Shown piece by piece: positions 1 to 64,000 of a DNA stretch of 64,000 bases. The position numbers and the translations under genes were made by a program. Source of the DNA: Perkinsela sp. CCAP 1560/9. Taxonomy: Eukaryota; Protista; Euglenozoa: Kinetoplastea. How positions within the stretch are numbered: the first letter of the stretch is position 1; every line of letters starts with the position of its first letter. Location: positions 620,001-684,000 of the forward strand of contig CBFFSA010000010.1 of assembly GCA_965644495.1 (NCBI GenBank), in the 5' to 3' direction. The notes below the pieces were generated by a model. That model saw nothing but the letters and a program-made list of their open reading frames with translations. It had not been told where the DNA came from and did no database searches.

Positions 1-38
1 GCTTACGAAAGCAAGGGTAAAAATAATAAAACAAAATA

Positions 39-294
39 CTATACCCCCCCTGCTTATGAGTTCCCCGGTTTTGAGAAAAAGGAACTCTTAAGCATACCAG
101 ATGATAACTGGATCCAAAACAAATATCCGCTCAGTGAACGAACCTGTAGAGCAGGCTGACGTAGAGTAGAAATTTATGACATTTTGTCACATGTAAAAAA
201 AGGCTTCGCAAAATGTGGGTACAAAAGCATTCACCAGAAAAAGGAACTCATAAGCGTACCTGAGTAGGGGGAACTTATAAGCAGGGGGGCATAG
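39..294. mobile_element. MITE, Tc1/mariner-like, TA TSD (also at 5490-5745 and 10942-11197)
   Basis: TA-CTATACCCCCCCTGCTTATGAGTTCCCC ... GGGGGAACTTATAAGCAGGGGGGCATAG-TA; internal repeat AAAAAGGAACTCWTAAGCRTACC occurs twice. Confidence 0.85.
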
Positions 295-869
295 TACACG
301 AAATTCAAAAACCTACCATCAAGAGGCTTTTTTAAATGGTTCATTCAGCTGCTACATTCAGCTGTATTCGCGTGTCTCCATAGGTTGCCAAAAAGAATGA
401 AAGCGCAAAAAACGCTTCATGTGATTCCTTGATGATGGTTGGCATTCTTTAGAGCGCATAAATTACTTGTTCCAAGTTTTTGGTGATAGAGGCGGGAAAA
501 ATGTTGAAAACCCCGTGAATACTATACGCGAATACGTAAATACTACTAAATACTATACTACATGAATACGTGAATACTAAAATCAAAGATTTTTTAGGTA
601 TACATTACTATCGGACCAGGCCTCGGGGGGCCGATCGTATACCGCGGTTTCTCGGGACGCCACCCGCAGCCCCTCAAATATCAACTTTTAACAGGAAAAT
701 TCGGAGAAGTATTAGTATTTTTCTAATCATTTCTCTAACAGTATCATTTATCTAACAGTAATCATTTATCTAACAGTAAACAAGGCCCCCGCCCCTCCAA
801 TTTACACAGCCAATCAATCGAATACAATTGAACAATCAATCTAATTGCACACATCAAGTACGTACAGGA

Positions 870-1592
870 CTAATCCAAATCATCATGTACATGCATGTCC
901 TCTTCATCTTCATCCTCATCAACGTCCTCATCTTCATACTCATCAACGTCATCTTCATCCACATCAAAGTAGAGCTCTCGAATTCGACATCCGTCCGAGA
1001 CTGTAATGTTTGTTTGCAGAAAGTCGTAATACAAATCAGGGCTGTGCATATCCACATCAAACGCACCTTCGAGTTCGCTGTTGCTCGACAGCTTTAGTTC
1101 CTCCAAAGTTGTCGGAAGTGATGAGAAATCGACGGTGCCATGGAAATGATTTTTTTCGACATCCAAGACCTCCAGTATGGGTGGGAGCTGGAGCAAGTCA
1201 AGATGACCGGTTAACTGATTCGCATACAAATATATTTGCGTTAGGTTCGGAGGAAACACTTCCAAGGGAAGTTCACCGCGAAGATGGCCATGTTGCATGC
1301 GAAAAGAAACTTAACTCTGTGGCAAATATTTCCAAACTAAGAATCCTAGGTTTTCAAAACACCAACTGAATTCTTTAACTTGATTCTTCTCGTCGCATTC
1401 AACGCCTTCCCACTCGCATGCAGGTGTGTCGGTGTTCCAGCTAGGGGGTCTTTCCTGCATATTTTGAATAAGTCTTATTAAATCGTACTCTTGCGGCACG
1501 GTAATAGAGCTCACCTTCGCTGCACAAGGACGACTTATAGATTGTTCCTCAGCTGCACGTAATGCACAGGCTAATGCACAGAACTCAAACAT
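870..1592 (-). pseudogene. LRR-family gene with acidic tail, interrupted by in-frame TAA at 1311-1313
   Basis: ORFs 1311-1826 and 870-1298 are in the same frame. PQEYDL, CEWEGVEC cap and LPxxLxxLxLxxNxFxG repeats are present. The TAA aligns to Leu in the paralog (YLPQS* vs YLPPNL). Confidence 0.85.
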
Positions 1593-1901
1593 TTTTGTCA
1601 GGTGGCAAAAAGAAATCGGAATAAACAAAAGGTGTCTCTGTATGTGGCTATCTAAGTCTTGCAAAAAAAGCCAACTATCAATACTAAAAGAATAGGCTTC
1701 ACCTTTGTACGTACCACATGATACAGTAGCTACACAAGTATACCTCCCGATTGTCGCGTACATTTCATTTCGCGCAAGAGCTTTTCGTTTACCAAAGTCC
1801 GCGTTTTCTTTTTCATGAGGAAACACTACCGATTTTTTTTACAACCTTTATACTAAAAAAAATTATGACTTCTTATTTTTTAGACGCCCTCCCCTTTTTC
1901 T

Positions 1902-4169
1902 TCATCTTTTCTCTCTCCCCTCGGTTTCCTCTTGCAGAAACCGATCCAAGATATTCTTCTGATGGTAGGACTCGTTGGAGAAGCTGGCGCTGATCTGCAG
2001 GAACGTGGCGCGGGCGCTGTCCGGGATCCGCAGCCCCGCCTCCCGGAACACGCTCTCGAGCTCCCGCAGCGCCTTCATCCAGTCCCGGTGGACGTGACGC
2101 GCGAAGGTGGCGCAGAGGTTATGCAGAAACCGCTCGGGGGAGAGAGCAGAGGCCCTCGAAGGGGAAGAAGAGTCCCTTAAAGCGTTCTCCTCAGAGCCCG
2201 GGAAGAGCAAAACATCGGGGAGACCACAGCGCTCGAGTAAGGCACTCGTGGTCACGTCTTTTTTAGGATAGGATCCAGGAGATAGGGAAGGTGAAGATAG
2301 GGAGGAAGAATCTTCTTCTTCCGCTGCTTCTCCTGGGAGGTATTGGTTTCCGATTGTTGTCCCGTCGATGGAATCTAAATTCTCTTCTTCGGGTAAGGTT
2401 TTTGAAGGCGTAACGTTTTGTTTGGAAGAAGAAATCGGAGGATTTTCGTTTTTGTTGGGACTGCTCTCCGTATCCGGCCCTTCCCTTTTTCCTTTTTCTG
2501 TGTTAATTTGTTCGTTTGCTTTTTTTGCCTCCTCGATGACCGCAGGGAGAGCGACACGGGCAATGTGATGGGCAATATCCAACGCCTGGGTGTGTTGCTT
2601 CATTAAAATGGTGGCCGCGAGACTGAGACCGAAACACATCCAATTGGAGGGAAAGATTTGTTGAGGCGAGTTGCTATTCATTACGGCTTCCTCCTCTGTT
2701 GCTGAGCACCCCCGGATTTCGGGTTGAACTTGATTGGAAGCACACAGTAAGGGTCGGATATACTCAAAATAGATATCGTAGGCGGCGTGAAGATTACTAC
2801 ACATTAAATGTGCATGCAACATGGAGCACACAAGGGCAAGACTACGACGGAGAGGAGGGGGGGCGTTTCCTTTGCTTTTATCCTGCTTTTCAAGTTTTCC
2901 TCCTCTTCCTGCGTTTTCTTCCTCATTTATTGCCTCTTTTTCTCCGCCTGCCTCTTCACGCTGTAAAATTTCCGTGAAATCGATCAATGCGGTGGCCTGA
3001 TGCTCCCGGGCCATGGACTGGATTACGCCTTGAATCGCTTGGCGCGAGTTACGAAATTCCGCTCGGGTCTCGACGAGATAGAGTCCCGTCGGCCAGTCCC
3101 CTTGCTCCCTCAGGGCCTGGATGATTTGATGCGGACCAGAGGGGTCCAGCGGGATGTGTTCCCGATCCATTTGTTGGAGTTCCGAAACTGCAGGGTGGAT
3201 ACGTTGGGCTTCACGACGCTCCGCATCGTAACGCTGCTCCACGGTTTGCGAGGCGTTTTCTTGAGCTCGAGCGAGTTCAGTTTCAAATTCTGATTCTACA
3301 TCAGACGCTGTAAATTCATTCGTATTCTCCTCTTTTTTCGGAAGAGAAGAAAAAGTGGTGTCTGTTCTTGAATTCATATTTTCCGTACTTTGAGATGCGC
3401 TACTTTCTGTTGTTTTGTTTCGCGATAGCACCGCATTGACTTTTTCTCGCATCTCTCGGTGTTTCTCCATTCGTCGTACGTTCAGTCGGGTAGGACTCCG
3501 TTCCGGAGCTAATCCTTTTTGGGTAAACTTCGCCACACATAAGGAAGTGCGAATGGAGCTTCGAGTGGCATCAGAGAAGAATGCTTCGGGAAACTGTATA
3601 GCCTCTGGCTCACTTCTGGATAAAGAAGCCGTGCCGTTGACAAAAGAAAGATCCTTCCCGAGATTCTCTACAAAAGAAAGCGCTCCTGCACGAGCGGCTA
3701 GCCGCAGTAACACTACAAAACATTCCAATGAAAGCGGAGTGTTGGGAAAAAAACAATTGGATGGAAGAGTGGAAGGAATCGAAGAAGAGGACGGTGCATT
3801 TGCCTCGCTTCTTCTCAAAGCTGTCCTTACTACCTCCACGGCCTCTCTCCATAAGTTAGGCGGGAGTTTATTCAAAATTCGTGGAATCGAGTCTGGCGGG
3901 GGGCTCTCGCCTGCTTCTCTTAACTCCCGCAGCGCACGGAGTATAGCATCCGGGTTCGTACTTCGCTCCGAGAGCGCGAGAAAGATTTGAGGTTTCGAGC
4001 GAAGCGACGGGGGGAGAACACGAAGCAGCCGGGAAAGATGTGTTGAATGGGAAACATTTCGAATCGCCGCCGCAACCACAGCGGACGTGAGCGTCGTTTC
4101 GGGGGAGGTAAACCTTGTTGAGCATTCACCATTCTCCCCTTTGGGTTGTCCTACATTCTCCTGGTCCAT
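1902..4169 (-). CDS. 5'-truncated copy (755 aa) of the 844-aa helical-repeat protein
   Basis: Nearly identical to 12805-15072. The amplification junction at 4262 removes the native start, and the frame upstream reaches TGA without an ATG. Confidence 0.75.
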   Translation of the reverse strand: MDQENVGQPKGENGECSTRFTSPETTLTSAVVAAAIRNVSHSTHLSRLLRVLPPSLRSKPQIFLALSERSTNPDAILRALRELREAGESPPPDSIPRILNKLPPNLWREAVEVVRTALRRSEANAPSSSSIPSTLPSNCFFPNTPLSLECFVVLLRLAARAGALSFVENLGKDLSFVNGTASLSRSEPEAIQFPEAFFSDATRSSIRTSLCVAKFTQKGLAPERSPTRLNVRRMEKHREMREKVNAVLSRNKTTESSASQSTENMNSRTDTTFSSLPKKEENTNEFTASDVESEFETELARAQENASQTVEQRYDAERREAQRIHPAVSELQQMDREHIPLDPSGPHQIIQALREQGDWPTGLYLVETRAEFRNSRQAIQGVIQSMAREHQATALIDFTEILQREEAGGEKEAINEEENAGRGGKLEKQDKSKGNAPPPLRRSLALVCSMLHAHLMCSNLHAAYDIYFEYIRPLLCASNQVQPEIRGCSATEEEAVMNSNSPQQIFPSNWMCFGLSLAATILMKQHTQALDIAHHIARVALPAVIEEAKKANEQINTEKGKREGPDTESSPNKNENPPISSSKQNVTPSKTLPEEENLDSIDGTTIGNQYLPGEAAEEEDSSSLSSPSLSPGSYPKKDVTTSALLERCGLPDVLLFPGSEENALRDSSSPSRASALSPERFLHNLCATFARHVHRDWMKALRELESVFREAGLRIPDSARATFLQISASFSNESYHQKNILDRFLQEETEGREKR

Positions 4170-4662
4170 ACTTTGCGTATTTTTTTCGCTTTTTTCTACT
4201 CCGGGGCAAAGCGTATCGAGTACATTTACCAGTGCTGTCAGCTCTGTCGTTTTGTTGCTGCCAGGCCAACGCAGCCCCCATGTCGGCCCGAAAGAGCGCT
4301 GTGGAACTGATCAGGGCGGGGGGGGCGAATTTCAGAACAGAAGCATTATATACCCCCCCCTCTCAATTAAAGTAAAACGCATGCCAGATGAATAAAATGA
4401 GTCAAAAATACTTTTTTAAAGCCTGTAACATATGCCCAACGTTTCTTTCAAACGAAACAGAGAAACCAAAAAAAAATTATTTTACCCTATTTTGGTGCAT
4501 TCTCACCCATCTTGACCCAGAATTTCTTTCACATTTTATGCCCATTTTACACTCGTCGAATTAATACGGCCAAACGACAAGCCAAACGACAAGCGAGGCG
4601 GAATTCTGAAAAAAATCATTTTCGAAAGAATCCTCATCATTGCACTCATCATCCTCATCACG

Positions 4663-5286
4663 CTAGACCTCTCGAAATAAACATCCATTCGATACCGTGA
4701 TGTTTGTACGCCGAACGTCGTAGCTCAAATTCGGACTGCACATTCCCACATCGAACGCACCTTTGAGGTCACTGTTCCAAGACAGCGTCAGCTCGGACAA
4801 ACCTGTTGGAAGTAACGAAAAATCTACGATGCCAAAAAACTGATTGCTTTGAACGTCAAAAACCTCCAATGAAGGTGGAAGTCGCAAAAGGACGAGATTA
4901 CCTGTTAACTTATTGTAATACAGATAAATGTATACGAGAGATGGGGGAAACATCTCTAGTGGAAGTTCACCACGAAGATGGGCTTTCATCACCTCTAGAG
5001 ACTCTAAATTTGGCGGCAAATATTTCCAATTTAACGATCCTAAATCTGCAAAACGCCAGCTTATAGCTTTAACTCGTTTCTTCTCACAACATTCAATGCC
5101 ATACCACTCACAGACAGGTGTGTTGGTGTCCCAGGTACGATGCTTTTTATCTGCGCTTTCAACAAGTCTTGCCAAATTGTATTCTTGCGGTACGGAAACA
5201 GACCTTATTTTCGCTGCCCGGGGATGCGTTGAAGAGTGTACATCCGATGCACGTAGCGGACATATCATTAAAAAGGAGTAAGTCAT
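4663..5286 (-). CDS. LRR-family protein (207 aa); in-frame acidic tail follows the TAG
   Basis: PQEYNL, CEWYGIEC and 23-aa LRRs; the frame continues RDEDDECNDEDSFEND after the TAG. Confidence 0.85.
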   Translation of the reverse strand: MTYSFLMICPLRASDVHSSTHPRAAKIRSVSVPQEYNLARLVESADKKHRTWDTNTPVCEWYGIECCEKKRVKAISWRFADLGSLNWKYLPPNLESLEVMKAHLRGELPLEMFPPSLVYIYLYYNKLTGNLVLLRLPPSLEVFDVQSNQFFGIVDFSLLPTGLSELTLSWNSDLKGAFDVGMCSPNLSYDVRRTNITVSNGCLFREV

Positions 5287-6320
5287 TGAACTTTGAAACG
5301 CTGTAAAGAAATTGGAAGAGGTGTTGAATAAATTGCTCGGTCAAGGGAACTACTGTACCTAGTTATCTGCCGCTTTTTTTTGCGCAATTTCTTTTAAGAA
5401 AAATAAAAAAAAGTATTCTGAAAAAAAGCGTGATGAAAAAAAAATCGGTCTGCTTACGAAAGCAAGGGTAAAAATAATAAAACAAAATACTATACCCCCC
5501 CTGCTTATGAGTTCCCCGGTTTTGAGAAAAAGGAACTCTTAAGCATACCAGATGATAACTGGATCCAAAACAAATATCCGCTCAGTGAACGAACCTGTAG
5601 AGCAGGCTGACGTAGAGTAGAAATTTATGACATTTTGTCACATGTAAAAAAAGGCTTCGCAAAATGTGGGTACAAAAGCATTCACCAGAAAAAGGAACTC
5701 ATAAGCGTACCTGAGTAGGGGGAACTTATAAGCAGGGGGGCATAGTACACGAAATTCAAAAACCTACCATCAAGAGGCTTTTTTAAATGGTTCATTCAGC
5801 TGCTACATTCAGCTGTATTCGCGTGTCTCCATAGGTTGCCAAAAAGAATGAAAGCGCAAAAAACGCTTCATGTGATTCCTTGATGATGGTTGGCATTCTT
5901 TAGAGCGCATAAATTACTTGTTCCAAGTTTTTGGTGATAGAGGCGGGAAAAATGTTGAAAACCCCGTGAATACTATACGCGAATACGTAAATACTACTAA
6001 ATACTATACTACATGAATACGTGAATACTAAAATCAAAGATTTTTTAGGTATACATTACTATCGGACCAGGCCTCGGGGGGCCGATCGTATACCGCGGTT
6101 TCTCGGGACGCCACCCGCAGCCCCTCAAATATCAACTTTTAACAGGAAAATTCGGAGAAGTATTAGTATTTTTCTAATCATTTCTCTAACAGTATCATTT
6201 ATCTAACAGTAATCATTTATCTAACAGTAAACAAGGCCCCCGCCCCTCCAATTTACACAGCCAATCAATCGAATACAATTGAACAATCAATCTAATTGCA
6301 CACATCAAGTACGTACAGGA

Positions 6321-7043
6321 CTAATCCAAATCATCATGTACATGCATGTCCTCTTCATCTTCATCCTCATCAACGTCCTCATCTTCATACTCATCAACGT
6401 CATCTTCATCCACATCAAAGTAGAGCTCTCGAATTCGACATCCGTCCGAGACTGTAATGTTTGTTTGCAGAAAGTCGTAATACAAATCAGGGCTGTGCAT
6501 ATCCACATCAAACGCACCTTCGAGTTCGCTGTTGCTCGACAGCTTTAGTTCCTCCAAAGTTGTCGGAAGTGATGAGAAATCGACGGTGCCATGGAAATGA
6601 TTTTTTTCGACATCCAAGACCTCCAGTATGGGTGGGAGCTGGAGCAAGTCAAGATGACCGGTTAACTGATTCGCATACAAATATATTTGCGTTAGGTTCG
6701 GAGGAAACACTTCCAAGGGAAGTTCACCGCGAAGATGGCCATGTTGCATGCGAAAAGAAACTTAACTCTGTGGCAAATATTTCCAAACTAAGAATCCTAG
6801 GTTTTCAAAACACCAACTGAATTCTTTAACTTGATTCTTCTCGTCGCATTCAACGCCTTCCCACTCGCATGCAGGTGTGTCGGTGTTCCAGCTAGGGGGT
6901 CTTTCCTGCATATTTTGAATAAGTCTTATTAAATCGTACTCTTGCGGCACGGTAATAGAGCTCACCTTCGCTGCACAAGGACGACTTATAGATTGTTCCT
7001 CAGCTGCACGTAATGCACAGGCTAATGCACAGAACTCAAACAT
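6321..7043 (-). pseudogene. LRR gene with in-frame TAA (copy 2)
   Basis: Same translated ORFs as 870-1592. Confidence 0.85.
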
Positions 7044-7352
7044 TTTTGTCAGGTGGCAAAAAGAAATCGGAATAAACAAAAGGTGTCTCTGTATGTGGCT
7101 ATCTAAGTCTTGCAAAAAAAGCCAACTATCAATACTAAAAGAATAGGCTTCACCTTTGTACGTACCACATGATACAGTAGCTACACAAGTATACCTCCCG
7201 ATTGTCGCGTACATTTCATTTCGCGCAAGAGCTTTTCGTTTACCAAAGTCCGCGTTTTCTTTTTCATGAGGAAACACTACCGATTTTTTTTACAACCTTT
7301 ATACTAAAAAAAATTATGACTTCTTATTTTTTAGACGCCCTCCCCTTTTTCT

Positions 7353-9620
7353 TCATCTTTTCTCTCTCCCCTCGGTTTCCTCTTGCAGAAACCGATCCAA
7401 GATATTCTTCTGATGGTAGGACTCGTTGGAGAAGCTGGCGCTGATCTGCAGGAACGTGGCGCGGGCGCTGTCCGGGATCCGCAGCCCCGCCTCCCGGAAC
7501 ACGCTCTCGAGCTCCCGCAGCGCCTTCATCCAGTCCCGGTGGACGTGACGCGCGAAGGTGGCGCAGAGGTTATGCAGAAACCGCTCGGGGGAGAGAGCAG
7601 AGGCCCTCGAAGGGGAAGAAGAGTCCCTTAAAGCGTTCTCCTCAGAGCCCGGGAAGAGCAAAACATCGGGGAGACCACAGCGCTCGAGTAAGGCACTCGT
7701 GGTCACGTCTTTTTTAGGATAGGATCCAGGAGATAGGGAAGGTGAAGATAGGGAGGAAGAATCTTCTTCTTCCGCTGCTTCTCCTGGGAGGTATTGGTTT
7801 CCGATTGTTGTCCCGTCGATGGAATCTAAATTCTCTTCTTCGGGTAAGGTTGTTGAGGGCGTAACGTTTTGTTTGGAAGAAGAAATCGGAGGATTTTCGT
7901 TTTTGTTGGGACTGCTCTCCGTATCCGGCCCTTCCCTCTTTCCTTTTTCTGTGTTAATTTGTTCGTTTGCTTTTTTTGCCTCCTCGATGACCGCAGGGAG
8001 AGCGACACGGGCAATGTGATGGGCAATATCCAACGCCTGGGTGTGTTGCTTCATTAAAATGGTGGCCGCGAGACTGAGACCGAAACACATCCAATTGGAG
8101 GGAAAGATTTGTTGAGGCGAGTTGCTATTCATTACGGCTTCCTCCTCTGTTGCTGAGCACCCCCGGATTTCGGGTTGAACTTGATTGGAAGCACACAGTA
8201 AGGGTCGGATATACTCAAAATAGATATCGTAGGCGGCGTGAAGATTACTACACATTAAATGTGCATGCAACATGGAGCACACAAGGGCAAGACTACGACG
8301 GAGAGGAGGGGGGGCGTTTCCTTTGCTTTTATCCTGCTTTTCAAGTTTTCCTCCTCTTCCTGCGTTTTCTTCCTCATTTATTGCCTCTTTTTCTCCGCCT
8401 GCCTCTTCACGCTGTAAAATTTCCGTGAAATCGATCAATGCGGTGGCCTGATGCTCCCGGGCCATGGACTGGATTACGCCTTGAATCGCTTGGCGCGAGT
8501 TACGAAATTCCGCTCGGGTCTCGACGAGATAGAGTCCCGTCGGCCAGTCCCCTTGCTCCCTCAGGGCCTGGATGATTTGATGCGGACCAGAGGGGTCCAG
8601 CGGGATGTGTTCCCGATCCATTTGTTGGAGTTCCGAAACTGCAGGGTGGATACGTTGGGCTTCACGACGCTCCGCATCGTAACGCTGCTCCACGGTTTGC
8701 GAGGCGTTTTCTTGAGCTCGAGCGAGTTCAGTTTCAAATTCTGATTCTACATCAGACGCTGTAAATTCATTCGTATTCTCCTCTTTTTTCGGAAGAGCAG
8801 AAAAAGTGGTGTCTGTTCTTGAATTCATATTTTCCGTACTTTGAGATGCGCTACTTTCTGTTGTTTTGTTTCGCGATAGCACCGCATTGACTTTTTCTCG
8901 CATCTCTCGGTGTTTCTCCATTCGTCGTACGTTCAGTCGGGTAGGACTCCGTTCCGGAGCTAATCCTTTTTGGGTAAACTTCGCCACACATAAGGAAGTG
9001 CGAATGGAGCTTCGAGTGGCATCAGAGAAGAATGCTTCGGGAAACTGTATAGCCTCTGGCTCACTTCTGGATAAAGAAGCCGTGCCGTTGACAAAAGAAA
9101 GATCCTTCCCGAGATTCTCTACAAAAGAAAGCGCTCCTTCACGAGCGGCTAGCCGCAGTAACACTACAAAACATTCCAATGAAAGCGGAGTGTTGGGAAA
9201 AAAACAATTGGATGGAAGAGTGGAAGGAATCGAAGAAGAGGACGGTGCATTTGCATCGCTTCTTCTCAAAGCTGTCCTTACTACCTCCACGGCCTCTCTC
9301 CATAAGTTAGGCGGGAGTTTATTCAAAATTCGTGGAATCGAGTCTGGCGGGGGGCTCTCGCCTGCTTCTCTTAACTCCCGCAGCGCACGGAGTATAGCAT
9401 CCGGGTTCGTACTTCGCTCCGAGAGCGCGAGAAAGATTTGAGGTTTCGAGCGAAGCGACGGGGGGAGAACACGAAGCAGGCGGGAAAGATGTGTTGAATG
9501 GGAAACATTTCGAATCGCCGCCGCAACCACAGCGGACGTGAGCGTCGTTTCGGGGGAGGTAAACCTTGTTGAGCATTCACCATTCTCCCCTTTGGGTTGT
9601 CCTACATTCTCCTGGTCCAT
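7353..9620 (-). CDS. 5'-truncated copy 2 (755 aa) of the helical-repeat protein
   Basis: As 1902-4169, with a few private substitutions. Confidence 0.75.
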   Translation of the reverse strand: MDQENVGQPKGENGECSTRFTSPETTLTSAVVAAAIRNVSHSTHLSRLLRVLPPSLRSKPQIFLALSERSTNPDAILRALRELREAGESPPPDSIPRILNKLPPNLWREAVEVVRTALRRSDANAPSSSSIPSTLPSNCFFPNTPLSLECFVVLLRLAAREGALSFVENLGKDLSFVNGTASLSRSEPEAIQFPEAFFSDATRSSIRTSLCVAKFTQKGLAPERSPTRLNVRRMEKHREMREKVNAVLSRNKTTESSASQSTENMNSRTDTTFSALPKKEENTNEFTASDVESEFETELARAQENASQTVEQRYDAERREAQRIHPAVSELQQMDREHIPLDPSGPHQIIQALREQGDWPTGLYLVETRAEFRNSRQAIQGVIQSMAREHQATALIDFTEILQREEAGGEKEAINEEENAGRGGKLEKQDKSKGNAPPPLRRSLALVCSMLHAHLMCSNLHAAYDIYFEYIRPLLCASNQVQPEIRGCSATEEEAVMNSNSPQQIFPSNWMCFGLSLAATILMKQHTQALDIAHHIARVALPAVIEEAKKANEQINTEKGKREGPDTESSPNKNENPPISSSKQNVTPSTTLPEEENLDSIDGTTIGNQYLPGEAAEEEDSSSLSSPSLSPGSYPKKDVTTSALLERCGLPDVLLFPGSEENALRDSSSPSRASALSPERFLHNLCATFARHVHRDWMKALRELESVFREAGLRIPDSARATFLQISASFSNESYHQKNILDRFLQEETEGREKR

Positions 9621-10114
9621 ACTTTGCGTATTTTTTTCGCTTTTTTCTACTCCGGGGCAAAGCGTATCGAGTACATTTACCAGTGCTGTCAGCTCTGTCG
9701 TTTTGTTGCTGCCAGGCCAACGCAGCCCCCATGTCGGCCCGAAAGAGCGCTGTGGAACTGATCAGGGCGGGGGGGGCGAATTTCAGAACAGAAGCATTAT
9801 ATACCCCCCCCCTCTCAATTAAAGTAAAACGCATGCCAGATGAATAAAATGAGTCAAAAATACTTTTTTAAAGCCTGTAACATATGCCCAACGTTTCTTT
9901 CAAACGAAACAGAGAAACCAAAAAAAAATTATTTTACCCTATTTTGGTGCATTCTCACCCATCTTGACCCAGAATTTCTTTCACATTTTATGCCCATTTT
10001 ACACTCGTCGAATTAATACGGCCAAACGACAAGCCAAACGACAAGCGAGGCGGAATTCTGAAAAAAATCATTTTCGAAAGAATCCTCATCATTGCACTCA
10101 TCATCCTCATCACG

Positions 10115-10738
10115 CTAGACCTCTCGAAATAAACATCCATTCGATACCGTGATGTTTGTACGCCGAACGTCGTAGCTCAAATTCGGACTGCACATTCCCA
10201 CATCGAACGCACCTTTGAGGTCACTGTTCCAAGACAGCGTCAGCTCGGACAAACCTGTTGGAAGTAACGAAAAATCTACGATGCCAAAAAACTGATTGCT
10301 TTGAACGTCAAAAACCTCCAATGAAGGTGGAAGTCGCAAAAGGACGAGATTACCTGTTAACTTATTGTAATACAGATAAATGTATACGAGAGATGGGGGA
10401 AACATCTCTAGTGGAAGTTCACCACGAAGATGGGCTTTCATCACCTCTAGAGACTCTAAATTTGGCGGCAAATATTTCCAATTTAACGATCCTAAATCTG
10501 CAAAACGCCAGCTTATAGCTTTAACTCGTTTCTTCTCACAACATTCAATGCCATACCACTCACAGACAGGTGTGTTGGTGTCCCAGGTACGATGCTTTTT
10601 ATCTGCGCTTTCAACAAGTCTTGCCAAATTGTATTCTTGCGGTACGGAAACAGACCTTATTTTCGCTGCCCGGGGATGCGTTGAAGAGTGTACATCCGAT
10701 GCACGTAGCGGACATATCATTAAAAAGGAGTAAGTCAT
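10115..10738 (-). CDS. LRR-family protein (copy of 4663-5286)
   Basis: Identical protein. Confidence 0.85.
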   Translation of the reverse strand: MTYSFLMICPLRASDVHSSTHPRAAKIRSVSVPQEYNLARLVESADKKHRTWDTNTPVCEWYGIECCEKKRVKAISWRFADLGSLNWKYLPPNLESLEVMKAHLRGELPLEMFPPSLVYIYLYYNKLTGNLVLLRLPPSLEVFDVQSNQFFGIVDFSLLPTGLSELTLSWNSDLKGAFDVGMCSPNLSYDVRRTNITVSNGCLFREV

Positions 10739-11772
10739 TGAACTTTGAAACGCTGTAAAGAAATTGGAAGAGGTGTTGAATAAATTGCTCGGTCAAGGGA
10801 ACTACTGTACCTAGTTATCTGCCGCTTTTTTTTGCGCAATTTCTTTTAAGAAAAATAAAAAAAAGTATTCTGAAAAAAAGCGTGATGAAAAAAAAATCGG
10901 TCTGCTTACGAAAGCAAGGGTAAAAATAATAAAACAAAATACTATACCCCCCCTGCTTATGAGTTCCCCGGTTTTGAGAAAAAGGAACTCTTAAGCATAC
11001 CAGATGATAACTGGATCCAAAACAAATATCCGCTCAGTGAACGAACCTGTAGAGCAGGCTGACGTAGAGTAGAAATTTATGACATTTTGTCACATGTAAA
11101 AAAAGGCTTCGCAAAATGTGGGTACAAAAGCATTCACCAGAAAAAGGAACTCATAAGCGTACCTGAGTAGGGGGAACTTATAAGCAGGGGGGCATAGTAC
11201 ACGAAATTCAAAAACCTACCATCAAGAGGCTTTTTTAAATGGTTCATTCAGCTGCTACATTCAGCTGTATTCGCGTGTCTCCATAGGTTGCCAAAAAGAA
11301 TGAAAGCGCAAAAAACGCTTCATGTGATTCCTTGATGATGGTTGGCATTCTTTAGAGCGCATAAATTACTTGTTCCAAGTTTTTGGTGATAGAGGCGGGA
11401 AAAATGTTGAAAACCCCGTGAATACTATACGCGAATACGTAAATACTACTAAATACTATACTACATGAATACGTGAATACTAAAATCAAAGATTTTTTAG
11501 GTATACATTACTATCGGACCAGGCCTCGGGGGGCCGATCGTATACCGCGGTTTCTCGGGACGCCACCCGCAGCCCCTCAAATATCAACTTTTAACAGGAA
11601 AATTCGGAGAAGTATTAGTATTTTTCTAATCATTTCTCTAACAGTATCATTTATCTAACAGTAATCATTTATCTAACAGTAAACAAGGCCCCCGCCCCTC
11701 CAATTTACACAGCCAATCAATCGAATACAATTGAACAATCAATCTAATTGCACACATCAAGTACGTACAGGA

Positions 11773-12495
11773 CTAATCCAAATCATCATGTACATGCATG
11801 TCCTCTTCATCTTCATCCTCATCAACGTCCTCATCTTCATACTCATCAACGTCATCTTCATCCACATCAAAGTAGAGCTCTCGAATTCGACATCCGTCCG
11901 AGACTGTAATGTTTGTTTGCAGAAAGTCGTAATACAAATCAGGGCTGTGCATATCCACATCAAACGCACCTTCGAGTTCGCTGTTGCTCGACAGCTTTAG
12001 TTCCTCCAAAGTTGTCGGAAGTGATGAGAAATCGACGGTGCCATGGAAATGATTTTTTTCGACATCCAAGACCTCCAGTATGGGTGGGAGCTGGAGCAAG
12101 TCAAGATGACCGGTTAACTGATTCGCATACAAATATATTTGCGTTAGGTTCGGAGGAAACACTTCCAAGGGAAGTTCACCGCGAAGATGGCCATGTTGCA
12201 TGCGAAAAGAAACTTAACTCTGTGGCAAATATTTCCAAACTAAGAATCCTAGGTTTTCAAAACACCAACTGAATTCTTTAACTTGATTCTTCTCGTCGCA
12301 TTCAACGCCTTCCCACTCGCATGCAGGTGTGTCGGTGTTCCAGCTAGGGGGTCTTTCCTGCATATTTTGAATAAGTCTTATTAAATCGTACTCTTGCGGC
12401 ACGGTAATAGAGCTCACCTTCGCTGCACAAGGACGACTTATAGATTGTTCCTCAGCTGCACGTAATGCACAGGCTAATGCACAGAACTCAAACAT
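11773..12495 (-). pseudogene. LRR gene with in-frame TAA (copy 3)
   Basis: Same translated ORFs as 870-1592. Confidence 0.85.
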
Positions 12496-12804
12496 TTTTG
12501 TCAGGTGGCAAAAAGAAATCGGAATAAACAAAAGGTGTCTCTGTATGTGGCTATCTAAGTCTTGCAAAAAAAGCCAACTATCAATACTAAAAGAATAGGC
12601 TTCACCTTTGTACGTACCACATGATACAGTAGCTACACAAGTATACCTCCCGATTGTCGCGTACATTTCATTTCGCGCAAGAGCTTTTCGTTTACCAAAG
12701 TCCGCGTTTTCTTTTTCATGAGGAAACACTACCGATTTTTTTTACAACCTTTATACTAAAAAAAATTATGACTTCTTATTTTTTAGACGCCCTCCCCTTT
12801 TTCT

Positions 12805-15339
12805 TCATCTTTTCTCTCTCCCCTCGGTTTCCTCTTGCAGAAACCGATCCAAGATATTCTTCTGATGGTAGGACTCGTTGGAGAAGCTGGCGCTGATCTG
12901 CAGGAACGTGGCGCGGGCGCTGTCCGGGATCCGCAGCCCCGCCTCCCGGAACACGCTCTCGAGCTCCCGCAGCGCCTTCATCCAGTCCCGGTGGACGTGA
13001 CGCGCGAAGGTGGCGCAGAGGTTATGCAGAAACCGCTCGGGGGAGAGAGCAGAGGCCCTCGAAGGGGAAGAAGAGTCCCTTAAAGCGTTCTCCTCAGAGC
13101 CCGGGAAGAGCAAAACATCGGGGAGACCACAGCGCTCGAGTAAGGCACTCGTGGTCACGTCTTTTTTAGGATAGGATCCAGGAGATAGGGAAGGTGAAGA
13201 TAGGGAGGAAGAATCTTCTTCTTCCGCTGCTTCTCCTGGGAGGTATTGGTTTCCGATTGTTGTCCCGTCGATGGAATCTAAATTCTCTTCTTCGGGTAAG
13301 GTTGTTGAGGGCGTAACGTTTTGTTTGGAAGAAGAAATCGGAGGATTTTCGTTTTTGTTGGGACTGCTCTCCGTATCCGGCCCTTCCCTCTTTCCTTTTT
13401 CTGTGTTAATTTGTTCGTTTGCTTTTTTTGCCTCCTCGATGACCGCAGGGAGAGCGACACGGGCAATGTGATGGGCAATATCCAACGCCTGGGTGTGTTG
13501 CTTCATTAAAATGGTGGCCGCGAGACTGAGACCGAAACACATCCAATTGGAGGGAAAGATTTGTTGAGGCGAGTTGCTATTCATTACGGCTTCCTCCTCT
13601 GTTGCTGAGCACCCCCGGATTTCGGGTTGAACTTGATTGGAAGCACACAGTAAGGGTCGGATATACTCAAAATAGATATCGTAGGCGGCGTGAAGATTAC
13701 TACACATTAAATGTGCATGCAACATGGAGCACACAAGGGCAAGACTACGACGGAGAGGAGGGGGGGCGTTTCCTTTGCTTTTATCCTGCTTTTCAAGTTT
13801 TCCTCCTCTTCCTGCGTTTTCTTCCTCACTTATTGCCTCTTTTTCTCCGCCTGCCTCTTCACGCTGTAAAATTTCCGTGAAATCGATCAATGCGGTGGCC
13901 TGATGCTCCCGGGCCATGGACTGGATTACGCCTTGAATCGCTTGGCGCGAGTTACGAAATTCCGCTCGGGTCTCGACGAGATAGAGTCCCGTCGGCCAGT
14001 CCCCTTGCTCCCTCAGGGCCTGGATGATTTGATGCGGACCAGAGGGGTCCAGCGGGATGTGTTCCCGATCCATTTGTTGGAGTTCCGAAACTGCAGGGTG
14101 GATACGTTGGGCTTCACGACGCTCCGCATCGTAACGCTGCTCCACGGTTTGCGAGGCGTTTTCTTGAGCTCGAGCGAGTTCAGTTTCAAATTCTGATTCT
14201 ACATCAGACGCTGTAAATTCATTCGTATTCTCCTCTTTTTTCGGAAGAGAAGAAAAAGTGGTGTCTGTTCTTGAATTCATATTTTCCGTACTTTGAGATG
14301 CGCTACTTTCTGTTGTTTTGTTTCGCGATAGCACCGCATTGACTTTTTCTCGCATCTCTCGGTGTTTCTCCATTCGTCGTACGTTCAGTCGGGTAGGACT
14401 CCGTTCCGGAGCTAATCCTTTTTGGGTAAACTTCGCCACACATAAGGAAGTGCGAATGGAGCTTCGAGTGGCATCAGAGAAGAATGCTTCGGGAAACTGT
14501 ATAGCCTCTGGCTCACTTCTGGATAAAGAAGCCGTGCCGTTGACAAAAGAAAGATCCTTCCCGAGATTCTCTACAAAAGAAAGCGCTCCTGCACGAGCGG
14601 CTAGCCGCAGTAACACTACAAAACATTCCAATGAAAGCGGAGTGTTGGGAAAAAAACAATTGGATGGAAGAGTGGAAGGAATCGAAGAAGAGGACGGTGC
14701 ATTTGCCTCGCTTCTTCTCAAAGCTGTCCTTACTACCTCCACGGCCTCTCTCCATAAGTTAGGCGGGAGTTTATTCAAAATTCGTGGAATCGAGTCTGGC
14801 GGGGGGCTCTCGCCTGCTTCTCTTAACTCCCGCAGCGCACGGAGTATAGCATCCGGGTTCGTACTTCGCTCCGAGAGCGCGAGAAAGATTTGAGGTTTCG
14901 AGCGAAGCGACGGGGGGAGAACACGAAGCAGCCGGGAAAGATGTGTTGAATGGGAAACATTTCGAATCGCCGCCGCAACCACAGCGGACGTGAGCGTCGT
15001 TTCGGGGGAGGTAAACCTTGTTGAGCATTCACCATTCTCCCCTTTGGGTTGTCCTACATTCTCCTGGTCCATACTTTGCGTATTTTTTTCGCTTTTTTCT
15101 ACTCCGGGGCAAAGCGTATCGAGTACATTTACCAGTGCTGTCAGCTCTGTCGTTTTGTTGCTGCCGGCACACGCGACTAGGGCGTCACGTACCCACGAGG
15201 GCTTCGGTACCCCTCCTAGATTTTGAGTCATTTGGATCCAACGAAGTGCGTCATACCAACGGGATCCGGAGGGTGGAACGATGGAACGAACAACCCGGTG
15301 AATGGTAGAGGTGGAAGAAGACGAGACAGCACGCGACAT
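12805..15339 (-). CDS. 844-aa protein, probable PPR-like helical-repeat protein with a possible mitochondrial presequence
   Basis: Long ORF with recurrent WxxAL-type helices (WYDALRW, WREAVEV, WPTGLYL, WMKALRE) and a Ser/Arg-rich, acid-free N-terminus. The family assignment is inference. Confidence 0.7.
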   Translation of the reverse strand: MSRAVSSSSTSTIHRVVRSIVPPSGSRWYDALRWIQMTQNLGGVPKPSWVRDALVACAGSNKTTELTALVNVLDTLCPGVEKSEKNTQSMDQENVGQPKGENGECSTRFTSPETTLTSAVVAAAIRNVSHSTHLSRLLRVLPPSLRSKPQIFLALSERSTNPDAILRALRELREAGESPPPDSIPRILNKLPPNLWREAVEVVRTALRRSEANAPSSSSIPSTLPSNCFFPNTPLSLECFVVLLRLAARAGALSFVENLGKDLSFVNGTASLSRSEPEAIQFPEAFFSDATRSSIRTSLCVAKFTQKGLAPERSPTRLNVRRMEKHREMREKVNAVLSRNKTTESSASQSTENMNSRTDTTFSSLPKKEENTNEFTASDVESEFETELARAQENASQTVEQRYDAERREAQRIHPAVSELQQMDREHIPLDPSGPHQIIQALREQGDWPTGLYLVETRAEFRNSRQAIQGVIQSMAREHQATALIDFTEILQREEAGGEKEAISEEENAGRGGKLEKQDKSKGNAPPPLRRSLALVCSMLHAHLMCSNLHAAYDIYFEYIRPLLCASNQVQPEIRGCSATEEEAVMNSNSPQQIFPSNWMCFGLSLAATILMKQHTQALDIAHHIARVALPAVIEEAKKANEQINTEKGKREGPDTESSPNKNENPPISSSKQNVTPSTTLPEEENLDSIDGTTIGNQYLPGEAAEEEDSSSLSSPSLSPGSYPKKDVTTSALLERCGLPDVLLFPGSEENALRDSSSPSRASALSPERFLHNLCATFARHVHRDWMKALRELESVFREAGLRIPDSARATFLQISASFSNESYHQKNILDRFLQEETEGREKR

Positions 15340-15591
15340 AGGGCGTCAATTAAAAGCGGTCGAAGGAGTTAATATTTTCTCAAAAAGAAAACCCCTAGAA
15401 AAGGATTTAAAAGAGTATACATGGTAATGCAATATTTTCCGATTACAGTGGCTATAACTTCCGCTCTGCCCTCGTTCATTGAAAAAAGAGTTAATCCTCC
15501 CTATGACCCATTCTCGACCAAAAACATGAAGAAGTTATTTTTGAAGCCAAGGGGGTCCATTTTCCCTTCCACCAAAAATGATCCCTTTGGA

Positions 15592-15760
15592 GTTCATAAA
15601 GACGAGTGGGTGACGGAAGATGGTGTTCATACGAACACTGTTGAGGGTACGAACTTCATGGTTAAGAAAAGGCTCGTATGCGAAGGGGGGAGTTTGGGAA
15701 GAATTGAAGAAAATCGAAAGGAACGCCTCCGTGCTGTAACAGAGAAGTGCAACGGAAGCA
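15592..15760 (+). pseudogene. Merlin/IS1595 (ISXO2-like) transposase C-terminal remnant
   Basis: VHKDEWVTEDGVHTNTVEG...VKKRL matches the ISXO2/Merlin H...V..dGVHTNxIEG motif. Confidence 0.6.
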
Positions 15761-15890
15761 TACGAAAGCGTAAAAGTATTCCTTTAGTGAGAGTGTTTTC
15801 GGATTTAAATCTTTTTTGCTAAGAAATTGTTCTTACGGCCTAATTTGGAGTGTATTTTCTGAAGATTTTTGAACTTTCGCGGCAGGCAAA

Positions 15891-15958
15891 GTGGTTGATG
15901 TTGAAACCCTGATCAGTAGACCGGTCAGGGATTAGCAATTCTCATGCAAAAATATGGT
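15891..15958 (+). repeat. 68-bp dispersed repeat with hairpin; second copy at 20432-20499
   Basis: GTGGTTGATGT.GA.ACCCTGATCAGTAGACCGGTCAGGGATTAGCAATTCTCATGCAAAAATATGGT at both sites. Confidence 0.85.
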
Positions 15959-16747
15959 CTTTTCAAAAAAGCGATACATTTTTGGTGATTCATGACGAAG
16001 AAGCACCGCCTCTTGTGTTTACCTTCCTCTCTCGTGCGCCCCGAGATGCGCACGGCACTTATACGAGCGACTTAAGTCCTATAAGGCAGTCGCAAAACTT
16101 CATAAACTTAACCCCGGGTCCATCATTGAAATTTTTCGCTTTTTTTTAATTCAACCGGAAACGTTTAAGAATATCTTCCGGGACAATCGTAAGCGCTTAC
16201 TCTTGGTCAAGGAGGCCAAAGGGCATATGACTAAATCCTAGAGATTACTTTGCACTCCTTTTCCGCGTCTTCTGAGAGGGCTGAAACTAGAGATTTACGA
16301 TCCCGGCCGATCCCGGCCGATCCCACCGGTCCTGGTTGAATTTACGTGGAAGAAAAGACTTGGTGAAAACGCGAGTTCTAGAAATTCGGCGAAAGAAATA
16401 GCGACCACTTTTTTACGGAAACTCATTCAATTTCTTTTTTCAATTGTTAGAAATTAAAAGCAATGTTCATAGGAGAAACAATGTTCATAGGTAGGAGAAA
16501 CTAAACACACATTTAGTATTAAATAGAAAGCCCCTATAATTATAGGGGGTATTTTTGTATTATTTCCTCTATATTTTTGTTTCTCCTCTTTCGCTCTTTT
16601 GGACTTGAGTGCAAATCTCTGCTGCGTGTATCCTTTGTCGTCTGATTCTTTTGCTTTAGCTGAGCGTTCTTTGATTTAAAGTACGTCCTCTGTGACTTTG
16701 ACCCCTGCTCAGATCATTTTCCTATCCGACTAACGCCTTTTGAGGGG

Positions 16748-17283
16748 TTGAAGAAGTTCATCCAATTGGTAAAACCTCTGACGCACGCGAAGCAGGTTGT
16801 CACGAGAACACTGCGAAGTGTTGGATTCAGCGATACGAGGAGACAGGAGACGTGGATAATAATAATAACCCGAGCTACAACCATCATTGATGAAGGTACG
16901 CGAGATTTGCCTTATGGAATTCCGTCATGGTCGAACCTCGTGTCAGTCCGAAGGGTTTTATTGTACCCGGCGCTCTATCACGCGCACTTTAAAGCGTGAA
17001 AGCTTCATTTTGCGCACTGTCCCCCGTCATCCAGCTCTCGCGACTGCCCACAAGAAGAAACGAATTGGGCTGTGCCGCGAGCTGTCGGAGTGGGCCCCTC
17101 ATGATTTTGACCCCTCACCATTTTGAAGAAAATAGTGTCACAATGTTAGCTTGGCCCCCTAAGTCTCCTGATCTCAACCCCATCGAAAATATTTGGGGAC
17201 AAATTGAATCACACAAAAACACTAAATGTCCCAAAATAGGGGGGAATTGCGTGATGCAATACATTCAGGGATTGAATTGTTGA
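16748..17283 (+). pseudogene. Degenerate Tc1/IS630-family transposase
   Basis: WPPKSPDLNPIENIW; RDLPYGIPSWS is homologous to RDLPYGISTWS of the 51061 element; frameshifts and an internal deletion. Confidence 0.85.
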
Positions 17284-17429
17284 AAGTACTTTGTTGAAGG
17301 ACTTTCCCCACTCTAAAAGCCCATACTGTTCTGTTTAACAAGCAAAGTACTAAACTTAACAAGCAAAGTTGATACGAGCAAAGTTGTAGATACGATCATT
17401 GTCGTTTTAGTATCGTTCTCCAATTTTTT

Positions 17430-17528
17430 TAGGCTCTTCGTTAAACGCGGCAGTAGTTTTCAAGGCGAAGCGCGCAGCAGTGCTGTCATCTAAGTTGAAA
17501 ACAACCACTACGTTTAACGAAAAGCCTA
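17430..17528. repeat. 99-bp foldback, solo copy of the HINE-like terminal hairpin
   Basis: TAGGCTCTTCGTTAAACG...CGTTTAACGAAAAGCCTA in a T/A-run context. Confidence 0.85.
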
Positions 17529-17538
17529 AAAAAGAATA

Positions 17539-19875
17539 CACCCCAGTCAAATTTTATTGTCGCTAATATTCATGGTACAAAAATTATTGAATTTTTAATT
17601 AAAAATGGTCGTTTTTTGCCTGCGTTTTATTTATTATTTATTTTTTGTCAACCGCTCGAGATGGTCAACCAGGACATTGCTCAGCATTTTTTGGTAGCGA
17701 ATTCGATCCATCAGACGAAGAAAAGTCAGCCGTCCTCGAAAGATTTAGCGCCGGACGAGCGCGAATGGCTTTTTGACAACACTCGAGGTGCATGTAAAAA
17801 TGCACTAGTTATGGAGAGATTTTTGGATCAATTTGGACGAGTAATTTCGGCTGCTTGCGTTTCGCAATATAAGGGCATGCGCTCGCTAGAAAACATCGGT
17901 AGTCGCGGCCGGCGTGGCCTACTTACGGGAAAGGAATCTTCACTTGTCCTTCAAGCTTTCGATAAAATGAGGGAGCAAGCTGTCCCAGTGTACGCGGCTC
18001 TTGTAGCTAGTGTGGCCCGCGGTATCAAAGAGCAATCTTCCCCGAAATCCACATCCCTAAAGGGGGGTCCTCTGAAGTTTTCGCTATCATGGGCAAAGGA
18101 CTGGATGAAGCAAAATAACATTCGTGTCCGCCACGCTACTAGCGATCGAACTGTTACGCCGAATGAAGTTGTTGAGGCATCTAAAACATTCTTTTCACAG
18201 CTTGAAAGCTATAAAAATCGTTGTGAAAAAGAGCTTGTGTTTAACACAGACGAATTCTTTGTGTGTCTGGGATTAGGACAAGCAAATGCCACTTGGACCT
18301 GGGAACGCATTAATCCAGGCGAGTCCCGCAAAATTTCAGTTCGTCGTGAAAAGCAGGGTTTCACTCGCAACGTTCTTTCATCTGCAGCTGGAGAAATCAA
18401 AATGTTACAGTTCATATTCCAGGGAACGAGTCGCGTATTCGTCAATGTTGGTAGCGACCCATGTGTTCTACATGTGCCCGGAAAGGTTCTCATTTTCAAG
18501 ACGCCTCGACGTGGGCAACTTTTTTGAGTCGCTTTAAGGAGATACTTGCCTCCGAACGTGAAGCTATGAAGAAGCCCGCTGCCCCCGCCCTTTTGATTAT
18601 TGATGAAGCCACTCAGCATAGTGGTACTGATGAGATTCTCCTTGGTTCTTCTTGCGACGTAGTTCGTATTCCCAAGAAAATGACGCATGTCTTTCAACCT
18701 GCAGATCAGTTTGTAATCTCTGGCCTAAAACAACGCGCTATTCAGCTCTACAGCGATGATGTATCCCGCATCTTTGCGCGTTCCGACCTCAATTCAGCCA
18801 TCTCCAACGTTATTTGCACATCGCGAACACTTTGCCGAGAGAAAAAAGTGTCGTACATTGTGCAGGCTATGCAAGAACTTCCCCAAGCTCAGATTAACCG
18901 AAATTCCAGTGGTGTTATTTGGCAGCAAAAAAAACCGACCGTCACGTCTCGATGTCTACAAGCATTTGCAAACTCATTTACATACGTCTAGTGGTGCGAT
19001 TTTCTTGGATGATGAAGGTTCCGACGAAATTAACACCTCATCCATTGGGAACGCAGAAGGGGACATCAATATAATAGAAGAGAACGAAAATTCGACAGCA
19101 AGCGCCACAATCGAAAGAAGCGCACCTGGAGAAAAGCGAAAACGCGGCCGACCTCGTAAGGTACTCTCAACTGAAGAACTGGAACTCCAGAGACGAGAGG
19201 CTGAAGATATCACGAATCTACGCCAGCGACTTCGTGGAATGACGCGAAGACAAAAGGAGCTCTATAAATCCGCTCAGAGTCTGACGTTTACTCCTCTCTC
19301 ATCGTACGGAATCGGTCCTAAAGTTTAGTTGCTGTGACTCCCCCTTTGATGAGCACCTCCAAAATATTTTTGATTGTATTGAATTTTCTGATGGTATTGA
19401 ATTGTGAAAGTGCGCAATAGCATTTACTCAGATTTTATGCTGATATTTTGTGGGGTTTTTTCCATGTTTTGTTCTATCGGTCTACACTTTTTCCCCGCAC
19501 TAGATATTAAAATGAAATATTTTAACGCGCGCTCTTTTTTGCTATTCACCTTTGTACGCAACATTAGCTGCATTGTTTTAATACATGCATTGCTTTTATC
19601 TACCAATAAGAGTACAATGATAAATTCTCTGTTGGAATGCACCCTCGCACCATTTCACTCCACCTGACGAAGGCCATGAGACGAGCAACCCGCCAACCCA
19701 CGGTAGTCAATAAGAACGTGAAAACACTACGACGGGCGCTTAATTTCCCACAGCCCAAGATTTGCGCATGTACACATTTCTACAAAAATTATTGGCACAA
19801 AAATTATTAAATTTTAAATTAAAAGTTGTCCGGTTTCGACACCAATTAAAAATTCAATAATTTTTGGCGGCAGTG
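17539..19875 (+). mobile_element. pogo/Tigger-like DNA transposon, about 2.3 kb, TA-flanked, degenerate TIRs
   Basis: TA-CACCCCAGTCAAATTTTATTG ... CAATAATTTTTGGCGGCAGTG-TA, with subterminal AAAAATTATT repeats and an enclosed transposase. Confidence 0.75.
17661..19328 (+). pseudogene. pogo-family (CENP-B HTH + DDE_1) transposase with two frameshifts and a C-terminal AT-hook
   Basis: FSLSWAKDWMKQNNI; VFNTDE; LLIIDEATQH; IPKKMTHVFQPADQFVI (33 residues between the last two Asp); KRKRGRPRK. Confidence 0.9.
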
Positions 19876-19977
19876 TAAAAAGTGGTAGAAAAAAGGTCAA
19901 AGTAGTAAAAAATACAGTATCTTAAGAAGCTACTCAAGCGCCGATCCCGACCGATCCCGACCGATCCCCCTGGTAAG

Positions 19978-20499
19978 TGACAGGGTCTTCCAGGTTTCAG
20001 CCCTCTGACTTACTTTACTACTGTTCATCCCAAACATTCGAAAAAGTACACCCGAAAAAGTTATAATTAGCTTTTTCGACCCCTACTTGGCTAGGGGGGT
20101 AGGGGGTCGCTCGAGTGAAAAGGACCTCGAATTTGAAACGATTGGGTCGAAAAACGGTGGTACAGGTGTGTGCAGGTGTGTGCAGGTACCAAATATGTAT
20201 ACCAAATATTTCCAAAATCGGACAAAATACAAGACCTGTAGGGGGGGTAAAAGACGCTGATCACCACTGTCGTCTAAATTTAGGAATTCGGTGGATTGAT
20301 AACAAAAAATATACACATCCGCCCAATTTCAGAAACTTGAATGAGTTCATTCAGCCTTTGAGATTGAAAAACGACAATATAATTTGTGATAATTTATGTA
20401 AAAAATACATAGAAACGTTTCGAGACAGGCAGTGGTTGATGTGGAGACCCTGATCAGTAGACCGGTCAGGGATTAGCAATTCTCATGCAAAAATATGGT
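19978..20499 (+). mobile_element. Possible second HINE/MITE-like non-autonomous element
   Basis: CAGGGTCTTCCA near the left end roughly pairs with TGGAGACCCTG plus a hairpin near the right end; related fragments at about 16276 (inverted) and 15891. Confidence 0.4.
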
Positions 20500-20657
20500 T
20501 TGGGCTCAAGAAAGCTCCTAAAGAACCCCATTTAAAAAGAAACAAATTTCATGTGTTACTGACATTTCGTCTTGTTCCTGCCTCTTGACAGGTTTACTTT
20601 TCCTTTCCAGAAATAGTGCACAGAAAACGTAAGAGCAACAGAGAACTATTCAGGCAC

Positions 20658-21254
20658 TTAGTCCGTAAAAAATGATTCAGGTATACCCCACCATACGCCT
20701 TTAGGAACAGCTCGTTTAGAAATCGATCCCTTGAGTTCGGGATTATTCCTCATGTCAAAGCCTGAACCGCCTTTTGCAAGCGACGAACGCTGAAGACACG
20801 AAAAGTCCACAAAGCCACTGAAGTGACAGTTTGATATATTTAGAATCCTTAACCCTGGTGGAAGATGTTCGAAATGGAGTTCCCCACTAAAGGCATTTGA
20901 ACTTATCCACAAGTGAGCCAAGCCTCGGGGTAATGAGGAAAAATCGACAGGGCCGCGAAGCTGGTTATTATAGACGCTTAAAGATGTGAGAGACCGCGGT
21001 AAATGTTCCCAATGTAATGTTCCAAGTAGCCCCCGAAAACCCCACGAAACTTCTATAACCTCTCCTTTATCATTGCAGTCCACTCCATCCCACTCGCAAG
21101 CAGGCGTGGTAGTACTCCATGACTCATGTGGATTTTCAACATCACTAATCAACTTTGCGAGTTCATATTCCACAGGAAGAAATGTTCCCCTTACCTTTCC
21201 AATGCGTGAACTTGAAGGGACGGGAACATCCGTCTCTTCAGCTTTAAGGAACAT
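20658..21254 (-). CDS. LRR-family protein (198 aa)
   Basis: SSRIGKVRG...LPVEYEL, CEWDGVDC and LRRs. Confidence 0.9.
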   Translation of the reverse strand: MFLKAEETDVPVPSSSRIGKVRGTFLPVEYELAKLISDVENPHESWSTTTPACEWDGVDCNDKGEVIEVSWGFRGLLGTLHWEHLPRSLTSLSVYNNQLRGPVDFSSLPRGLAHLWISSNAFSGELHFEHLPPGLRILNISNCHFSGFVDFSCLQRSSLAKGGSGFDMRNNPELKGSISKRAVPKGVWWGIPESFFTD

Positions 21255-21372
21255 AGTGAAATTTTATGGGAGAAAAATTCAGTGTGCCGATAAAAAAGTG
21301 GCTAGTAGTACACTGTAGTGTATACTACTATAGACGTGCCGTGTGCAATGGTAAGTAGTATTACCGACACTT

Positions 21373-21450
21373 GAGGGGCTGCGAGTATGATCTCGCGTGA
21401 TCTCGTATGATCTCGCGTGATCTCGTTTTGGGCCTCACCCGCAGCCCCTC
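21373..21450. mobile_element. 78-bp MITE, Sola2-like (GAG..CTC termini, 4-bp TSD ACTT)
   Basis: ACTT-GAGGGGCTGCG...CGCAGCCCCTC-ACTT with internal 10-bp-period GATCTCG repeats. The same terminus occurs singly at 661-675 (and its two amplicon copies), 38887 and 44352-44366. Confidence 0.75.
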
Positions 21451-21764
21451 ACTTATTGGCGTGAAGTAAACAATGACTCGGGTATACCCCACCATACGCT
21501 TACAGTTGTAGTTGAAAGTTGAAGAAATGTTCTATTTCTTCAGCACTCTACCGTCTGCTCTTTTTTGTTGCAAACGAGAGATCTCGTTCCCCTAGGGAAG
21601 CGCTTTTTTTCACAAGGACTCCCTGGTGCTCATACATAAATTATGATATATATTAATATGCATTTATATGTATGGTGACCCGAAAAATGGCCAAAACAAG
21701 ATTTTTATGATAAATATTTTTTTTTGATAAATTTGATTTTTGATAAATATCGAAGGAAGTCCAA

Positions 21765-21803
21765 AACCATTAAAGATAAAGATACAGTTTCTGTACCTTG
21801 TTG
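21765..21803 (+). other. 39-nt spliced-leader (mini-exon)-like sequence
   Basis: AACCATTAAAGATAAAGATACAGTTTCTGTACCTTGTTG: 39 nt, AAC start, euglenozoan CAGTTTCTGTAC core, TTG end. Confidence 0.8.
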
Positions 21804-22347
21804 GGACTTTTTCCTTTAGTTTATCTTTTCTTTCCCCGGCAACGGGCATAGTCTTACTGTTCATATGCCCGTTGCCGGCCGGCACTAAGGTCGAAACTGT
21901 CCCTCTTTCTCGGCGAAGTAGGGGACGGGCTTCCACCCCATCACCCCTCCCCGGCTCACTCTTTGAGCGAGTTTACTTCCCTCCCCGGATTTCTTCCTTT
22001 CGCGCCCTTTCCTTCCCGAGGAGACATGCGCCCTGGTGGCCTCCCTTGAAGACCACTGGGAGTGGCTCTGCCTCGTCTTATCGCGAGGCAGCGGTCGGTT
22101 GCAGTGCGCCCCTCCGGCTGCTTAAAGAGGTGGTGAGTTGCCTGGACCACCTCTACCAACTGGGACCGAGTCGGTTCCAGTACGCCCCTCCGGCTGCTTA
22201 AAGAGAGGGCGAGTTGCCTGGATCCCCTCTACCGACAGAGTCCGTGCCGAATGCCCCTTGGTGCGAATCCGTTGTGGACGAATCATGTGCCGATGATATC
22301 GGCCGTCGCATCCAGGGCTGTATCTCTGCGCCAATGAGCGCATGAAC
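21765..22347 (+). mobile_element. SL-headed short structured retroposon, copy A
   Basis: SL, pyrimidine tract, 15-bp hairpin CCGGCAACGGGCATA/TATGCCCGTTGCCGG; shares motifs and the ATGAAC end with 23294-23752. Confidence 0.7.
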
Positions 22348-22591
22348 ATCAAATTTTTGGACCCAAGGGGTATCAAGGGGTCCATACGAAAAAAGGGCAG
22401 CAAAACGCTTCACCAGTGAAACGAGATCTATCCAATGCTGTGAAAATGAGAAAAAATAGATAAAAAAATTCAAAATTCCTCCGGGGGGGATATATCTTGA
22501 AACGACTGTATACCTCGACAACATACCAGGGGGGTATGTTAACCGGGAATGTGGTTTAGAACAGTTATTCCAACCAGGATTCCGGAACAAA

Positions 22592-23056
22592 ACAGGGATT
22601 CATGGAGCAAACGAGGGATCCCGGAACAAACCAGCGGTGCGAGTGCAGTTGGCAGACGGTGGGCCTTACAACCTGCAGGTTGGTGATTCGATTCCCGCTA
22701 TCGACAAAACTCGCAACCTGGCGGCCTCACTACAAAGGGAAAGCGATCAGGAGTACCTTCAAGGCCCACACCCAACCCCGCTCCCCTGGAGGAGCGACCC
22801 GGAACCGCCGAGCTGAACCCAGCTCCAGCGCAGCCGCTAAATTGCGAGTTGCTTACGCAAATGAGGCTTGAGACACGATGCAACGGGGTGGACACCTGTC
22901 CTGGTAGCTACGGTTGGGTAGCCGTGTTCGGACCGCAAGGCGTCGAGTGCCGTCTGGGAAGGGGGTAGCAAAACAATGAAGGTCGGTGACCTGAGACTCT
23001 ACCTTAACGGTTGGCACTGCAGAGCCCTCCGTGTCTTCTTCTTCTTCTTATTCTTC
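22592..23056 (+). mobile_element. tRNA-derived SINE-like retroposon with (TTC)n tail and 12-bp TSD
   Basis: TTCCGGAACAAA at 22580-22591 and 23057-23068; 73-nt tRNA-like head at 22634-22706 (AGTGCAGTTGG A box, CTTACAA loop, TTCGATTCC B box); TTC tail from about 23033 to 23056. Confidence 0.7.
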
Positions 23057-23293
23057 TTCCGGAACAAACCACATCTTATCAAGAATCCACTTTTTAGACA
23101 CTGCGCCTCTCAATTCATATTTGTCCACTATATCAAGGTATGAATCACCAGCTGCTAGAGGCATATGCAAAAGACTTGAGGGGTCAACTAAGCCACTAAA
23201 CTTATTGTCTGATACATCCAGATAAGTCACTATGGGGGGAGCTTTTTCATATCGAATTCTCCGCTAAACAAATTTCTGTCCATTTCATTTCAG

Positions 23294-23752
23294 GTTCATA
23301 CCGGGCGAGCCGGCAGAGCATCTTCCTGTCGTACGACGACCGTTATCAACGGCCATTACAGCGCATTCAACGCCGTTCGTACGCAGGGATTCGGCCTATG
23401 GCCACGCCGCGTGGTCCTCAAGGGAGGTTCTGCAGCGCCTGGGGGGGTGAAGGGGGCACTGGACTTCCACGGCGGGGGGCGTCGTTGAGAGGCTGCAAGA
23501 AGCCTTTCGGCTACGCAGCGTCGTTGAGAGGCTCTCCCCGGCGTCCATCCAGCGGGGGCATTCGGCGCGTCTGACGCGCTTCACGTGAGTGCGAAGCGGC
23601 GGCCCCTCTTCAACGGAAAGATGAGTTTCCGGCCCTAGCACCAGCCGGAAACGGACATACATAAAAGGTTAAGAGTATGCCCGTTTCCGGGAAAAGAAAG
23701 GACGAACTAGGGAAAATGTACCAACAAGGTACAGAAACTATATCTTTATCTT
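23294..23752 (-). mobile_element. SL-headed short structured retroposon, copy B
   Basis: The minus strand begins AAGATAAAGATATAGTTTCTGTACCTTGTTG (SL nt 9-39, one mismatch), then a hairpin homologous to copy A; it interrupts LRR coding sequence. Confidence 0.75.
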
Positions 23753-24564
23753 CCATATATCTTCCATATATCCTGAGGCAATACTGAAAAATCTACTGCA
23801 CCACACAACTCGTTAGCAGAAATATTTAACCATGTGAGAGATCGTGGTAAATGTTCCCAATGCAAAGTTCCCCGTACCCCTCGATTGTTCCGCCTAATGC
23901 TAATGACTTCACCTTCATCATTGCAGTCCACTCCATCCCACTGACATGCAGGTGTGGCAGTACTCTATGACTCATGTGGATTCTTAATATCACAAATAAA
24001 TTTTGCAAGGTCATATTCCTGAGGAAGAAATATATCCCTCACTTTTCCAGCACGCGAAGCTGAAGTCGCAGAATTATCCGCACTGTTGTAAAGTATGAGC
24101 AAAGCAAACATTCGAACCATAGTAACTATGGTTTACATGTTAATTATCCGAAACTATTAGTTTCGGATCACATAAATTTATAGCATAAAAAATATATTAA
24201 AATAAAGTAGAAGCGATGAAAAAGACAAGCTTAAAAGAAATTTTTGACGCGGAATCATATTTCACTCTACAGAATAATGTTCCCTCTACACTATGATCCA
24301 AAGCAATCGCTGAGGATGTTAATAGAAGCTCATCGCCCATTATGTTAGACAACCCAGAACCTTATTAAAATTATAAAATTAATTTACCCTTGTATTTACC
24401 ATTTACACGTATACATGCATACGTAAATAAATAAATACACCCGATTTATAAATACAACCGTTTTTACTATCCCATCTCTTCCTCCTTTCTTTTCCTTCAC
24501 CCATCCCCACCCCCTACAAAGTAGCGAAGGAGGGGTGCACACACTCTCTCTCTCCCTCTCTCTC

Positions 24565-24713
24565 ACTCTTTTTAAGATCCCTTACAACCTTTTTTTCAAT
24601 CTTTATCGATTGTATTCTTTTGGTTACGTCTCTTGGGGCTTACCCCCACTCTTTTTAAGATTTTTTTCCTTACAATCTTTTCTTAATCTTTATCGATTGT
24701 ATTCTTTTGGTTA
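24565..24713. repeat. Two imperfect direct repeats (about 62 bp) downstream of the kinase
   Basis: CACTCTTTTTAAGAT...CTTTATCGATTGTATTCTTTTGGTTA occurs twice. Confidence 0.75.
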
Positions 24714-24748
24714 GGTTATTGTTTCGGTTAGGCCTACCCCACGGGGCT

Positions 24749-27700
24749 CTACACCCACTCGGGGTCGTCCACCACCTGGGTGTCCCTCACGGCCTGGTCC
24801 CTCTCCTGCTGGGTCAGGGCGGTGAGGATCTGTACCGCCCGGTGGTACCCGAGCGTGGGGCCGCGGATACGGCTCGGGATCACCTTCGTGTACCCCGCGG
24901 TGGAGGGGAGCAGGGCGAGGGTGACGACGCAGGTGGGGGCGAAGAGGGACCCGAGATCGCTGTGGGGGTGGGGGTGGGGTTTGGGGGCGGGGAACTCTGT
25001 GTTATTGGATTTAGAAATCGGGATTTCTGTGGTATTGGGTTTAGAAATCGGGATTTCTGTGTTCGATTTAGAAATCGGGATTTCTATGATATTGGATTTA
25101 GAAATTAGGATTTCTGTGGGATCGGATTGAGAAACTGGGATTTCTGTGGGATTGGGTTTAGAAATCGGGATTTCTGTGCTTTTGGATTGGGAAATCGGGA
25201 TTTCTGTGAATTTAGAAATCAAGCATTCTGTGGGATTGGGTTTAGAGAATGGGATTTCTGTGTGAGGTTTATAAATCGTAGGGTAAGAGAGAGGGGACTC
25301 TGCTCCCTCACAGGGGAGAGGGGCTGAGGCGATTAGATTCCCGGTTTTGTATTCTCGTTGAGAGGTTTCAAGTTTTGAGGGGGTTGGGGTGTCGGGTTGT
25401 TGAATTTCAGGAGGGGGGAGGGAAGAAGATGGTGAGAGAGAAGGTGGAGAGTAGAAAGGTTTGGGTTTCGGGGAGTGCGGGAAAGTGGGATTTGTTGCAT
25501 TTACCAAATGGGAGGGTCGTTTTTCGGAGCTCGGAATCTTATTGTCATTCGGAGGATGAGCTGCTTTTTCTTGATGATCCATCAAATGATTAGATTCGTG
25601 ATCGTTAAGCAATGTTTTGGTTAGGGTCGCGCTTTCAACGGACGGACTACGAGACGATTGAAGTTCTCCATTCTTTTTTTGCATTGCCCCGTCCACGAAG
25701 CCTTCCGAGGCTTTGCAAGGTGTTGGACTTGAGGGAATGGATTCGCTATTCAGTGAAATCGTTGGAGATTGGATCTCACGTAAATGAACATTTGTCTCTG
25801 CATCAAAGTGTCCCTCTGCTTGCGTTGAAACCGGTGAGCCCTTTCGAGAAGACACCCCACGAGGTTGCGATAACAATCCCAGTTGTAGACTAGAGGGCTT
25901 ATGGGCGTAATGCGTTCCTTTGTTAGTTTGGTGTGATTGGCCTAAGTGGCATAAAGTAGACAGCGACAAACGATGCGCATGGGTGTGCGATTTTACCACA
26001 TTCGCCAGGGTTCCTGATAATTTACCTGAAGAATGGCTCACAGAGCTTCGTTGGACTGTTTTAGCATTCAGTCCTGTTTTCTGATCAGAAAGGGCAAACA
26101 GATGAAGTTGTTGGCGTAAAAAGGCGCGCACGTCGGTCCCGTTGGAGTAGTACAATCCTTTTAAGTAAGGCTCGTGATGCCCCTGCAGAGGTTGGAGATA
26201 TAGAAAGTCGGTATGGGTCGGTAGGAGAAGCGATTCCCATTTCTCCGGTAGAGGGGGGAGCTCTGTCGTACTTTCCGTTTCGAGAGGTTCCACACCAGTC
26301 TCGGTTCGGCTTCGTATTTTTTCGGTTTGATTAAAACTCGTTTCCACGGGAGGAGAATCAGGCATCAAGCTTTCTTTTGAAAAAGAGGCACTACAGACCG
26401 TATGTCGTCCTCTCTCTCTAAAACCTGTACAATACCGCATACGATGAAGCTTGAGCAATTTAGTTCGCAGAAATTCCGGGGTGCCCGCCAGAGTAAGCCC
26501 TCGATGACCGTATTCCTGTATTTGGAGTGTTGTCTCTAAATGCGCCAATGCGGGAAGTCGTCGGGTAAGACTCGTCAGTGAAAAAACGCTCGGAACTCCT
26601 GAAGCACCATGTCCGGAAACGGATGATTGCCGGCGAGAGGGCAAATTTGCATCGGTCGTTATCTTGTGTTGATTGGTTGTTTGAGTGTTGATAGATGCCA
26701 ATGGATCTGTTGAAGCCCCATTAGAAGAAATGGCATTTGGGACATGGATCGGAGCTGTGACACCCATAACAAACTCGGCAAAGGTAATGTAGTTTCGTAT
26801 TTCAGGGTTTGCGCTAAAATGCTGAATGAACTCCGAAATCAATTTTTCAGTTTCCTCGCCAGTGTCGCCCTTTTCCGTGTACATTTCTGGAGTACCACAG
26901 ACGAATTCACAGCTCATGTCCGTAACGCATCCCACAGGAGGCGAATCTACCGCGAACTCGTTCAGTTTTTGGCTCACTTTCGAGTCGTGTTCCGATTTCA
27001 TTTCACATAGTGTCTTTCGGAGTTCTTCTCGGCCGAGCATCCCTCGCTCATCTTGTATTTGATAAAAGATTTGCTGCAACGAGACAACCAATCGGGTAGG
27101 AATTGCGCGAAGAGGTGTGACCAGCTGTAAGAGTCTCTCCAAAGGTCCAAATTTGGACAAGGAGGCAATCATCTCGGTTGACAAAATTTGGGGAGACAAA
27201 ATCTCTTTGAGCGTACTTGCGGATAACCAATCAAGCTGTTTCCGTAGCACTCGGCCAGACTCACGGGCTCGAGAAGTCGTGGACAACAGTAAGGGTAAAT
27301 AGGCTTCACAAAAACGAGATGAGGAAATGGAAAAACGCTCTTCCTCTCCGGGGTTGGCTCCCAAAAACCGCATAATTCGATACAGATCTTGCGAGGAGGT
27401 TTGTAACACATCCCGATTCATATTTTCCATCACGATCCAGCGAATATCCATATAGCCGAGTGATTTGCTGGAGACACAGTCCAGTGTGTCGAACGCCTGG
27501 CGTAATTTTGCGCGATCCACCATATGGTGAGTTGCGGAACCCGTGTCCAGTTTGTGACGCTCCACGCTTTCACGCATTAAGGGATCACTCGGAGAGGCTT
27601 TTAAACGGTTTAAGTTGGCATGCGGGTGGGTCCCAAAAGTTCCATATTTATCTGCCGTTGCGGGCGAACTAGGAGGGGAGAACTCCATTGAAGGAACATC

Positions 27701-28789
27701 CAACAAGTGACTGCTCGGCAAGGACCCGGAAAGATGCACATTGGGACTCGTAAAACTCTGTGCCATTCGCGGACCCGTTACAGGCGTGTGGGGGATGTTG
27801 ACTAAACTCCCGTCTCGTGAAACATCATTTTTGTCCTCCTCTTCCACACTTTCCTCCGGTAAATACTCCTCCGGAAACAGCGCCTCCACTCGCAAATTCC
27901 CTCCCTCATTAAACCACGGATCTGCAATAATATCCGCAATCGTAGCTCTGCGATGGGGCTCTTTTGCCAAAATAAACTTAATCAAATGACACACCTCCTG
28001 CGAAAGATGCGGCGCCAATCGCGGAATCCCTCTTTTCACCGCACGAGCCGTCTCACTATCCGATTTCCCCGCAAATGGCAAAAACCCACACAACATAAAA
28101 CATAAAATCACCCCGGAAGCCCACACATCACACGCTTGTGCATCATACCCCTCTTCCTCCTCAAATCCACCACCACTCCCTCCATACCACGGCGCACTCT
28201 CCAGCATCTCCGGCATTTGATACTCCACACACCCTGTGATACTATGCTGCCGCACACTCCGGTCGCTCACCACCCCCAACCCAAAATCACACACCTTTAA
28301 ATTCCCCTCCGCATCGAGCAGCAAATTCTCCGCTTTTAAATCCCGATGACTGATGCCTAAATGGTGGCACGCGGCCATGGCACTCATGAGCTGCTGGTAG
28401 TACTTCCGCGCGGTGCGCTCGGAGAACCGCTTGGAGACGAGGATCTTATCAAACAGCTCCCCCCCGGGGGCGAGCTCCATGATGATGTGCACCGCCTCCG
28501 CGGTCTCCACGCACTTGATGAACCCAATCACGTGTTTGTGTCGCACCCGTTTGAGCATCTCGACCTCTTTCTTGACATAACTCCCAATGTCGTGCTGCGC
28601 GATGAAGGCCTGGGTGATGACCTTCATGGCGTAGGGGAGGCCGGTGCGGGTGTGGGTGACCGCGTAGACCTTGCCGAAGCCCCCGACCCCGAGGAGACGG
28701 CCCCGCTGGTAGTGGGCGTCGAGCAGGGGGGAGGGGGAGGGGGGAGGGGAGGGGTCCATGGGGGTTGGGTCCATGGGGGTTGGGTCCAT
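24749..28789 (-). CDS. Ser/Thr protein kinase (CAMKL/SNF1-CIPK-like), 1346 aa, with degenerate EF-hands
   Basis: GVGGFGKV, AMKVI, HRDLKAEN, DFG, DVWASG; EF-like LRQAFDTLD and YITFAEFV; C-terminal RIRGPTLGYH resembles CIPK/KA1 tails. Confidence 0.93.
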   Translation of the reverse strand: MDPTPMDPTPMDPSPPPSPSPLLDAHYQRGRLLGVGGFGKVYAVTHTRTGLPYAMKVITQAFIAQHDIGSYVKKEVEMLKRVRHKHVIGFIKCVETAEAVHIIMELAPGGELFDKILVSKRFSERTARKYYQQLMSAMAACHHLGISHRDLKAENLLLDAEGNLKVCDFGLGVVSDRSVRQHSITGCVEYQMPEMLESAPWYGGSGGGFEEEEGYDAQACDVWASGVILCFMLCGFLPFAGKSDSETARAVKRGIPRLAPHLSQEVCHLIKFILAKEPHRRATIADIIADPWFNEGGNLRVEALFPEEYLPEESVEEEDKNDVSRDGSLVNIPHTPVTGPRMAQSFTSPNVHLSGSLPSSHLLDVPSMEFSPPSSPATADKYGTFGTHPHANLNRLKASPSDPLMRESVERHKLDTGSATHHMVDRAKLRQAFDTLDCVSSKSLGYMDIRWIVMENMNRDVLQTSSQDLYRIMRFLGANPGEEERFSISSSRFCEAYLPLLLSTTSRARESGRVLRKQLDWLSASTLKEILSPQILSTEMIASLSKFGPLERLLQLVTPLRAIPTRLVVSLQQIFYQIQDERGMLGREELRKTLCEMKSEHDSKVSQKLNEFAVDSPPVGCVTDMSCEFVCGTPEMYTEKGDTGEETEKLISEFIQHFSANPEIRNYITFAEFVMGVTAPIHVPNAISSNGASTDPLASINTQTTNQHKITTDANLPSRRQSSVSGHGASGVPSVFSLTSLTRRLPALAHLETTLQIQEYGHRGLTLAGTPEFLRTKLLKLHRMRYCTGFRERGRHTVCSASFSKESLMPDSPPVETSFNQTEKIRSRTETGVEPLETESTTELPPLPEKWESLLLPTHTDFLYLQPLQGHHEPYLKGLYYSNGTDVRAFLRQQLHLFALSDQKTGLNAKTVQRSSVSHSSGKLSGTLANVVKSHTHAHRLSLSTLCHLGQSHQTNKGTHYAHKPSSLQLGLLSQPRGVSSRKGSPVSTQAEGHFDAETNVHLREIQSPTISLNSESIPSSPTPCKASEGFVDGAMQKKNGELQSSRSPSVESATLTKTLLNDHESNHLMDHQEKAAHPPNDNKIPSSEKRPSHLVNATNPTFPHSPKPKPFYSPPSLSPSSSLPPPEIQQPDTPTPSKLETSQREYKTGNLIASAPLPCEGAESPLSYPTIYKPHTEIPFSKPNPTECLISKFTEIPISQSKSTEIPISKPNPTEIPVSQSDPTEILISKSNIIEIPISKSNTEIPISKPNTTEIPISKSNNTEFPAPKPHPHPHSDLGSLFAPTCVVTLALLPSTAGYTKVIPSRIRGPTLGYHRAVQILTALTQQERDQAVRDTQVVDDPEWV
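24995..25265 (-). repeat. Coding minisatellite, about 33-bp unit, TEIPISKxNx about 8 times
   Basis: Repeated TTTAGAAATCGGGATTTCTGTG. Confidence 0.9.
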
Positions 28790-28980
28790 GGGGGTTTAAA
28801 GCTTTTTTACAGCTTTATCGAGGTGTTTTTGAAAGGTTTTGATGTTTTTAAATACTTTTTTGAACCTTTTTTAAAGGTTTTTAAGTGGTTTTCAGCTCTC
28901 TTTTTGGGTTTTCACAGCCTTTTGTAGCCTTTTGGGTGATTTTTAGAGCTTAGATTTTAGGGTTTTTCGAAGGGGCTATC

Positions 28981-29035
28981 CTGTGAGGGATGTAGTAAGC
29001 GGTGGTAGAGGAAAGCGGAGAAAAGAAGAAGAGAT
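28981..29035 (-). promoter_or_regulatory. Candidate polypyrimidine tract and trans-splice acceptor AG for the kinase
   Basis: Minus-strand CTCTTCTTCTTTTCTCCGCTTTCCTC followed by TCACAG about 190 nt upstream of the ATG. Confidence 0.4.
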
Positions 29036-29776
29036 TTTAGGATACATAGTGCAGGCTTGGGTCTAGTTTTGGGTCAGCAAAAGGGGTGTCGGGACTCTGT
29101 TATGGAGTAGGTTGTTTCGGTTGGTGAAAACTTCAAAGGGATAGTTACGTCGACAAAGTTGAGTATGGCATCAAGAAAATAGCGAAATGAAGAGCCTGAC
29201 TTTGTGAAACAAAAAAAAAGAATCTCGATTTGAAAATTCTGAATCTCAAACCATAACACACAAGTGGAACACCTACATCAACTCTACTAGAAAACATTTT
29301 CTAAGGTTATACATTTTAAATTCATCCATACCCTTTGGGGGCAAGACTTTACGCTACTATAGCGTTGCCCAAGCGAGTAATTATGGAATACAGAAAATAT
29401 ATATAGAACACAGTTATCATTCTAGGTTCTACGTTTTGAGGCACATCACCAGCGAAGCAGCATAGGGAACGATATTCAAAAGAGCGGGAAAAACACTCCA
29501 GGACTGTGCCACTTTAAAACGAAAGCCTCGTGTCTTTAAAACAGACGCAAACTGGAACTTTCGCATGACTACACCGCCCGAATTTGCCATCGGCAGAATT
29601 CTACGTTTCTACACAACTCAGTTCTACTAAAAACTCTTTTATATCATCACTTCGGTTCTCAGAGAAAACCCCATACCTTGAAACTCTTCATTTTCCTCTG
29701 TAAACCAAAATCTAAGGCATCCTTTCGTACGCATTTTAAAAGAACGGCCAAAAAAGGAGAAAATGACTCCTTCTTT

Positions 29777-31996
29777 CTACGCTCCTCTGCTCCCTCTTTT
29801 CACCCGGAAGTACGCCCCTTGTGGGGGTGCACTCATCATGGTACTGAAATTATACCCGTTGATCGGAACAAAGGTCGAACCATTCATACTTTCTGCAGCA
29901 AAAGAAGCCCTTTTAACCTCTTTCGCCATCCCCTCTCGCGCATACAAACGATTCGGATCCAATTCGGTTAACCCTCGAGGGGTGTTCGGGGCATTTTCCC
30001 GCATCCCCGGGTACACCCCCCCTTTCCTCACCACCCCACTCCCCCCCTCCACCCTGTAACACCCCCCTTTCGCCACTTTACTCCCCTCCTGCGGGGTGGT
30101 CGTTAGCACCGCTTGGCCTCCCCCTCTTCCATCCCCACCCCTCCCCTGCGCCATCGGAGGACACACCGTCACCCGCTGTACATCGCTCTCCTCCTCCGCC
30201 AACGCCTGCAACAACCCCGCCACCGTCTTCCCCCCGCCCGGGGGGTGGTTCCCCCCCCCCTCCGTGGGGAGGGCCCTGTCCCCCCCCGCCATCTCCCCCA
30301 CCAACCTCCCCAGCACCCTCCCCACCCGCACCAACGTGTCGTCCACCTCCCCCGTCCCCGGGTCCACGTCCACCCCGAGGTAGTCCTCCACGAGGAGCGC
30401 GTTCCCCGGCTGCAGCTTGGCACAGCCCGGGGCGTTATCCACCAACACCACGTGGCTCAGGGGTCGCCCCAGCAGCCGCAGGTCCTTGGTGTGCAAAGGC
30501 TCCGTGTACCAGTGGGGGCTCCGGCAAATCACGTGCTCGAATAGGGAGCTGTGGTTCGGGTCCAGCTGGGCTAACACGGGACGGGCGGTCTCGGGGGTGG
30601 AGGCGGTCCAGAGCACGAGCTCGATTGCCGTAGGGTTGTGGAGGGCGTGGAGGAGTTCCCGGGCGTGGGGGCGGAGGAGGGCGCGGGGGAGGTGGGGGTG
30701 GCGGTTGGAGACGAGGGTCTCGTCGAGGTCGAGGACGACGGTGAGACGGGGGGGGGAGAAGGGGGGGAATAAAAATAGAGAAGAAGAAGAGGGGGAGGGG
30801 GAGGGGGAAGGGGGGGTGGCCTCGGAAAGGGTGGGAGGGGTGTTGGAAGGGTGATTTTTGGATGGGTCGGGATTGTCGGGATTGATTTTGGGTTCATCGG
30901 GGTGGATGTTGGTGGTGGGGGTGGGGGTTGGGGTTGGGGGTTGGTGGGGAAAAGAGCATTGGGGACATGTTGTGGAAAGGAAGGAGGAAGGGTTGTGAGG
31001 GTGGGGGGTGAGGGTGGGGGGTAAATCGGGGAGCAGGAATTGGGCGCTGTGGGGGAGATAATAGGTGGGGACGGGGGTGTGAGGAAGCGTCGGGCGTGCC
31101 GGGGTGGTTGTGTCGAAGGAAAGGTGGGGGGAAGACGGACGACTCGAACTCTTGCGATTTGGGGACGGAGGAGGGGAGGAAGAAACCCGGCTGCGTTGGG
31201 GTTTTCCTTTTATCGGGGTTGGAATACGACTGTTTTTGTTTTCCTCGGGTGGTTGAGCCCTTCTGCAGCTCCCGTGCGTCTTGTGCATTTTGTCTGCTTG
31301 TGAGGAAGAAACACTGGGTTGCGGAGTCCCGGAGGTAAGCTCTCGGGGCGTACTCTCGGTGGTGGATGCGAGCGCATCTGAAACTGAAGAAAAGGAACGT
31401 TTTGATTCCGCATCTCTGCGGTCTGTTTCGTGGTCGTCTTTTCTATCGCGCATGCTCATTGGGGTGCGGGGCGTAAATAAGCGCGAAGAAAAACTACGAC
31501 TAGGCGAATCCATGCTGTAAGAAGAACCAGGTGTGGCTGCTTTGCGAGGTGTCGTTGCGGGGGTATGGCTGAAAAGGACCGTTTGTTCCGATGTAGTTTG
31601 CGAAAAGCCATAGCCAGCTTTTATCTCTGAGGGGGTGCCATTGTTACCCACGCAGCTTTTCTCTTCCTTGCGAGAAGAAAAAAGAGTAGGAGCGTTACCG
31701 GGCGCTGTACTTCGTTCTTCAAAATTTCTCGACACGTTCTCGGAATAGAGAGTTTTGCGACCGGATGTAACCAAAAGAGGTGATGTTTTGAACGAGTCTG
31801 GTATATTCGAAACTGGTCTCGTAGTCTCATCTCTTGCAATGAGCCCATGATCTGTTGACAAGGCAGATTCCATAGTTGTTTCTGGATCGATCTCTTCCTC
31901 AAAGGAATCACAAATCATGTCACACATGGTCGCATTAATGCTGTCGGAACTGGAAGGACAAGTTGGATCGGTATTGAGTGGACGCAGTGCAGTCAT
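29777..31996 (-). CDS. FCP1/SCP-type (NIF, HAD) phosphatase, 739 aa, with a long disordered N-terminus
   Basis: VVLDLDETLV (DxDxT), LRP, LWTAS, KDLRLLGRPLSHVVLVDN. Confidence 0.92.
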   Translation of the reverse strand: MTALRPLNTDPTCPSSSDSINATMCDMICDSFEEEIDPETTMESALSTDHGLIARDETTRPVSNIPDSFKTSPLLVTSGRKTLYSENVSRNFEERSTAPGNAPTLFSSRKEEKSCVGNNGTPSEIKAGYGFSQTTSEQTVLFSHTPATTPRKAATPGSSYSMDSPSRSFSSRLFTPRTPMSMRDRKDDHETDRRDAESKRSFSSVSDALASTTESTPRELTSGTPQPSVSSSQADKMHKTHGSCRRAQPPEENKNSRIPTPIKGKPQRSRVSSSPPPSPNRKSSSRPSSPHLSFDTTTPARPTLPHTPVPTYYLPHSAQFLLPDLPPTLTPHPHNPSSFLSTTCPQCSFPHQPPTPTPTPTTNIHPDEPKINPDNPDPSKNHPSNTPPTLSEATPPSPSPSPSSSSLFLFPPFSPPRLTVVLDLDETLVSNRHPHLPRALLRPHARELLHALHNPTAIELVLWTASTPETARPVLAQLDPNHSSLFEHVICRSPHWYTEPLHTKDLRLLGRPLSHVVLVDNAPGCAKLQPGNALLVEDYLGVDVDPGTGEVDDTLVRVGRVLGRLVGEMAGGDRALPTEGGGNHPPGGGKTVAGLLQALAEEESDVQRVTVCPPMAQGRGGDGRGGGQAVLTTTPQEGSKVAKGGCYRVEGGSGVVRKGGVYPGMRENAPNTPRGLTELDPNRLYAREGMAKEVKRASFAAESMNGSTFVPINGYNFSTMMSAPPQGAYFRVKRGSRGA

Positions 31997-32399
31997 TTTT
32001 AGCTAAAAGGCGTTTCAAAAGTTCTAGTAACGTATAGGTTACTATATAGTATAACCTTCCTTTTTCGGAAGGAAAAATATGAAAAACATTTTAATTTTGC
32101 GAAAAAAAGATCGAGTACATACACTTGCCCAGAGGGAAGACTGAAGCAATCACTGCAAACACCAGTACTTCATTCTTACTTGTATGAACGAAGTAAGAGT
32201 GAACGAAACCGATGAAATTCCGAAAAAGGAAACTTTTTTGACGTCGGAACTTAGGTATTGAGGATAAACTAGGTAGGCGAAAGCGTGTAAAAATGGGTGA
32301 AAAAACGTTGCAAAGGCACCAGAATATGAATCTGGAGTGAAGAAATAAAAACTATAAAAAAATCAAAAAAATCGACTTTGGGGTACATTTTCGATGGCA

Positions 32400-32900
32400 T
32401 TAATCCAATATTTTTTTCAAAATTGTTTCGCCTATTGTATTTTTATAGATTGGGACGTGCACTAGCTCTCTACGCCGTTAGTTTCATAAGATACACCTTC
32501 TTGGAGCCGCAGTACGCCTCCCAAAATATCCCATTTTTACCGAAATATGTGGAAAAGTAATTTTCGGACCCAAAGGGGCTTTTTGTGTCGGAAGAATGGT
32601 GTCATTGGAGTCGCATTCTCTACCCATTACGTTCTGTATCGTTGAATGCACGCCTTCGAGTGATTTCCGATACGCAAACATCGAATTTAGTGCTCTGAGA
32701 GCAGAAATGCGCTAAAATAGACCTATTCTTACCCAAAAATTGGGTACTTGCGGCTCCAATCCTTCCAATTTCTTCTACTTTCGAAGCCAAATTTTCATTT
32801 TTAGGCTCCCCATTAAACGCGGAGGTAGTTTTCAACGCGAAGCGCGCAGCATGAGTGACTTCTAAGCTGAAAACGACCACCGCGTTTAACGAAGAGCCTA
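32400..32900 (-). mobile_element. HINE-like element, partial copy ending in the 99-bp foldback (32802-32900)
   Basis: Colinear with 33840-34331. Confidence 0.7.
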
Positions 32901-32915
32901 AAAAAGAAATTACTA

Positions 32916-33155
32916 AACCACAGTCCGGTTTAACATTCCTGTAGCTAGATAACATTCCGGGGGGGGGGGGGCAATGTTATGATGTCCCATGCGTTTGAAT
33001 GGGCTTATTTGAATGGGCGAAGAGGAAGATACTGAATAAATGAAGTTATTTTTCCTTTTAAAAAAATATCTTGAAAATTTCACATTCCTGTAGCTACTTA
33101 ACATTACTGCAGCTAATTAATATTCCCCCCCGGAATGTTAAACCGGACTGTGGTT
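32916..33155. mobile_element. MITE with 24-bp perfect TIR and TA TSD
   Basis: TA-AACCACAGTCCGGTTTAACATTCC ... GGAATGTTAAACCGGACTGTGGTT-TA. Confidence 0.9.
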
Positions 33156-33197
33156 TATATCATTTCATCGAAAACCTCCATAGTGGCAGTAAATAAT

Positions 33198-34331
33198 TTT
33201 TGCGGTGGTTGTATAACTACTGCACTACCCTCGATTATTGAAAAAACAGTGAACAAAAACAATGAAAATATAAAGAGGAACACAGTAATATAATAGAAGA
33301 AAAAAATATAAAAGGGGGCTCCGGTGGTCCAAAAATGAAACGAAAAAATTAAAAAAAATGGGGGGTCCAGGGGGGGCCGCTGGCACATTGATAATGCATA
33401 AGAAGTGCACGTTGATATTGCATACGGCACATTGATATTGCATGCGGCACATTTATGATGCATAATTGGGGCACATTGATAATGCACAAATCCGGCACGT
33501 TGATAATGCATACAGCACATTGATATTGCATACGGCACATTGATGATGCATATTTCTGGAATTTTATATTTATAAAAGGGGGCTCCGGTGGTCCAAAACT
33601 GAAAAATTGAAAAAAATGGGGGGTCTAGGGGGGGGTTTAGGGGGGGGGCATACCGCACGAAATATTTTTCGAAAAACAAGCGCAGAAGGGGTAGCCGGGG
33701 TCTTGGCTCGCATTTTTCACCCCCCCACCCGGGGGTGACCCCCCTGCGTATCCGCAGGACGGGTCCGCCAAGTTCAGATTTTTTCAGAAAAACTTTTTGA
33801 TAAAAATTTAAACTTGGCGAAAAAAATGGCAAGAAAAATATTTTTCAAAAATCGTTTGCCCTATTGTATTTTGAGAGTTTGGGACCTATACTAGCTCTCT
33901 CCGCAGTTGTTTTCGAAAAGTATCCCTTCTTCGAGCCGTGGTGCGCCCCTCAAAATGACCCATTTTTGACTAAAAAAGGTGAAAAAGTATTTTTCGTACC
34001 TAAAGGGGCATTTTTGTGTCGAAAGAATGGTATGGTTGGAGTCGCATTCTCTACCCAGTGCGTTCGGTAGACTTCCATTCATGCCTACGAGTGAGTTCCC
34101 ACACGCAAATGTCGGATTTAGTGCTCTGAGAGCAAAAATACCCAAAAATGACCCCATTTTTACCCGAAAATCGGCTATTTTTGGCTATAATCCTTCCGTT
34201 TTCTCCAACGTCCCTGGCCAAACTTTCTTTTTTAGGCTCTTCGTTAAACGCGGTGGTAGTTTTCAACGCGAGGAGCGCAGCATGAGTGACTTCTAAGTTG
34301 AAAACAACCACCGCGTTTAACGAAGAGCCTA
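33198..34331 (-). mobile_element. Helentron/HINE-like non-autonomous element, about 1.1 kb, with internal minisatellite
   Basis: 99-bp foldback at 34233-34331; distal hairpin GCGGTGGTT-GTAT-AACTACTGC at 33202-33223; about 21-bp GCACATTGATAWTGCAT repeats at 33383-33552; inverted homolog at 54855-55581. Confidence 0.7.
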
Positions 34332-34413
34332 AAAAGGAAAATTATAATAGAAATTATTAATAATTTCTATTATAAAAAAAAACAATTATTAATATAATAA
34401 TTCTTCAATGGTA

Positions 34414-34514
34414 CTGTGCCCCCCTATTTAGTGTTGAGTGAAATTCGGCAAAATTCAACACTAAATACAGTAGGGGGGTGGGGTAGAGCACTCAATAGTA
34501 AATAGGGGGTACAG
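34414..34514. mobile_element. 101-bp MITE, TA TSD
   Basis: TA-CTGTGCCCCCCTATTTA ... TAAATAGGGGGTACAG-TA. Confidence 0.75.
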
Positions 34515-35106
34515 TACTTAAAAAGCTCAAATTTGCGGCCTTCTTTGGGAAAAAATGTATCTAAGGGGAGAAAATTTCACCTTTTTTCGGACTGACACAA
34601 TGTTCGGCAAGTAGCCTAAGGAAGGGTGCTGCGAAAGACAGGGAATTGTCCGGTTGTGTGCATCAAACAAGGGCCCCTAACACGTTAAAAACTTTATTAT
34701 AATACTTTTATGGTACTGGAAACGTAGGATAAATGGTTGATGGTTGCACTGAAAGTGCATATCTAGCGCTCCCTGGTACCATAGTGTCCGATTGAACCTT
34801 AATTTTTCACGCTCAGGGCATCGTTAAGAACAACTTAATAATTATTAATAATTATTAATAATCGCTAATAATTTTTTAATAATAATTATTATTAAAGCCA
34901 AAAATTATTAATAATTCTGCCACTATGAACACCTCGCGGGCCTATTCTTTGGCAATAGATAGAATTGTAAGCTAAAATCATGTTTTATAACTTTTTAAGT
35001 GCTCTATCGCAGCTTAAAAGCCCCTTAAACTACCGTGCGTACTTACAAAGACCACATATTTACTTGCGTTTGTCCCCTATTTAACTAATACTATAATAGT
35101 AAGTAA

Positions 35107-35760
35107 AGTCTCTTGAACGAGGTGGTTATTTTCAACTTTGAAGTCACTCAGGTTGCGCGCTTCGCGTTGAAAACTACCTCCGTGTAACGAAGAGACTAAA
35201 GAAGAAAAAGTGCCAATTGTATTTTGGAAATCATGAATAATCTACTTTCTTGGGTGAAAAAGCCCAATTTTTAGGCGCAAAACGCGATATTTTACGCCAA
35301 ATTTGGGCCGTTTATGAGGACTTACCTGTAGGAGTAGGAGGCGCATCTGACGAAAAAAACGTTGTAGAATGGTAGCTGAGGTCTCAAACTCTCAAAATAC
35401 AATTTAGGAGTCGATTTTGGCAATATGTTCCTTTTACTCTTTTTTCGGTGAAATTGTTTTGGGGTCACCCCAAAAAATTCGGAATTTTCGAACTTGCCGG
35501 ACCCCTCCTGCCCATACCAGGGGGGTCACCCCCAGATGGGGGGTGGAAAATCATCGCCGCGGCATACTCTACCACTTCCCCGCGCTCGATTTTGAGAACC
35601 AAAAAATTCGAAAAAAAACGCGACCTATGCCCCTCCTCTGGACCACCCCCATGGACCCCCCATTTTTTTGAATTTTTGTTTCAATTTTTTACCACCGGGG
35701 CCCCTTTCTCATTCCCCTAGCAATGAGCTTTGTCGCTATTTTTTCATACTGACCCACTTG
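35107..35760 (+). mobile_element. Diverged HINE-like copy
   Basis: Foldback at 35107-35198 (AGTCTCTT/AAGAGACT); shares CAAACTCTCAAAATACAAT, GGGGTCACCCC and GACCCCCCATTTTTTT blocks with the other copies. Confidence 0.6.
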
Positions 35761-36654
35761 TGCCCCCTAGCCGCAGTGTTTGTTTTCTCAATTTTGGTGT
35801 GAAATGACGATGCAAAAAAGTAAAATAAAATAACATTTTCTATTTTTCTTTTTTTGAAATGATCTAAAAATGGCGGGAATGTGCAGATTTCAGAATTTTG
35901 AACGAGAAAGTTATGTGCCCTCTCATGCGAAAAGTAGCGGGGACAACTTTAAAAAGCCAATTTTTCATCGTTTCAAAAAAGAACCAATCAAAAGCAAATA
36001 TTCTACTCTGACAGATTCAATGTTTGTTATCTGTTTTTGCTCATTCTCGTTCCCCTAGCGAAGAGCTGTGACGCCACTTTCATACAGACCCACTTCTCTC
36101 CCTTGACCGCGGAACAAGTCATTTTTCAATATTATAATAATATTGAAGACTGCCTTGATTTCGTAAAGACTGCAGATTAAATCCATTGCCGAAGAGCTCG
36201 CGGCATCTTGCTTCATTAGAGCTGCTTATCTCTCGGCCACTTGCATTCCCATAGTTTTCAATTTGCTCATCCCATCGCTGTTTGATGCGAGAAGTGTTTC
36301 CGCGACCGACAAAGCTTCATTTGATTTTCACGGCGATATTTCTCCCTTTGTTCCGTGCACCACGCATCATAGCTTTTATCGTGCTTTCGAAGATGCCTTT
36401 CCGCCGATATGCAATCCGTCTGCAGACCTCTCGCAGTCAAAAAACGTTTTTTGCTATTCTCAGGAAACCGATACCATCGGAAAAAAGAGTATCGCGTATT
36501 GTATAGAGGCCTAATAATAAACTGTAATGAATACAGACGAATCAAAATCATGATGAAAGAAATTTCTGCAATTCTAAAGTATACGAAGGAAAAAATGTTT
36601 TTGAAAGTTTTTGGAAAAAAAATAAAGTAACTTTAAAGTACTTTCTTGAAAGTT

Positions 36655-37035
36655 TTAAAGTTTCCGCGAACCCTGTAAATATGTGAGTTTAGGGGGAAGT
36701 GCAGAAACCGGAACAGTTCCACTAAGTTCATTATTTCCTACGCGAACACCGCACACAGTGTGGGGTAGGCTACCCCAGCTAAGGCTACCCTTCAGCGCTT
36801 TGGCCGACCAATCGATGCCAGAAACTTCATGGTCGGAAGTACATGTGACACCGGTCCATAAGCATGCCTCTGTTTTATTGCTGGTAATTACTGACTTCTT
36901 CACCAAATTCTCAATAAGGTTCCATTTGCATGTCTTGCGAGAGGATGGCTCCGCGCACTTTACCCAGACGGGTTCGAGTATAGGTTGAATCTGCAAGTGC
37001 AACTCTTCTGAGAATTAGGAACCACATTCTCATGA
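36655..37035 (-). pseudogene. Truncated, frameshifted duplicate of LRR gene 57165-58016
   Basis: 36677-36995 is nearly identical to about 57649-57980. Confidence 0.88.
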
Positions 37036-38212
37036 AATAAACAACAGCTGCAGTAATATTTTTTAAATAGAAAGATTGAAATGAAGCACCCCTTAACCCT
37101 TTCGCCGAGTTATCGTGCCCGGAGGCGGTACCAGTCCTGTACCGCCGTAACATATTATTTTATCATATAATTTTTTTGATCTTTACTATTAAAGAGGTTT
37201 CGAATTCTTACTTTCCCTCCATCCTAGCGTTGCCCGGGTCTAGTAAAACGTAACGCTAATGAGTGGATGGAGGTGACGGGTCAGTTTGAGCTCATTCTTC
37301 TTGCATTTGATACCGGAAAACGTTTCGTAAAAATGATAAAAACAATTGTTTCTGTAAAGTCCTCTTCACAGAAAGCCCCGCCTTCCCACATAAATATGGG
37401 CAGTAAAATTTTGTGTAAACCGGGGGTCAGTTCAATACTAAGGTTAGTTTAATATGAAGATCTACTTTAATATTAAGATTGGCACTTTAATATTAAAATG
37501 ACACTTTAATATGAAGATTCACTTCAATATTAAGATTCGATTTTTTTAAGGATTTTCTTTGGTTCTTTAACTTTTCTGATTTTTTTGGTGGACCATATTG
37601 CTTCACAATTAACGGCACTATCGCTGCGTAGCAACGGAGAAGTAATCAACGAATGTTACAGAGTCGTCGAAGATTATGTTGAGGTTTGCTCTCTTAAGGA
37701 TGACGAAGGTGTATGCAACCCTCCGACTTAAGCGATTCTCTGCTTCATGAATCTGAAAACTGTGACTCTGAAAGTCGTCCAAGTGACAGTGCCGAGTCCG
37801 AAGAAGATAATGGTTCTATCCAATGGATAGAACGTATTTCTTATAAAATACTGTAATAAATTTATTCTACTGGGTCTTCAACAGTTCACAACGATTCTAC
37901 AATCTTAATATTATAATGGCGACGCTTTAATATTAAGATTCATTTTTTGGACACTTTAATATTAAGATGTCACTTTAATATTAAGATTCACTGCCTAATC
38001 TTAATATTAGCACCTTTGCAATCTTAATATTAGCATTTTCAATCTTAGAGGGGGGGCCACGCGTCTGTGGTGATCGGCAGAATATGGCAGAAATGGGCAA
38101 TAATCTGCTGTTAACGAGGACTGCGGGGGAGAAAAAAAGTCACATGTGGAAAAAAATCGGCGCCGCTTCGCGGCGCAATCCTCAGTTACTTGTGCGTGAC
38201 ATCCAGCATGTA

Positions 38213-38831
38213 CCGGTCGAGCAAAAAATTTGACATTTTTTTAATTTGGTCCTACGAGCTCGAAAAAAAAGTCGGAACTATATTTATGTGGACCAAAATT
38301 ATTGGGGCCAAATTTTTCGTGGATTGAAAAAAAAAGGTATATTTTCCTGGCCTCCCTCGAGGATTGATATCGTCATTAGATTTTTCGTTTTCCAGAAAAT
38401 GAAGGACCGTACTTTTAGATTGTTTTTTCTTTCTGTGCTATTCCAGTAGCTCACAACACTTGCAACCTTTCGTGTCACACACAATTCACAAATTGCTCTA
38501 ACTTCAGCCTCACTATATGTGCTATTATAGCATCACTATAGCCTATAGTGATGACCCTACGTGCGTAGAGTAAATATTTTGATCAAAGATTTTCTGCACC
38601 CATTCAACAGACTGAGACATTACACCAAGACTAAAAAAAGAAGTGTCGATTGAAAGAAGCAAAAATTTCTAATGACGAGTTCTAAATTTAGGAAACTTTG
38701 AAAACGACTGACAATAAAGTCAAAAAGTACTTTGGACCGCTGCGGAAGGAAAAATAAAGTCGGACCAAAATTTATGTGGACCAAATTTGTTGGGGCCAAA
38801 TAAAAGTGGACCAAATTTTCTGCTCGACCGG
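38213..38831. mobile_element. Nested MITE, TA TSD
   Basis: TA-CCGGTCGAGCAAAAAATTT ... AAATTTTCTGCTCGACCGG-TA; GGACCAAA subterminal repeats. Confidence 0.85.
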
Positions 38832-39228
38832 TACTTTGTCACATGATTTCTTTTTTATGTGCACCAAGCCACCCACCATGATACGTGAGGGGCTGCGGGT
38901 GGGGATTCGGTGCGGTCTCGGCGCGGTCTCGGTGCGGTCTCGGTGCGGCGTACGCACTTATCTCAGTGCAAGAACATAAAATGTGGAATGGGTGGGGGGT
39001 GGGGGCAGGGGCGTAGAAGGCGAAGGCGAGGCTATACATGAATCCGGACATTGTTGGGGAGGAAATCTCAATGAAATTTACGGTTATTAACAAATCTGTA
39101 CGGTTAGTAACAAATCTACTAAAAGGAATATGCGCGTGATTTTACCAAAGAAAGGGTTACAGTGCGCCCAGTTAGTAAAGTAAGGGGGGGTAACGGTATT
39201 CGTGATCTTTTTGGCAATTTTTATTTTT

Positions 39229-39327
39229 TAGCCGCTTCATTAAACGCGGAGGTAGTTTTCAACTCGAAGCACGCAGCATGAGTGACTTCTAAGTTGAAAA
39301 CAACCACCGCGTTTAACGAAGTGACTA
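39229..39327. repeat. 99-bp foldback, solo copy
   Basis: Same core as 34233-34331. Confidence 0.85.
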
Positions 39328-39863
39328 AAAAAGAATTACAGAGTAGCTGCTAGTAACCGCTGCTACCGTACACCCCCCCAGTAACAAGGATTTGACCCTT
39401 TTTTGACAGACGCCCAGTAACAAGGATTTGGCTCGGGAGGGTCGTTGGAGGGGGGGGGGGTGTTTGGGCGGGTGGGGGTGGCTGGGAGGTGTGAGGGCGG
39501 TTGCAAGGGAGCGAATGGCGTGGTTGCGGGGTTGGATGGACTGAAAATCAACGCATTCATGAACAAAAACGCTCCTTTCTCTCCCAAAAAGTATACCCCC
39601 CCAGTAACAAGGATTTGACCCATTTTGATCCAAAATCGATTCTATTACTGGAGGGGTATAAAACCGCGAAATCAAAAAAGGCTTTTCACACAAAAAAGTG
39701 CGCCGCTTCGCGGCGTGGGGCCGGTTCCAAAAATAAACCCCTGCGATCGGCAGAATATGGCAGAATAGTGCCGCATTGGCGGTGGCCTTCCCTCTTAATA
39801 TTAGACTGACCCTCGGTTTAATACTAATTCGTGCACAAAAAAGAAATGTTCCACTAAAATATT

Positions 39864-40777
39864 TTACACATTGTTTCGTGGTTCCATAACTTTTATTAGA
39901 GTACCCCGGATTTGAAGTGACAAGTTTTCAGGGAGCTGATTTTGGCGTACTTCACCAAAGAGTAAAACAAAATGCTTCAGGTCTATAGATTCTAGCCCTA
40001 AGTATCCTAATTTCGAAGGCAACTGATCCAAGTGCACCCGACCTTCAAGTGGATTTCTGCTTAGATTCAAATACCTAAGGTTTGAAGGCAAATGCTGCAA
40101 ATTAGGGATGTCCGTCAACCGGTTCCCGTCAAGCGCAATAAACACAATATTAGACGACAATTTGCTAAGGCTCACCTCGCCAGAAAACTCATTATTCTCC
40201 AAGAGCACGAGTTCCAAGTTTAGGGACAGTGCTGTAAGGTCTGGCGTACCAGTAAATGAGTTGTCAGATAAATTTAACTCACGAATGGCAATGGGCAAAC
40301 TACAAAGATTGAGATTTCCCGTGAATTGGTTAGAACTCAAATTCATATTTTCGAGTGTAGCAGGTAATGATCAAAGCCCAAGAAAGTCTTCGAAACCGTT
40401 GCGATGAGCATCCTTAGACCAGGCGGCAACAGATCAAGATCGACTACACCGGTAAAATAATTCTCGGAAACGACTACCTCACATATGGAAACCGGAAGAT
40501 GCCTTAGGGGTAGCTTTCCGTATAGACCATAGCCTTTCCAGTTAATACAAACGACTTTGTCACTTTGATCACACTGCATTCCATCCCACTCGCAAGCAGG
40601 CGTCTCTATATTCCATGTTGGTTCGTCACATATGAATAAGGGCCTGATTTCCAGTGGGATATCTCGGATTAACTGTGCAAGTTCATATTCCTACGGTAGT
40701 AAGGCCGTGCATACTCTTGTGGGTGAAATGAATTTCGTGGGTGACTGGGCATCCGAAGAAGATGCGTACGTAAGCAT
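39864..40777 (-). pseudogene. LRR pseudogene (in-frame TAG and frameshift)
   Basis: LP*EYEL in place of LPQEYEL, CEWDGMQC, ORFs 40343-40579 and 39864-40346. Confidence 0.85.
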
Positions 40778-41503
40778 ACAAATAATCAGAGGATTAGTAC
40801 CTAAATGGCGCAAAGAAAATTTGTATGTGTATCCTTTTAATGGAGTCTATGCAACTCTTGACTGTCACGAAACGTCACGCGTCATTACGAAGTGTCGTGA
40901 AACGTCACGCGTAGCCACATTACGCTTTTTCTGGTGGCTTTTACAGGAGGCTTTTTCAGGTCGCCGTAGTGGTCAAAAAAATTGACCATCAATTTTTAAA
41001 ATTGATCTTCAAAATTCAGAAGGCGGAGGCCCAGACTAGGGTGTGTCTATCGGGGGTCATTTTTCACTTATTTCACGGAGGAAAATCTCTCCCACGACCG
41101 TCTTGATCCGCCACCCAGGTTGTCACCCGGAATTATTGATCATCGGGTGAATGTTCAAGGCGGCACTGACATCTTTAACGACCACGGGTACTAGATAAAG
41201 TCCTGTAACCAGAAACATGAAGAATTCAACTATAATTTTAGGAAAAAAATATTTTTTGCGCAATTTAGGTACTAGTTGTCCAAATAATCCTATCGTAAGA
41301 GTGAAAATAACTTTCTACGAAAGAGTATTTCACCATGACATGCCTACATGACATGTAGGAAACCTTTCTGCAAGTGTTTGTTTCGTCCTCGAAAAAGTGA
41401 ATTGCTAAACTCATTAAGAACCGTTTAGTACATGCATAGTTGTATTTCATTGTACACTGTCAAGAAAACAAATAACGACAACAAGCCTAGTCAAAAAAGT
41501 GTT

Positions 41504-42316
41504 TTAAAACCAAAGAACCCTATCATTTCCACATATGTCAGTGCCGCTGATTCGAAATTGCTTTATGGTTGTGGGAAGTTTTGAATCGTTAACATCCCCA
41601 TGAAGCTCGGAATTGTTGTTGAGCCACAACTGCTGCAATCGTGGGGGGAGCCTGTCGAATCGCACTAATCCGGAAAAGTTGTTGTTTTGCAGAAGCAACT
41701 TTAACATATTTGGAGGTAAGTGATCCAAATCAAGGGGACCTGAAAAATTATTTTCCGACAAATTTAAAAATTGGAGCGCTTGCGGTAAACGCAAAAACTC
41801 TATCCTTCCTGAAAGCATGTTTTGCCAAAGTGATAATTTCACCAAAGTCATAGGTAGACGATCTAAATCGACCGATCCAACAAACTCGTTTTCCCCCAAA
41901 AATAGCTCGATGAGCATGGAAGGCAAACTTTGCAGATCTAGACTTCCCGTAAACGCATTGTTAGGTAAATGTAAATGTGTTAGTGAGGGTGGTAATCCAT
42001 CCAGATGTACCGAGCCTTCAAGTTTATTCGTCCACACGCTAAAGGAAATTAACGTCCGAGGTAATGAATCCCAATTGAAAGACCCGGATAGATTCGAATA
42101 CGACCATCTGATATGGGTCACGTGAACGCCGTCTTCGCAGGTCATATCCTTCCATTCACATGCAGGTGTCGAACTATTCCATGTTGCATCCAGTTGTTTG
42201 ACGTGAGCAACAAATCGCATAAGTTCATATTCCTGCGGCAATTCAGCTCCACGGACCCTACCAATTCGACATTGGGAGCCTGAATCAGTTTCTGCTAAAT
42301 ACACCGCAAACATCAT
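41504..42316 (-). CDS. LRR-family protein, about 270 aa
   Basis: RIGRVRGAELPQEYEL, CEWKDMTC and about seven 23-aa LRRs; start chosen by homology with paralogs. Confidence 0.92.
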   Translation of the reverse strand: MMFAVYLAETDSGSQCRIGRVRGAELPQEYELMRFVAHVKQLDATWNSSTPACEWKDMTCEDGVHVTHIRWSYSNLSGSFNWDSLPRTLISFSVWTNKLEGSVHLDGLPPSLTHLHLPNNAFTGSLDLQSLPSMLIELFLGENEFVGSVDLDRLPMTLVKLSLWQNMLSGRIEFLRLPQALQFLNLSENNFSGPLDLDHLPPNMLKLLLQNNNFSGLVRFDRLPPRLQQLWLNNNSELHGDVNDSKLPTTIKQFRISGTDICGNDRVLWF

Positions 42317-43035
42317 AATACTCTTATGCAGGAAAAAAGAATGTGTTTCGATTTCTAATTTTGTGGTGCTTTGTAAACCGCTCCGCATCAAAAAGGCACC
42401 CACCCTATCTTCACATAAAAAGCTATTCAAATACTCTTTTTCAAACAACCCGAACGTTTTCACAGAAAAGTGTCTTTCACAAATGGACACTGTGCAAGTT
42501 TACCCTCTCTGTGGATGTCACAGGATGGCATGGCGAGTCTATTGTTAGGAATCTTCATCCTCCTAAGCAGATCCTTAGAAAACAAAATATAGAATATGGG
42601 ATGAAGCTATTGAATTGGTGTTTGTAAATTGATTCTACTGAGTGTGAATGGCTTCTGCGTTTATAAGCGCGTTTTAAATTGTAATTTTAAAAATAAGTGT
42701 AGTAGGTTTCATTTCTCCAAAATATTGACATGGCTGAAAGCGTTCGGGCTGGAGGTGACGTTATCCCTGCTCTGTTCTGCGTTCACTGTGAAAAAGTTAT
42801 ACCGTTCACACTATGTTCTCCACGACGGTGCTTGCGAAACACTGAAGCAGAGTAGCACTGAATGAAGTGTGGAAGTAGAGCAATGTGCCAACTGCGATTA
42901 TGCAAACGTGCCGATTCTGGCCAAAAAATGTCCTCGCTTCTCCTCGTCGAAAAACCTCGAAGAATTGTCACGATCACAGAAAAAAAAAATTGTTTCCTGT
43001 GGGATGGAGCCAAGGCGCAACGCGTATGTTGCTTC

Positions 43036-43664
43036 TACACTCAACACAATTATTTGTGTAACAAAAAACAGGAAAACAAAAATTTGTAAATTTATTATTG
43101 TGCAACATTTTTAAAAATGGGAATTTCATTTTAATTTGTTTCGCTCAAATTCTAAAATTAAAACTGTTTTCTAACCTAAACAAGGGTCCGGTTTAGGATA
43201 CCTGTGAGCTCGTACCATACCGGAGGGGGTATGGTATTGTTACCCAGGGCCGATAGCATACCCCCCCTGGTTTTTAGCAGTTCCCCCTGGTTCTCTTTAG
43301 CAGTTCTGAATGGTTGTGCCTAATTCCTTTTTCGTTTGTGTTTAACTTTCTTTTCAAACGCAATATTTTATTAATACTTATCACACGTCCGAATATACAC
43401 ACACAATACACTACTATTCATACCGAATTACCTTCATACCATTACTGTTCCAAATCTGTCTGTGAATGGTCTGGCTTACCAGTGACCGTTCGGAGCAATC
43501 CGGAATGATTTGGATTGTATTGGATTTATCCACACCGCCTATATTTCCCTCAACAAAGAAAATCTCCACAAATATTTGTGCAACAAAAATTTGTGAACTT
43601 TTTATTGTGCAACAATTTCGAAAGTCGCACAATAAAAAATTCACAAATTTTTGCGAACGCTGTA
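43036..43664. mobile_element. Degenerate Tc1/pogo-type non-autonomous relic
   Basis: TACAC/CTGTA ends with TTGTGCAACA subterminal repeats at both ends. Confidence 0.35.
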
Positions 43665-44648
43665 CGTTAAGCACACTTTCCTAGGGAGGCGTCTTGTCGC
43701 CAAAGACATTGTGCAAACCTTCTTTCATTTTCTTTTCAATTGTACGGAAAGAACGGCTTCTTCTGATTCTCTTCACCTCACTATCCTCGAGTCAGATCCA
43801 ATACATGAACTCATTTGAACTTATGGGAGAGAAGTAACGTAATGTAAAAAAACGTTAACCACCACGTTTACTGGAGCGACTACAAACTTGTACTAATATT
43901 TGTTACTTGGAAGAATTCTAATTTTCTTTTACCTCATATATTCGTATTTTTTCCTCTTCATACACTTCATACTCCCTCTCTGAGTTTGATTCCCACCCCG
44001 TCTTTTCTTGTAAACGGGTACCAAGATCCACATGAAGACGAGCGCTAAAGGTGGTCATCGTGCCAAAAATCTTCGCTCTGGATGGCACAGGATGGCACGA
44101 AATGGCACAGGATGGCACAGGATAACTGCATAGTATCCAATGATAGTCATGCATACAGCAGAGGTCAACACAGAGATCGTTTCTCTTATTTTTCCCAGCA
44201 TAGCATAAGTAAGTTGGCATGAACTGGCACACGACGGCACGTGATGGCACTGGTTAGCTGCACAGTCCACCTAGAATGAAAGAGAAGAAATGAATCTCCT
44301 TCACCTTCCCTACCGCGTAACGTACATGCGGGCCTGTGGGTGAAACGTCGTCACCCGCAGCCCCTCACACGCGCGAGGCTTCATGAGTGCTACGTGGCAA
44401 CCTCCTGGATGTGGAGTTCTCTTCCAAAAGCACCTCTTGATGCCACATGACTTGTCCAACCGTACGATTTAAAATATCACGTGACCTAAAAATTTTACGA
44501 TGATTTTCATGATTTCAACAATTTTTATTCAATTGTTGATTGATTTATCATCCCATTTTTCGTACTTTTCATCGGGACATGTGAAGGGGGTGACAGTACT
44601 GTATACAATATAGCCATGTATGCATTGCTCTTCTGAGACTGCAATTCG

Positions 44649-45500
44649 TCAAATTGTAACACAGAGTGGAAGAGGTGTTGAATATTTCAAGGGCTCCCTG
44701 TTGCCTTCAACGTTAAGAATTTGCAGAGATGGCGGAAGAACATCAAAGCTTACTGACTCAACAAAACGATTTCCCCCTATATAAAGTGCTTTTAACGCGT
44801 TGGGTAAATTTCGTAAAACCAGCACGCCCTCAAATGCATTGCATGACAAATACAATGCACGCAACTCACGCGGAAGCTGTGTCAAATCGATAGTACCTAC
44901 AAAGAAATTATCGTGCAAATAGAGTGCTGTTAATGTAGACGGCAAGAGTGACAGATCTATTTTTCCTTCAAGTCTGTTTTCCATTAAAGAGATACTCTCT
45001 AATTGTTGTGGAAGGTTCGTAAGATCAAGTGGCCCACTAAAAATATTTTCTGCACACCATAACTCATTCAACTCAAACGGAAGAGTAGTCGCATCGAATC
45101 TTCCACTAAAAGTATTTCTTCCGATACTTATAAGAGCGAGTTCCGCAGGAAAACATGACATCGGAACACATCCTATAAGATGATTTTTGCCAACGTCGAG
45201 CCCAAGCAAGCTAGATGGCAAGTACTCCCATACAAGTTTACCTTCTAACGACTCGGCTTTCCACTCAAGTCTAGTGACTTGCTCCTCAACGTTACAATAC
45301 ACTCCGCGCCATTTACATACAGAACTATCATTAAACATGTCACGCCGGTTCGTGCGGATGTTTGAAACGAAGCGACGCATTTCAATATCTTGAGAAAGTA
45401 TGGCACCTCGAACCTTTCCTCGTCGTGAGCTCAGAACAGTGCGTTCGCTATCCTCGGATAAGATACTACGCAAGAAAATGCCAAATGAAAGAATGTGCAT
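44649..45500 (-). CDS. LRR-family protein (283 aa)
   Basis: SSRRGKVRGAILSQD, CKWRGVYC and LRRs. Confidence 0.93.
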   Translation of the reverse strand: MHILSFGIFLRSILSEDSERTVLSSRRGKVRGAILSQDIEMRRFVSNIRTNRRDMFNDSSVCKWRGVYCNVEEQVTRLEWKAESLEGKLVWEYLPSSLLGLDVGKNHLIGCVPMSCFPAELALISIGRNTFSGRFDATTLPFELNELWCAENIFSGPLDLTNLPQQLESISLMENRLEGKIDLSLLPSTLTALYLHDNFFVGTIDLTQLPRELRALYLSCNAFEGVLVLRNLPNALKALYIGGNRFVESVSFDVLPPSLQILNVEGNREPLKYSTPLPLCVTI

Positions 45501-45826
45501 TATGGTGCAACGGGTAAAAGTACTACGGAACTTTTATCAACTAATTACAAAAAGGACTAATAAATACAAAGGACTAAAGAAATACAAAAAGGACTAATAA
45601 CAAAAGGGACGTTTCCGTCCTAATAACACTGGATACCCAAGTTATTCGGTAATTTTGATCAGGTGAGTTCCATACGCGTTAGTTTTCGAAATTAACTCGA
45701 AGTTGCTCGAAATGTCTCAAATTAAAGTTTCTGGAGTTAAAGATTCCCTTGTACAACATGAAAATAGTACTTTAAAAAAATGGATTCGGCGTCATAATAA
45801 GGTTTAGAAATCTCAACGATCGTTCT

Positions 45827-46678
45827 TTAAATCCGAACACAGCGTGGAAGAGGTGTTGAATATTTCAAGGTCTCCTTGTTGTTTTGAATATTGAGAATCT
45901 GCAAAGATGAGGGAAGAGCTTCGAAACTCACCGACCCCACAAACCGATTTCCTCCTATGTAAAGCCCTTGTAAAACGTCGGGTAAATTTTGCAAAATGAG
46001 TTCGCCCTCAAAAGCATTGCCTGCAAGATGCAATGACCGCAAGTTAGGGGCTAACTGCGTCAAATCGATAGTTCCTACAAAAACATTATTTTGCAAATAA
46101 AGTTCGCACAACGTACGGGGCAGAAATGTTAAATCTAGTTTTCCTTCAAACCTATTGCCCATTAAAGAGATTTTTTCTACCTCTTTTGGAAGTTTCGTAA
46201 GGTCAAGTGATTTACTGAAACGATTATGTGCGGACCAAAGCGTAGTCAACGCTAATGGAAGAGAAGTCGCATCAAAGCTTTCACTAAATTTGTTGTTTTC
46301 AATATCTATATAGGAGAGCTCTGAAGGAAAGCATGGGGTCGGAACACGTCCGGTAAGACGATTTCCTATAACTATGAAGCTAACCAAAGTAGATGGTAAG
46401 TACTCCCACGTTAAATTTCCTTGTAAACGTTGCCTTCTCCAACTAATTTTCTTCACTTTCTCTTCGCTGTCGCATTCCACTCCGCTCCATTTACATACAG
46501 AACTATCTTTAAACATGTCGTGGCACTCCGCAACTATGTTTGAAATTAAGCGACGCATTTCAATATCTTGAGAAAGTATGGCACCTCGAACCTTTCCTCG
46601 TCGCGAACTCGGAACGGTGCGTTCTCTATCCTCTGCGAAGATACTACGCAAGAAAATACCAACCGAAAGAATGTACAT
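45827..46678 (-). CDS. LRR-family protein, tandem paralog of 44649-45500 (alternative start 46732)
   Basis: Same N-terminal motif and LKYSTPLP.CV.I end. Confidence 0.93.
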   Translation of the reverse strand: MYILSVGIFLRSIFAEDRERTVPSSRRGKVRGAILSQDIEMRRLISNIVAECHDMFKDSSVCKWSGVECDSEEKVKKISWRRQRLQGNLTWEYLPSTLVSFIVIGNRLTGRVPTPCFPSELSYIDIENNKFSESFDATSLPLALTTLWSAHNRFSKSLDLTKLPKEVEKISLMGNRFEGKLDLTFLPRTLCELYLQNNVFVGTIDLTQLAPNLRSLHLAGNAFEGELILQNLPDVLQGLYIGGNRFVGSVSFEALPSSLQILNIQNNKETLKYSTPLPRCVRI

Positions 46679-47139
46679 TACGGAAAAATGTGTATTAATT
46701 GCAGCGAATAACATGCCGTACGCAGTCTGCATTTTACACAGGCAGTCTGTATGTTACACAGTTATACAGTGTACATTACACTATTACAGTGTATATTGCA
46801 CAGATAACACAATTACATAACCAAAGGCAAACAAAAAATTGTGGCCTTTTTGTTGTGAAAAAAATCATGCCTTACTTAATATAGAATTATGAAAAACGGG
46901 GTCCTCGCTATCTTTCTTGCAAGTTGTCGTCTTTTCTGGGACTTGGTGTCCCTTGCAACTTGGTTTCCTTTCTGGGTTTTTGGGGATCCCAAATGGTCTG
47001 TAATGTGCGCATGCGCCATTGAAGGTAAGGTAAAGTATCCTAGGAAACATCTCTATTTCGTTAAAGGTTCAACACTGAGTACATTGGCCGTATGCTCTGT
47101 GGGACAAAGCTCATGTTCGGAATAAATGTCACAAGCTCC

Positions 47140-47250
47140 AAGGACAGGATACTACGCAAAAAAATGCCAAACGAAAGAATGTACATTGCGGAAAAATGTA
47201 TATTAATCGCAACGAATAACATGTGGTACACAGTCCGTATGTTACACAGA
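47140..47250 (-). pseudogene. 5' fragment of a further LRR paralog
   Basis: MYILSFGIFLRSILS and upstream sequence match about 46635-46760. Confidence 0.75.
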
Positions 47251-47402
47251 TAAAATGACAGATAAAACTTGTCAGAAACATCGCAGAAGTGCATAAATTT
47301 TATGCACTTCTTTTATTAAAACCGAATAATTGTTAAATAAAATCAACAACAAGAAACAAAGATGATCACTAATCAGAGCTCTACTTTCGAGAACAAACCC
47401 TT

Positions 47403-48251
47403 TTATTCGAACCTACCCCCAACTTTAACACGGCTCGACAATGGGGAAGGTAACAACAGGTTGCCCATATTTCTACGAATATTTACTTCAGTCAGCGAAT
47501 TGGGCAGTGTGTTCACGTAAAGCTCACCAGAAAAACAATTTGAATGGAGATTAAGTCTCGTCATTGATGTCGGAAGGCATCGCAGGTCAAGATCACCTAC
47601 AAGATTGTTCTGATGAAGCGACAAGATTTCCATTCCGTGTGGAAGCTTCGTCAAATCAATAGGCCCAGTAAAAGCGTTTTCTTGCAGGTACAAACTTCGC
47701 AAAGGCATCGGAAGGCACGTCAGCTCAATGGATCCCACAAAATTATTTTTCACAACAGAAAACACCTTTATAACAGGAGGTAATGAAGTTAAGTCTAGAA
47801 TCCCTGAAAAGTCTGTGCCTGCAGACCAAAGTTCGGTTAATTCGTTTGGAAGTTCTGTCGCATGAAATGGTCCAAAGAATCGGTTCTCTTGCATATTCAA
47901 ATATTCCAACATTGGCGGTAACACGCGCGTGGGGAGCTCTCCCGAGAGACGGTTGCTCGCTAGATTCACGTTTAAAACGGTCGAGGGTATGCACTCCCAG
48001 GTAAGATTTCCGAACATCTTCTCATATGACCAATCGATCTCTACAACCTCGGCTTGATCGCTACAAGTAACACCGTTCCAAGTGCAGACATCGTCACCCT
48101 CAGTAAATTTCAGACTTTCTATTTCAGCAACAAATCGGCGCATCAGCATGTGCTGTGGGAGAATAGCGCCGCGAACTTTACCACGCCGCGAACTGGTAGG
48201 GAGTTGAGTGTCACTCGATTTCACAGTCCCAGAGAGAGCGATGGAGAACAT
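47403..48251 (-). CDS. LRR-family protein (282 aa)
   Basis: SSRRGKVRGAILPQH, CTWNGVTC and LRRs. Confidence 0.93.
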   Translation of the reverse strand: MFSIALSGTVKSSDTQLPTSSRRGKVRGAILPQHMLMRRFVAEIESLKFTEGDDVCTWNGVTCSDQAEVVEIDWSYEKMFGNLTWECIPSTVLNVNLASNRLSGELPTRVLPPMLEYLNMQENRFFGPFHATELPNELTELWSAGTDFSGILDLTSLPPVIKVFSVVKNNFVGSIELTCLPMPLRSLYLQENAFTGPIDLTKLPHGMEILSLHQNNLVGDLDLRCLPTSMTRLNLHSNCFSGELYVNTLPNSLTEVNIRRNMGNLLLPSPLSSRVKVGGRFE

Positions 48252-48465
48252 ACAAACTTAATCTTCTAGGCAAAGAAATGCGTTCAACCTTTACATGAAG
48301 CCTTCGTCTCGCTTTTTCATTTGAGAAACTGCGGGTTTACACCCTTAAGGGACCTAAACACCAGTTCCCTCCTTTAGTTCCTATACATCACTCTTTTTAA
48401 AAGATGAAGCTTATTTTTCGTTACCATTTTACATTTCGTTATCCTTCAACGGGACAAACGTTTTT

Positions 48466-50775
48466 TTACACTATTAAGGGGGCTATTATCGCGTTCCAAT
48501 ATGGCTCCCATCTCTGGTTTTCATACTCACTCCAAAGTTGATCGCATAGCGTTCTGTAAGAGATGCCCGATGACACATTACATCTCGACCTGTCTTCCAG
48601 CATGATCTCACGTCGCCTCCATAATTTACGGAAAATATTCGCACGACGTTTCACCCAGTAGAACGCGAGAGAAATCAAAATCCGTGGCTTGTTCCCGATG
48701 AAAGCTTTTTCTTTATTCCACGGGTTTTGCTGTTCTAAAGCTGCTAACTCTACCGAATATCGTGCTGTGTTTTTCGCCCCTTGATGATTATTTACGTCCT
48801 TACTTTGCATCAGACAACTTTGCATAACGTCGGCCATTTGGTGCGCATTTTGAATACGCCATCCTCCAAAGCATTCGATGGGGTTTTCTGTTTTTCGTTT
48901 TTCTTTTAAAGAATTCTGATCTTCTTTGTCACACTTTAATGAATTCTTACTATGTTTTTCACTTTTTTTCAAATTCAAATCGATACCCTTTGATGCTCTC
49001 GCTGGCATACGCTCCGCTAGGGCGGGGTAATCCAGCGCAATCGCAGGAACCCCACAGCCCCATAAATCTAAAATTTTCATCGGGAAATCCATTTCGCTGG
49101 TACTGCGATGCACGCAGATGCCCACATCGGCACTGCCCACCGCTTGGGCGTACGTTTCATAGTTTGTGAAATAAGTCGGATAAAGATGAGGCCACAGGGA
49201 GGGATACTCTTTTTCTACAGTTTCTAAAAAACAGTTTTTAGTCGGGCCTTCCCCGGTAAGGATGACACACCAGGAAACTACGGAATTCGTCTCTTCTTCT
49301 CCGTGTCTCGAGAGCGTTGAGTTTTTTCTCGATAACAAACGACATTGGAGCTCGTAAAGTGCAGAGAGCAGAAGACGCCAGTCGTCGTCCACACCCCAAC
49401 TGCAGTTCATTATGAAAATAAACGGGAAAAAGTTTGTTTTCTTCCTTTTAGAAAGCGCGGCTTCCGGGAGATAATCTCTCCAAAACGTTTGTTTCTCCTG
49501 CGCATCGGTTCTGCGTGTGAAACACACACTTTTGGGCGCGTAGTCTCGGAACACAACCATGCGAGGCGGCGTAAGTTTATCCCCTTCTCGTTCTCTTGTT
49601 TTCACGAACTGTTCCTGTAAATGTGCAGCCAATGCCTCGCTGACACATACATTCACGTCACCATAACCCCAGCGGTATTCGAAATGTCGAAAGATTCTAT
49701 AAAGCATACGCGGCGGATTTCTTTGATATAAAATACTGTGGCTTAGATTATGCCAGTCCACAAGCAAAACCGCTTTTGTGGCCCAGGCGTGAATTTGCAA
49801 CAAGGGAAGAAAAGGGAAAAACGGGGGATTTTGTATGACATAGTAGCGAACCGGATACCGCCTGGATCTTGCAAGGTCCCACCAAATGGTTTTACAAAAC
49901 CACACGGTTGTGTAGGTCCAGCGCGTAACAAAAACAAGTCCCGTGATCACACCCAGAAGAAGTCCTAGAAAAACACGCACAGGTGTGAAAATAAATCTTG
50001 CGGTCAAAGTCGAGGATCGTGCGAAACGGTTTGATAGGCTCAACGCGCAACTGAAAAGGCGAGAAAGATTGCCTGGCGAAAGGAAAATGCTTTGCAGAGG
50101 TCGAAACATCTTAAATTTGTAAGGTTTCAGATGCATACAAATGCGGTTTTGCTCTATCAAATCACGTATGGCACGACACGGGGGATGTGGACTGTCATAG
50201 GCAATCACATGTACCAAACCGGGAGAAGAAACATTCGCAAAACTTTGCATCCTCCAAGCAGATTCGTCAGATTTATGTACAGATTTCAATGAGCAGGAAT
50301 CCAAGGGGCCTGACATTTCCTTGTTTAAGAATTCAGTTGTGGGTACATATGTACAAGGGGAAGCCGAATTCGTTTTTTTTAGCAAATGTTCAGCTAGAGA
50401 TAGGGTGTGGTATTGCATTCGAGGAGATCGTGAAAAAGGACCGCCTACAACAACAGCAACATCGAAATATTCACAATCATTCGTTCCGCTACACTGGGAT
50501 ATGCTCTCCGTAAAATGGCGTTCAGAAAACTTCGTTCGGGTAATCGTTGGTTTCCTTCTGTATTTTCGATATATGATCCAAGAGAAACACAAAAATATGG
50601 CAGCAAACAATCTGAAGAATATGTGGATCCAAACACAGCTGTCTTCCGCGTACGTATCAAAGAAGATATCAAGAAAATTGACATCTCGTGGGTGTTGCGC
50701 TAGTGATAAAATATTCGAAGATGTCAAGAGCGACAGGAGGTGTGGCGGAGAAAAGAAAGTCACCAAAAAGCTCAT
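48466..50775 (-). CDS. ALG1: Beta-1,4-mannosyltransferase (GT33), divergent
   Basis: RSPRMQYHTLSLA, QNPP, DWHN, ADVGICVHRSTSEMDFPMKILDLWGCGVP; N-terminal transmembrane segment. Confidence 0.9.
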   Translation of the reverse strand: MSFLVTFFSPPHLLSLLTSSNILSLAQHPRDVNFLDIFFDTYAEDSCVWIHIFFRLFAAIFLCFSWIIYRKYRRKPTITRTKFSERHFTESISQCSGTNDCEYFDVAVVVGGPFSRSPRMQYHTLSLAEHLLKKTNSASPCTYVPTTEFLNKEMSGPLDSCSLKSVHKSDESAWRMQSFANVSSPGLVHVIAYDSPHPPCRAIRDLIEQNRICMHLKPYKFKMFRPLQSIFLSPGNLSRLFSCALSLSNRFARSSTLTARFIFTPVRVFLGLLLGVITGLVFVTRWTYTTVWFCKTIWWDLARSRRYPVRYYVIQNPPFFPFLPLLQIHAWATKAVLLVDWHNLSHSILYQRNPPRMLYRIFRHFEYRWGYGDVNVCVSEALAAHLQEQFVKTREREGDKLTPPRMVVFRDYAPKSVCFTRRTDAQEKQTFWRDYLPEAALSKRKKTNFFPFIFIMNCSWGVDDDWRLLLSALYELQCRLLSRKNSTLSRHGEEETNSVVSWCVILTGEGPTKNCFLETVEKEYPSLWPHLYPTYFTNYETYAQAVGSADVGICVHRSTSEMDFPMKILDLWGCGVPAIALDYPALAERMPARASKGIDLNLKKSEKHSKNSLKCDKEDQNSLKEKRKTENPIECFGGWRIQNAHQMADVMQSCLMQSKDVNNHQGAKNTARYSVELAALEQQNPWNKEKAFIGNKPRILISLAFYWVKRRANIFRKLWRRREIMLEDRSRCNVSSGISYRTLCDQLWSEYENQRWEPYWNAIIAPLIV

Positions 50776-51060
50776 TGAGCAACCTTTTTACGCAATCAAA
50801 ATAATATTCAACTACTCAATGCTAGCTGTACAATGCTGACGTATTCCTCCTTTTCCGTCGTTTTTCATACAATTTGTAAAAAGTGTTATAAAAAACACAA
50901 ACATTCTATTTTATAAAAATAGTAATATATTTATATTATCGTATTTATAAAATAGACAAAAAACAATGGCTAATGTCGTAAACTAGGTCGTCTCTAATCG
51001 AGAAAAAAATAATTTTTTTTTCCTGTGAAAATATGGCAATTTTTTGTTTTTCCCCATTTT

Positions 51061-52174
51061 ATGTCTCAAAAGCCAGTTCGCTCAAGGACTTCCCGTGGTG
51101 TTTTGAGCGCACGCTCCTATGCCTCACCAGGGAAGATTAAGGAAAGTCACAGGATGCTTTTTGTGGCGGACTTTGAGAAAACAGAGTCTTATTCCCGGAC
51201 TGCCCAAAATTTTGGTGTCCACGAGGGAACTGCGAAACTCTGGGTGGAAAGATTTAATTGCACTGACGACGTGGCCAGTCCATCCCCTACGCGTCAACCT
51301 AGGGTCACCACCTCTGATCTTATGAAAGTATCTTTAAAGCTTATTGATGACGCTTATCGTGACCTCCCTTATGGTATCTCCACTTGGAGCGAGCTCTGGA
51401 GAGAGGTAAAGCGACGTGGCTTCACATGTTCAATAACATCCCTAAGGAACATGTTGAAAAACTCAAAAGAAAAAATTGTGCTCAGAACAGCTTTAAAGAC
51501 CCCTTTCTTATCTAATAATCATAAGGAGCGCAGAGTGTAATTTGCCACTGAAATGCTACAGTGGAGCGACGCTGCGCTGGAAAATATTATTTTCTGCGAC
51601 GAAAAAAAATTTACGTGCAAAAGATCCGCCCGACCCACGTACCTTTGCCGAAAATCTGACCCCCCCAAAGAACAAACAGGGGAATTAGAACCCTATCATG
51701 GTGGAGAAGGTATTATGGTTTGGATGGGGGTGAGCTTAAAGCATGGGTTTCATTTACACGTCTTTCCTACCCATGATTCTCAAGGAAACAAAGTAACTGT
51801 AAAGGGACAAAATTTTTATGAAGCCATGAAAAAAAGGGGGGGTCTGTTCCAATATTTAAGGAGACATCGGGCCACAATAGTGATGGACAATTGCCCGGCA
51901 CATAATAAGGCTCGTGCCGCGGCCCAAGAAAAGGGTTATTCTTGGCTCCGATGGCCAGCACGATCCCCTGATCTAAACCCCATAGAAAATCTTTGGTCAA
52001 TAATGGACGGGACAAAGGACTAAATTCAACCCAAAAATCAACAACAATTACTTTCCGCAATTCATGATTCCTATGATAAACTTAATATCTATCTAATTTT
52101 GAGAATACGCTAAAAAGCTTCAGAAAGCGTTGTAGAATCATTGTAGAAAAGAACGGCGCACATTGCGGATACTA
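51061..52174 (+). pseudogene. Tc1/IS630-family transposase with two in-frame TAA and a late frameshift
   Basis: HTH region; IIFCDEKKF; MVWMG; MDNCPAH; WPARSPDLNPIENLW; C-terminal NGAHCGY*. Confidence 0.92.
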
Positions 52175-52331
52175 ACAGGGGTTACTAACAATCTTCTTGG
52201 GGGGGAAAACGTTATTTTTTAATTTTTTTGTATCATTTTTCAAGTGACAATTCGAGTTTTTGACCTATTCGGCATTTGTAGTTCCACTTTGATATGTTAA
52301 AAGCTACCAGTACGAAGACATACAACTCCGC

Positions 52332-52525
52332 GAGAGTTCTCGAATGCGCTATTATTTTACAAAATTGAAAAGTTTTTACAAATTTTAGACCCCGCCAGAT
52401 GAAAGTTTTCACCCCTGTATGTTGAAATAAATTGCGCGACAGCATCATACCTTCCAAGAGCTCTCGAATGCGCTATTACTTTCCAAAATTGGTCAAATAT
52501 TACAATTTTTAGACCCCCCCAGAAA
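52332..52525. repeat. Two direct repeats at about 125-bp spacing; related inverted copy at about 58092-58170
   Basis: GAGYTCTCGAATGCGCTATTA...TTTTAGACCCC occurs twice. Confidence 0.65.
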
Positions 52526-53914
52526 CATCACGCCCCCATGTATGAAGACAAGGCACCAGTTTTTTTTTAATTCATGCTGCTGCAAAGCCAATTTGTGGGT
52601 CATTCATACGTTGTGATTCCGGGAACATACCTCTCCTTCTGTTCCGGGAACACAGGGAGCACCGCTCCGGGAGGAGAGAGACACGGATATTTTATAAACT
52701 GCAGACTAACATTTCTAACTGTAAACTAGAGATTTCTCGCCTACCTAGCGATTTACATACCCTGGACTCAGCTCCAAGTAAACTGAGCATCATTAAACAC
52801 AACTAAACATTTTTCTCTTTCATTTACAAGTACAATTATGTTTCGTATGTATATTATATTGTGTACCTGGTTGGGTATCACAATGCATGTATCGGCTCTC
52901 CACGTGAATAAGAAGTATATAATGAAGTGAATAAGAAGCAATTCTGATTAAAATGAGCTAGAAATCCTTTTACTGCTTCCTTTTTTCAATATGCAACGCC
53001 GCCAGATTGCAAAGCGGGTTCGATCCTCCATGCCAAACGATTCCTCGCAACACGTCGATCCCGAGAGTAACCCGCCTTCTATGAGTCAGAGATTGACTCC
53101 AAGACGTCAGAACGGGGCAGAAGAGCGAAGAGAAATTTCAGGCGCAGTGGAAAGGAGTATTGTAGGTTCATACAGCCAAGCGGCTGTAACTGCTTCGCAA
53201 TTAAAAACACCACGAAAACCAACTTCATATCGCCGTCGCTCCGGAAATGTGGCCGACACTTTGCGGGACGGCGGCCTGTAATCAGCGTCATGTGCGTCGG
53301 TGCCCAATCCCTTGTTTTACTTCCTGTGTACCACAAACGGAAAAAAGCATTTAGCGGACAGGAAATGGCGCAACATCTCATGACGATGCTTAAGGGTGGT
53401 CTAGGCGCAAAAACTAAGAGACGATTTCGTAGGCGTATGTGCTGTCAACCATGTCGCGCGTGCTTCTACGAAACAGGAATAATGATAAATTTATGATGAT
53501 AAATTTATGTCTAGTATAAGATATTCTATATTCACAGAATCACAGGAATGTTGCCCTCCATCCCACCCGGCCGAAGCGTACCACACAAGAGAAAAGGCCC
53601 AATCGTGAGTACAAAAATGTTTTATACCATTTTATGCCTTATCCTTTTATGAAAGCCGGCCAATATAAATTTATGATCACCATTAGCAAATTACTCCAAA
53701 TACATAGTACGATATGTAGTAGATATGACTTGCACATGTTTGGATATATCACTATTCAAATATTCTTGATAAAAAAATGAAAAATGTTTTTAGTAACAAA
53801 GCATAAATGAATCTTATTAATACCATAAATTAATCTTATTCTTGATTTACTACATCACTTCCTTCTTTATGATCACCGAGAATTAGGTAAATAATCGTAT
53901 GCCATGAAATCTAT

Positions 53915-54170
53915 CTAAAACAGTGGTGCATAAGGAAAAAGACGTTCTTCATCCTCTGAAGATATTCGCGTGCCCTTAACGCCTATTTCTACCAAACCCT
54001 TTGGAAAGCTGGAAACGTCGAATTCAATGTTAAGGTCAGAGTTGCCTTCTATAGAAAGACTCCGAAGCGATTCTGGAAAATTCTCTAAACATATAACACC
54101 CGTGAAATTGTTATCCTGGCAATCTAGATGCTCGAGTAGCGGGGGCAGATTATGCAAATTGAGCGGTCCT
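53915..54170 (-). pseudogene. 3' fragment of an LRR gene
   Basis: LPPLLEHLDCQDNNFTG and FPESLRSLSIEGN; 5' part replaced by transposon sequence. Confidence 0.8.
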
Positions 54171-54384
54171 GTTGCACCTGCCAATTTTGGCCTATGCGGC
54201 CTTTTTGGCTAATTTTTGTTGCATTTTGCAGATCTCAGTGTTAATATCGTGTTGAAACCAACACCTGTTCAATTTTCCGAAACCAATAATTTTGGTACAA
54301 AAAATACGAAAAATTCATCCCCAAAAAATGCAAAAATACAAGAAAAAGTCCCTCTTTTGTCTGTTTGATCTGATTTTTGTCGAA

Positions 54385-54706
54385 AATGGGGAAAAGATGC
54401 CGTCTAAATCGTCGCCAGCTTTCGCCGGAGCAAACATCTTATGCCACTAGGGTGGTTTGCGCTCATGAGGTGGATCAAGGGGCCTCTTTGCGCGAGACAG
54501 CTCAAATGATGAACTGTTCACACACTTCTGTATCGCGCTACATTAAGCGTTTTGAAGAAACGGGTGATGTAGAGCGAAAGAAGTACACACGCGAAAACAC
54601 CTGTGATACTGACGAGTTTCGACAGATGCTTGCTGGAAAAAACAGCAATAAACAGCCTCCCAACTCGATTACAAGAGCTGCGGGACAAAAATGGTGGCTC
54701 CATTGA
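54385..54706 (+). pseudogene. N-terminal HTH fragment of a Tc1-like transposase
   Basis: GASLRETAQMMNCSHTSVSRYIKRFEETGDVERK. Confidence 0.75.
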
Positions 54707-54854
54707 CTACTGAATGTTAAATATGATATTTTTTGGTAGCCAAACGGATTTGCAAAAACAATAAAATTCTTGTTTTCGGAGCCCAAAAAATCACCCTACC
54801 CCGTCTACTCTTGTACTCAGAATGGTTTTAACACGATATTAACACTGAGAGCTT

Positions 54855-55581
54855 TAGGCTCTTCGTTAAACGCGGTGGTTGTTTTCAACTTAGAAGCCCC
54901 TCATGCTGCGAGCTTCGCGTTGAAAAATCCCGCCGCGTTTAACGAAAAGCCTAAAAAATAAAATTTGGCTTCGAAAGTAGAAATTGGAAGGATTGGAGCC
55001 ACAAATAGCCGATTTTGGGGTAAAATTCGGGTGCTTTTTGGGTATTTTTGCTCTCAGAGCACTAAATCCGACATTTGCGTGTGGGAAATCACTCGTAGGC
55101 ATGCATGAAAGCCTACCAAACGTATTGGGTAGAGAATGCGACTCCAACCACACCATTCTTTCGACACAAAAAGGCCCCTTGTGGTCCGAAAAATACTTTT
55201 TTGCCATTTTTTTCGCCAAGTTGAAATTATTTTCAAATAAAAAATTCCGAAAAAATCCGAACTTGGCGGACCCGTCCTGCGGATACGCGGGGCGGTCACC
55301 CCCGGGTAGGGGGGGTGGAAAATGCGCGCCAAGACCCCGGCTACCCCTTCTGCGGGTTTGTTTCTAAAAATATTTTTTTTTCAAAAAAAAATCGTGCGGT
55401 ATGCCCCCCCCTAGACCCCCCATTTTTTTCAATCTTTTTTTCAATTTTGAACCACCGGAGCCCCCTTTTGTATATGGTTTTCTTCTATTATATTACTGTG
55501 TTCCTCTATATATTTTCACTGTTTTTGTTCACTTTTTTTTCAATAATCAAGGGTAGAGCGGTAGTTCTACAACCACCGCAA
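54855..55581 (+). mobile_element. HINE-like element
   Basis: Foldback at 54855-54953; distal hairpin GCGGTAGTT-CTAC-AACCACCGC at 55558-55579; inverse of 33198-34331 with deletions. Confidence 0.7.
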
Positions 55582-56794
55582 TTAAAGCATATGAGCATAA
55601 ATTGCCTCGTGCAATCAATTTACTTTCAAGCTTGAAGTATAGCAAATATGAAAAAGGTACCTAAAGAAAGAAAATGGTACACTGGTCGTCACTATTCTCA
55701 GAATCCGTAATTGAACATTGACAGGATTTTTTTATTTTCATTCTCATTTTCGCGACTATTCTCATTTTCGCGTTTATTTTGCAGTTGAACGTTGACAAGG
55801 AATAGAAAAGAAGTAGAAAAAACAATTTTGGGCCACCTGCACTCATACTGTACCCAAAAATACGCTTTTTCAAAACAAATGCTCCCTTCGACCAAATTTC
55901 CATTTAAAGTCGTTTTGAGCACTATAATTTATATACAACAATAATTCCCGAAAAAATGTATATAAAACAATAATTCCCGAAATTTGAAAGATTGTAACCC
56001 ATATAAAGTCACTAGAAAAAAATTTAGAATTACATGTACGATAGCGCCACAAGATCACGGGTAAACTCGTAACTGGGCGATTTTCATCAACTCCAAGTTC
56101 CTTCATTAAAACAAAATACACACCCATGTACACAGCTGGAAGAACAATCACTAACTACTCGATCCAAGCTCATCTCAAGGACTAAAGGTAGCCCCCCACT
56201 AAGGTACCCCCCAGGAAGACTACCCCCAGGAAGAGAGATTTGGCCCTTCCAGCATGTTCGCTCAAAAGTGAAAACCATAATGCCTAGACGCTGAAATTTC
56301 GAAGGTCATCACCCTCACCACTGCAGTAGCTGAATTTTTATGCGGGTGTTTCCTTTTCGAGGCCCAGATTGCACAACAGGGTCCCTTTTGATCCATTCTC
56401 ATTCTCATTTTCAAGGCCCTTTTTGAGTTGAACGTTGACACGATAATTTGTCATTCTTGAGAGGGCCATGGTTGCCTCCCCCGACACCAACACCCCCGGG
56501 TTGCCACCCGACACCAACATGATAAGGTGCTAAAGAACTAGGATGAGTGCAATCCCGTATCCTTTTTTGCGTGCGTTTGCGCAGGTTCGCCCGCTATGAA
56601 AATGACAAGATACTAAATAACTAGGGTAAAGCCAGTGAAATTCGGATCCAACTGGTTAGCTGCGATGCGCTTTAAGGAAACTCGAGTATACCTCGCGCCT
56701 CGATTGTTGTGCCTAAAATCAGGTATTTTCGCTCAAAAAGTGGATTATACATGATTTATGATTATTCATGATCTTTTGCCCGATTATTATCTTT

Positions 56795-56876
56795 TAGTCT
56801 TTTCGTTAAACGCGGAGTTAGTTTTCCATGCGAAGCGCGCAGCAGCAGTGCAACAGTTGAAAACAACAAGGGACTA
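56795..56876. repeat. Partially deleted foldback copy
   Basis: TAGTCTTTTCGTTAAACGCGG...GCGAAGCGCGCAGCA...GTTGAAAACAAC...GACTA. Confidence 0.75.
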
Positions 56877-57164
56877 AAACAATTATTCTTTTGAATTAAC
56901 TTTTAAATGTCCATTGTCCATTGTACAAAGTATGCATATCATACAAAAGAAATGCGGCACACGGTATATCTCACCGGTTTTAAAAAGGTTAAACTAATTG
57001 TCCATGAAATGCCGCGAGAAAGCATCGATTGTTTCATAAAAAGACTTGGAGACGATGATGCTAAAAGTAATCACTCTCAGGAATTATCAACCTCTCTTTT
57101 GAAAGCAATATTTTGTCAAGAAATTGGATTAAAAACTTCTCTTCGGACGTATGGAAATTGCAAC

Positions 57165-58016
57165 TTAAAGTTTGACAAACTTTGGATGAAAACAGGATTG
57201 CACATCCAAAGAATATTTATTTCTGCTCAAATCCAAAGTACGCATTGATGAAGGCAATGTATCAAACCATATTTTGCCCGCAAATGCGTTACTCCCAAGA
57301 GACAGCGCACGCATTGAATGCGGAAGCTTGCGAAACTCCAACTCACCATCAAGTTTATTGTCGGATATGTATAAAATTTCAAGTTGTTTCGGAAGACATG
57401 TCAAATCCACGCTCCCTACGAATTGATTCCCTTGAAGATAGAGCTTGCGTAGCCCTCCCGGCAACAACGTCAAATCCAACGTTCCTGAAAAACAGTTACT
57501 GGGCAAAGAAAACACTTTCAACGAAGAAGGGAGTGACGTGAGATCAAGCACACCGGAAAACTTTGTATTTGATGACCAAAGCTCTTCAAAAACATGAGGT
57601 AAGGAGCCGGCTTCAAAGGATCCATGAAACGGGTTGTATTGGAGGTTTAAATATGTGAGTTTAGGGGGAAGTGCAGAAACCGGAACAGTTCCACTAAGTT
57701 CATTATCTCCTACGCGAACATTGCACACAGTGTGGGGTAGGCTACCCCAGCTAAGGTTACCCTTCAGCGCTTTGGCCGACCAATCGATGCCAGAAACTTC
57801 ATGGTCGGAAGTACATGTGACACCGGTCCATAAGCATGCCTCTGTTTTATTGCTGGTAATTACTGACTTCTTCTCCAGATTCTCAATAAATTGAGCCATT
57901 TGTATGTCTTGTGAGAGAATGGCTCCGCGCACTTTACCCAGACGGGTTCGAGTATGGGTTGAATCTGCAAGTGCAGCTCTTCGGATGCTTAGAGATTGAT
58001 GTTTAGACATTGACAT
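57165..58016 (-). CDS. LRR-family protein, about 283 aa
   Basis: RLGKVRGAILSQD, CLWTGVTC and LRRs; the upstream ORF extension overlaps a dispersed repeat. Confidence 0.92.
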   Translation of the reverse strand: MSMSKHQSLSIRRAALADSTHTRTRLGKVRGAILSQDIQMAQFIENLEKKSVITSNKTEACLWTGVTCTSDHEVSGIDWSAKALKGNLSWGSLPHTVCNVRVGDNELSGTVPVSALPPKLTYLNLQYNPFHGSFEAGSLPHVFEELWSSNTKFSGVLDLTSLPSSLKVFSLPSNCFSGTLDLTLLPGGLRKLYLQGNQFVGSVDLTCLPKQLEILYISDNKLDGELEFRKLPHSMRALSLGSNAFAGKIWFDTLPSSMRTLDLSRNKYSLDVQSCFHPKFVKL

Positions 58017-58233
58017 GAAATAAATAAGATCATTTGAACGTGCGGTATAATGTACATCTGTGATAGATACAGGGGGTGGCACGAAAATAATGGGGTCTAA
58101 ATTTTCTATTTTGGTCGTAAAACTTAACCAAATCCATACATGGTTAATAATAGCGCATTGAAGAGCTCTCACAGAGTTATGGGTCACCTCAACATGCATT
58201 TACCCTCCATTCCTCCATCCGCACCACACTTTT

Positions 58234-59112
58234 TTACCCTTCCCCTGCACTTTTTATTTCCTCCCTCTCCCGTGTCTCCTCCCCCTCCTCCGCAAACAGC
58301 TCTGTTGCAAACTTCCATCGGTGGGTCTCCCCACTCTTCCTCTTTTCGTCTTCTTTTCGTTGTGCTCTCCCCTTTCCTGGAGGGCCACGTTCTGTTTTAT
58401 CGGGGCTCACGTCTTCACTACGCCCACACCCGAGGGCGGCCATGAGATGTTCCAGGGTTACGGTTTTGCGTTTCCTTGCGGCCGTGACCTCCGCGGCTTG
58501 CTGGGCTAATGTCTCCATCAGGGTGACGACGGCAGCGGTGAGGCACGCGATGGATTCTGGGGTGAGGCGTGTGGCGCGAGGCACGGCGCTTTCCTGCTGC
58601 AGCAGAGCGTGGATCGTGTCGCGGATTTCGGGTGTTGGGGTATTGGTGGGGGGGGTTGGATTTGGACTTGGGCTTGGGTTTGAAATAGAATTCAAGCTTG
58701 GACTTCGATTGGGATATGAAGTTAAGTTTGGATTTGAATTTGAATTTAGGGTTGGATTGGGATTGGGATCTAAGGTTGGATTTGGACTTAAGCTTAACTT
58801 TGTATTTGAATTTAGGCTTGGAATTGGATGTAGATTTGAATTTAGATTTGGATTCGTCTCAGATCGAGGTAGAAGATTTTCTGAAACATCGTCCATAGAA
58901 TCGGGATCTAAAGAATTAGAGCGTGAAACCGAGTCAGGCGTACAGTTGTGTGAAATTTTTGTTGTGGAATGACAAACTGGGCCTTCTTCCGCAGAAAAAT
59001 TGGTTTTTTCAGGCAATATGGAAGAATCGTGGGAAAGAGGAGGGATGGTCAACTCTTGCAGAAATGTGTGGACGAATTTTTGTATGCGTTTTTCCAGTCC
59101 AATGTGTGACAT
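58234..59112 (-). CDS. Histone-fold protein (NF-YB/NC2beta/CHRAC17-like) with Asn/Pro-rich linker
   Basis: IHALLQQE..RLTPESIACLTAAVVTLMETLAQQAAEVTAARKRKTVTLEHLMAAL. Confidence 0.78.
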   Translation of the reverse strand: MSHIGLEKRIQKFVHTFLQELTIPPLSHDSSILPEKTNFSAEEGPVCHSTTKISHNCTPDSVSRSNSLDPDSMDDVSENLLPRSETNPNLNSNLHPIPSLNSNTKLSLSPNPTLDPNPNPTLNSNSNPNLTSYPNRSPSLNSISNPSPSPNPTPPTNTPTPEIRDTIHALLQQESAVPRATRLTPESIACLTAAVVTLMETLAQQAAEVTAARKRKTVTLEHLMAALGCGRSEDVSPDKTERGPPGKGRAQRKEDEKRKSGETHRWKFATELFAEEGEETREREEIKSAGEG

Positions 59113-59465
59113 TGAATGTGTGGGATAGTAAAGGGTGGAAAAATAATGATGGTAAGCAATAAATTAAAATTGATAACCCGTTTCTGAATAATAGGATATG
59201 CTGGTGATTTCTTACCTACTGCATTTTTTACGACAGATGCAAAATTCATCAGTACTCATTGGGGCGCAGAATTCTAAGCGAATAGTATTGCTTGTCGAAA
59301 ATGACGTTTAGAATCATACATAGGTAAGAAGTGTTCATGTTTCTATTCTACACTACGTACTGTGGCCAAGGGTTTGTTACCATTGCGCACGAAACCGATT
59401 AAACAAATAACTAAAAGTATCGACTATCTTTTTTTTCTTTTTAACAAACCTTTGTAGTTTCAAGT

Positions 59466-61919
59466 TTATTCTTTTTTGGAATATTTTTCTGCAAATTCTT
59501 CACAGCAACTCTCCGATTTATGTTGACATAAAATGTCGCGTAGATGGGAAAATTCGTTTTGTAGTTTTTCGTACGAAAGGCTTTGCTTTTGAGCTTTCAT
59601 CCAACGTTCCAGTTGGGTCCCAATGCTCTTGAGTTTTGCGCTGCGCTGATCGCTATCTTTCACAAATTCAGAGGTGTTCTCCAGGAGTGTACATTGTGGC
59701 TTCAACACTGTGGTTTTAAAAACTTTGTAGTTTTCTTGTAAAGGTTGGAGTGTTTTAGTTTTAAAAGAATCCCAACTTGATTCCATCTGGGAAGCGGATG
59801 GAAATTCTTGGAGTACGGTTTTCAGTGATTGCGTCCAAGATTGAGTAGAACGAGAGGAATCGTTTGGTACGTCATTTGTACGGGTCGCGTCTTCCGTGCC
59901 GGGTGCATTGACATCGTTTGTACCTTCTCCTTCACTTGTCAAAGGTGTATTTTTCATATCCGTTTCGGCCTTTGTTGATAGACTGTGGCCTTCCTTTCCC
60001 CGTTTCTCGCCCTTTTCCTCCTGCTCCTCAATTAATTTTTTACAGTCTTCCACAAACGTTTTCCACTTTGGTAGAAACCCAATCGCATCTTCGATTCGCT
60101 GAGAGAATGTTGCTTCCGTGCCTGTTTTTGGATCCTTCTCCTCCCCTGTAATCCCCACACACTGCATTAACGCGTCTTGGGTGTTAACAATTAACTTTAC
60201 CCAAACTTCCTGACACTCACGCAGTACCGATCGAATCTCATCGGACTCACAGATCCAGGAGACACCCAGACGATGGAGCGTGGCTAAATTCTCGGACATA
60301 ATTTCTCCATTTCGGTTGAGTGCTTCCGCAAACTCACGTAGTTGGGTAAAATATTTCGCTTCACTCTTTTCTTCTAAGGAATTTATTCTTATTTCATTTT
60401 CATTTTGTTGTTTTTGTTGCTCTTGTAGAGTGGAAAGATCCACACCCATTTGACGACACCATTGCAACACTCGTTTAGCCTCCGTAAGCAGTAACTCTGG
60501 AGTTGTGGTTGTAGGGTATGCAGGGGAGTCGGGAACAACAAGATGGGTAGGGGAATCCGGAATGATCTGCTGGGGGGTTTCATCGGTTTTGATAGGATTG
60601 ATCTCGTTCTCGGTAAGGTCTTTTTCTTTTAGAGTAGAATTTTCGGAATTCGAGATGGGGGACATGGAGTCAGATGCTAAAGGTATGTCGGGTTTGGTTT
60701 CTTCGCTTTCTTGGCTAATTTTCACACTTCGTACGTTTACGATCGTGTCCTTGACGGTATTTTCTGTTTCAGATTTTTCTTGTTCGAGCTTTTTACTGGA
60801 TTCCACACTACTAACATGTTTTCCCTTCAATTCTACTTCAACTAACGAAATATCTGTTTTTTGCTCGTCTTCCAGAATTTCCATTCGAGATGGCCATCGT
60901 TGTTGTAGTAAACCTTTAACCTCTTCAATAGCCTCACCAGCTCCACACCATTTCGGTAACATATCCCCGTGGGCTTTGACGCGCTCGAATTCGTGAAAGA
61001 AAAACTGAATGCGATTTTTTGCTTTTGTTTCCGGAGATTTGCGGAACGGTGACAGAGGTTGTCGTATGCCTGTGAGATTGTACCCAGAAATCGAGTCCTC
61101 TTCTGGAGCTTTCTCAGGCAACGACGCAATGATTTCAGAAACGTTACCTCGTAGAAGTATGGGGTCATGAGAGGGAGGTGGGGGGTTATTCACTGGAAAT
61201 TCACGCTCAATGGAACCTCGGAGAGTCGCCACTCGGTCATAGAAATGCGAAATTTCAGGGGCTGCAGGGCAAACGAACGTGGGGGTGGATAGCTCGGGAA
61301 CCTCTCCGCTCTTAGAGAGTAAAGTATCCAATAAGATTTGGGATTCTGCGACGTTGGTCGTCCTATCTCCGGGATTTGCATCGTGCAAGTCTGTGGTGTC
61401 TACCTCAGCTATATCCGTCTTTGTATTCGAAATTGTACTTTCTTTTGGACTTTGATGTTCGCCAGCTGGTAAGTTTTGCTCCCTTTCCACGACTACAACA
61501 TCACGATCGACTTTATCTTCACTTTCCTCTCCCTCCTGCTCGCCCTGCACCTGACTAGCTTCCTCTTGTTCCTCCAAGCTCCTCTCTTTTTCTCCAATCT
61601 CTTCCTCTCGAAGAACCCCTTCTTTTTCTTCTTTTTCCTTTTCCATCTTTTTCAGCTCTGTCTCGACCTCTGCCACCACAGTCTCAAACTCTTCTGTGAC
61701 ATTTTCAAATCCTTGAGCAAAGGCCTCGTGCGCCTGTTCCAGCGAGGGGGGAACGAAATACGGACTGTTGTTGTCTTCCTTTTCAAACGGGTGGGCATCG
61801 AGATGGGAAAGCGTTTCCTCGGTGTCCTGGACGCGGAGATGGTGCGCCGTGAGGAGGGCATCCAGGGAGGCATAGGCATGGTGAAGACGAGAAGCAAGAC
61901 GCTCGGAGGAAACCGCCAT
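59466..61919 (-). CDS. 817-aa acidic coiled-coil protein of unknown function
   Basis: Long ORF with E/K-rich helices and a pyrimidine tract before the ATG. Confidence 0.85.
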   Translation of the reverse strand: MAVSSERLASRLHHAYASLDALLTAHHLRVQDTEETLSHLDAHPFEKEDNNSPYFVPPSLEQAHEAFAQGFENVTEEFETVVAEVETELKKMEKEKEEKEGVLREEEIGEKERSLEEQEEASQVQGEQEGEESEDKVDRDVVVVEREQNLPAGEHQSPKESTISNTKTDIAEVDTTDLHDANPGDRTTNVAESQILLDTLLSKSGEVPELSTPTFVCPAAPEISHFYDRVATLRGSIEREFPVNNPPPPSHDPILLRGNVSEIIASLPEKAPEEDSISGYNLTGIRQPLSPFRKSPETKAKNRIQFFFHEFERVKAHGDMLPKWCGAGEAIEEVKGLLQQRWPSRMEILEDEQKTDISLVEVELKGKHVSSVESSKKLEQEKSETENTVKDTIVNVRSVKISQESEETKPDIPLASDSMSPISNSENSTLKEKDLTENEINPIKTDETPQQIIPDSPTHLVVPDSPAYPTTTTPELLLTEAKRVLQWCRQMGVDLSTLQEQQKQQNENEIRINSLEEKSEAKYFTQLREFAEALNRNGEIMSENLATLHRLGVSWICESDEIRSVLRECQEVWVKLIVNTQDALMQCVGITGEEKDPKTGTEATFSQRIEDAIGFLPKWKTFVEDCKKLIEEQEEKGEKRGKEGHSLSTKAETDMKNTPLTSEGEGTNDVNAPGTEDATRTNDVPNDSSRSTQSWTQSLKTVLQEFPSASQMESSWDSFKTKTLQPLQENYKVFKTTVLKPQCTLLENTSEFVKDSDQRSAKLKSIGTQLERWMKAQKQSLSYEKLQNEFSHLRDILCQHKSESCCEEFAEKYSKKE

Positions 61920-62261
61920 GAAAAACAGGGAGAAAAGGGAAGGGGAAAAAACTATTATTCTTTGTTTTTTACTTCTTAATTACTCAAGCGGGGATGTGCG
62001 CCAATAAAGCTAGGCTCTACACTGTATACAAAAATAAAAAAGTACTGTTACCCCCTCCCTTTATACTTCCGCAGGTTTCAGTGCTTTTGGAAGTATAAAG
62101 GGAGGGCTTGAATTTTCGAAAAATACGCGAAAGAAATGTTTTTGAAAAGGGGGAAAAAGAAATTAGCCAAAAGCCAATCCTCTAATCTCCAAACATGCGG
62201 GCACAATCTTTGTTTTCGTGTGCGTCTTGTAGACAATCAACGTACCGTGTACACTAGTGAC

Positions 62262-62292
62262 TTCCGTACCTTGTTGTTTCTGTACCTTGTTG
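62262..62292 (+). other. Tandem spliced-leader relics
   Basis: TTCCGTACCTTGTTG then TTTCTGTACCTTGTTG, followed by ACTTTTTCC as in copy A. Confidence 0.75.
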
Positions 62293-63653
62293 ACTTTTTC
62301 CAGGTAAAAAAATTTTGATGCCTCAGTCGGCGCAGGAATCGCCTTGCAGAAAATGTCCGCGCAGTCACTTTCCTGTAGCACTCGCATAGAATCCTATGAA
62401 TCGCCTGCAAAGGTCAGTACTAAAAACTCAACTTTGCGAGAAATTATTATTATCGCGAGAGTAGCATCCTGTTTTTATCGTTAATGGTACGCGGCGTCGT
62501 AAGGACTCGCCGACTTCGGCACTAAGAACTTCGCATGGAAATTTTGGGCGAGAAGCCATGGAGCGGCTTGTGGGGGGGTATGGGAAGACGACACGACCAC
62601 GGAGTATCCATTCCCACATAAAGATCTTGAATATTTTCGTGTAAGCATTGTTGCGGTGTTCTCCAGGAAGAGAACGTAGGAAACATGATACAGAGTCTAG
62701 AAGGCGGACGGCCGCTGCCTCTAGTGTCTGATAGTCTCACTCCCTAGATGGGGGAAGGGCACAGTATGCAGTAAAAGATACTGCAAAGGAAAAGCGTAAG
62801 TGGTTACATTCCATGGTCGCACGAGCCCACGATAAAATTACTACTACTATGAATGTACAGGACCAATTCGCAAAATTAGGTTACTTGAACCCTGCACTTG
62901 CCCAGTTCCACTCTCCAGAGCTATAAATTCCTACAGTCCGCGTGCATCAGCACAAGATTATGATTTCCCAGCAGTTTCAACGCGGCGCACAGTCGGGAAA
63001 TAGAACCCGAAACAAAGCGTCAAGAAAGCAGCACACAAGTAGTGATCAAGCGGAAAGATGAAACTGAAGTCTAAGATCCAAGAAGCAAGTTGAAAAGAAA
63101 CATAAAGTTAAACGATAAGATGAACGGTATAAACCACCAACGAGTAAGTGACCCCCATTTTTTTCGTACAGGGGGTGTAGGGGGTGTTTTGTAATGCAGA
63201 GATATTTGTACCTCCAGAGATATTTAGGCCCAGCAGTAGTAGGCGCAATGAGTTGTTTGCTGGAATCGAGGACTGGGCTTTGTTTCACGAGTCGTCCGAC
63301 GATACTTATTCCGATACTGGAATCAGCAACAGCGAGGCAAAGCGCCTTGTTTCACTCCGTCGATCAGCGAATGCATGGAACAAGCGTGTTCGCACTACAG
63401 ATGACGGTATGCAGTCTCGAGAAGATGTTGATCTTCTTACCAAGCGAGCAGCTGTTGAAGCAGCGTCATGCATGTTGTCGACCTCGACTTCATCCAACAA
63501 TACCGCGAAACCCATCATTATTAGAGGAAGCTCATTATCTCGAATGGAATTTCGGCCTGAATAGCTCGACACAAATTTGTCTACTTCGTTAACGCATCTT
63601 ACGGCATTGTGCTTTCGCAAATTGATGCAGTTGAAAGATTATTCTCCTTGGGA

Positions 63654-63801
63654 TATACATATAAATATAAACATAATACATATAAATACATATAAATATA
63701 TATAAATATACATATTTATATGAAAATAAAACATATTTATATAAAACATATTTATATGAAATACATATACAAAAATAAATATATACATATTTATATGTAT
63801 T
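63654..63801. repeat. AT-rich degenerate microsatellite
   Basis: ATATACATATAAAT-type repeats. Confidence 0.85.
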
Positions 63802-64000
63802 AGGCTGACAACTGAGGGGGGTGCTTCGGGGGAGCATAAATCAATCGGAGCTTAACTCTCCTACTAGCGATTGCGTTTAGCGACGAATGTGAAGAAATGC
63901 AAGTAGGTCATTCGGGAGAACGCGATATGACCGAATTTAATGTCGATGGACTTCGGGATTTTCCCAACGACCAATAAATAATCCCGATATTTGATGTGCA

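What the first reader, a model, noticed from the sequence alone, without database searches (positions are those of the whole stretch)
21765..23752. Spliced-leader-headed, RNA-structured mobile element family
Seen: two diverged non-coding insertions, 21765-22347 (+) and 23294-23752 (-), begin with the same SL-like sequence. Copy A has a full 39-mer (AACC...CAGTTTCTGTACCTTGTTG) and copy B has nt 9-39. Each continues with a pyrimidine tract containing an AG, a long hairpin with a compensatory change (CCGGcAACGGGCATA/TATGCCCGTTgCCGG vs CCGGaAACGGGCATAC/GTATGTCCGTTtCCGG), a small second hairpin with an RCTARG loop, shared CCTCCCTTGA.GACCAC and GCCGAATGCCCC blocks, and an ATGAAC end. Copy B interrupts LRR coding sequence, so it is an insertion. 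Established: kinetoplastid mRNAs receive a roughly 39-nt SL with the CAGTTTCTGTAC core by trans-splicing, and SL sequence normally lies in SL-RNA gene arrays. Inference: a non-autonomous retroposon that needs no promoter because trans-splicing cuts it out of polycistronic RNA and caps it before reverse transcription. Alternative: a CRE/SLACS-like derivative carrying its SL target duplication, since copy B starts near SL nt 11.
Basis: partly seen in the sequence, partly recalled or inferred. Interest (0 to 1): 0.92.

Follow-up and report, generated by a model that had tools for sequence, protein, structure and literature searches.

The report
Spliced-leader-headed SINE retroposon family
The two inserts are old copies of a short non-coding jumping element whose DNA begins with the cell's own spliced-leader tag. 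This shows that it spreads as leader-carrying RNA that R2-like retrotransposons copy back into DNA, which I found unreported for kinetoplastids, although it is common in this genome.

Summary
Both inserts belong to a dispersed, structured, non-coding retroposon superfamily. It has at least 86 copies with an intact head and subfamilies A1, A2/C, B, D, E and F.

- **Head.** Each copy starts inside the genuine 38-nt spliced leader (SL), mostly at nt 10-13. It runs to the exact exon end and continues with G(T/G)AC, a pyrimidine tract with AG, and a 15-bp hairpin.
- **Tail.** Each copy ends in a TCTCT-stem-loop-ATGA motif plus a short A run. SL-headed, 4.7-4.9 kb R2-like (RT plus C-terminal endonuclease) LINEs carry the same tail, and its stem covaries strongly.
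- **Not SL genes.** The body is not the SL-RNA intron.
- **Not a target duplication.** The SL part shows no fixed difference between subfamilies, while the adjacent sequence differs by 11-34%. Re-spliced variants exist: SL joined after the internal AG, and a double-SL head.

So the non-autonomous retroposon reading is supported. One step is not: no AG acceptor precedes GTAC anywhere in the assembly (0 against 86). The source of the leader-carrying RNA is therefore open. It could be unassembled master loci, or masters driven by SL-gene promoters.

Many copies sit at one register of LRR genes. Other windows of this genome gave the same phenomenon earlier in this scan.

The parts
21775..22353 (+). 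Copy A, an old copy of the A-type SINE-like element (92% identical to the family majority sequence). A possible further SL remnant lies at 21765-21774.
21775..21803 (+). SL relic of copy A (SL nt 10-38). It ends exactly at the exon boundary and is followed by GGAC, where most copies have GTAC.
21808..21819 (+). Pyrimidine tract ending in AG. In other copies this AG serves as an alternative trans-splice acceptor (SL joined directly to TTCATC).
21836..21878 (+). 5' hairpin of copy A: 15-bp stem (arms 21836-21850 and 21864-21878) with a 13-nt loop.
22094..22244 (+). Internal tandem duplication of about 75 nt in the A body (85% identity between the two units).
22323..22353 (+). 3' module of copy A: TCTCT, stem 22327-22331 / 22338-22342, loop CAATGA, then TGAAC ATCAAA.
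23283..23750 (-). Copy B, a B-type member with about 8 near-full relatives in the genome, inserted in an LRR gene.
23722..23750 (-). SL relic of copy B (SL nt 10-38, with one C-to-T change at nt 20), followed by GTAC at 23718-23721.
23645..23690 (-). 5' hairpin of copy B: 16-bp stem including one G-U pair. It carries the A-U version of the covarying pair.
23283..23318 (-). 3' module of copy B: CTCT, stem TGCCGG / CCGGTA (one G-U pair), loop CTCGC, then TGAAC CTGAAATGAAA.
23752..23964 (-). Upstream piece of the interrupted LRR-family gene: an N-terminal cap-like C.W.GV.C motif plus the first repeat.
23051..23263 (-). Downstream piece of the same LRR-family gene. An uninterrupted paralogue lies at 20676-21116.

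Best explanation
Copies A and B are dead copies of a SINE-like, non-coding retroposon superfamily.

**Shown**
- The family is dispersed and has common ends.
- Its head is the genuine spliced leader.
- Its tail is a covarying stem-loop also found on R2-like LINEs.

**Inferred mechanism**
- The template is an RNA that carries a genuine spliced leader at its 5' end.
- It ends in a small stem-loop (TCTCT-stem-loop-ATGA) that SL-headed LINEs of this genome also carry. These LINEs are R2-like, with RT plus a C-terminal restriction-like endonuclease.
- The LINE protein recognises that tail in trans. It nicks a target, often one register of LRR-gene repeats, and reverse-transcribes the RNA.
- It usually loses the first 9-12 leader bases at the 5' junction.

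**Copies can be used again**
- Some were trans-spliced at the element's own pyrimidine-AG, or at the AG inside the leader relic, and then copied once more.

**Open**
- Most copies appear to come from a few source loci. Their nature is unresolved.
For: **A dispersed family**
- At least 35 full A copies lie in the fetched loci. Most are 97-99% identical to the majority sequence.
- 86 intact heads span the subfamilies.

**The leader is genuine**
- It equals the SL RNA gene exon and stops at its last base.
- The SL intron and the element differ after GTA. Only 32 nt are shared.
- Some copies carry SL from nt 1, 3 or 6.
- Between subfamily majority sequences, the SL part shows 0 of 24 differences. 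The next ~95 columns show 10-35.

**Re-spliced forms**
- SL is joined after the internal AG in L058, L060 and L075b.
- A double-SL head precedes GTAC at C1:4017998-4018047.

**Link to the LINEs**
- The 3' stem-loop is shared with LINEs. 98.8% of cells pair, 4 of 5 pairs change on both sides, and 0 of 500 shuffles reach the covariation score.
- The LINE ORFs (1571-1612 aa) align to solved R2 proteins from RT through the C-terminal endonuclease region.
- A LINE (L075) sits in the same LRR gene family as the SINE copies.

**Non-coding and structured**
- There is no long ORF.
- Fold z-scores are -4.9 for copy A and -6.2 for copy B.
Against: - No source locus with an AG acceptor in front of GTAC exists in the assembly, for any subfamily. 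Yet the A1 subfamily is young.
- The same holds for a tested LINE family: 9 of 9 heads are preceded by the SL end.
- The junction variant lacking one G recurs in several subfamilies. Precise splicing does not predict this.
- There is no clear target-site duplication: 4 of 35 against 2.3 expected.
- No RNA data were available.
- The exact LINE partner was not identified. Only tail-motif similarity links SINE and LINE.
Confidence: 0.72

Rival explanations
1. The source copies sit inside SL RNA genes, as CRE/SLACS elements do, and are transcribed from the SL gene promoter. The head would then be the SL exon plus the first three intron bases (GTA). No trans-splicing would be needed, and gene conversion within the SL array would keep the SL part identical to the real leader.
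For: - GTA after the leader equals the start of the SL intron, GTATGAG.
- There is no AG|GTAC acceptor in the assembly.
- The SL part is invariant between subfamilies.
- The LINEs are R2-like, and CRE/SLACS elements of that kind live in SL genes.
- Only two promoter-linked SL genes are assembled, so an array may be missing.
- Heads start near nt 10-13, close to the nt 11/12 site recalled from memory for CRE/SLACS.
Against: - No promoter-linked SL followed by GTAC was found.
- The LINE families have the leader joined to unrelated 5' UTRs without GTA, ending exactly at the exon boundary. That fits splicing.
- Subfamilies with GGAC or TAC at the junction have propagated.
- Re-spliced variants prove that trans-splicing acts on these RNAs.
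Confidence: 0.15
2. The SL relic is inherited as DNA. It is healed at each cycle when the reverse transcriptase switches template, by homology, from the relic onto abundant SL-carrying RNA.
For: - No AG master exists, for the SINE or for a tested LINE family.
- The junction sequence is constant and the one-base junction variant recurs.
- R2 enzymes are known to jump between templates (general knowledge).
Against: - A switch within 28 nt would rarely occur, and 5' flank transduction should then be common. It is not seen.
- The bases next to the junction would not be refreshed, yet they too are invariant.
Confidence: 0.06
3. The two inserts are orphan SL RNA genes or SL RNA pseudogenes (exon, intron and spacer).
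For: The leader is followed by GT(A) in copy B, and hairpins follow it.
Against: - The real SL RNA gene has a different intron after GTA and ends about 70 nt later in a T run.
- Only the leader is shared.
- The elements are 470-580 nt long, end in a LINE-type tail and lack SL nt 1-9.
Confidence: 0.02
4. The leader sequence is the landing site or a target-site duplication of an SL-specific element, not part of the mobile unit.
For: Some copies directly follow another element's tail (L046, L073, L075).
Against: Most copies have unique DNA, often LRR coding sequence, directly upstream of the relic. Nothing SL-like lies downstream.
Confidence: 0.03

Closest known systems
Dinoflagellate retrogenes with DNA-encoded spliced-leader relics (PMC5585692, PMC6050394, PMC12014239)
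   Same: A leader relic at the 5' end marks retroposition of trans-spliced RNA. Stacked relics record repeated cycles.
   Different: There the relics head cellular protein-coding genes. Here they head a non-coding SINE-like family and its LINEs, in a kinetoplastid-type genome, with a defined structured 3' tail.
CRE-clade elements SLACS, CZAR, CRE1 and CRE2 of trypanosomatids (PMC12278014)
   Same: The domain plan of RT plus a restriction-like endonuclease, and an association with spliced-leader sequence.
   Different: Those elements insert at one fixed position of SL RNA genes and end in poly(A). Here the copies are dispersed, often in LRR genes. The leader is part of the element's 5' end, and the tail is a stem-loop plus a short A run. 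Clade membership of the LINEs was not established (one search gave no named relatives).
LINE/SINE pairs that share a 3' tail, and R2 recognition of its own 3' UTR structure (PMC3747384)
   Same: A short non-coding element carries the LINE's 3' recognition structure and is presumably copied in trans.
   Different: There is no polymerase III gene-derived head (tRNA, 7SL or 5S). The head is a spliced leader plus a conserved hairpin module.
RIME/ingi, NARTc/L1Tc and SIDER of trypanosomatids (PMC8190864)
   Same: Non-autonomous partners of LINEs in kinetoplastid genomes, with a conserved 5' module.
   Different: Those belong to the ingi clade with an AP-type endonuclease and share the Pr77 internal promoter. 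No leader relic is reported for them.

Membership tests
SINE (non-autonomous non-LTR retroposon) | Short, non-coding, dispersed multicopy family with common ends | tested here: met
   At least 86 intact heads. At least 35 full A copies, 97-99% identical to the majority sequence. Longest ATG ORF is 75-88 aa.
SINE (non-autonomous non-LTR retroposon) | 3' end shared with an autonomous LINE of the same genome | tested here: met
   The TCTCT-stem-loop-ATGA motif is found on LINEs and SINEs, and the stem covaries. The exact partner family was not pinned down.
SINE (non-autonomous non-LTR retroposon) | Head derived from a polymerase III gene with an internal promoter | tested here: not met
   No tRNA and no Rfam hit in either element. 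The head is the spliced leader.
SINE (non-autonomous non-LTR retroposon) | Target-site duplications | tested here: not met
   4 of 35 copies have 4 or more matching bases, against 2.3 +/- 1.5 in permuted flanks. Copy B has at most a 5-nt candidate.
CRE/SLACS-type SL-gene-specific LINE derivative | Insertion at a fixed position inside SL RNA genes | tested here: not met
   The flanks are LRR genes, microsatellite or other elements. SL-intron junctions occur at only 8 loci, none carrying the element.
CRE/SLACS-type SL-gene-specific LINE derivative | Partner LINE with RT followed by a restriction-like endonuclease region | tested here: met
   The L075 ORF, residues 863-1597, aligns to R2 chains 9nl3 and 9dou through their C-terminal part. 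No AP endonuclease domain was found.
CRE/SLACS-type SL-gene-specific LINE derivative | RT phylogenetically within the CRE clade | tested here: inconclusive
   No named CRE/SLACS protein is among the 91 relatives. Distant hits carry R2-like Myb or zinc-finger N-termini.
SL RNA gene or pseudogene | Exon followed by the SL intron and terminator | tested here: not met
   The intron of the real gene differs after GTA. Only the leader is shared.
Retrocopy of trans-spliced RNA (leader-relic class) | Relic identical to the SL exon and ending at its last base | tested here: met
Retrocopy of trans-spliced RNA (leader-relic class) | A source locus with an AG acceptor at the junction | tested here: not met
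   0 AG-preceded heads against 86 SL-preceded heads. 40 of 40 A2/C heads are SL-preceded.
Retrocopy of trans-spliced RNA (leader-relic class) | Leader-carrying transcripts of the element | not testable with these tools
   Only contig-level runs were served, and none is on record as RNA.

The most novel reading that the evidence does not exclude
The leader head may be an active, continually renewed part of the element's life cycle, not a passive scar. Under this reading the young family has no conventional splice-acceptor master. Its sources would be elements fused behind SL RNA gene promoters in an unassembled SL array. That would make it the first SINE whose head and transcription unit derive from a spliced-leader RNA gene. 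The conserved hairpin module would protect or process that RNA.
Probability: 0.18. Interest if true: 0.85.

Novelty: new variant of a known kind. Interest (0 to 1): 0.68.

Why it matters
- **A molecular tag.** Kinetoplastid genes are transcribed in long polycistrons and matured by trans-splicing. Here that machinery leaves a tag on mobile DNA, so every retroposition event can be recognised and sometimes counted as cycles, through double leaders. This was previously exploited only for dinoflagellate retrogenes.
- **A new kind of SINE.** A SINE can exist without a polymerase III head. It borrows a capped leader at one end and an R2-type tail at the other.
- **A different lifestyle for these LINEs.** Restriction-endonuclease LINEs live strictly inside SL genes in trypanosomatids. 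Here they have a dispersed, LRR-gene-preferring lifestyle.
- **A concrete open question.** The missing acceptor asks how the retroposed RNA is made.

Tried and rejected
**Searches that found nothing**
- Rfam, at gathering and at E<=1, and ARAGORN found nothing in either element or for the SL gene model. No known ribozyme, tRNA or SL model explains the head.
- The search for a splice-acceptor master failed: AG before GTAC in four pattern designs gave nothing.
- The search for promoter-linked SL followed by GTAC failed.
- Literature searches for the leader sequence itself, and for leader-headed retroelements in kinetoplastids, found nothing relevant.
- The homologue search gave no named kinetoplastid relatives of the LINE.

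**Tests with weak or negative results**
- The target-site duplication test was negative.
- The target base composition shows only a pyrimidine after the A run.
- Pfam on the two flanks of copy B was weak: LRRNT_2 at E=0.2. The LRR assignment rests on paralogy.

**Limits of the data**
- Public runs are contig-level only and none is RNA. Laying them showed junction-spanning DNA contigs but no transcripts. One 785-nt 'skip' in a single contig had only 26 letters on one side, and I do not trust it as an empty site.
Contexts of several interesting places (C8:577320, C19:15568, C24:48209, C1:4017998) were read only from pattern output.

**Readings considered and dropped**
- A 17-nt cis-intron (GTAC..AG) as the origin of the short-head variants. 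It is too short, and trans-splicing gives the same product.
- Template jump onto the free SL exon. The junction is too constant.

Full report
**What is there**

The window is G000:C10:620001-684000 of a 21-Mb, 110-contig assembly. Both inserts exist as described.

The organism's real leader can be read from two tandem SL RNA genes (C1:661xxx, locus L072). A 38-nt exon, AACTTTAACGATAAAGATACAGTTTCTGTACCTTGTTG, is followed by GTATGAGAAGC. Two stem-loops and a T run follow, and a 5S rRNA gene lies beside them.

- **Copy A** matches the leader securely from nt 10 (21775) to the last exon base (21803). The ten bases before it resemble nt 1-9 only imperfectly.
- **Copy B** (minus strand) matches from nt 10 (23750) to the exon end (23722).
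- **After the leader,** both continue with G(G/T)AC, a pyrimidine tract ending in AG, and a 15-16 bp hairpin.
- **Corrected 3' ends.** Comparison with other copies moves these to 22353 (A) and about 23283 (B).

**It is a family**

- The leader 20-mer occurs 605 times in the genome, against 0 for the reversed control.
- Copy A's body has dozens of full-length relatives.
- A degenerate head pattern (leader end, GTAC, pyrimidine tract, TAG) finds 86 copies.
- In the fetched loci I found 40 distinct heads. They fall into subfamilies A1, A2/C, B, D, E and F.
- The subfamilies share the first ~130-170 nt, while the bodies diverge until unalignable.
- Most A1 copies are 97-99% identical to their majority sequence, so the family was active recently. 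The window's copy A is 92% identical and therefore older.
- Neither element has an ORF longer than 88 codons.
- Both fold much better than shuffled controls, with z = -4.9 and -6.2.

**Not SL genes, not a target duplication**

- The SL RNA intron differs from the element right after GTA. BLAST finds only the 32-nt leader in common.
- Upstream flanks are unique DNA.
- The 5' start lies at leader nt 10-13 in 27 of 35 copies, with a range of 6-15.
- Pattern output shows further members starting at nt 1, 3 or 7. The templates therefore carried a complete leader.
- Between subfamily majority sequences, the leader part shows 0 of 24 differences. The next ~95 columns differ at 10-35 positions. The leader is either renewed at each cycle or strongly constrained.

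**Trans-splicing does act on these RNAs**

- In L058, L060 and L075b the leader is joined directly to the base after the internal pyrimidine-AG.
- At C1:4017998-4018047 a D-type head reads: leader end, then leader nt 23-38 again, then GTAC. This is the product expected if a resident copy was spliced at the AG inside its own relic and copied again.
- Eleven such double leaders exist genome-wide. One lies in this window at 62263-62293.

**The tail and the likely driver**

- All members end in TCTCT, a 4-6 bp stem, a 4-8 nt loop, the closing stem, ATGA(A/T), and a short A-rich run.
- The same motif ends SL-headed LINEs of 4.7-4.9 kb.
- On 16 tails of different families, 98.8% of cells pair and 4 of 5 pairs change on both sides. 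No shuffle in 500 reaches the covariation score, and slid controls collapse.
- The LINE ORFs (1571-1612 aa) have a central RT and no AP endonuclease. They align to solved R2 proteins through the C-terminal endonuclease region.
- RT genes are extremely abundant: 1072 candidate loci.
- Named CRE/SLACS relatives were not retrieved, so clade membership stays open.

**The 5' hairpin**

RNAalifold recovers the 15-bp stem. One column switches C-G to A-U in 9 of 36 heads, and a few pairs are G-U. That is probably one or two events, so it is only modest evidence. What argues for function is that the head module is kept while the bodies are replaced.

**Targets**

- There is no consistent target duplication.
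- About 13 of 35 A copies, copy B and a LINE (L075) lie in the same orientation within one LRR gene family.
- Seven A copies sit exactly in front of an L..N.L.G repeat motif. Several more are one or two bases off.
- Copy B splits a gene whose uninterrupted paralogue lies at 20676-21116.

**The unexplained step**

If ordinary copies were spliced out of polycistrons at the SL|GTAC junction, a source with AG before GTAC should exist.

- None does, for any subfamily.
- A tested LINE family behaves the same way: 9 of 9 heads are preceded by the SL end.
- A junction lacking one G recurs in several subfamilies.
- Only two promoter-linked SL genes are assembled. Masters hidden in an unassembled SL array, driven by the SL promoter, therefore remain a live rival.

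**Literature**

I found leader relics described for dinoflagellate retrogenes, and CRE-clade elements described as SL-gene-specific. I found nothing on leader-headed LINE/SINE families in kinetoplastids.

**Relation to earlier notes of this scan**

Other windows of this genome yielded the same phenomenon. My independent tests agree with those notes on the leader head, the R2-like LINEs, the covarying tail and the LRR preference.

**Verdict**

This is a real, recently active, leader-headed SINE-like family. It is a new variant of known kinds, with one unresolved mechanistic step.

Noticed in passing
window 62263-62293 (+): Another retro-insert begins with a truncated leader (nt 28-38) followed by leader nt 23-38 again. 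This double relic implies two rounds of trans-splicing and reverse transcription. Eleven such loci exist genome-wide.
   Followed up: partly
window about 22580-23068 (+): A high-copy repeat lies between copies A and B, with a tRNA-like stretch and a (TTC)n run at 23036-23060. ARAGORN and Rfam do not call it.
   Followed up: no
L072 (G000:C1:660000-663000): Only two SL RNA genes (297-bp period) share the promoter-proximal sequence. A 5S rRNA gene (L072:2044-2162) and tRNA-like sequences lie beside them. An inverted SINE-A fragment sits just downstream.
   Followed up: partly
G000:C2:801573, C25:23938, C8:75339, C19:15568, C24:48209 (pattern output): In retrocopies the first two leader bases vary (AG, AT or TT instead of AA). 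Some loci look like retrocopies of unspliced SL RNA. This could reflect misreading of modified cap-proximal bases by the reverse transcriptase.
   Followed up: no
L071 (G000:C1:2476500-2483500), 1130-1210 and 6222-6300: A 5,092-bp tandem repeat carries a tiny insert: leader nt 2-38 plus 14 nt, flanked by a 20-bp direct repeat.
   Followed up: no
L073:1248-1330, L075:1592-1650, L030 and L025 heads: The LINE 5' UTRs after the leader contain a TACTAAC-like motif, a pyrimidine run and an AG just before the start codon. This is a built-in splice-acceptor-like region.
   Followed up: no
L075 (G000:C10:466000-474500) 1583-7560: A head-to-tail stack inside an LRR gene: an SL-headed LINE, then an A2-type SINE directly after its tail, then a short-head B-type SINE.
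   Followed up: partly
L074 (G000:C1:3063500-3071500) 1400-6800: A LINE and an A-type SINE are each embedded in the same (GT)n microsatellite. Microsatellite targeting is known for some restriction-endonuclease LINEs.
   Followed up: no
window 1-64000, minus strand: The window is largely an array of paralogous LRR-family genes (for example 41504-42490 and 57165-58199). The gene interrupted by copy B also has two in-frame stops, so it is probably a pseudogene.
   Followed up: partly
whole genome: The first look found 1072 reverse-transcriptase candidate loci in 21 Mb. Many have open frames of 1000-2800 aa. This is an unusually heavy retroelement load for a genome of this size.
   Followed up: no

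Follow-up and report, generated by a model that had tools for sequence, protein, structure and literature searches.

Organisms of the kinetoplastid type trans-splice every mRNA, and in trypanosomatids the CRE/SLACS/CZAR retrotransposons lie between nt 11 and 12 of the spliced leader (SL) RNA genes and are accompanied by a long target duplication. Chimeric retro-pseudogenes of the U6/L1 type arise by template switching and contain the whole small RNA to its own 3' end. Dinoflagellate relict SLs on recycled cDNAs were reportedly described by Slamovits and Keeling in 2008. An earlier note on the DNA studied here held that the signature of such recycling is known from dinoflagellates, and relict and tandem SLs are indeed documented in that group: the relict SLs of dinoflagellate retrogenes are recycled cDNAs (PMC5585692, PMC6050394, PMC12014239), and the tandem-SL genes of Fugacium kawagutii provide a one-step route to mRNAs with several SL units (PMC6616646). 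In the literature, including a literal text search for the last 16 SL bases, no report of SL relics in kinetoplastid DNA was found, which with incomplete coverage is absence of evidence only.

The window, by which we mean the whole stretch of 64,000 nucleotides that was analysed, contains on its plus strand a doubled SL relic (62261-62301). The outer unit (62261..62276) corresponds to SL nt 23-38 with two mismatches, both T>C (CTTCCG for TTTCTG), and is the more diverged of the two; the inner unit (62277..62292) is an exact copy of SL nt 23-38 and begins with the base that comes directly after the AG in the SL. The nine bases that follow (ACTTTTTCC, 62293..62301) equal the start of the body of an SL-headed structured repeat (GTACTTTTTCC...) minus GT, and here the homology stops. 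The genuine SL is encoded by two tandem SL RNA genes on contig C1 with a period of 297 bp. Its exon (L103:1117-1154, minus strand) is 38 nt long and ends in the 16 bases that make up the relic units (SL nt 23-38, hereafter U16); behind it come GTATGAG, with the GT donor directly after nt 38, then two stems and a T run. GATACAG stands directly 5' of U16 in the SL RNA gene, with an AG at nt 21-22 (AG22), and a second AG lies within the SL at nt 15-16 (AG16). The claim of the earlier note that two SL units stand head-to-tail, the second beginning at the base after the internal AG of the SL, is thus borne out, and AG22 is present in the genuine SL at the very position on which the claim depended. 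A metagenome contig (Ga0316204_10168667, positions 1-100; L122) from an environmental relative carries an identical 38-nt SL with its donor behind another upstream region; this match is a normal SL gene of a relative, and its exon is not doubled.

Contigs of two independent DNA read sets span the tandem unchanged, and it is therefore real DNA and no assembly artefact: run X3 supplies one of 3.9 kb (59001-62866) and run X5 another (62171-62325), and neither shows a difference inside the tandem. The 20-nt word across the junction has eight exact copies and one copy with one mismatch in the 21-Mb genome, and its reversed control has none. Upstream of the tandem no trace of SL nt 1-22 was found and the sequence is unrelated; the outer unit is read here as what would be the surviving 3' part of a later-added SL. 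No poly(A), target duplication or long ORF was found at the locus, where nine bases of the body remain, and what is left is likely a dead, decayed fragment of 40 bases that has no function.

Searches of the whole window and of 61900-64000 against Rfam gave no SL RNA or other family at the relic locus, and none was found in a search for tRNAs. The nearest gene lies on the opposite strand and starts at 61919, and coverage by run X1, which is possibly RNA, is limited here to 59289-61861, which is the neighbouring minus-strand gene. A perfect hairpin with 18-bp arms occupies 62041-62109, and many short contigs of three DNA runs match it at high depth; it is probably a multi-copy, MITE-like palindromic repeat, and its matches in Rfam are chance miRNA-like ones only. 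The earlier note had also observed that the 1.3 kb 3' of the relic differs from the single-headed structured repeat copy A, which is correct, and had proposed that it could be a decayed retrocopy or a partner element. The latter suggestion did not hold up: by blastn and tblastx against the genome 62293-63650 is unique apart from an unrelated repeat of 390 bp, and it matches none of the fetched SL-headed units at the DNA or protein level, so that this identity was dropped. The repeat in question (62741-63131, about 390 bp) has copies of 71-76% identity at C20:82358-82819 and C5:764315-764786 and short pieces of 92-97% identity on C9, and it is not related to the SL relic. At about 62551-62649 on the minus strand there is a weak tblastx match (51% over 33 aa) to the ORF of a retroelement family with proteins that start with M.PFTP, which may be a decayed fragment in an orientation opposite to that of the relic.

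The relic is one of many. U16 is present in 611 exact copies genome-wide, the 19-mer that contains the AG in 655 copies at up to two mismatches, and SL nt 3-38 in 232 exact copies, many of them within a few bases after a poly(A) run. A start at nt 3 is as expected for cDNAs of capped SL-RNAs that stop at modified cap nucleotides. Most of the nt 3-38 copies examined head retroelements with an R2-like reverse transcriptase; locus L102, for example, has a triple head, an ORF1, an ORF2 of 1018 aa with a reverse-transcriptase domain whose closest solved structures are R2 proteins, and a poly(A) tail. The outer boundary of the relics is bimodal, falling at nt 1-5 or at about nt 21-24, the latter in about 10% of the single relics on C1 and in one third of the doubled heads. 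A common inserted element whose end would coincide with the start of the nt 23 relics was considered and rejected, as the upstream flanks of these relics are unrelated (L052-L113).

The SL RNA itself is also retro-copied. The exon-intron junction (SL-GTATGAG) occurs only about seven times in the assembly, and beyond the two SL genes the fetched junctions are dispersed unspliced SL RNA copies with A-rich tails, which are retropseudogenes. Five of these (L117-L121; C2:801400, C20:10740, C25:23730, C49:34180 and C86:11850) contain the exon from about nt 3-6, the intron and an A-rich tail, and one SL RNA retropseudogene stops short inside the intron.

Two further observations concern the neighbourhood of SL copies. 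At L101 (C1:2477500-2483000) SL nt 3-38 lies within a 5092-bp tandem array, at about 95-205 and about 5185-5295, and stands between the two copies of a 34-nt direct repeat that belongs to the 5' UTR of the gene itself, the upstream one being preceded by AG; this arrangement suggests that a cDNA was patched with its 5' end into its own gene. At L123:2918-3718 (C10:158717-159517, minus strand) an ORF for a transposase of the Tc1/mariner type with DDE_3 and HTH_Tnp_Tc3_2 domains adjoins an SL-headed retroelement.

The locus and the genome around it share much with the dinoflagellate system. In both, DNA copies of the organism's own SL stand at the 5' ends of retro-copied units, in an abundance that is similar in kind, and in both there are tandem partial SLs whose inner unit starts after an SL-internal AG. 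At the window locus the unit is part of the genuine SL, the inner unit starts after the AG and the outer unit ends exactly at the SL 3' end; a retrocopy body beyond nine bases, poly(A) and target duplication are absent from it, and a head, a reverse transcriptase ORF and poly(A) are found together at L102. Unlike in dinoflagellates, the SL here is of the 38-nt kinetoplastid type, the carriers examined are mostly retrotransposons and non-coding repeats and not host genes, the commonest tandem form is not joined at AG, and a second outer boundary at about nt 23 is preferred. The resemblance to CRE/SLACS/CZAR lies in an R2/CRE-like reverse transcriptase and in elements physically associated with SL sequence, but here a complete SL exon is fused to the 5' UTR of the element at dispersed loci, and at the window locus there is neither GTATGAG nor an element between the units. 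As in the U6/L1 chimeras, a small nuclear RNA sequence precedes a 5'-truncated retrocopy, and retropseudogenes of the SL RNA are present; in contrast to these chimeras, the left unit ends at the splice donor and consists of the exon only.

The carrier of the window relic is most likely a member of the structured repeat family, of which the relic would be the broken 5' end, retro-copied as a mobile element. In this repeat, roughly 0.55 kb long, SL nt 12-38 form the head; GTAC(A/T)TTTTCC comes next and leads into some 520 nt of body, which is rich in GC and in hairpins and ends near GCATGA. Two copies with a single U16 head are present in the window: copy A (21788..21803, plus strand), preceded by GATACAG, and copy B (23722..23737, minus strand), preceded by GATATAG. 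The window relic matches the repeat in the head and in the first nine body bases, with GT missing and the rest absent. As the earlier note had remarked, ACTTTTTCC matches copy A (GGACTTTTTCC after 21803); the same 9-mer stands 3' of the head at C1:4017995 (L061) and at L016, and its chance frequency is about 6e-5, given the T-rich composition after relics.

The best relative of the window relic is the copy at C1:4017995, a full-length member whose double head agrees with that of the relic in 38 of 40 bases and leads into GTACTTTTTCC. Over about 560 nt this copy shares about 99% of its body sequence with the single-headed copy L016, and both flanks of the two copies are unrelated, which makes them separate recent insertions. 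They look like a parent-offspring pair. In the head they differ only in that the 3' end of a new SL stands in place of nt 13-22, the switch coming exactly at AG22. Such a head is what would be expected from SL addition at the internal AG followed by 5'-truncated reverse transcription, and it would be hard to obtain from a local duplication or from a compound donor. Copies of the repeat at L104 (C1:4017500-4019500) and L016 lie inside leucine-rich-repeat coding sequence. Excision of GTAC...AG (510-539 nt), from a donor at the SL exon/intron boundary to an acceptor before YGCATGA, keeps the frame open with LRR motifs on both sides, and these copies would by this arrangement behave like introners; five other copies of the structured repeat lie outside open frames.

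These comparisons suggest a simple origin for the window relic. A copy of the structured repeat with a head of SL nt 12-38, in which the AG at nt 21-22 was retained, would have been transcribed, and a fresh SL would have been trans-spliced onto this AG to give an RNA composed of a full SL, U16 and the element body. A reverse transcriptase, probably from the R2/CRE-like elements that fill the genome, would have copied this RNA, and the cDNA, 5'-truncated within the new SL, would have integrated at 62261. The body would later have been lost after nine bases, and the outer unit would have gained two substitutions. The sequence, the position of the AG, the recurrence of the junction, the exact SL 3' end to the left of each junction and the parent- and offspring-like copies are observations, whereas we infer that an SL was trans-spliced at the AG, that the RNA was reverse-transcribed and that the body was deleted later. 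Addition of an SL at the internal AG with subsequent reverse transcription is the best explanation that we can offer for the window relic, and we give it a probability of about one half. In its favour, the AG stands immediately before U16 in the genuine SL, junctions are found after both SL AGs, and the units with an SL head have a terminal poly(A) and a reverse transcriptase that comes nearest to R2 proteins. Against it, AG and the SL both end in G, and a junction at the AG is thereby indistinguishable from a microhomology of 1 nt; a pyrimidine tract is missing before AG22 within the relic; and the class joined after CTG is the commonest, the outer unit is the more diverged, and the locus has neither poly(A) nor a target duplication.

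The earlier note had envisaged two rounds of trans-splicing and retroposition. The splicing part of this idea is supported by the position of the AG, by the recurrence of the junction in eight families together with the use of AG16, by the hundreds of SL-headed retrocopies in the genome, and by the copy at C1:4017995. Two rounds of retroposition need not be assumed: since the inner unit belongs to the inherited head of the structured repeat, one SL addition and one retro-copying suffice, and an RNA with two leaders or a tandem-SL donor would yield an identical product.

The note had proposed a count of single, double and triple relics, and a census was made of doubled heads, defined as two copies of the last ten SL bases (U10) within 30 bases, all contexts of which were fetched and grouped by their downstream sequence. 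The search gave 56 matches at 50 loci. A direct repeat of U10, in which the SL end is joined to nt 29 after CTG, is seen in 21 families; a repeat of U16, joined to nt 23 after AG22 as in the window, in eight (seven if the window relic and C1:4017995 are counted as one family); and a 22-nt unit, joined to nt 17 after AG16, in one. In the remaining heads the units are separated by 1-19 additional bases, such as G, AA, GG, AG or GCCG. SL + U16 + U10 heads are found at three loci, and three U10 units at one. Among the families whose junction is clean, about 30 in all, only nine have an AG there. In essentially all of the 56 doubled heads the left unit stops at the exact SL 3' end, other ends being confined to irregular heads; a splice junction predicts this, and free slippage does not. 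The junctions with extra bases fit splicing to an acceptor just 5' of an older relic.

The note had held that variable junctions among tandem units elsewhere, as from slippage duplications, would count against its reading, and here the result is divided, with 21 families joined after CTG and further heads with extra bases on one side, and the recurrence of AG22 in eight families on the other. A relic variant with TTTCAG, which would create an AG and could explain the U10 class, was sought genome-wide and is absent. The CTG-joined class hence requires at least one AG-independent process that also builds tandem heads, and such a process could have made the window tandem too. In our view the U10 class, with its uniform junction on many unrelated families, would best be put down to a donor RNA in which 10 nt are duplicated or to a relaxed choice of the acceptor. 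An identical SL + 16 + 10 triple head is present on two diverged retrotransposon subfamilies. In a family of elements with the AATTATTTCCCC-UTR (e.g. C1:1443116, C2:657558 and C43:6786), 15 of the 16 exact copies are SL-headed at the same base and one is preceded by TTC; an SL-less master copy with an AG acceptor was sought for this family in the assembly and none was found, no copy being preceded by AG. The triple head shared by two subfamilies, together with this largely SL-headed family that lacks an AG, suggests a renewal of heads in register, whatever its mechanism, which also speaks against the preferred origin.

An unlikely but by no means far-fetched alternative is that there was one round only, from an RNA that already carried two leaders, either from a tandem-SL donor (a variant SL RNA gene, or SL RNA itself trans-spliced at AG22) or by addition of a second SL to a mature SL-mRNA, followed by one reverse transcription. 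Identical compound heads on unrelated or diverged families (21 for the 10-nt unit, eight for the 16-nt unit and two subfamilies for the triple) are what such an RNA would give, the non-AG class would call for no unusual splicing if 10 nt were duplicated in the donor, and tandem-SL genes have been described in the dinoflagellate Fugacium together with the same alternative reading (PMC6616646). Only two canonical SL RNA genes are assembled, and the array may be collapsed with variants hidden. On the other hand, SL RNA genes with a doubled exon were sought in the assembly and none was found; the canonical genes are single-headed and the SL intron does not come after any of the 56 assembled tandem heads, in both of which this genome differs from that of Fugacium kawagutii. 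The junctions with extra bases would moreover require many different donors, and at C1:4017995, where the inner unit is continuous with the inherited head, a compound donor would have had to be spliced at a non-AG site.

We regard it as rather improbable that the tandem was formed during reverse transcription. R2 enzymes are known to jump between templates, and an R2-like enzyme that copies an SL-bearing RNA might realign on this or another SL through a microhomology of 1-2 nt (G or TG) or make an end-to-end jump, and would thereby double the 3' part of the SL. The reverse transcriptase here is R2-like, all exact junctions come after G, and the frequency decreases with the length of the unit, from the 10-nt unit with its TG microhomology to the 16-nt and the 22-nt units, 28-nt units being absent. 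Short fillers such as G, AA, GG and AG look like the untemplated bases that template jumps leave behind, and irregular heads with 3'-truncated units exist. Microhomology alone, however, does not predict the exact SL 3' end on the left in essentially all cases, and a 7-nt unit, equally favoured by the same TG, is seen once against about 30 cases of the 10-nt unit, while end-to-end jumps would need free SL exons as well as RNAs starting at nt 17, 23 or 29.

Very little speaks for a doubling of a single 16-nt relic in situ, after insertion, by replication slippage or unequal exchange. The locus does consist simply of two U16 units and lacks SL nt 1-22 upstream; single relics from about nt 23 are common, and a few loci, such as L055, L065 and L082, have slippage-like arrays of several units, partial ones included. 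But the flanking microhomology is just 1 nt, the identical junction recurs in eight families at unrelated loci, no duplications in a shifted register were seen, and the double-headed copy at C1:4017995 is a separate insertion. Simple slippage of the minisatellite kind would give variable registers set by microhomology, and here the left boundary is fixed at the SL end. That the relic is the target-site duplication or footprint of an SL-specific element (CRE/SLACS/CZAR-like or of the recombinase type) that entered and left can practically be set aside, for although the reverse transcriptases here are R2/CRE-like and some heads resemble an element inserted in the SL at about nt 31-32, the units directly adjoin each other, an SL intron and the context of an SL gene are missing, the junction lies elsewhere than at nt 11/12, and excision is foreign to retrotransposons.

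Beyond SL addition at the internal AG as the preferred origin of the window relic, it is tempting to speculate that SL relics serve as reusable landing sites, where promoter-less retroelements would regain a capped leader generation after generation through splicing inside an old relic or at its end, though we consider this a doubtful proposition. It is just as speculative that the same holds for non-AG (UG) sites such as CTG/TACC and TTG/UTR (the slash marks the junction), with single, 10-, 16- and 22-nt heads recording the site that was used. If true, it would mean a choice of the 3' splice site in trans-splicing that is relaxed or guided by the relic.

The SL-relic signature has been regarded as a peculiarity of dinoflagellates, and here there are hundreds of relics in a genome of the kinetoplastid type. 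Their doubled heads provide a handle on how often, and at which site, an SL is added to an RNA that already bears one. If the internal AG is indeed used, mobile elements would propagate by way of the mRNA-capping pathway of the host and their heads would count successive SL additions, and the surplus of junctions without an AG, like the preferred relic boundary at nt 23, would bear on how the 3' splice site is chosen in trans-splicing.
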